The notes under the pieces are model-generated. The model worked only from the letters and a program-made list of their open reading frames with translations. It searched no databases and was not told where the DNA came from. A stretch of DNA of 32,000 nucleotides, taken from assembly GCF_000009965.1 (NCBI RefSeq), contig NC_006624.1, forward strand, positions 1,560,001 through 1,592,000. Reading direction: 5' to 3'. This document shows, piece after piece, positions 1-32,000 of this stretch. The stretch's first letter is position 1, and each line of letters begins with the position of its first letter. The DNA is from Thermococcus kodakarensis KOD1. Lineage in GTDB: Archaea; Methanobacteriota_B; Thermococci; Thermococcales; Thermococcaceae. A program made the position numbers and the translations under genes.

Positions 1-146
1 GTGCCCGCCTGGGCCATCATGCCCTCTATCGGGTTGCCGGGCATTAACCTTGGGAGCAACCAGTTAAGCGTGACCGCGAACAGGAAGGTTATCAGGTACA
101 CGAAGGTTTTGCGCATGAGGTACTTTCTGAATCCACCAGAGGCCAT
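1..146 (-). CDS. ABC transporter permease (DppB/OppB type), N-terminal fragment; gene continues past the window start
   Basis: Reverse-strand translation from the ATG at 146-144 gives MASGGFRKYLMRKTFVYLITFLFAVTLNWLLPRLMPGNPIEGMMAQAG, a typical N-terminus and TM1 of peptide-family ABC permeases. GGAGGGGA lies 5 nt upstream. The gene sits directly downstream of the binding-protein gene on the same strand. The listed + ORF 1..276 is its antisense shadow. Confidence 0.6.
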   Translation of the reverse strand, partial: MASGGFRKYLMRKTFVYLITFLFAVTLNWLLPRLMPGNPIEGMMAQAG

Positions 147-192
147 GCAACTCCCCTCCATCGGTCGAGAGACAATAAAAATGAGGAAAGAC

Positions 193-2073
193 TCAGCGGC
201 GTCTCCTCAGCAGCAACGGAATCACGGCCAGTCCCACCACGACCGCTGGGCCGCAGATGCCGCCGCCGTTGCTTGAGGATGTGGTGGAGCCCGAACCGGT
301 GTTGGTCTTTTCGGATGTTGGGGTTTTGCTGGTGGTTGTCTCACTGGTCGTGGTTGTAGTTGTCGAAACCTCCTGAGCATTGGCGGGCTTGACGCCGAGG
401 AGCGCAAGGGCGGTACCCCATGTGCCGTAGTTAGTCCAGAAGATCGGAACGCCGTAGGGGTTCTTCTCGTTCGGCCAGTTGATCCAGTACTCGGTGTTGG
501 CCTCGTAGAAGAGCGTTGCCATGTAAACGGGAACCGCAGGAACGTCCTGGAGCCATATCTGGCAGAGCTGCTTTATGTACTGGGCCTCCTTGTTCTCATC
601 CACGGTCTTTCCGAACTCCGCTAGAATCTGATCGACCTGTGGGTTCTCGTACTTTCCGTAGTTTGCACCGCCGTCCTTTGAGAGGAGCATGTTGAACACG
701 GCGTAGGCGCTCGGCTGGAAGGTGCCTGACCAGTGGAGCGCAAGGTCGAAGTCACCGTTCTGGAGGCTCTTAACGAAGAAGTTAGTCCAGTCTCCCTTCT
801 CTATCTCGACTTCAATCCCCACGGCCTTGAGCTGGTTGGCTATTATCTCACCCGCCTGGAGCCAGTCGTTACAACCTGCACAGGTGACAAATTTGAGCTT
901 GAGCGGCTTGCCGTTGTACTCCCTTATTCCATCGCCGTCGGTGTCCTTGACACCAGCCTCATCGAGGAGCTTTATCGCCCCGGCAACATCACCGTACTTC
1001 CATCCGTACTGACTGATGAGACCGTCGATACCAACCTTATCGCCCCATTTCTTGAGGAGACCGGGGCCGAAGGGAACCTCCTTCGGAAGGTCGCTTATCG
1101 GACCCTGGTTGACGATCTGATATGGGTTGATGGCCATCGCTATTGCCCTTCTAACCTTCGGGTTGTCGAGCGGAGCGTGCTTGGTGTTGAAGTACAGGAG
1201 AACGGGGGCAACGGGCGGGAAGTAGGGGTACTTGTCGAGCCAGCTCACGAGCTTGGGGTTCTTCTGCTTGGCCGAGACTATGTCGATGTAGTATGTACCG
1301 ACGTCGAGGTCACCCTTGATGAACATGTTCGCTGCCTGGTTGTTGTCGGTGACGTAGAGCTGGACGATGTACTTCGGTCCGGGCTTTCCAAATACCTTAA
1401 CACCCCACCAGTCGTCGTTCCTCTCGAGGATGGCCTTCTCCTGGCCGACTACCTCCTTGAGCTTGTAGGCACCAGAACCGACGAGGTACTTCATCTCATC
1501 GCCGGTGAAGGTCATCTTGGGTATGTCCTCGGGGTTAATGTTCTCGAAAACGTGCTTCGGGACTATGAGTGCACCCTGTCCCCAGCCGAAGAACATCTGA
1601 AGCTGCCAGAGCTGGTAGTTAGGGGTTCCGTCGAAGATGAACTGAACCGTCCTGTCATCAACGACCTTTATCTCCTTGAGGCCAAGGTCGCCCCAGTTCC
1701 TAAGGCCGATCTTCTCATAGTATTCATAGGAGAACTTGACGTCTTCAGCAGTTAGGGGTTCGCCGTCCTGCCACTTCAGACCCGACCTAAGTTTAACCTC
1801 AAAGACGTTGTCGCCAACCCACTTGCCGCTTTCGGCAAGCCACGGCTTGAGCTCGCCCGTCATGAAGTTGAACATGAAAAGTGGCTCGAAGACGAGGCCG
1901 TCTATTCCAAGAACCGAACCTCCAGTGAAGGGGTTGGCGTTCGTTGGGGGTGCACTGTTGGCAGTGTAGAGGGTCTCGTTCCTCGGCAGGCTCTCTGCGG
2001 CCAGACCGTACCCAGCCTCGAAGAGGCCGAGAATGAAAATCGCCACAAGGGCAACCGCGGTAGCTTTCTTCAT
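193..2073 (-). CDS. ABC transporter solute-binding protein (family 5, peptide/oligosaccharide type), probably chito-oligosaccharide receptor, with Ser/Thr linker and CGP-CTERM anchor
   Basis: The 630-aa ORF is trimmed to the ATG at 2073 (MKKATAVALVAIFILGLF signal peptide, GGTGGTG just upstream). Length and composition fit family-5 binding proteins. The C-terminus is TTTTTTSETTTSKTPTSEKTNTGSGSTTSSSNGGGICGPAVVVGLAVIPLLLRRRR. The substrate assignment rests only on the chitin-gene neighbourhood. Confidence 0.85.
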   Translation of the reverse strand: MKKATAVALVAIFILGLFEAGYGLAAESLPRNETLYTANSAPPTNANPFTGGSVLGIDGLVFEPLFMFNFMTGELKPWLAESGKWVGDNVFEVKLRSGLKWQDGEPLTAEDVKFSYEYYEKIGLRNWGDLGLKEIKVVDDRTVQFIFDGTPNYQLWQLQMFFGWGQGALIVPKHVFENINPEDIPKMTFTGDEMKYLVGSGAYKLKEVVGQEKAILERNDDWWGVKVFGKPGPKYIVQLYVTDNNQAANMFIKGDLDVGTYYIDIVSAKQKNPKLVSWLDKYPYFPPVAPVLLYFNTKHAPLDNPKVRRAIAMAINPYQIVNQGPISDLPKEVPFGPGLLKKWGDKVGIDGLISQYGWKYGDVAGAIKLLDEAGVKDTDGDGIREYNGKPLKLKFVTCAGCNDWLQAGEIIANQLKAVGIEVEIEKGDWTNFFVKSLQNGDFDLALHWSGTFQPSAYAVFNMLLSKDGGANYGKYENPQVDQILAEFGKTVDENKEAQYIKQLCQIWLQDVPAVPVYMATLFYEANTEYWINWPNEKNPYGVPIFWTNYGTWGTALALLGVKPANAQEVSTTTTTTSETTTSKTPTSEKTNTGSGSTTSSSNGGGICGPAVVVGLAVIPLLLRRRR

Positions 2074-2108
2074 GGACACCACCACTTATAAGGTTGGTCA
2101 ATTTTATA

Positions 2109-2149
2109 TTTTTGGACATCTATATAAACTTATCTATTTTTGGGCATCT
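2109..2149. repeat. Direct repeat TTTTTGGACATCT / TTTTTGGGCATCT (28-bp spacing) in the binding-protein/GH1 divergent spacer
   Basis: Positions 2109-2121 and 2137-2149 are identical at 12 of 13 positions. A third TGGACA core lies at 2161-2166. Confidence 0.5.
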
Positions 2150-2307
2150 TAGCAATTATGTGGACAAAGCGCCAAGAAGTGGAGGGACGCCCACTATGAG
2201 CATTGCAATACTGATCCGTCCAGAAATACCAAGAGCTGTCAGATCCTACATATTGCGGTTACGAAAATTATAAAAGATGCCATGATTATAACCATTCAGG
2301 TGGAAGT

Positions 2308-3762
2308 ATGAGGGAGTTTGCATGGGGCGTTGTCCAGTCGGCGTTTCAGTTTGAGATGGGAGATCCATTGAGGAGGTTTATAGACACTCGGACGGACTGG
2401 TGGCACTGGGTCCGCGATCCGCTCAACATAAAGAACGACCTCGTGAGCGGGCACCTGCCCGAGGACGGCATAAACAACTACGGCCTCTATGAGATAGACC
2501 ATCAGCTTGCAAAGGATATGGGACTGAACGCCTATCAGATAACGGTTGAGTGGAGCAGAATCTTTCCGTGTCCGACTTATGGAGTTGAAGTGGACTTCGA
2601 GAGGGACTCATACGGACTCATAAAAAGAGTGAAGATCACAAAGGAAACCCTCCACGAGCTTGAGGAAATCGCGAACGCAAAGGAAGTCGAGCACTACAGA
2701 GAGGTTCTCAAAAACCTAAAGGAACTCGGCTTTTCAACTTTCGTAACCCTAAACCACCAGACGCAGCCGATATGGCTCCACGATCCAATCCATGTGAGGG
2801 AAAACTTTGAAAAAGCAAGGGCTAAGGGATGGGTCGACGAGAGGGCCATCCTTGAGTTCGCCAAGTTCGCCGCTTTTGTTGCCTGGAAGCTTGGGGATCT
2901 AGTCGACTTCTGGGCAACCTTCGACGAGCCAATGGTTACGGTTGAGCTTGGCTACCTCGCTCCCTACGTCGGATGGCCGCCGGGGATACTTAACCCGAAG
3001 GCAGCTAAAGCAGTTATCATCAACCAGCTCGTTGGACACGCAAGGGCCTACGAGGCAGTTAAAACCTTCTCAGACAAGCCCGTCGGAATAATACTCAACA
3101 TAATCCCCGCTTACCCCCGCGACCCCAACGACCCTAAGGACGTTAAGGCAACGGAGAACTACGATCTCTTCCACAACAGGATATTCCTCGATGGAGTCAA
3201 CGAAGGGAAGGTTGATCTTGATTTCGATGGGAACTATGTCAAAATCGATCACTTGAAGAGAAACGACTGGATCGGCAACAACTACTACACCAGGGAGGTC
3301 ATTAGGTACACGGAACCCAAATACGAGGAGCTCCCGATAATAAACTTCGTGGGGACCGAAGGGTACGGTTACTCCTCGGAGCCTAACAGCGTCTCGAAGG
3401 ACAACAACCCCACGAGCGACTTTGGCTGGGAGTGCTTCCCGCAAGGAATGTACGATTCGATAATGATAGGAAACGAATACAGGAAGCCGATATACATAAC
3501 GGAGAACGGCATAGCCGATTCGAGAGATCTCCTAAGGCCGAGATATATAAAGGAGCATGTGGAGAAGATGTTCGAAGCAATTCAGGCTGGGGCCGATGTG
3601 AGGGGATACTTCCACTGGGCCCTGACCGACAACTACGAGTGGGCAATGGGTTTTAAAATCAAGTTCGGCCTCTATGAGGTTGATCCAATAAGCAAGCAGA
3701 GAATACCCCGCCCCAGAAGCGTGGAAACATACAAAAAGATAGTGCGGGAGGGATTACCTTGA
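2308..3762 (+). CDS. GH1 beta-glycosidase (BmnA-like active-site variant)
   Basis: 484 aa. GH1 hallmarks are present: N-terminal WGVVQSAFQFEMG, acid/base region TFDEP (E207) and nucleophile motif YITENGIAD. AGGTGG lies 5 nt upstream of the ATG, and a proximal TATA (AAATTATAAAAG) sits near 2264-2275. Confidence 0.9.
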   Translation: MREFAWGVVQSAFQFEMGDPLRRFIDTRTDWWHWVRDPLNIKNDLVSGHLPEDGINNYGLYEIDHQLAKDMGLNAYQITVEWSRIFPCPTYGVEVDFERDSYGLIKRVKITKETLHELEEIANAKEVEHYREVLKNLKELGFSTFVTLNHQTQPIWLHDPIHVRENFEKARAKGWVDERAILEFAKFAAFVAWKLGDLVDFWATFDEPMVTVELGYLAPYVGWPPGILNPKAAKAVIINQLVGHARAYEAVKTFSDKPVGIILNIIPAYPRDPNDPKDVKATENYDLFHNRIFLDGVNEGKVDLDFDGNYVKIDHLKRNDWIGNNYYTREVIRYTEPKYEELPIINFVGTEGYGYSSEPNSVSKDNNPTSDFGWECFPQGMYDSIMIGNEYRKPIYITENGIADSRDLLRPRYIKEHVEKMFEAIQAGADVRGYFHWALTDNYEWAMGFKIKFGLYEVDPISKQRIPRPRSVETYKKIVREGLP

Positions 3763-3968
3763 AGACCATCGCCGTTGACGAGAACACCTGGAAGAAGATA
3801 AAGCTCCTGAAGGACAAGCTCGACGCCAAGTCCTACGACGAGGTTCTCCAAAGGCTCATAGAGACCTGGCATCTAGTTGAGCTCGACAAAAAGGTCGAGA
3901 AGATCATAGTTGAAGACGACGAGGCAGATGTACTCCTGAGGGTCATCAAGGAGAGGGATAAGAAATGA
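3759..3968 (+). CDS. vapB: VapB-type antitoxin-like small protein
   Basis: 69 aa, MKTIAVDENTWKKIKLLKDKLDAKSYDEVLQRLIE. As I remember it, this resembles the small archaeal putative-antitoxin family. The TTG start overlaps the GH1 stop (cctTGA/TTGa) and GGGAGGG lies 6 nt upstream. Its stop overlaps the start of the PIN gene (ATGA). Confidence 0.6.
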   Translation: MKTIAVDENTWKKIKLLKDKLDAKSYDEVLQRLIETWHLVELDKKVEKIIVEDDEADVLLRVIKERDKK

Positions 3969-4414
3969 CCCTGCCCGACAGCATACTCTTCGATGCGACG
4001 GCACTGATAAAAATGCATACAGCTAGCAGGAGGCGGCTTTTGGAGGTCACGCTGGCAAAGTTCAACGTCTTCGTTCCGATAATCTCAGTTTACAAGTACT
4101 TAGTCTCCAAAGCCTACATAAACCGCAACGTTGAGGACGAGTTCAGAATCCTCAACGAAATATACACAATCCTCCCCCTCACGGAGGAGATAGTACTCCA
4201 CGGGGCAAAGATCGAGGCAAAGCTCCTCAAAAAGGGCCTAAGGCTGGACGTTGACGACATCCTCACAGGGACGTTTGCCATAAAGCACAGGATGCTGTTA
4301 GTGACGGCGGATCCAGAGAGGTACAGGGCGTTGACCGAGTTTGGACTGGACGTTATGGAGCTCGACCACTTCCTAAGAGAGGTGGAGAGGATAGTGGCCT
4401 CCAGCCTGTCTTAG
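3965..4414 (+). CDS. vapC: PIN-domain ribonuclease toxin (VapC-like)
   Basis: 149 aa. It has an N-terminal acidic residue in the LFDATALI context, further acidic positions (LTEEIV, LLVTADPERY) and a size typical of PIN domains. It is coupled to the upstream antitoxin-like ORF by a 4-nt overlap. Confidence 0.7.
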   Translation: MTLPDSILFDATALIKMHTASRRRLLEVTLAKFNVFVPIISVYKYLVSKAYINRNVEDEFRILNEIYTILPLTEEIVLHGAKIEAKLLKKGLRLDVDDILTGTFAIKHRMLLVTADPERYRALTEFGLDVMELDHFLREVERIVASSLS

Positions 4415-4435
4415 GACCGAAGGCCGCCAGAAACA

Positions 4436-5239
4436 TCAGATAACGTGCGCGAACGGACATATGTGCAGGAAGATGCCAGGAACGAACCTTATTCCTTCTG
4501 CATACCTGTGTCCACTCATTTTTCCATAGTACAAAGCTATCGTTCTCAAGTAGGGCTCCCAAAGCTCCCACACATCCTCCGGGAACTGGCTCTCGTGTGT
4601 CCTAACGGCCCTGAGCTTAACCTCCATGACATCACTTATATCAACGAAGTAGTTGGGTTTGTGGGTGTAGTAGAAGCCAACGGCCTGTATGCTGTGGGGG
4701 TCAAGACCCGCGATTAAGTCGGAGCGGTTGAAGTTCGGAAGGCCCGCGAAGCTGACAGCTTCAATTCCGAGAAAACCTGCATGCCTGTGATCAGGGTGGC
4801 CCTCGTAGGGAAGCCACGGGTCTGGCATCAAAACGATCCCGGGCCTTTCCTTTCTTATCACGGTAACTATCTCCTTTCTGACCTCCCGCGTGTAGGGAAG
4901 CTCCGTGTCGCCAAAGTCAAGGGCATGTATCTTCTTAACTCCAAGGATCTCGGCGCTTCTCTTCTCTTCCTCAAGTCTCCTAAGGGCCAGCTCGTGCCCG
5001 GAGACTTCTCCATCGGTTGTTCCCATTGAGCCGTCTGTGAGGAGGAGATAGACGACATCTATTCCCGAATCGGTGAGCTTCTTTATCGTGCCGCCGAGTC
5101 CGATGGCACAGTCGTCCGGATGCGGCTCTATGCAGAGGACTTTTTTCACGTCATTAAAGGGCTCGTTGATCTTGAAGTCGAGTTTGCTCAGCAGAGCAGA
5201 GAAAGCTTCGTCAAAATTGTTGAACTCCTCAAACACCAT
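4436..5239 (-). CDS. dac: Diacetylchitobiose deacetylase (LmbE/PIG-L family)
   Basis: The ORF is trimmed to the ATG at 5239 (MVFEEFNNFDE, GGGGTG upstream), giving 267 aa. The PIG-L zinc motif EPHPDDCAIGLGG and downstream HPDH are present. It is divergent from chiA. Confidence 0.85.
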   Translation of the reverse strand: MVFEEFNNFDEAFSALLSKLDFKINEPFNDVKKVLCIEPHPDDCAIGLGGTIKKLTDSGIDVVYLLLTDGSMGTTDGEVSGHELALRRLEEEKRSAEILGVKKIHALDFGDTELPYTREVRKEIVTVIRKERPGIVLMPDPWLPYEGHPDHRHAGFLGIEAVSFAGLPNFNRSDLIAGLDPHSIQAVGFYYTHKPNYFVDISDVMEVKLRAVRTHESQFPEDVWELWEPYLRTIALYYGKMSGHRYAEGIRFVPGIFLHICPFAHVI

Positions 5240-5481
5240 AACCGACACCCCACACTCCAGAGCCTCGGGTTTTATATAATTTCATGATTTTATAACCTTT
5301 TTGGAGTGTTAAATATGCCGCTGTTTGGCCCCAATTCTGACGCCATAAAGGCTATCTAAGCCGGGATATCGATAATATATAAAATGCCATAAATGTAATT
5401 TTGAAAACATTTATAAGCATGGAAGTTCATGTAAAATATGCAACATCTCCCAAAACATTCAAAGCTCAAGGGGTGTTGTGT

Positions 5482-8400
5482 GTGAAGAAGATTTGGACTT
5501 CAATAGTTTTGACCGCAGTGCTCCTGCTGTCCCTGGTCCAGGTGGGCACTTTCCCCTGGGCTTCAGCGGCGGAGAGCGTAAGCCTGAGCGGGAGCGCTAT
5601 AGCATGGGACGTTGTGAACCTGACTTGGAGCCCGTACAGCAGCGCCAAGGCGTACGAGGTGTACAGGAGCACGGATCCCTCCAACCTGTTCTCACCGAAC
5701 AACCTGCTGGTGGTCGTTAACTGGAGCAGCTATCCGAAATATGAGCCAGGGAAGACATACAACCAGGGCGATGTCGTTGAGTACAACGGGAAGATATGGC
5801 GCGTTAAGTACTGGACCCAGAGCGTTCCAGGAAGCGACGACTCCTGGGAGCTCGTAGGGGATGTTGTCCCAACCACAAGCTACCTCGACCAGTATCACCT
5901 GAAGGCAAACACAACCTACTACTACGGGGTCGTCCCGGTTCTCGCCGATGGAAGCAGGGGAAGTCCCTCGAACGTCCTCGCCATAACGACTCCCCTCGAA
6001 CCTTACAGGGTCATAGTCTACTACATCTCCTGGGGAAGGTACGCGAGGAAGTTCTACGTGAGCGACATCCCCTGGGAGAAGGTTACCCACGTCAACTACG
6101 CCTTCCTCGACCTCAAGGAGGATGGAACCGTTGCCTTCTACGATACCTACGCTGATCCTCTCAACCTCGAGGCCATGAAGGAGTACAAAAGGAAGTATCC
6201 AGCCGTCAAGGTTCTCATCTCAGTCGGCGGATGGACTCTCAGCAAGTACTTCTCGGTGGTCGCCGCAGACCCGGCCAAGAGACAGCGCTTCGCCGAGACT
6301 GCCATAGAGATCCTCAGAAAGTACAACCTCGACGGAATTGATATCGACTGGGAGTACCCGGGCGGCGGAGGTATGGCGGGCAACTACGAGAGTCCCGACG
6401 ACGGTAAGAACTTCGTTCTTCTCCTCAAGGATTTGAGGGAGGCCCTCGACAAGGCCGCAAAAGAGGACCACAAGGACTACCTCCTAACGGCCGCAACGCC
6501 GGCCGATCCGGTTAAGGCTGGCAGGATAGATTGGGTGGAGGCGAGCAAGTACCTCGATTCAATCAACATCATGACCTACGACTACCACGGCGCCTGGGAG
6601 ACCATAACCGGCCACCTTGCCCCGCTCTACTGCGATCCAAACGCGCCATACACCGATGAGAACGTCAAGTACCACTTCTGCGTCAACTACACCGTCCAGT
6701 GGTACATCCAGCACGTTCCCGATAAGACCAAGATAACCGTCGGCCTGCCCTTCTACAGCAGGAGCTTTGCCAACGTCCCGCCCGAGAACAACGGCCTCTA
6801 CCAGCCCTTCAGCGGCACCCCAGCTGGAACCTGGGGACCGGCCTACGAGACCTACGGAGTTATGGACTACTGGGACGTTGCCGAGAAGAACCAGAGCAGC
6901 GAGTACGAGTACCACTGGGATCCGATAGCCCAGGTGGCCTGGCTCTACTCCCCGAGCAAGAGGATATTCATAACCTTCGACGATCCCAGGGCGATCGGGA
7001 TAAAGGTTGACTACATGCTGAAGAACGGCCTCGGCGGAGTGATGATATGGGAGATCACAGCTGACAGGAAGCCCGGGACCAACGACCACCCGCTTCTCGA
7101 TACTGTTCTCCAGCACCTCGGCGAGAAGCCGCCGGCGTGGATTCCGGACACCTACTACATCGGCTCGAACATCCCGAGCAACATAACCGTTCCAGAGCCG
7201 ACGCCACTGCCGCCGAGCAACGAGACAACCCCTGAGGACAATCAGACCAATCCAAACCCATCACAGGGAAATGAAACCAATCCAAACCCGTCACCTGGAA
7301 ACGAGACCACACCCTCGGACAACCAGACGACTCCATCCACCGGGGATTTTGTCAAGCCGGGTTCTTTGAGCGTCAAGGTAACCGACTGGGGCAACACTGA
7401 ATACGATGTCACCCTCAACCTCGGTGGAACCTATGACTGGGTCGTCAAGGTCAAACTCAAGGACGGTTCAAGCGTATCGAGCTTCTGGAGCGCGAACAAG
7501 GCCGAGGAAGGCGGTTACGTCGTCTTCACGCCGGTGAGCTGGAACAGGGGGCCGACGGCAACGTTCGGATTCATCGCCACTGGAAGCGAGTCCGTTGAAG
7601 CGATTTACCTCTACGTAGACGGCCAGCTCTGGGATGCCTGGCCCTCAAACACCCAACAACCGGAGGAAAACCAGACAGTCCCAAGCCCGTCACCTGGCAA
7701 CGAGACGACTCCCACACCCTCCCCCGGAAACGAGACCGCACCCTCAGAGAACCAGACAACTCCGTCCACGGGAGATCTAGTCAAGCCGGATGCATTCAGC
7801 GTTAAAATCCAGGACTGGGGAAGCACGGAGTACGATGTAACCCTGAACCTCGGTGGAACTTACGACTGGGTCGTTAAAGTCAAGCTCAAGGACGGATCAG
7901 CCGTCTCAAGCGTCTGGAGCGCTAACAAGGCCGAGGAAGGTGGTTACGTAGTCTTCACTCCCGTAAGCTGGAACAAGGGACCGACGGCAACCTTCGGCTT
8001 CATCGCCACTGGCAGCGAGCCCGTTGAGGCCATGTACCTCTACGTAAACGATCAGCTCTGGGACGTCTGGCCAGAAACCGCATCAGCCCCGGGCAACGAG
8101 AGTACTCCATCCGACAACCAGACCAATCCGAATCCATCACCGGGCAACGAAACCAATCCAAATCCCAGCCCAGGAAACGAGACGGGCCCGTACGTTCCAG
8201 CAGGCCCAGGTCTTCCCGAGCACTTCTTCGCCCCATACATCGACATGAGCCTCGGCATACACAAGCCGCTCGTTGAGTACTACAACCTCACGGGAACACC
8301 GTACTTCACACTCGCCTTCGTCCTCTACAGTTCAGTCTACAACGGGCCGGCCTGGGCTGGAAGCATTCCCTTGGATGCCTTCGTTGATGAGGTAAAAGGG

Positions 8401-9129
8401 CTCAGGGAAGCTGGGGGAGACGTTATTATAGCCTTCGGGGGCGCAGTTGGCCCCTACCTCTGCCAGCAGGCAAAAACTCCAGAACAGCTCGCCCAGTGGT
8501 ACATTCAGGTCATAGACACCTACAACGCCACATACCTCGATTTTGACATCGAATCTGGTGTAGACGCCGACAAACTTGCGGATGCTCTCCTGATCGTCCA
8601 GAGGGAGAGGCCGAACGTCAGGTTCAGCTTCACACTCCCGAGCGACCCGGGAATAGGTCTCGCGGGCGGATACGGAATAATAGAGACCATGGCAAAGAAG
8701 GGGGTCATTGTCGACAGGGTCAATCCGATGACGATGGACTACTACTGGACGCCAGCAAACGCCGACAACGCCATAAGCGTGGCCGAACACGTCTTTAACC
8801 AGCTCAAGCAGATCTATCCTGACAAGAGCGACGACGAAATATGGGGCATGATCGGCCTGACTCCGATGATAGGAACCAACGACGACAAGAGCGTCTTCTC
8901 GCTCCAGGATGCCGAAAAGCTCGTCGACTGGGCAATTCAGCACAAGATACGCTCCCTTGCCTTCTGGAGCGTTGACAGAGATCACCCAGGGCCGACAGGA
9001 GAGGTCTCACCAATCCACAGGGGAACCAGCGACCCCGATTGGGCCTTCAGCCACGCCTTCCTGAGGTTCATGAAGGCATTCCAGCCGGTTGCCAGCACGG
9101 CTCAGGTGGCAGTTGCAGTTCCAGTTTGA
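5482..9129 (+). CDS. chiA: Chitinase with two GH18 catalytic domains and three chitin-binding domains
   Basis: The GTG at 5482 (AGGGGTG upstream) gives MKKIWTSIVLTAVLLLSLVQVGTFPWASA as signal peptide and a 1215-aa protein. The first GH18 motif DGIDIDWEYP is at 6331-6360 and the second, YLDFDIES, at 8533-8556. A CBM5/12-like segment lies at 5731-5871. Two near-identical CBM2-like modules lie at 7342-7644 and 7771-8073. Pro/Thr/Asn linkers join the domains. Confidence 0.95.
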   Translation: MKKIWTSIVLTAVLLLSLVQVGTFPWASAAESVSLSGSAIAWDVVNLTWSPYSSAKAYEVYRSTDPSNLFSPNNLLVVVNWSSYPKYEPGKTYNQGDVVEYNGKIWRVKYWTQSVPGSDDSWELVGDVVPTTSYLDQYHLKANTTYYYGVVPVLADGSRGSPSNVLAITTPLEPYRVIVYYISWGRYARKFYVSDIPWEKVTHVNYAFLDLKEDGTVAFYDTYADPLNLEAMKEYKRKYPAVKVLISVGGWTLSKYFSVVAADPAKRQRFAETAIEILRKYNLDGIDIDWEYPGGGGMAGNYESPDDGKNFVLLLKDLREALDKAAKEDHKDYLLTAATPADPVKAGRIDWVEASKYLDSINIMTYDYHGAWETITGHLAPLYCDPNAPYTDENVKYHFCVNYTVQWYIQHVPDKTKITVGLPFYSRSFANVPPENNGLYQPFSGTPAGTWGPAYETYGVMDYWDVAEKNQSSEYEYHWDPIAQVAWLYSPSKRIFITFDDPRAIGIKVDYMLKNGLGGVMIWEITADRKPGTNDHPLLDTVLQHLGEKPPAWIPDTYYIGSNIPSNITVPEPTPLPPSNETTPEDNQTNPNPSQGNETNPNPSPGNETTPSDNQTTPSTGDFVKPGSLSVKVTDWGNTEYDVTLNLGGTYDWVVKVKLKDGSSVSSFWSANKAEEGGYVVFTPVSWNRGPTATFGFIATGSESVEAIYLYVDGQLWDAWPSNTQQPEENQTVPSPSPGNETTPTPSPGNETAPSENQTTPSTGDLVKPDAFSVKIQDWGSTEYDVTLNLGGTYDWVVKVKLKDGSAVSSVWSANKAEEGGYVVFTPVSWNKGPTATFGFIATGSEPVEAMYLYVNDQLWDVWPETASAPGNESTPSDNQTNPNPSPGNETNPNPSPGNETGPYVPAGPGLPEHFFAPYIDMSLGIHKPLVEYYNLTGTPYFTLAFVLYSSVYNGPAWAGSIPLDAFVDEVKGLREAGGDVIIAFGGAVGPYLCQQAKTPEQLAQWYIQVIDTYNATYLDFDIESGVDADKLADALLIVQRERPNVRFSFTLPSDPGIGLAGGYGIIETMAKKGVIVDRVNPMTMDYYWTPANADNAISVAEHVFNQLKQIYPDKSDDEIWGMIGLTPMIGTNDDKSVFSLQDAEKLVDWAIQHKIRSLAFWSVDRDHPGPTGEVSPIHRGTSDPDWAFSHAFLRFMKAFQPVASTAQVAVAVPV
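7342..8073 (+). repeat. Intragenic tandem duplication (period 429 nt) encoding two chitin-binding modules plus linker
   Basis: GDFVKPGSLSVKVTDWGNTEYDVTLNLGGTYDWVVKVKLKDGSSVSSFWSANKAEEGGYVVFTPVSWNRGPTATFGFIATGSESVEAIYLYVDGQLWDAWP aligns with GDLVKPDAFSVKIQDWGSTEYDVTLNLGGTYDWVVKVKLKDGSAVSSVWSANKAEEGGYVVFTPVSWNKGPTATFGFIATGSEPVEAMYLYVNDQLWDVWP. The two copies are flanked by three related NQT/NET-rich linkers (7192-7341, 7645-7770, 8074-8190). Confidence 0.9.
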
Positions 9130-9174
9130 CCCCTCTCTTCTCCTCTTTTGTCCATAATGAAATTGGAGAAACAG

Positions 9175-10269
9175 CTAAGGAAGCGGAATCCTTTCCACCT
9201 CAAGTCTGTCCCACGTCGGGTATTCTTCCACGATGAAGAACTTCACATCGCCTTCTACCGCATCGGCAAGCTCAACGGCGACCTCTTCAGGCATCTCTAT
9301 CCTGCCCTTCTCGCGGTTGATGTGGAGCCACTCACTTGGAACCTCCGCTTCCTCAACGAGGAACTCGTAGAGCTCGTCAAGGTCGTCGTATTCCGCTATG
9401 CCGAAGCGGAGCGTTCCCTCTTCCGTTACCTCCATGTAGGGCCTTGCCACGTTCCTCGCCATCCTCCTCAGCCTGTTCTTCAGCTGGACTGCATCCTTCA
9501 GCTTCGCCGTGCAGAGGTGGTAGCTCAGGGAGGTGTTCTCCTCACCCCACTCCAGGAATTCAAGGCCAAGCTCGAGCGAGCCCTTTATGGCGGAGCTCTC
9601 GTCGCTGACTGGCTGGAAGCCCATGTCAAGGAGCGTTTTAAGCGTCATCTCGCTGAACTCGAGCTCGTTCACGTTCAGGAACTTAGCGCCGTGCTTGTCT
9701 AAAAACTCCGCGTACCACTTCATTCTGTCAAGCTGTCCTGGAATCGAGGGAATCTCCCCTCCAACGTCCCAGTCAAAGTCGAAGGCCTTCCGTATGTTCT
9801 CTATCTCGACCTTGAAGAGCTTTGAGTTTGGGTTGAATAAATCTGGGTGGAACCTTATTTCGTCCAGTCCGGCATCGTAGAGCTTCGAGAGGGCCTTTTC
9901 GGTTGCGAGCGCTCCAGTGGTGTAGAGGTGGATGTGGAAGTCCTTCCCAAAGTTCTCCTTCAGCGTTCTTATGTACTCGACCGTCCTCTCAAGCCTCGCC
10001 AGAGGGTCTCCTCCCGTAATTCCAGCACCTTTGGCTTCCTGAATTCTCGCTTCCTCAATGACGTCATCAACATTCTTAACAGGTCTCTCGTTGGCGTAGA
10101 CAACGTCCCCCCTTCTCCAGGGGCTCAGAGGGCAGTAGAAGCAGTCCCTCGGACAGACACCTGTGGTGAAGAGGACGAGCTTCTCACCCCTAACGCAGAG
10201 CTGACAGCCCTTGGGGAGCTCTCTCACAGCGTATGAAAAGTAAGGCGTCTCCCAGACCAACCATCTCAC
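9175..10269 (-). CDS. Radical SAM protein of unknown function (pyruvate formate-lyase-activase-related archaeal family)
   Basis: CxxxCxxC cluster motif [13 protein letters not shown], preceded by KGCQLC. The 481-aa ORF is trimmed to the in-frame GTG at 10269 ([11 protein letters not shown]), because the upstream extension would run through the Pop5 gene and promoter. This gives about 364 aa. Confidence 0.7.
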
Positions 10270-10295
10270 CTCGCAAGCCCAGGTAGGAGGAGGGC

Positions 10296-10302
10296 TTAAA
10301 AA
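10296..10302. promoter_or_regulatory. Single A/T-rich TATA-like element (TTAAAAA) in the 64-bp divergent spacer between the radical SAM gene and pop5
   Basis: It is the only A/T-rich block between 10270 and 10333. It lies about 27-33 nt from the GTG at 10269 and about 32-38 nt from the ATG at 10334. Confidence 0.35.
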
Positions 10303-10333
10303 GGTTGGTGGACAAATCCGTGAAGGTGTTGGG

Positions 10334-10696
10334 ATGAGGGAGAAGCCGAAGTACCTGCCGCCGACGCTCAGGGACAAGAACAGATACATAGCGTTCCAGG
10401 TTATTGGGGAGAGGCCCTTCAAGAAGGACGAAATAAAGAAAGCGGTCTGGGAGGCCAGCCTCTCCGCCCTGGGGTACCTCGGCTCGGCGAGGGCAAAGCC
10501 ATGGTTCATCAAGTTCGACGAGAAAAGCCAGACTGGAATAGTTAGGGTTGACAGGAAGCACGTTGAAGAGCTCCGCTTTGCACTGACCATGCTCACAGAG
10601 ATAAACGGCTCAAAGGTCATCTTCAGAACTTTAGGCGTTTCGGGGACGATAAAAAGATTAAAGAGGAAGTTCTTAGCCGAGTACGGGTGGCGCTAG
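10334..10696 (+). CDS. rnp2: RNase P protein component 2 (Pop5 homologue)
   Basis: 120 aa, [26 protein letters not shown]...[20 protein letters not shown]...[15 protein letters not shown], which fits archaeal Pop5/Rnp2 in size and pattern. Confidence 0.85.
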
Positions 10697-12039
10697 CGGA
10701 GGAAGGGAATAGCCTTGTCCACAGCGTTCTGATATACCCTCAAGTACCTCCTGCAGGCCTTCTCCCACGTGAAGTCCTCTCTTGCCCTCCTCTTCCCGTT
10801 CTCCCTGAGCCTCTTCAGGGTTTCCTCATCGAGTTCAGATGCACGGATTATCGTCCTCGCGAGGGCAAATGCATCCCTCGGCGGAACGAGAAGCCCCGTC
10901 GCCCTCTCTGGGTCGGCGTCGAGGTCAATGACTGTGTCTTTGATGCCCCCCACTGCACTGCCTATCGGAATTGCACCCAGGCACATCGCCTCGAGCTGGA
11001 CGAGACCAAAGGGCTCAAAGTAGGACGGGATTACCACGAAGTCAACCGAACCGTAGAGCTCCCTAACAGTCTCCCTCGACAGGAGCTCGGTTATCACTTT
11101 CACGTTCTCCGGGAAGCGCCGCTCGGTTTCTCTGGCCCAGCTTTCAAGCCCTGGATCGCCTTTGCCCACTATCAAGAAGCGAAGGCTTTTAAATGCTGGG
11201 TCGGTTGATAGAAGCTCGATTGCCCGAAGGAGAGTGTCAACTCCCTTCTGGGCCCTGTCGAAGCGCCCTATGAACATGAACGCCTTTCCATCAGAGAGTC
11301 CGAAGCGCTGGAGGATTCTCTTCCTTCTCTCCTCCCTCGGCAAATCCTTGCCCTCAAGGAACTCCTCGTTCCAGTAGGAGCAGTCAATACCGTTGAAGAC
11401 GTGGGTTACCTTGCCGTCGAAGTTTTTAAAAAAGCTCCACTCCTCCCACAGGTAGCTCCTGCTGACGGTAGTTACCGCATCCGCTATGTAGCCAGCTGTG
11501 TGTTCGGGGTCGAGGTCGGGGAACGGCGCCAGCTCGCCGAGGTTGGCCTCGTGGAAGTAGCTTGCGGGGACTTTTGCCCTGTTGAGCCTGTGGACTGTGA
11601 AAACCGCCCTAACCCCGAAGTACTTCTTCAGAAGGCCCAGGGCAAAGACGGTGTGCCAGTCGTGGGCATGGACTACATCGGGCTTGAACTCGCCGATGAG
11701 GATGTTCATGAGCCCTGCGCTGGCCTTCCCGAAGAGGACGGCCTTCTTGAGCAAATCTTCCCAGCCCGGATAAACATCCAAATCCAGGTAACTCCCACCG
11801 AGGGAATAAACGATTACGCCGTTCTGTTCCCGCTTTCTGACTTTCACTTCAACTTCCCTACCCTCAAGGAGAACCCTGAAAGAAGCAAGCTCTTCGCCGA
11901 GCTTCCTTCCGTGGTCTGGCGTGAAGACCACGACCTCGTTTCCAAGCCCAGCGAGGCCCTCCCCAATGCTCGTTAGGGCCTCAGCGAGACCACCGACCTT
12001 TACTGGAAGATACTCGAAACCGAGCATTAGAATTCTCAT
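10693..12039 (-). CDS. glgA: Glycogen synthase (GT5)
   Basis: 448 aa. The N-terminal [21 protein letters not shown] carries the K-x-GGL motif. The rest is a GT-B fold-type sequence with a C-terminal nucleotide-sugar-binding region ([11 protein letters not shown]). Confidence 0.9.
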
Positions 12040-12087
12040 TTTTCTTCACCAGCCATAGGTTGAAGTTTAGAAATTAAAAATGATGGG

Positions 12088-13113
12088 TCACTCAAGGAGG
12101 ATGAACTTCTCCCCCTCGACGTCCTCAAAGTAGCTGCCTATGCCGCCGACCTTCAGCTGCTTGCCGTTGTACTTGAAGGTAACGTTTGCCGTAAGGGGCG
12201 TGTACTCGTAGTCAACGATTTCCCCATCCAGGGTCACGGGCTCCTTGGTGTCTATGAGCTTCCCGACTATCTCGGCTTTTCTCGGGAGGCCTGCAAACTT
12301 GAGAACGGTTATCAGGGTTCTGATGTTTACCAGCGAGACCGGCTTCTGGAGCCTCTCGTAGGCGAGGGGCTTTATTACCTCGCTGTTGTCGAAGTATATC
12401 GTGTAGAACCAGTGCATATAGTTCTGGATTATCCTCGGGCTTTTTGCCCAGAAGGAGTAGAACTTCTCCCTCCTCCTGTCCTTGGGCAGGGCACCGAAGA
12501 AGAGGGCGTAGTCGATGTCGCCGATTATCCAGCTCGCCATGAGCCAGGGTGCTCCGCCGCTTCTGGCGAGGATTATGTTGTCGCCCTTGAGCCAGTTCGG
12601 TATCTCGTCTCCGAAGTTGCTTATGATTACGAAGATTACGTCCTTGCGGTTCTTTATCTCGCCCTGGAGGAGCTTCAGAAACTCGAAGGGCGTGTTTATC
12701 AGAACCTCGTGCTTTGCAGTCCTTATGACGTGCTCGGCCCTCTCAAGCGTGTTGTCAAAGCCCTGTATCGTCCAAATCTCCGGGAGTTCCTCACCGTGAG
12801 CCTCACGGTAGAGGTCGAGGAAAGCCTTTTTGAGGGCCTCAATGTCCTCGATGAGTTCCTCCTTAATCCTTTCAAGCACGACTTCAGGGTTCACTGGCTT
12901 ATAGAGCCTCGGAGTGCCCTGCATGACATCAACGAAGCCCTTCCTGTGGAGGGAGCTTAGAACGTCATAAACTCTCGTGTGCGGAATCCCGCTCTCCTTC
13001 GTTATGTCGGTTGCCTTGCTTGGCCCGAGCTTGAGGAGAGTTATGTAGGCAAGGCTCTCGTACTTGGTGAGGCCGAGCCTCTGGAGCTTTTCAATTATCT
13101 CGTCTTCCCTCAT
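12088..13113 (-). CDS. tgr: TrmB-family sugar-responsive transcription regulator (Tgr/TrmBL1 type)
   Basis: 341 aa. The N-terminal winged-helix segment is LGLTKYESLAYITLLKLGPSKATDITKESGIPHTRVYDVLSSLHRKGFV, followed by a TrmB-type C-terminal sensing domain. The gene is adjacent to the maltodextrin cluster, and TGM-like operators are present in the window. Confidence 0.85.
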   Translation of the reverse strand: MREDEIIEKLQRLGLTKYESLAYITLLKLGPSKATDITKESGIPHTRVYDVLSSLHRKGFVDVMQGTPRLYKPVNPEVVLERIKEELIEDIEALKKAFLDLYREAHGEELPEIWTIQGFDNTLERAEHVIRTAKHEVLINTPFEFLKLLQGEIKNRKDVIFVIISNFGDEIPNWLKGDNIILARSGGAPWLMASWIIGDIDYALFFGALPKDRRREKFYSFWAKSPRIIQNYMHWFYTIYFDNSEVIKPLAYERLQKPVSLVNIRTLITVLKFAGLPRKAEIVGKLIDTKEPVTLDGEIVDYEYTPLTANVTFKYNGKQLKVGGIGSYFEDVEGEKFILLE

Positions 13114-13155
13114 GGCTTAACCCCCAAAGACATTTAAGTTCACTGGCATCAGTTT

Positions 13156-13172
13156 AATCATCACCAGTGATA
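13156..13172. promoter_or_regulatory. TGM-like operator (AATCAT-CACCA-GTGATA; TATCAC-TGGTG-ATGATT on the minus strand) in the tgr/GH13 divergent spacer
   Basis: It matches the Thermococcales glycolytic motif TATCAC-N5-GTGATA at 10 of 12 half-site positions. It lies about 20 nt downstream of the ATTTAAGT TATA-like element (13132-13139), across the expected start site of the GH13 transcript. Confidence 0.45.
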
Positions 13173-13185
13173 CAAGGTGGTATGA

Positions 13186-15156
13186 GTGTATAAGGTTTTC
13201 GGGTTTGAAGAAAACTTCATCCACGGCAGAGTGGCGAGGGTCGAGTTCTCCCTTCCAGACGCCGGAAGGTGGGACTACGCATACCTTCTGGGTAACTTTA
13301 ACGCCTTCAACGAGGGCTCCTTCAGGATGAAGCACGAGGATAAGAGGTGGATAATCGAAATCAAGCTCCCGGAGGGCCTCTGGAGGTACGCCTTCTCCGC
13401 TGGCGGGGAGTTCCTTCTTGACCCCGAGAATCCAGAGAAGGAGCTCTATCGGAGGCCTTCATACAAGTTCGAGAGGGAAGTGAGCTTGGCTAAAATAGCG
13501 GGCAATGATATGGTTTTTCACAGGCCCGCCCTTCTCTATCTCTATTCCTTTGGGGACAGGACTCACGTCCTCTTGAGGAGTAAAAAGGGCAAAGTGGATG
13601 CAGCTTATTTGGTGACAGACGATACGCACGTTAAAATGCGGAAGAAGGCAGATGGGGAAGTTTTTGAGTACTACGAGGCGGTTTTACAGGAAACCGAAAA
13701 ACTGAGATACTCCTTCGAGGTCTTCCTCAAAGAGGGAAAAAGCCTAACCCTCGGCCCATTTGAGGCGGCACCATTCAGGCTTGACGCTCCCTCGTGGATT
13801 CTCGATAGAGTCTTTTACCAGATAATGCCCGACAGGTTTGCCAAAGGCAGGGATCATGAACCCCCTTTTCTCAGCTGGGAATACTACGGTGGCGATCTCT
13901 GGGGCATCGTTGAAAAGATCGACCACCTTGAGGAACTCGGCGTCAACGCCCTCTATTTAACGCCAATCTTCGAATCCATGACGTACCACGGCTATGACAT
14001 AACCGACTACCTCAGAGTCGCGGAGAGGCTTGGTGGGGAAGAAGCGTTTCGGGAGCTCGTGAAGGCCCTTAAAAGCAGGGACATCAAGCTTGTACTCGAC
14101 GGCGTTTTCCACCACACCAGCTTTTTCCACCCCTTCTTCAGGGACGTTGTGGAGAGAGGAGAAGAAAGCGAATACGCCGACTTCTACCGCGTTAAGGGGT
14201 TCCCTGTCGTTTCAGAGGAGTTCATAAGAGTTCTCAAATCGGACCTTCCGCCGATGGAAAAGTATCAGACGCTCAAGAAGATGGGCTGGAACTACGAGTC
14301 CTTCTTTTCCGTCTGGGTAATGCCGAGGCTCAACCACGACAGCCCGAAAGTCAGGGAGTTCGTTGCAAGGGTTATGAACTACTGGCTTGAGAAGGGGGCG
14401 GACGGCTGGAGGCTCGACGTTGCCCACGGCGTTCCACCAGGGTTCTGGAGGGAAGTTCGAGAAGGGCTTCCGGACGATGCATACCTGTTCGGTGAAGTTA
14501 TGGACGACCCGAGGCTCTACCTCTTCGGTGTCTTCCACGGTGTCATGAACTATCCCCTATACGACCTCCTTCTAAGGTTCTTTGCCTTTGGAGAAATCGG
14601 CGCTACCGAGTTCATCAACGGGATTGAGCTACTGAGTGCGCACCTCGGCCCGGCGGAGTACTTCACCTACAACTTCCTCGACAACCACGACACGGAGAGG
14701 TTCATAGACCTGGCCGGCAAGGAGAGGTATCTCTGTGCCCTCACGTTTTTGATGACGTACAAGGGCATTCCGGCTATCTTTTACGGCGACGAAATCGGCC
14801 TAAGGGGTTCAGGCGAAGGTATGTCGGCAGGGAGGACACCGATGTCCTGGGATGAGGAAAAGTGGGATTTCCAGATACTCCGGCAGACCATGAAGCTGAT
14901 AGAACTGAGGCGCTCTCTGAAGTCGCTTCAGGTGGGGAGCTTCAGGGTCATCGGGGCTGGAGAGAAATGGTTCGTGTATGAAAGAAAAGCTGGATCTGAG
15001 CGGGTTTTGGTCGGAATAAACTGTTCCTGGAACGATGTAGAGACCCCAGTGCCTTCTAACGGGAGCAACGAACAGATAAAAATCCCCGCTTTCTCTTCAA
15101 TCATCAGAGTGAAAGACAGCATGAATGTACACATCGGTTCAGACCTGCAGGAATGA
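13186..15156 (+). CDS. Cytoplasmic GH13 alpha-glucan hydrolase (cyclomaltodextrinase/neopullulanase/maltogenic-amylase type)
   Basis: 656 aa with a GTG start and AAGGTGG 5 nt upstream. No signal peptide. GH13 regions I-IV are present: LDGVFHHTS, GWRLDVAHGV, FGEVMD, FLDNHDTERF. Confidence 0.85.
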   Translation: MYKVFGFEENFIHGRVARVEFSLPDAGRWDYAYLLGNFNAFNEGSFRMKHEDKRWIIEIKLPEGLWRYAFSAGGEFLLDPENPEKELYRRPSYKFEREVSLAKIAGNDMVFHRPALLYLYSFGDRTHVLLRSKKGKVDAAYLVTDDTHVKMRKKADGEVFEYYEAVLQETEKLRYSFEVFLKEGKSLTLGPFEAAPFRLDAPSWILDRVFYQIMPDRFAKGRDHEPPFLSWEYYGGDLWGIVEKIDHLEELGVNALYLTPIFESMTYHGYDITDYLRVAERLGGEEAFRELVKALKSRDIKLVLDGVFHHTSFFHPFFRDVVERGEESEYADFYRVKGFPVVSEEFIRVLKSDLPPMEKYQTLKKMGWNYESFFSVWVMPRLNHDSPKVREFVARVMNYWLEKGADGWRLDVAHGVPPGFWREVREGLPDDAYLFGEVMDDPRLYLFGVFHGVMNYPLYDLLLRFFAFGEIGATEFINGIELLSAHLGPAEYFTYNFLDNHDTERFIDLAGKERYLCALTFLMTYKGIPAIFYGDEIGLRGSGEGMSAGRTPMSWDEEKWDFQILRQTMKLIELRRSLKSLQVGSFRVIGAGEKWFVYERKAGSERVLVGINCSWNDVETPVPSNGSNEQIKIPAFSSIIRVKDSMNVHIGSDLQE

Positions 15157-15170
15157 GCCAGGAAGCGCAA

Positions 15171-15195
15171 GGTATATATATCACCCACGATGATA
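15171..15195 (+). promoter_or_regulatory. malE promoter: TATA (GGTATATATAT) overlapping a TGM operator TATCAC-CCACG-ATGATA (15179-15195)
   Basis: 11 of 12 half-site positions match TATCAC-N5-GTGATA. The motif sits between the TATA box and the expected transcription start near 15200. The AGGTGAT ribosome-binding site is at 15218-15224 and the ATG at 15229. Confidence 0.6.
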
Positions 15196-15225
15196 CTCAA
15201 ATGCAACGAGATAACTAGGTGATAA

Positions 15226-16575
<1,350 letters not shown>

Positions 16576-16580
16576 GCCGC

Positions 16581-16594
16581 TTTCTCTTTTTATT
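16581..16594 (+). terminator. Oligo-T tract (TTTCTCTTTTTATT) between malE and malF, possible intra-operon attenuator
   Basis: The T-rich run starts 6 nt after the malE stop. Archaeal RNA polymerase terminates at oligo-T. GGAGGTG for malF follows. Confidence 0.3.
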
Positions 16595-16613
16595 ACCTTA
16601 TGGAGGTGCTGAA

Positions 16614-17516
16614 ATGAAGAAGACGACCGCTGCTGCACTGATGCTCATACTGCCCGGAATGGCCGCGTTCCTGTTCTTCAATCTCTGGCCGATAGTCTAC
16701 TCGATTTATTTAGCGTTCACGAACGCCCAGCTTGGAAACTTCCCCATCTACAACCCCCAGAGCGCAGTTGAACCCATGCATTTCGTAGGCCTAGAAAACT
16801 TCAAGTGGGCACTCTCTGACGACAAGTTCATCAACGCCTTCAAGTGGACGTGGATATTCGTATTCACGAGCGTCACACTGAAGGCCCTCGCAGGCCTATT
16901 CCTCAGCCTGCTCTACAACAGCAAGTACGTCAAGGGCAAGGCCATCTACAGGTCGCTCCTCATAATCCCCTGGGCGCTGCCGCTCCTCTTCTCGGTAACC
17001 GTGTGGAAGTTCATGTTTGATCCCGTTTTTGGCCCGATTAACCTTGTGCTCAAATCAATCGGCATTACCGGGCCCGACTGGGTGAACAACCCAACCTGGG
17101 GCTTCGTGGCCCTCAACATAATCGAGGTCTGGCTGGCCTATCCGTTTATGATGACCGTAATAACCGCCGCACTCCAGTCAGTTCCGGACACGTTAATCGA
17201 GGCGGCCATCATAGACGGAGCAAACTACTGGCAGAGAATTTGGAACGTCGTCGTCCCAATAGTTGGAAAGCCGATAGCCTTCGCGACCATACTCACGAGC
17301 GCCGCGAGCTTCCAGTACTTCATGGTGCCGTACATCTACAACGCGGGCCTCTTCGAGGACAGGTTCCTTCTGCTCTACGGCTTCAGGAAGGCATTCGGCG
17401 CCAGTCCGCACTACGGCAGGGCCGCGGCGATAATGGTGATAGCCACGCTCATCCTGGCGGTCTACATGTACGTGAACGTTAGGATAACCAGACTCCAGGA
17501 GGGTGCCAGGGGATGA
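16614..17516 (+). CDS. malF: Maltodextrin ABC transporter permease
   Basis: 300 aa, multi-TM, with the EAA loop LIEAAIIDGANYWQRIWNVVVPIVGKP. Confidence 0.85.
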   Translation: MKKTTAAALMLILPGMAAFLFFNLWPIVYSIYLAFTNAQLGNFPIYNPQSAVEPMHFVGLENFKWALSDDKFINAFKWTWIFVFTSVTLKALAGLFLSLLYNSKYVKGKAIYRSLLIIPWALPLLFSVTVWKFMFDPVFGPINLVLKSIGITGPDWVNNPTWGFVALNIIEVWLAYPFMMTVITAALQSVPDTLIEAAIIDGANYWQRIWNVVVPIVGKPIAFATILTSAASFQYFMVPYIYNAGLFEDRFLLLYGFRKAFGASPHYGRAAAIMVIATLILAVYMYVNVRITRLQEGARG

Positions 17517-18760
17517 TGGGCCGTAAGAGATCCGAGATGCTCAAGAGCTTCGTCCTGACGTTGCTGGCTATCTTCATAATGTTCATAATCCTCTTCCCAG
17601 TGTACTACATCTTCACAGTCTCGATAAGCCCAAAATCAACGCTCGCAACGACCGAGCTGGAGCTCATACCAAAGCAGGTCACCCTGGATTCGTACAGAGA
17701 AGTCCTCTTTGGATTCTCCGGCGACAGGTTGATGGAGGACTTTGAAGGAAGGATAACCGGAAAGGGAACAATTCAGAACGGCAAGCTCTACGTAACAGAC
17801 GGCACCTTAATCGGAACTGTAAAATACGGGCCTTTCACGGGCTTGAAGTTTGAGATTCCAGTTTCCAGGGCAACTTTCACCGTCAACGGCGGCTCCGGCA
17901 GTGGGGACTTCAGTGGAAATGTTAAAGGCACGATAATCCTGACGAGGATCAACGACGACGGAACTATAGGCTTTGGAATAGTCAGGAACGTCACACTCAC
18001 AGAGGGGACGATTAACGGAGTAAAGGTCAGCGGACAGATGGACGGGTACATTAGAGCGAGGGACACCGGAAAAGCAGAATTCACTGCCCTGGGCAAGTTC
18101 GTGAACTCCAACTTCTTCAAGTACCTGAAGAACAGCCTCATCCTGGCGACCCTTACGGTAGTACTGGCACTGATCTTCGTCGTCCCGGCGGCCTACGCCT
18201 TTTCAAGGCTCCAGTTCTTCGGCAGGGAGCACATACTCTACTTCTACCTGATGTTCACGCAGGTCTCGGGCGGTCTCGGGATAGCGGGACTTATAGCCCT
18301 CTACGGAATGCTCGTCAAGCTCGGCCTCTACGGCAAGCTTCCGGTGCTGGCCTTCATCTACGCCGCAGGAAGCGTGCCCTTCAATACGTGGCTCCTCAAG
18401 GGATACATAGACTCGATAAGCCCCGACTTCGACGAAGCAGCACTCGTTGACGGTGCAAACTACTTCCAGATAATCAGGCACGTGCTCCTTCCAATGGCAC
18501 TCCCGGGAATAGCGACGGTGGCAGTCTTTGCGTTCATCGGCGGATGGACGGAGTTCATCCTGGCAAGCCTCCTCCTGGGTCAGGAAAGCCAGCCGCTGGC
18601 GGTGTGGATATACTCACTCCTGGGTGGAATCGGCAGGGGAATTGACTGGAGCTACTTCGCTGCTGCGGCGCTGCTGTTCGCCCTGCCCGTGTTCGTGATG
18701 TTTATCCTCGCCCAGAACTACATAAGGAGCGGCCTCACTGTTGGAGGCCTTAAAGAGTGA
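17513..18760 (+). CDS. malG: Maltodextrin ABC transporter permease with large extracytoplasmic insertion
   Basis: 415 aa. The ATGA overlaps the malF stop. The EAA loop is FDEAALVDGANYFQIIRHVLLPMALPG. A roughly 135-aa non-membrane segment lies between TM1 and TM2 (about 17690-18100). Confidence 0.85.
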   Translation: MMGRKRSEMLKSFVLTLLAIFIMFIILFPVYYIFTVSISPKSTLATTELELIPKQVTLDSYREVLFGFSGDRLMEDFEGRITGKGTIQNGKLYVTDGTLIGTVKYGPFTGLKFEIPVSRATFTVNGGSGSGDFSGNVKGTIILTRINDDGTIGFGIVRNVTLTEGTINGVKVSGQMDGYIRARDTGKAEFTALGKFVNSNFFKYLKNSLILATLTVVLALIFVVPAAYAFSRLQFFGREHILYFYLMFTQVSGGLGIAGLIALYGMLVKLGLYGKLPVLAFIYAAGSVPFNTWLLKGYIDSISPDFDEAALVDGANYFQIIRHVLLPMALPGIATVAVFAFIGGWTEFILASLLLGQESQPLAVWIYSLLGGIGRGIDWSYFAAAALLFALPVFVMFILAQNYIRSGLTVGGLKE

Positions 18761-18769
18761 GGTGATAAG

Positions 18770-21700
18770 ATGAAGAAGCTGGTTTCCCTTTTCCTTACCA
18801 TTTTGGTGCTTGGAAGTATAATAGGAGCGAACGCCAAGTTCGCGCTGGCGGAAGAACCAAAGCCGCTGAACGTCATAATAGTCTGGCACCAGCACCAGCC
18901 CTACTACTACGACCCGATCCAAGATGTCTACACGAGGCCATGGGTCAGGCTCCACGCTGCCAACAACTACTGGAAGATGGCCCACTACCTAAGCGAATAT
19001 CCCGATGTGCACGTTGCAATCGACCTTTCGGGTTCACTCATAGCCCAGCTCGCTGATTATATGAACGGGAAGAAAGACACACACCAGATAATCACCGAGA
19101 AAATAGCCAACGGGGAGCCCCTGACCGTCGAAGACAAGTGGTTCATGCTCCAGGCTCCTGGAGGGTTCTTCGACCACACTATACCCTGGAACGGTGAACC
19201 CGTAACTGACCAGAACGGGAACCCGATAAGGGACTTCTGGGACAGGTACACAGAGCTTAAGAACAAGATGATGAACGCTAAGGCCAAGTACGCCAACCTT
19301 CCGCTGGAGGAGCAGAAGGTTGCTGTAACAAACGAGTTCACCGAGCAGGACTACATCGACCTGGCCGTCCTCTTCAACCTCGCCTGGATAGACTACGACT
19401 ACATAATGAACACCCCCGAGCTCAAGGCCCTCTACGAGAAGGTTGACGAAGGTGGCTACACGAGGGACGACGTTAAGACCGTCCTCAACGCTCAGCTCTG
19501 GCTTCTCAACCACACATTCGAGGAGCACGAGAAGATCAACTACCTCCTCGGCAACGGGAACGTTGAGGTCACCGTCGTCCCCTACGCCCACCCGATAGGG
19601 CCGATACTCAACGACTTCGGATGGGAGAGCGACTTTGACGCTCACGTCAAGAAGTCCCATGAGCTCTACAAGAAGTACCTCGGAGACGGAAGGGTTACTC
19701 CCCAGGGAGGCTGGGCGGCCGAGTCAGCCCTCAACGACAAGACCCTTGAAATCCTAGCGGAGAACGGCTGGCAGTGGGTTATGACCGACCAGCTCGTCCT
19801 CGACAGGCTCGGCGTAGAGAAGACGATCGAGAACTACCACAAGCCCTGGGTGGCCGAGTTCAACGGAAAGAAGATCTACCTGTTCCCCCGTGACCACGCC
19901 CTCAGCGACCGCGTTGGCTTTACCTACAGTGGAATGAACCAGTACCAGGCGGTTCAGGACTTCGTGAACGAGCTGCTAAAGCTCCAGAAGCAGAACTACG
20001 ACGGCTCTCTCGTCTACGTTGTCACTCTCGACGGTGAGAACCCCTGGGAGCACTATCCGTACGACGGCAAGCTATTCCTCGAGGAGCTCTACAAGAAGCT
20101 CACCGAGCTCCAGAACGCTGGACTGATAAAGACGCTCACCCCAAGCGAGTACATCAAGCTCTACGGCGACAAGGCGAAGGAGCTCACTCCGAAGATGATG
20201 GAGCGCCTCGACTTCACTACTGAGGACAAGGTGAATGCACTTCTCAAGGCCAAGAGCCTCGGAGAGCTCTACGACATGGTTGGAGTCCAGGAAGAGATGC
20301 AGTGGCCCGAGTCAAGCTGGATTGACGGAACGCTCTCCACCTGGATAGGCGAGCCCCAGGAGAACTACGGCTGGTACTGGCTCTATCAGGCAAGAAAGGC
20401 CCTCATGGAAAACAAAGATAAGATGAGCCAGGACGCCTGGAACAAGGCCTACGAGTACCTCCTCAGGGCAGAGGCGAGCGACTGGTTCTGGTGGTACGGC
20501 AACGACCAGGACAGCGGCCAGGACTACACCTTCGACCGCTACCTGAAGACCTACCTCTACGAGATCTACAAGCTGGCGGGAGTCGAGCCCCCGAGCTACC
20601 TCTACGGAAACTACTTCCCTGACGGCCAGCCATACATTACGAGGGCGCTCGACGGCCTTGGAGAGGGAGATAAGAAGGAGTACTCAAGCGAGTCAGCCCT
20701 CGCTAAGGGAGTTGAGGTCTACTTCGAGGGCGACGGCATCCACTTCCTTGTTAAAGGCGATCTGAACGAGTTCGAGGTCAGCCTCTCCAGCCCGGACGAG
20801 AGGATCGGCAACACGTTCACAATCCTCCAGAAGAGGCCGACCGAGCTGAGGTACTCGCTCTTCCCACTCTCAAAGGACAGCGTTGGCATGCTGATAACGA
20901 CCCACGTGGTCTATAAGGACGGGAAGGCCGAAGTTTACAAGGCCAAGGACTACGAGACAAGCGAGAAAGTTGGAGACGTTACGGCCAAAAAGACCGACGC
21001 CGGAGTTGAAGTCGTCGTTCCATTCGACTACCTCTCCAATCCGAGCGACTTCTACTTCGCGGTATCAACCGTAAACGAGAACGGTGAGCTGGAGGTAATA
21101 AGCTCACCGGTCGAGCTCAAGCTCCCCGTCCAGGTCAAGGGTGCAGTCATTGCTGACATCGCTGACCCTGAAGGAGATGACCACGGGCCTGGAACCTACA
21201 CCTACCCAACTGACTCGGTCTTCAAGCCAGGTGTCTTCGACCTCCTCCGCTTCAGGATGCTCGAACAGGCCGACAGCTACGTCATGGAGTTCTACTTCAA
21301 GGATCTCGGCGGCAACCCGTGGAACGGTCCAAACGGCTTCAGCCTCCAGATAATCGAGGTTTACCTTGACTTCAAGGAGGGAGGAAACAGCAGCGCAATA
21401 AAGATGTTCCCGGATGGGCCAGGAAGCAACGTGAATCTCGACCCGTTCCACCCCTGGGATGTAGCCCTCAGGATCGCTGGCTGGGACTACGGCAACTTGA
21501 TCGTCCTCCCGAACGGCACTGCCATACAGGGCGAGATGCAGATTTCAGCCGATCCAACCAAGAACTCAATAGTTGTGAAGCTCCCGAAGAAGTACTTCCC
21601 AGGAGTCTCTGACTACGGACTCTACGCCAGCGTCCTCGTAGGTTCGCAGGACGGCTATGGTCCGGACAAGTGGAGACCAGTTGCCGTTGAGGCGGAGCAG

Positions 21701-22072
21701 TGGAAGGGCGGTGGCGCCGACCCACAGGCAGTCATTGCCGGTGTCGCGCCGAGAGTTTACGACATGCTCGTCCCAGAGGGCTTCAAGCCAACCCAAGAAG
21801 AGCAGCTCAAAAGCTACGACACAGAAAACGGAAAACTAGCGACCGTAGTTATGATACCTCTCGTCGAGGGCACCGGCGGAGAGAAGCCCACCGAGACCGA
21901 GACCCCCACAAAGACGACCACAACGACGACGAGCAGCACCGAGACCACCACTACAAGCACCACCGAGACAGCCACAAACCACCACGACTACTACAACCAC
22001 ATCCCCAGGAGGAGGCGGAAGTGGCAGCGGATCCACCACTACCAGCACCTCCCCAGGCACCGGCGGTGGTGA
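18770..22072 (+). CDS. apu: GH57 amylopullulanase (type II pullulanase), secreted; C-terminus disrupted by a frame break
   Basis: 1100 aa. Signal peptide MKKLVSLFLTILVLGSIIGANA. GH57 motifs are present: VWHQHQPYY, GGWAAESALN, LDGENPWEHY, ASDWFWWYG. A Thr-rich linker near the C-terminus is followed by an aberrant His/Arg tail. GAGGTGAT lies upstream. Confidence 0.9.
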   Translation: MKKLVSLFLTILVLGSIIGANAKFALAEEPKPLNVIIVWHQHQPYYYDPIQDVYTRPWVRLHAANNYWKMAHYLSEYPDVHVAIDLSGSLIAQLADYMNGKKDTHQIITEKIANGEPLTVEDKWFMLQAPGGFFDHTIPWNGEPVTDQNGNPIRDFWDRYTELKNKMMNAKAKYANLPLEEQKVAVTNEFTEQDYIDLAVLFNLAWIDYDYIMNTPELKALYEKVDEGGYTRDDVKTVLNAQLWLLNHTFEEHEKINYLLGNGNVEVTVVPYAHPIGPILNDFGWESDFDAHVKKSHELYKKYLGDGRVTPQGGWAAESALNDKTLEILAENGWQWVMTDQLVLDRLGVEKTIENYHKPWVAEFNGKKIYLFPRDHALSDRVGFTYSGMNQYQAVQDFVNELLKLQKQNYDGSLVYVVTLDGENPWEHYPYDGKLFLEELYKKLTELQNAGLIKTLTPSEYIKLYGDKAKELTPKMMERLDFTTEDKVNALLKAKSLGELYDMVGVQEEMQWPESSWIDGTLSTWIGEPQENYGWYWLYQARKALMENKDKMSQDAWNKAYEYLLRAEASDWFWWYGNDQDSGQDYTFDRYLKTYLYEIYKLAGVEPPSYLYGNYFPDGQPYITRALDGLGEGDKKEYSSESALAKGVEVYFEGDGIHFLVKGDLNEFEVSLSSPDERIGNTFTILQKRPTELRYSLFPLSKDSVGMLITTHVVYKDGKAEVYKAKDYETSEKVGDVTAKKTDAGVEVVVPFDYLSNPSDFYFAVSTVNENGELEVISSPVELKLPVQVKGAVIADIADPEGDDHGPGTYTYPTDSVFKPGVFDLLRFRMLEQADSYVMEFYFKDLGGNPWNGPNGFSLQIIEVYLDFKEGGNSSAIKMFPDGPGSNVNLDPFHPWDVALRIAGWDYGNLIVLPNGTAIQGEMQISADPTKNSIVVKLPKKYFPGVSDYGLYASVLVGSQDGYGPDKWRPVAVEAEQWKGGGADPQAVIAGVAPRVYDMLVPEGFKPTQEEQLKSYDTENGKLATVVMIPLVEGTGGEKPTETETPTKTTTTTTSSTETTTTSTTETATNHHDYYNHIPRRRRKWQRIHHYQHLPRHRRW

Positions 22073-22151
22073 AGAGGGTGGCGGAATCTGCGGCCCGGCG
22101 TTCCTCGTCGGTCTCGCAGTAGTACCGCTCCTCCTCAGGAGGAGGCGCTGA
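21979..22151 (+). other. Out-of-frame (+1) continuation of the amylopullulanase linker plus CGP-CTERM anchor
   Basis: My hand translation of the +1 frame gives TTTTTTTTSPGGGGSGSGSTTTSTSPGTGGGEEGGGICGPAFLVGLAVVPLLLRRRR*, with the stop at 22149-22151. The last 24 residues match the binding-protein C-terminus (196-267) at 21 positions. Confidence 0.8.
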
Positions 22152-22182
22152 TCCCTTTCCAATTTTATTTGGGGGTGATAAA

Positions 22183-23301
22183 ATGGCGGAAGTAAAGCTC
22201 ATCAACGTCTGGAAGCAGTTTGGCGACTTCACGGCCGTTAAGGATATGAACCTCCACATAAAGGACGGCGAGTTCATGATACTCCTCGGTCCGAGCGGCT
22301 GTGGAAAAACCACTACTCTGAGAATGATAGCTGGCTTGGAAGAGCCGACGAAGGGCCAGATATACATAGGAGACAAGCTCGTCGCCGACCCCGAGAAAGG
22401 TATCTTTGTCCCGCCCAAGGACAGGGACATTGCCATGGTCTTCCAGAGCTACGCTCTCTATCCGCACATGACCGTCTACGACAACATAGCATTCCCACTC
22501 AAGCTGAGGAAGGTTCCAAAGGACGAGATCGACAGACGCGTCAGGGAAGTCGCTGAGATGCTCGGCCTCACGGAGCTCCTCAACAGAAAGCCAAGGGAGC
22601 TTTCAGGTGGACAGAGACAGCGTGTCGCCCTTGGAAGGGCCATCGTGAGAAAGCCGCAGGTCTTCCTCATGGACGAGCCGCTCTCGAACCTCGACGCCAA
22701 GCTGAGGGTGAAGATGCGTGCCGAACTCAAGAGGCTCCAGAGGCAACTCGGCGTCACCACCATCTACGTCACACACGACCAGGTCGAGGCAATGACGATG
22801 GGAGACAGGGTCGCCGTCATCAACCAGGGCCAGCTCCAGCAGGTAGGAACGCCTGAGGAGGTCTACGACAGGCCTGCGAACACATTCGTTGCAGGCTTCA
22901 TTGGAAGCCCGCCGATGAACTTCATGGACGCCACCGTTACAGAGGACGGCTTTGCAGACTTCGGCGAGTTCAGGCTGAAATTCCTCCCAGATCAGTTCGA
23001 AGTGCTCCGGGAGAAGAACCTCGTCGGCAGGGAGGTCATCTTCGGCATAAGGCCCGAGGACATCTACGACGCCCTCTTCGCCCAGGTCAAGATCCCAGGG
23101 GAAAACATGGCCAGAGCACTCGTGGAGATCATTGAGAACCTCGGTGGAGAGAAGATAGTACACCTGAGCATTGGTGACGTTACCTTCCTCGGCAAGTTCC
23201 CTGCCGAGTCAAGGGTTCAGGAAGGCCAGGAAGTTGACGTCGTCTTCGACATGAGGAAGGCCCACGTCTTCGAGAAGGGAAGCGGGAAGGCCGTCTTCTG
23301 A
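22183..23301 (+). CDS. malK: Sugar ABC transporter ATPase
   Basis: 372 aa. Walker A GPSGCGKTT, signature LSGGQRQRVALGRA and Walker B VFLMDEPLS are present, plus a C-terminal regulatory/TOBE-like domain. GGGGGTGAT lies upstream. Confidence 0.9.
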   Translation: MAEVKLINVWKQFGDFTAVKDMNLHIKDGEFMILLGPSGCGKTTTLRMIAGLEEPTKGQIYIGDKLVADPEKGIFVPPKDRDIAMVFQSYALYPHMTVYDNIAFPLKLRKVPKDEIDRRVREVAEMLGLTELLNRKPRELSGGQRQRVALGRAIVRKPQVFLMDEPLSNLDAKLRVKMRAELKRLQRQLGVTTIYVTHDQVEAMTMGDRVAVINQGQLQQVGTPEEVYDRPANTFVAGFIGSPPMNFMDATVTEDGFADFGEFRLKFLPDQFEVLREKNLVGREVIFGIRPEDIYDALFAQVKIPGENMARALVEIIENLGGEKIVHLSIGDVTFLGKFPAESRVQEGQEVDVVFDMRKAHVFEKGSGKAVF

Positions 23302-23333
23302 AGGTTTTTAAACCTCTTCTCCCATTTTTCTCC

Positions 23334-23735
23334 ATGCCAATCGAGGACTTCGCGGATTTTATAGCATCCAGGGTTCCGAAGGGAAAAGTCGTAGAGCTCG
23401 GAATAGGCTTTCAGTTCAAAGTGGCTCTAAGGTTAAAGGAGCTTGGCTACGACGTTCTTGCCGTTGACTGGAATCCCGCCTCGGTTGAGAAGGCCGGGGA
23501 GCTCGGGATCAACGCCGTTCGGGACGACCTCTTCAGCCCGAACCTAGAACTCTACCGCGGGGTTAAAGCCCTATACTCAGTCCGACCCACTCCTGAGATA
23601 GTGAGGTCCATCCTGGAACTTGGAAAAAAGCTGGGTGTTCCCGTCTATATTCTCCCGCTCGCCGGGGACGTCATGCCGAAAACCATGCGGCTCATCAACT
23701 ACCGAGGCCTGGCCATATACGTGAAAGATATTTAA
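23334..23735 (+). CDS. Small Rossmann/methyltransferase-like protein of unknown function (UPF0146-like by recollection)
   Basis: 133 aa. KVVELGIGFQFKVALRLKELGYDVLAVDWNP is a glycine-rich nucleotide-binding-type loop followed by an acidic residue at the end of beta-2. No recognisable catalytic motif. Confidence 0.55.
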   Translation: MPIEDFADFIASRVPKGKVVELGIGFQFKVALRLKELGYDVLAVDWNPASVEKAGELGINAVRDDLFSPNLELYRGVKALYSVRPTPEIVRSILELGKKLGVPVYILPLAGDVMPKTMRLINYRGLAIYVKDI

Positions 23736-23764
23736 GGTTCGTCTCAACTCCCTACGGTGGTGGT

Positions 23765-25117
23765 ATGAGGCTCTTTGGAACAGCGGGGATACGTGGAACC
23801 CTCTGGGAGAAAGTTACGCCAGAGCTCGCCATGAAGGTTGGAATGGCAGTCGGGACCTACAAGAGCGGGAAGGCCCTCGTCGGGAGGGACGGAAGGACTT
23901 CTAGTGTAATGCTGAAAAACGCCATGATCTCTGGTCTTCTGAGCACTGGGATGGAAGTCCTCGACGCGGACTTGATTCCCACTCCCGCACTAGCGTGGGG
24001 AACGAGGAAGCTCGCGGATGCTGGGGTTATGATAACGGCCAGCCACAACCCTCCCACGGACAACGGGGTAAAGGTCTTCAACGGCGATGGGACGGAGTTC
24101 TACGTCGAGCAGGAGAGGGGGCTTGAGGAGATAATCTTCTCCGGGAACTTCAGAAAGGCAAGGTGGGACGAGATAAAGCCCGTTAGGAATGTGGAGGTTA
24201 TCCCTGACTACATAAACGCGGTTCTGGACTTTGTTGGCCATGAAACGAACCTTAAAGTCCTCTACGACGGTGCCAATGGCGCCGGAAGCCTCGTCGCCCC
24301 CTACCTCCTGCGAGAGATGGGGGCGAAGGTCCTCAGCGTCAACGCCCACGTGGATGGCCACTTCCCGGGCAGGAAGCCGGAGCCGAGATATGAGAACATA
24401 GCCTACCTCGGAAAGCTGGTGAGGGAGCTGGGCGTTGACCTCGCGATAGCCCAGGACGGGGACGCTGATAGAATAGCCGTCTTCGACGAGAAGGGGAACT
24501 ACGTTGACGAGGACACCGTTATAGCGCTCTTCGCCAAGCTCTACGTTGAGGAGCACGGCGGCGGGACTGTAGTTGTGTCAATAGACACGGGCTCAAGGAT
24601 AGACGCGGTAGTTGAAAGGGCAGGCGGAAGGGTCGTGAGGATTCCGCTCGGACAGCCCCACGACGGCATAAAGCGATATAAAGCCATCTTCGCCGCTGAG
24701 CCCTGGAAGCTCGTCCACCCGAAGTTCGGACCATGGATAGACCCGTTCGTAACGATGGGTCTCCTCATAAAGCTCATAGACGAGAACGGCCCGCTGAGCG
24801 AGCTCGTCAAGGAGATTCCAACCTACTACCTGAAAAAGGCTAACGTCCTCTGTCCCGACGAATACAAGGCCGAGGTCGTTAGAAGGGCCGCCGAAGAGGT
24901 CGAGAGAAAGCTCTCCAGCGAGATAAAGGAAGTGCTAACTATCTCGGGCTTCAGGATTGCCCTGAACGACGGCTCGTGGATACTGATAAGGCCGAGCGGA
25001 ACCGAGCCCAAGATAAGGGTCGTGGCTGAGGCTCCAACCGAGAAGAGAAGGGACGAGCTGTTCGAGATGGCTTATTCAACAGTTTCTAGGATTGTAAAGG
25101 AAGCCGAAAAGAAATAA
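23765..25117 (+). CDS. Alpha-D-phosphohexomutase superfamily enzyme (phosphopentomutase/phosphoglucomutase type)
   Basis: 450 aa. Catalytic Ser loop ITASHNPPTDNG, Mg loop AQDGDADR and phosphate-binding RPSGTEPKIRV are present. I recall the KOD1 orthologue at this position being characterised as a phosphopentomutase. That is memory only. Confidence 0.85.
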   Translation: MRLFGTAGIRGTLWEKVTPELAMKVGMAVGTYKSGKALVGRDGRTSSVMLKNAMISGLLSTGMEVLDADLIPTPALAWGTRKLADAGVMITASHNPPTDNGVKVFNGDGTEFYVEQERGLEEIIFSGNFRKARWDEIKPVRNVEVIPDYINAVLDFVGHETNLKVLYDGANGAGSLVAPYLLREMGAKVLSVNAHVDGHFPGRKPEPRYENIAYLGKLVRELGVDLAIAQDGDADRIAVFDEKGNYVDEDTVIALFAKLYVEEHGGGTVVVSIDTGSRIDAVVERAGGRVVRIPLGQPHDGIKRYKAIFAAEPWKLVHPKFGPWIDPFVTMGLLIKLIDENGPLSELVKEIPTYYLKKANVLCPDEYKAEVVRRAAEEVERKLSSEIKEVLTISGFRIALNDGSWILIRPSGTEPKIRVVAEAPTEKRRDELFEMAYSTVSRIVKEAEKK

Positions 25118-25121
25118 AGAC

Positions 25122-25937
25122 TCAGACGAACCTCGCCGGCCTCAGGGTCCTTACCGCTATTTCCTTTTTGTTAACAGTTATCCTGAAGCCTTCCTTGGCG
25201 ACGTACGTCTTTACGCCGGTTACGTTCTCGATGTACTTTGCCTCCTTGTAGGGGTTGGCGAAGTGCATCTTCATCCCGATGTGGCTCATCACGAGGACTT
25301 CCGGCTTTTTCTCCATGCTCTTGAGCATCTCAACGGCGTCGTCAGTGCTCAGGTGGTAAGGAATGCCCATGTCCCTAGGTCTCGTTATTGCCGCTATCAG
25401 AACCCTAGCCCCATCATGCCAGCGGACGAGGTCGTCGAAGTACGCCGTGTCTGGAATGTAGGAGATATCACCGAGGGACGTCCTCATCCTGAAGCCTATT
25501 GTTGTTGGGTCGGAGTGCTTGCTCGGGGTTATCAGTAACTCCTCGTCTCCGATTGAAATCTTGCTTCCCGGCTCTGGGATGTGCACGCTCTCAAGGACGT
25601 TTATGTGATACTGGCTTATCGCCGGCGTGTGTTCCTCGTCGCCATAGACAACGCTCTTCGATGCTATCAAAACACCCCTCTTCTTCAGCGCTCCGCCGGT
25701 CATTGCCTCGACCATGACCTCAAGGTCGTTGCAGTGGTCGACGTGCCTGTGGGAGACGAAGATTGCATCCAGCTTCCTGGGGTCGAGCTTGTAGCGCCAG
25801 CTCCTGACCAGTGCTCCTGGCCCTGGGTCAACGTAGATGTTCCTGCTGGCCGCTATGTGGAATCCTCCCGTGGAGCGGAACTGGGTTATGGTGATGAACC
25901 TCCCCCCTCCGCTCCCGAGGAACGTAATCTCTATCAA
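25122..25937 (-). CDS. Metallo-beta-lactamase-fold hydrolase of unknown function (PhnP/PqqB-type COG by recollection)
   Basis: The ORF is trimmed to the TTG at 25937 (MIEITFLGSGGG, GGAGGTG 5 nt upstream, TTATATA about 50 nt upstream), giving 271 aa. The HxHxDH motif is SHRHVDHCND. Confidence 0.7.
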   Translation of the reverse strand: MIEITFLGSGGGRFITITQFRSTGGFHIAASRNIYVDPGPGALVRSWRYKLDPRKLDAIFVSHRHVDHCNDLEVMVEAMTGGALKKRGVLIASKSVVYGDEEHTPAISQYHINVLESVHIPEPGSKISIGDEELLITPSKHSDPTTIGFRMRTSLGDISYIPDTAYFDDLVRWHDGARVLIAAITRPRDMGIPYHLSTDDAVEMLKSMEKKPEVLVMSHIGMKMHFANPYKEAKYIENVTGVKTYVAKEGFRITVNKKEIAVRTLRPARFV

Positions 25938-26148
25938 AGGGACACCTCCCAGTTCTTTTGCAGACGTAAGAGTATCGCCTAGGGGGTATATAAGACATTG
26001 CCTACAGTCACGTCCATCAGCCCGCAATGGGGGAACCCGCCACTGCAACACAAGTTCGACGTCAAACCAGAAAACATCTGACAATACAAAACGTTTTTAT
26101 AAACCGGAGTACAAAGTGATATGCCATTTACTACAGGGGGTGCAACCC

Positions 26149-28023
26149 ATGGAGTTCAAACCATATATTCCCCCAGAGAAATCCCTGCCTGAATATACCG
26201 TAAAGGCGTTTGTTCTGGGCGTCCTTCTATCGATAGTGATGGGTGCTGCCAACGCCTACCTCGGAATGTACGCAGGAATGACCGTCAGTGCAAGCATTCC
26301 CGCAGCGGTTATCTCAATGGCGATACTCTTGGCTTTCAAGGACAGGAACATCCTTGAGAACAACATGGTTCAGACGGCGGCCTCCGCAGGCGAATCGCTC
26401 GCTGCTGGAGTCATATTCACCTTCCCTGCCCTAGTAGTTCTCGAGTACTACACCACGTTCCCATACTACATCGTGACAATCATAGCAGCGCTCGGTGGCT
26501 CCCTCGGTGCACTCTTCACGGTCGTACTGAGAAGGGCTTTTATAGTCGAGGAGAAGCTCCCCTATCCAGAAGGTACCGCCTGTGCCGAAGTTCTTATAGC
26601 TGGCGATAAGGGTGGAAGCCACGCCAAACCGATATTCTACGGTGGAATCTTCGGCGGCATCTACAAGCTCCTGGGCCAGACGGGCCTGTGGAGCGGAACA
26701 GTTGAGACCGCCAAGATGATAGGTTCCCGCGTCTACTACTTCGGAAGCGACCTCTCCGCGGCCCTCGTTGCCGTCGGTTACATTGTTGGTCTCAACATAG
26801 CGTTCCTGGTATTCCTCGGTGGTGCAATAGCATGGTTCATAGCGATACCCCTCTATGCAGGCCAGATGGGCTCAACCGACATGAGTGCCCTCGACCTTGC
26901 CTGGACGATATGGAGTACCAAGATCCGCTACATGGGTGTCGGTGCGATGGTCGTCGGCGGCCTGTGGAGCCTCATCAAGCTCAGGGGGCCGATAACCAGG
27001 GGCATCAAGGCGGGTCTTGAGGCTGCAAAGAGAAGGCAGGCTGGAGAGGCAGTTCTTAGAACTGAAGAAGACCTTCCGCTCAACTACGTCCTTATCCTTA
27101 TAGCAGCCTTTGCAATACCGCTGTTCCTGCTCTACTACCACATCATAGGCTCAATCGGAATTGCCGCAGTTATGGCCGTGATACTCCTTATCGTCGGCTT
27201 CCTTGGAAGCGCGATAGCTGGCTACCTCGCGGGTGTCGTCGGGTCATCAAACAATCCAGTTTCAGGAATCACCATAATGAGCCTTCTCTTCACGGCCCTT
27301 GTGCTAAAAGCCCTTGGCCTCTCCGGAACTGAGGGCATGGTGGCCACGATCCTCGTCGCGGCGGTTATCTGTACCGCAGCTGCCATAGCAGGCGACACGA
27401 TGCAGGATCTCGCAACAGGTTACCTCGTTGGAGCGACGCCGAAGAGACAGCAGGTCTTTGAAATCATTGGAACGTTTGCCGCGGCCCTCGTTATGGCTCC
27501 CGTGCTCAACCTCCTCATAGAGGCCTACGGAATAGCCGGAACACCAACAGCCAAAGAAAACGCCCTCGCGGCACCCCAAGCCTTCCTCATGGCCAAGGTC
27601 ACCGAGGGTGTCTTCACCGGAAACCTGGAGTGGAAGATGGTCTACATAGGTGCAGGCATTGCAATAGCCCTCATAATCGTTGATGAGATACTCGCAATGA
27701 AGAAGGCAAAGTTCAGGACTCCCGTCATGCCCGTTGCGGTCGGTATCTACCTGCCGCTCAGCCTTGGTGTCCCAATATTCATAGGCGGTCTGATAAGGCA
27801 CTTCGCCAGCAAAGCCAAGGGCAACGGTGGAGAGGACATGACCGACGCTGGAGTCCTCGGTGCGGCAGGACTAATAGCCGGTGAGGCCCTAATGGGCATT
27901 ATCTTCGCGGCCCTCATCGTTGCCAACGTAGCGCCGAGCGTCGGGTTCACCAGCAACGTCCTTGGAGTCCTCCTCCTAGCCGGAATTGTTATCTGGCTCT
28001 ACATGATGGGCAAGAAGAAGTGA
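26149..28023 (+). CDS. OPT-family (oligopeptide transporter superfamily) membrane transporter
   Basis: The ORF is trimmed to the ATG at 26149 (MEFKPYIPPEKSLPEYTVKAFVLGVLLS, GGGGGTG 6 nt upstream, TTTTTATAAA at 26095-26104). It is 624 aa and polytopic, with the Gly/Ala-rich helices typical of prokaryotic OPT proteins. Confidence 0.85.
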   Translation: MEFKPYIPPEKSLPEYTVKAFVLGVLLSIVMGAANAYLGMYAGMTVSASIPAAVISMAILLAFKDRNILENNMVQTAASAGESLAAGVIFTFPALVVLEYYTTFPYYIVTIIAALGGSLGALFTVVLRRAFIVEEKLPYPEGTACAEVLIAGDKGGSHAKPIFYGGIFGGIYKLLGQTGLWSGTVETAKMIGSRVYYFGSDLSAALVAVGYIVGLNIAFLVFLGGAIAWFIAIPLYAGQMGSTDMSALDLAWTIWSTKIRYMGVGAMVVGGLWSLIKLRGPITRGIKAGLEAAKRRQAGEAVLRTEEDLPLNYVLILIAAFAIPLFLLYYHIIGSIGIAAVMAVILLIVGFLGSAIAGYLAGVVGSSNNPVSGITIMSLLFTALVLKALGLSGTEGMVATILVAAVICTAAAIAGDTMQDLATGYLVGATPKRQQVFEIIGTFAAALVMAPVLNLLIEAYGIAGTPTAKENALAAPQAFLMAKVTEGVFTGNLEWKMVYIGAGIAIALIIVDEILAMKKAKFRTPVMPVAVGIYLPLSLGVPIFIGGLIRHFASKAKGNGGEDMTDAGVLGAAGLIAGEALMGIIFAALIVANVAPSVGFTSNVLGVLLLAGIVIWLYMMGKKK

Positions 28024-28072
28024 TTTCTCTTTTCCACTTCTTTGATTTAATTTTGCACCCGGAGGAATAACC

Positions 28073-28438
28073 ATGGAGGAGTACCTGAATTTAATTCCAG
28101 TAAGAAACGAGAAGATCAAGCTGAGGAAGATTGACGGAAAATATTACCTCCTCATCCCCATGGACTCGATGCTTGACTTTCTCGCGAGAAAACTCCATGG
28201 GGATTACCGAAGAATAGAACTCGACGAAGTGGGTGCGTACATATGGGAGCTCTGCGACGGGCGGAGAACGGTCAGGGAAATCGGAAAGGCCCTCAAGACC
28301 CGCTTTGGGGACGAAGTCGAACCCCTCTACGAGCGTCTCCTTGTTTTCCTGCTCAACCTCCACAAAAGGTATCTGATTACGTTTATTAAGCCCAATGAAG
28401 AAATCGAAAATGGTGATTACCATGAGCGAAGTTCTTGA
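28073..28438 (+). CDS. PqqD-like (RiPP-recognition-element-like) small protein
   Basis: 121 aa. The core ELDEVGAYIWELCDGRRTVREIGKALKTRFGDEVEPLYERLLVFLLNLHKRYLI follows the PqqD pattern (IWelldG-x-rTv-x-eI...l-x-fl-x-L-x-x-x-gli). It is preceded by a short beta-rich N-terminal part. GGAGGA lies upstream. Confidence 0.65.
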   Translation: MEEYLNLIPVRNEKIKLRKIDGKYYLLIPMDSMLDFLARKLHGDYRRIELDEVGAYIWELCDGRRTVREIGKALKTRFGDEVEPLYERLLVFLLNLHKRYLITFIKPNEEIENGDYHERSS

Positions 28439-29690
28439 AAAAGTCTCTCTGGAGATCGACAGGCTCCGGGATGAGATGGTAAACACCCTTATAGAACTCA
28501 TCAAAATCCCGGCCATAAGCCCCGACTACGGTGGCGAGGGAGAGTACGACAAGGCCCAGAAGCTCCTCGAGATAATAAAGGACTGGCCCTTTGACAGGGT
28601 CGAGGTTTACGAGGCCCCCGATGAGAGGGCAAAGAACGGCGTTAGGCCGAGCATTCTAGCTTACTACTACGGAGAAGAGGGCGAAAAAAGCCCGCGCCTC
28701 TGGATTCTGACTCACCTCGACGTTGTCCCACCCGGAGACCTGAGCAAGTGGACGGTGACCGAGCCGTTCAAGCCCGTCGTCAAGGACGGAAAGGTCTACG
28801 GAAGAGGATCAGAGGACAACGGACAGAGCCTCGTCGCTTCCCTCTACGCGGTCAGAGCCATGATGAACCTTGGAATCAGGCCGAAGAGGACTGTAATCCT
28901 CGCCTTCGTCAGCGATGAAGAGACTGGAAGCCACTACGGCGTTGAGTGGCTGATAAAGAACCATCCAGAGCTTTTCAGAAAGGACGACCTAGTCTTAGTC
29001 CCGGACGGTGGAAACGAGGACGGAACATTCATTGAGGTAGCTGAGAAGAGTATCCTCTGGTTCAAGCTGAAGGTTAGGGGAAAGCAGGTTCACGCAAGTA
29101 TGCCTGACAAAGGCCTTAACGCCCACCGCGTCGCCCTTGACTTAGCTTACCACCTCGACAAGCTCCTCCACGAGAAGTACAACAAAAAAGACGAGCTGTT
29201 TGAGCCTCCGGAGAGCACCTTTGAGCCAACGATGGTCCAGAATCCAGCCGATTCTCCAAACATAGCTCCAGGAGAACACGAGGTCGTCTTCGACTGCAGG
29301 GTTCTGCCGGATTACAGCCTCGATGACATTCTCAACGACGTTAAGGCCCTCGCCGACGAGGTTAAAGAAAGGCACAAGAGGGAGATAGAAGGCAAAGTTC
29401 TGCCCGAGATAGACGTTGAAATCCTCCAGAGGCTCGACGCTCCAGCTCCAACGGATCCGAACAGCGAGATAGTTGTTCTCCTGAAGGAAGCCATCAAAAA
29501 GCTCCGCGGAAAGGAGGCCAAGGTTGGAGGAATCGGCGGTGGAACCTTTGCGGCCTTCTTCAGGAAGCTTGGGGTTCCTGCGGTGGTCTGGGCTACGCTC
29601 GACGAGACCGCCCACCAGCCCAACGAGTACGCCAAAATAGACAACATGGTGGAAGACGCGAAAGTCATGGCAGCGCTGGCGCTTCTCTGA
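28422..29690 (+). CDS. M20-family metallopeptidase (ArgE/DapE/carboxypeptidase-aminoacylase type)
   Basis: Metal-ligand motifs THLDVVPPGD, GRGSEDNGQS and SDEETGS are present. I chose the start at ATG 28422 (MSEVLEKV) because GGTGAT lies 5 nt upstream. In-frame ATGs at 28395 and 28410 are alternatives. It overlaps the PqqD-like gene by at least 17 nt. Confidence 0.85.
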   Translation: MSEVLEKVSLEIDRLRDEMVNTLIELIKIPAISPDYGGEGEYDKAQKLLEIIKDWPFDRVEVYEAPDERAKNGVRPSILAYYYGEEGEKSPRLWILTHLDVVPPGDLSKWTVTEPFKPVVKDGKVYGRGSEDNGQSLVASLYAVRAMMNLGIRPKRTVILAFVSDEETGSHYGVEWLIKNHPELFRKDDLVLVPDGGNEDGTFIEVAEKSILWFKLKVRGKQVHASMPDKGLNAHRVALDLAYHLDKLLHEKYNKKDELFEPPESTFEPTMVQNPADSPNIAPGEHEVVFDCRVLPDYSLDDILNDVKALADEVKERHKREIEGKVLPEIDVEILQRLDAPAPTDPNSEIVVLLKEAIKKLRGKEAKVGGIGGGTFAAFFRKLGVPAVVWATLDETAHQPNEYAKIDNMVEDAKVMAALALL

Positions 29691-29773
29691 TGTTCTTTTC
29701 CTTCAACTTTAACCGCGGTTGAAACAATCGAGATGTATTTATACTCCCAACCCATAGTAATCTTGGTGATCGC

Positions 29774-31054
29774 ATGAGGCGTACAGTTCTGCTTGTTACA
29801 GTTCTTCTCGTTTTCATTGGGGGATGCCTCGGTCAGATGGAGAATCCCAGGCCCACAAATAACCCATCAACATCACATCCATCGGACTCTTACTCCACCT
29901 TACCCACAACAAAGTACGACGTCCTGAAAGAGGGGCAGGAAAAGCCTGTGGTTAACGCGATCAACTCCTTCACATTTGACCTATACAAAGAGCTGGCAGG
30001 GAACAATAACAACGTCTTCTTCTCGCCCTTCAGCATCGAGACGGCCCTTGCCATGGCATATGAGGGAGCAAGAGGAAAGACCGCAGAAGAAATGAAGAGG
30101 GTCCTACATCTTCCTGAAGACGATGATGCGAGGTGGACAGGTTTTAGGTATCTTCTACTTTCCCTGAAAAGTCCCGAAGGCTCGCCTTTCATCCTCAGGA
30201 GCGTCAATGCACTCTGGGTTCAGAGGGGATATTCCCTACGGGAGGAGTATCTGGGAATTGTGAAGGAGTTCTACCTCGGGGAGGCAAAGGAAGTAGACTT
30301 TCAGGGCAATCCCGCGGAAGCGGCGAGGGAAATAAATGAGTGGGTTGAGGAACAGACGAACGGCAGGATAAAGGACATCGTATCGGGCTTAAGTCCCCTG
30401 ACAAGGCTCGTGATAACGAACGCGGTTTACTTTAAGGCAAACTGGTCGAGCAGATTCAGGGCAAGCGACACGAGAAACGAAACCTTCCACGCTCCCAACG
30501 GGACAGTTATCGTCCCTATGATGCACCAGACTGGAGAATTCCCTTATTTTGAAAACGACGATCTTCAGGCCCTCGAACTTCCCTACGAGGGTGAAAGGCT
30601 GGGCATGCTGATAATCCTGCCCAAAGAAGGGAAGTTCGAAAAGGTGGAAGGCAACCTGAGCGCTGGCTCCATAGAGAACATCCTGAAAAACATGCGCGAG
30701 GAAAAGGTGAAAGTTGCCCTCCCGAAGTTCAGGTTCGAGGCTTCGTACAAGCTCAGGGACGTTCTCATGGACATGGGAATGAAAAGAGCATTTCTGGTGC
30801 CGGATTTCTCTGGAATCTCCAACGGGGAAAACCTAGCGATAGAGGATGTCGTCCACAAGAGCTTCATCAGCGTGGCCGAAAACGGAACCGAGGCGGCCGC
30901 GGCGACGGCAGTTACGCTAACGATGAACGCCCCTATGCAGGAGAAAGAACCAAAAATCTTCAAGGCCGACCACCCGTTCATCTTCTTCATCTACGACAGA
31001 GAGACTGGAACAATACTCTTCATGGGGCGCATGATGAACCCAAAGGATGGATAG
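29774..31054 (+). CDS. Serpin (serine protease inhibitor) with lipoprotein-like signal peptide
   Basis: 426 aa. Serpin hinge and reactive-centre loop NGTEAAAATAVTLTMNAPMQEKEP, followed by FKADHPFIFFIYD. The N-terminus is MRRTVLLVTVLLVFIGGCLGQ. GGTGAT is at 29764-29769 and the TATTTATA TATA box near 29736-29744. Confidence 0.9.
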   Translation: MRRTVLLVTVLLVFIGGCLGQMENPRPTNNPSTSHPSDSYSTLPTTKYDVLKEGQEKPVVNAINSFTFDLYKELAGNNNNVFFSPFSIETALAMAYEGARGKTAEEMKRVLHLPEDDDARWTGFRYLLLSLKSPEGSPFILRSVNALWVQRGYSLREEYLGIVKEFYLGEAKEVDFQGNPAEAAREINEWVEEQTNGRIKDIVSGLSPLTRLVITNAVYFKANWSSRFRASDTRNETFHAPNGTVIVPMMHQTGEFPYFENDDLQALELPYEGERLGMLIILPKEGKFEKVEGNLSAGSIENILKNMREEKVKVALPKFRFEASYKLRDVLMDMGMKRAFLVPDFSGISNGENLAIEDVVHKSFISVAENGTEAAAATAVTLTMNAPMQEKEPKIFKADHPFIFFIYDRETGTILFMGRMMNPKDG

Positions 31055-31058
31055 TCCA

Positions 31059-32000
31059 CTACTTTCTTTTCCAAGCAAGCCACACGACGAGGACAAAGAT
31101 AACGACCAGAGACCAAAACCAGCATAAATCGGACTGATCCATAGTTTTTAAATCCCCACAGGAGAATGTATTCCCATAAAATACAACTGGGGCTGCAAGG
31201 TTTGAATAGTGGAAACGCGGGGCAACTAGAACACGCGTCAGGTTACCATCATTAACGGTAGCAGTTGAATACTCAAGCTGAACTTTACCGGTTTCAAAAG
31301 CATGAAGAGTACCGTTGTAGAAAAATACGTAGATCTGTCTTTCGAGGAGGCTGAGGAGTCCAGCCTGATCGAGGACTTCACTTTTAATGGTCGAGCGCTT
31401 CCAAGTTGTCCCCGAGTTCCTGGTGTAATATGTAACGTTGTAGAGTTGTTTGAATCGAACGGACACCGCGCCCTCCCCCGGAATACAGTCCACGCACTTA
31501 ACGTCAGCTCCAGTTATCTCTATGGTCACTGCGGGAAAGAACACCAAACTCCCGTTGAGGCGGTAGCCGGAGAGATAGTCAATCCAGCCCTCATCCCAGA
31601 GATACGGCAATATCTCAGAAAGGGATACTTTGTAGCTCTCATTTCCAAAATCGAAGCCGAGAAAGCCGTTTTCATGAAGCCCACTGACTAGTCTGCCCTT
31701 TGACTTAAAGCGTGCCAGGTTGTCTGAAACGTTCAAACTTAACCTGGGACACATAACGTACATTGGATTGTAGCACTCCGCCCCAAGAAAGTGCAGTCCG
31801 GAGGAGTTCAAATAATAGTACCAGTAAATTTCCGTGTCCGGGTGCACCAACACGTCGTTGTGAGCATCGATCTCCCCCGTTGAGATTAATATTATATTCG
31901 AGTTTGGGAGGGTTCCAATGGAAATGTGAATTCCCTCCGTTGGAAGAACTCCTTGAGTTATGACCTCAATGTCGGAGGATGCCGTAGGGGATGCAAAAAC
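31059..32000 (-). CDS. Hypothetical extracellular, C-terminally membrane-anchored protein; 5' end lies beyond the window
   Basis: The listed 264-aa ORF starts at a GTG. By hand check, the reverse frame stays open from 31853 to 32000 with no TTA/CTA/TCA in frame on the + strand. It reads VFASPTASSDIEVITQGVLPTEGIHISIGTLPNSNIILISTGEIDAHND before LVHPDTEIYW. The C-terminal TM is LCWFWSLVVIFVLVVWLAWKRK. There are many N-x-S/T sequons and no recognisable family. Confidence 0.55.
   Translation of the reverse strand, partial: VFASPTASSDIEVITQGVLPTEGIHISIGTLPNSNIILISTGEIDAHNDVLVHPDTEIYWYYYLNSSGLHFLGAECYNPMYVMCPRLSLNVSDNLARFKSKGRLVSGLHENGFLGFDFGNESYKVSLSEILPYLWDEGWIDYLSGYRLNGSLVFFPAVTIEITGADVKCVDCIPGEGAVSVRFKQLYNVTYYTRNSGTTWKRSTIKSEVLDQAGLLSLLERQIYVFFYNGTLHAFETGKVQLEYSTATVNDGNLTRVLVAPRFHYSNLAAPVVFYGNTFSCGDLKTMDQSDLCWFWSLVVIFVLVVWLAWKRK

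Follow-up and report, generated by a model that had tools for sequence, protein, structure and literature searches.

In the deposited genome of Thermococcus kodakarensis KOD1, the amylopullulanase gene TK1774 ends in a basic tail that matches no protein family, and a well-formed surface-anchoring signal lies just beyond its stop codon, one frame off. Is this frame break a property of the organism or of the sequence? An earlier note on this DNA offered three explanations: a homopolymer or assembly error, a real mutation converting a cell-attached starch-debranching enzyme into a released one, and recoding. Only the first survives, since all seven read-based assemblies have AA where the reference has AAA, as the note had suggested that inspection of reads might reveal. 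The break does not belong to the biology of T. kodakarensis as it has been sequenced since 2005. More generally, a perfectly preserved module lying one frame off its own protein is best read, in the first instance, as a sequence error.

The window analysed here is a stretch of 32,000 nucleotides of contig NC_006624.1 (positions 1,560,001 to 1,592,000 of the forward strand); coordinates are those of the window unless they are said to be reference positions.

One gene in two frames

The ORF at 18770-22072 on the plus strand (stop codon 22070-22072) encodes 1100 amino acids, and exact look-up identifies its product as BAD85963.1/UniRef100_Q5JJ55, TK1774, 'amylopullulanase, GH57 family'. The N-terminus, MKKLVSLFLTILVLGSIIGANAKFALA, followed by EEPKPLNVII, appears signal-peptide-like on inspection and by analogy with PF1935* of Pyrococcus furiosus, and a Sec signal peptide is accordingly predicted at 18770-18850 (plus strand, like all features of this gene). 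It is followed by the GH57 catalytic domain (aa 36-475, 18875-20194; Pfam PF03065, 242 bits) and by a glucodextranase-type C-terminal domain (DOMON-like; Glucodextran_C; aa 794-1027, 21149-21850; Pfam PF09985, 267 bits). These two domains, together with orthology to characterised enzymes, bear out the identification as a GH57 amylopullulanase that the earlier note had made; named Thermococcus and Pyrococcus amylopullulanases are 69-84% identical to the repaired protein. Activity of recombinant TK1774 is credited to Guan et al. 2013 in a citation of that work in PMC4321091.

The neighbourhood also fits the assignment. Directly upstream, in the same operon (15229-18760) and on the same strand, lie malE, with its lipobox (15229-16575), malF (16614-17516) and malG (17513-18760). 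The gene of the MalK ATPase (22183-23301, plus strand; ABC_tran, OB_MalK and TOBE_2 domains) lies 31 nt 3' of the true TK1774 stop, and a 656-aa cyclodextrinase (TK1770) is among the surrounding genes.

The break falls inside a Thr/Ser/Gly-rich linker (21887-22085; residues ~1040-1105 of the intact protein). Residue T1069 is encoded by the ACA at 21974-21976, whose last base is the first of the AAA run at 21976-21978, in which one A is surplus (reference position 1580984; T1069fs). In the 0 frame, the Thr linker TKTTTTTTSSTETTTTSTTETAT passes after the AAA into NHHDYYNHIPRRRRKWQRIHHYQHLPRHRRW and a stop. This His/Arg tail (21977-22072) is spurious; it exists in the reference annotation only, and a profile search finds no family match for it. 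Read from 21978, in the +1 frame, the sequence becomes TTTTTTTTSPGGGGSGSGSTTTSTSPGTGGGEEGGGICGPAFLVGLAVVPLLLRRRR and stops at 22149-22151. Translation upholds what the earlier note had described (the +1 break at the AAA, the Thr linker, the His/Arg tail to 22072 and the CGP tail to 22151) except for its starting point of the +1 frame: 21979 opens the third frame, PPRLLQ....

Removing one A by virtual fusion yields a protein of 1126 aa, exactly as the note had calculated. In resequenced strains, the whole gene occupies 18770-22151 of the window as 3381 nt, without the surplus A; as deposited in the window it has 3382 nt and is out of frame past 21976. The two forms are told apart by the stretch TTTTTTTTSPGGGGSGSGSTTTSTSPGTGGGEEGGGIC in the intact 1126-aa protein and by NHHDYYNHIPR… in the form with the His/Arg tail.

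The downstream segment ICGPAFLVGLAVVPLLLRRRR, with its stop (22086-22151, +1 frame of the window), is a CGP-CTERM sorting signal. CGP-CTERM is described as a Thermococcales-specific tripartite signal, typically preceded by a Thr/Ser-rich stretch, with the putative processing enzyme MrtA (NF040590) present as a single copy in 27 of the 27 CGP-CTERM-bearing Thermococcales genomes of that set (Haft, bioRxiv 10.1101/2023.06.07.544157). The NCBIfam profile TIGR04288 (CGP_CTERM), with a curated cut-off of 21 bits, gives the out-of-frame tail 36.7 bits on its own (E = 3e-9) and 31.8 bits within the fused protein. A score of this size puts the likeness of the +1 tail beyond chance. All parts of the tripartite layout are present, as ICGP-AFLVGLAVVPLLL-RRRR preceded by ...TTTSTSPGTGGGEEGGG.

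The window also holds an in-frame comparator: an Opp/Dpp-type substrate-binding protein (193-2085, minus strand) that ends in a CGP-CTERM signal and stop at 193-267 (minus strand; TIGR04288, 30.9 bits). Its end, GGGICGPAVVVGLAVIPLLLRRRR, is identical to the last 24 residues of the +1 tail, GGGICGPAFLVGLAVVPLLLRRRR, at 21 positions, the count that the earlier note had given for 196-267. The +1 tail is an undegraded member of the CGP-CTERM family. Codon usage offers less of a guide in so short a stretch of low complexity: after the break, the log-odds of the +1 frame are 0.22 for its entire segment but 0.04 for the span that it shares with the 0 frame, which there scores 0.10.

AA and AAA in the sequence record

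The repaired protein is 100% identical, over all 1126 aa, to a protein (P0001) that is known solely from Logan assemblies of public sequencing runs, where it occurs in 79 contigs and 119 index blocks. In P0001, the product of the AA allele, the CGP-CTERM signal is in frame and at the extreme C-terminus; in the window as deposited it is not. At the DNA level, AA is found in 7/7 samples (DRR794397, DRR794367, DRR794414, SRR29007085, SRR29948418, SRR29948422 and SRR29948425; none of these runs is shown to be wild-type KOD1), and in the sequence-level comparison of loci it is the state of L001-L007, L009 and L011-L015. DRR794397 lacks one A at 21976-21978 and otherwise agrees with the window throughout 23.2 kb (8770-32000), and DRR794367, DRR794414 and SRR29007085 have that same single difference. 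Thus, independent sequencing of the strain lineage, comprising the seven Logan samples and the published data for strain TS559 (see below), has not reproduced AAA.

The 1100-aa product is confined to NCBI, UniRef and nr, on one contig. An exact look-up in the gene-position index does not find it among called gene positions, because the gene is recorded without a product in NCBI-annotated genomes. The neighbouring MalK is found in 157-158 index blocks, compared with 119 for P0001; the shortfall probably reflects short contigs that are unable to hold a 3.4-kb gene, together with a few variants. A deletion of C at 22051 in SRR29948418 (protein P0125) is a different anchor-severing frameshift in the linker, seen in that single sample.

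Orthologues tell the same story of frame. Among the closest 35 from Thermococcales, 32 end in frame with CGP-CTERM, each time behind a Thr/Ser linker, and the remaining 3 are truncated or partial. The comparison of frames among orthologues that the earlier note had proposed therefore comes out in favour of the CGP-CTERM frame, and the 1126-aa correction restores a conserved full-length product that ends as 32/35 orthologues do. Only two proteins end in the His/Arg tail: the reference protein itself (P0121) and P0036, from a related strain. At first sight P0036 is an orthologue that speaks for the 0 frame, and it was rejected as such because its own DNA has AA; it reaches the tail by way of a different frameshift further upstream, and the assembly that it comes from has 57 indel columns in 6.9 kb. 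The assembly GCA_001316165.1 is from a related but distinct natural strain: 6.9 kb of it contain 95 differences from the window, most of them spaced by 3 nt. Around the site, a stretch of 290 bp is identical in the two apart from the AA of this strain. Its support for AA is weak, the assembly being full of homopolymer indels.

The discrepancy between AAA and AA was already published in 2017. Gehring et al. (Front Microbiol 8:2084; PMC5663688) sequenced TS559 by Illumina at 3,300-7,800x and listed 35 single-nucleotide differences from the KOD1 reference. Their Table 1 includes 1580984, TK1774, deltaA, T1069fs, with both tails spelled out residue by residue, under a heading that refers to 'mutations acquired since isolation'. 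What is added here is the polarity of the change, the naming of the restored tail as CGP-CTERM and the repetition of the error in a later GenBank genome. In the literature searched beyond that paper, no mention was found of 1580984, of KOD1 resequencing or sequencing-error reports or of KU216 whole-genome data; a PacBio paper on restriction-modification is without a variant list.

The same table supplies a control. It also lists deltaG at reference position 1585144, in a G5 run (26136-26140 of the window) that lies 10 nt upstream of the start of an OPT-family gene. This run segregates: it is G4 in SRR29948422 and G5 in DRR794397, DRR794414 and SRR29007085, and AA is found in both groups. At least two lineages are therefore represented, and both have AA, whereas the G-run change has the pattern of a genuine mutation specific to one lineage.

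The complete genome CP116885.1 (NCBI, 2,085,702 bp; a 2023 record) has AAA at the site. According to PMC13385129, the strain is TS900, which derives from TS559; the paper contains no account of how the deposited FASTA was made. The parent TS559 was published with both deltaA and deltaG, and CP116885.1 is without both markers. Its 6,809 bp corresponding to window 19338-26146 match the KOD1 reference at 100% identity, with AAA, G5 and C6 (at 25897-25902), compared with AA, G4 and C5 in the read-based, TS559-like SRR29948422. Since it matches the reference at all checked sites and lacks the parental markers, CP116885.1 is not independent, and it was rejected as a confirmation of AAA; its sequence is best explained as having been templated on the reference. 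Its annotation makes an orphan gene of 21 aa out of the 66 nt at 22086-22151 and leaves the body of the enzyme without a product. The orphan gene is an annotation artefact of the surplus base.

The origin of the third A

We infer that the third A at 21976-21978 is most probably an error of the 2005 Sanger KOD1 reference, which would have arisen in base-calling, in assembly or in the cloned template; the AA allele, the intact ORF and the family matches are themselves observations. The true gene would then have AA and would encode one continuous protein of 1126 residues, laid out as Sec signal peptide, GH57 domain, glucodextranase-type C domain, Thr/Ser-rich linker and CGP-CTERM. Some points speak against a reference error: the run is just three bases long and is not the classic context for a homopolymer error, the TS900 record also has AAA, and KU216, KW128 and TS559 share one KOD1-derived ancestry (strain table of PMC13385129). 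There is room, albeit not much, for a real +A allele private to the KOD1 culture or clone that was sequenced in 2005, releasing the enzyme and adding a basic tail of 31 residues, while the stocks ancestral to KU216, KW128, TS559 and the other sequenced cultures kept AA. That AAA stands in the deposited record is in keeping with such an allele, as is the undegraded state of the downstream signal, which is expected of a very recent mutation; deltaC at 22051 also severs the anchor, so that variants of this kind may arise. On the other side, AAA occurs in no read-based assembly, against the 79 contigs and 119 index blocks with AA, and AA is shared by two lineages that differ at the G-run marker. 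Several of the differences in PMC5663688 are, moreover, clustered (327973/327976; 1160792/1160804; three sites in TK2030), which we read as typical of low-quality stretches of the reference. A mutation that releases the enzyme, the second explanation of the earlier note, could thus apply only to the DNA of 2005, and not to any culture sequenced since. It is a more doubtful proposition still that AAA was truly in the 2005 culture and that the GC-rich, repetitive linker is an indel hot spot at which the enzyme is repeatedly unhooked. Were it true, deltaC at 22051 would be a second example, and cultures would hold cell-bound and released variants of the enzyme.

The polarity implied by the heading in Gehring et al., with KOD1 truly AAA and a laboratory lineage that lost one A and so extended its ORF, is very improbable. 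That heading does list the difference in this direction, but a random one-base deletion cannot create a CGP-CTERM signal of 36.7 bits, in frame, behind a matching Thr linker. The intact state is therefore ancestral: what 32 of 35 orthologues carry in frame is not to be had by chance deletion. A precise reversion would, we reason, have needed to reach fixation without evident selection, and AA is also found in assemblies without the TS559-specific deltaG and in a distinct natural strain. The chance that programmed +1 recoding, at ACA-AAC-C, makes the anchored form from an AAA gene is close to nil. An open +1 frame, and nothing further, is in its favour. There is no slippery heptamer of the form X XXY YYZ. 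AAC ranks among the commonest codons (37 per 1000 codons in the genes of the window), and so is not a hungry one, and the 100 nt that follow show no folding beyond that of shuffled sequence (z = -0.54), which leaves no stimulator. Transcriptional slippage needs a longer run than A3. None of the 32 complete orthologues has a frameshift. Above all, the gene of the strains in use is in one frame and leaves nothing to recode, and recoding is excluded on that ground; the earlier note had ranked it last for want of a classical heptamer.

The value of recognising a reference error here is mainly one of database hygiene. The NCBI and UniProt entries for TK1774 (BAD85963.1/Q5JJ55) carry a meaningless basic tail of 31 residues and lack the surface-anchor signal, the correct 1126-aa sequence is found, in the collection searched, only through read assemblies, and the error propagates, the 2023 record CP116885.1 repeating the extra A. 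The 1126-aa sequence is advised for counts of CGP-CTERM proteins, models of starch degradation, proteomics searches and the expression of 'full-length' TK1774.

The intact enzyme and known systems

What the intact enzyme might do with its anchor can be sketched from its relatives. It would be exported by way of its N-terminal signal peptide, whose junction, …ALA/EEPKPLNVII, matches the predicted SPI cleavage site, …NNIVKA/EEPKPLNVII, of P. furiosus PF1935* (PMC3824201). Judging from other tripartite signals that contain a Cys, the invariant Cys of CGP-CTERM is probably lipid-modified. MrtA, an Rce1-like intramembrane protease, probably cleaves the signal, and the Thr/Ser-rich spacer is probably O-glycosylated. 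An enzyme processed in this way would be tethered at the cell surface, next to the MalFGK transporter and to MalE with its N-terminal lipid anchor. Lipidation, cleavage and tethering of TK1774 are all proposed here by extension from the family. In P. furiosus, the mature enzyme is found in the culture supernatant, where it is represented by 52 unique peptides (PMC3824201), which shows that, anchored or not, the orthologue is present in the medium. With the orthologue so abundant in the supernatant, the line between 'attached' and 'released' enzyme may be fainter than the choice between two C-termini suggests.

Four known cases bear comparison with this locus. In programmed ribosomal frameshifting (bacterial prfB, with a +1 shift, and the Sulfolobus fucosidase gene, with a -1 shift, are examples), two overlapping frames likewise encode one sensible protein. 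The difference is that TK1774 has no conserved shift, slippery site or stimulator, and that its frameshift is absent from resequenced strains. The entry in Gehring et al. coincides with the present case in base, in gene and in both alternative C-termini. It records a difference between KOD1 and TS559, with polarity not discussed and the CGP-CTERM signal not named; in opposition to its heading, AA is here taken to be ancestral and is common to all read-based data.

With the CGP-CTERM/MrtA system (TIGR04288; NF040590; Haft) the likeness extends to the 20-residue unit of Cys-Gly-Pro, hydrophobic helix and Arg cluster, and to its place at the extreme C-terminus of a secreted Thermococcales protein, behind a Thr/Ser-rich stretch. 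In the window, by contrast, the signal is out of frame with its own protein; MrtA processing and Cys lipidation are computational predictions throughout the family. The remaining parallel comes from P. furiosus, whose pf1934/pf1935 locus encodes the orthologous GH57 amylopullulanase in an orthologous mal operon. There, too, the reference annotation had broken the gene in two, pf1934 and pf1935, and the pair was subsequently merged into a single continuous gene, pf1935* (Lee et al. 2006, as cited in PMC3824201). That split lies at a different position, and in a different genome, from the break in TK1774.

Run-length differences among strain sequences

Gehring 2017 (PMC5663688) reported for TS559 a deltaG at 1585144, which falls in a run of five G at 26136-26140, 10 nt 5' of the ATG (26150) of an OPT-family transporter gene and probably inside its ribosome-binding region. 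The read assembly SRR29948422 has G4 there and three other Logan assemblies (DRR794397, DRR794414 and SRR29007085) have G5, and the difference is therefore a genuine lineage marker. SRR29948422 also has C5 in place of C6 at 25897-25902, close to the 5' end of the Lactamase_B_2 gene on the minus strand, and the product called from it is 291 aa long, versus 271 aa with C6; this difference has no entry in Table 1 of Gehring 2017.

CP116885.1, the GenBank genome of the TS559 derivative TS900, is identical to the KOD1 reference across the 6.8 kb compared, and the deltaA in TK1774 and the deltaG of its parent are both absent. On that comparison the deposited sequence appears to have been templated on the reference. 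Its annotation leaves the amylopullulanase body without a product and makes the orphan CGP-CTERM a separate 21-aa gene (2749-2814 of the retrieved segment, equivalent to 22086-22151).

Variation in the amylopullulanase linker and tail

Comparison of SRR29948418 and SRR29948425 over 13.4 kb yielded two private variants, both inside 22 bp of the linker. The first, a deltaC in the C4 run at 22048-22051 of SRR29948418, severs the CGP-CTERM once again, giving a 1116-aa protein (P0125) with the tail …TSTSQAPAVVKRVAESAARRSSSVSQ. The other, an A-to-G change at 22072 in SRR29948425, replaces Glu with Gly (P0124). Noise in assembling GC-rich DNA of low complexity may account for both, as may a mutational hot spot.

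The assembly GCA_001316165.1 (contig BBCU01000013.1), from a closely related strain, shows 57 indel columns in 6.9 kb, mainly surplus G or C in runs, and its amylopullulanase and malK genes are each broken into several ORFs. One 625-aa amylopullulanase fragment (P0036) ends in the very His/Arg tail of the KOD1 reference protein. Taking this as confirmation by homology would be a trap, and we reject it, because the same tail is reached there by a different route. A 40-mer spanning the frame-break site, whether in its AA or its AAA form, found no exact match in the genome contig collection, the KOD1 reference included, the source region being seemingly masked.

Predicted anchoring of the neighboring binding proteins

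An Opp/Dpp-type substrate-binding protein with a CGP-CTERM of its own is encoded at 193-2085 on the minus strand. Accession arithmetic points to TK1760 (YP_184173) as a candidate identity, and the description of that entry in a stationary-phase proteome study (PMC4870337; value -4.31), a CGP-CTERM protein similar to ABC substrate-binding proteins, fits. MalE has a lipobox at its start and then a Thr/Ser/Pro linker of 40 residues (15229-15450), and because of that lipobox its anchoring is predicted to be N-terminal. The amylopullulanase, encoded three genes downstream, is predicted to be anchored at its C-terminus via the CGP-CTERM; Thr-rich spacers are common to the two proteins.
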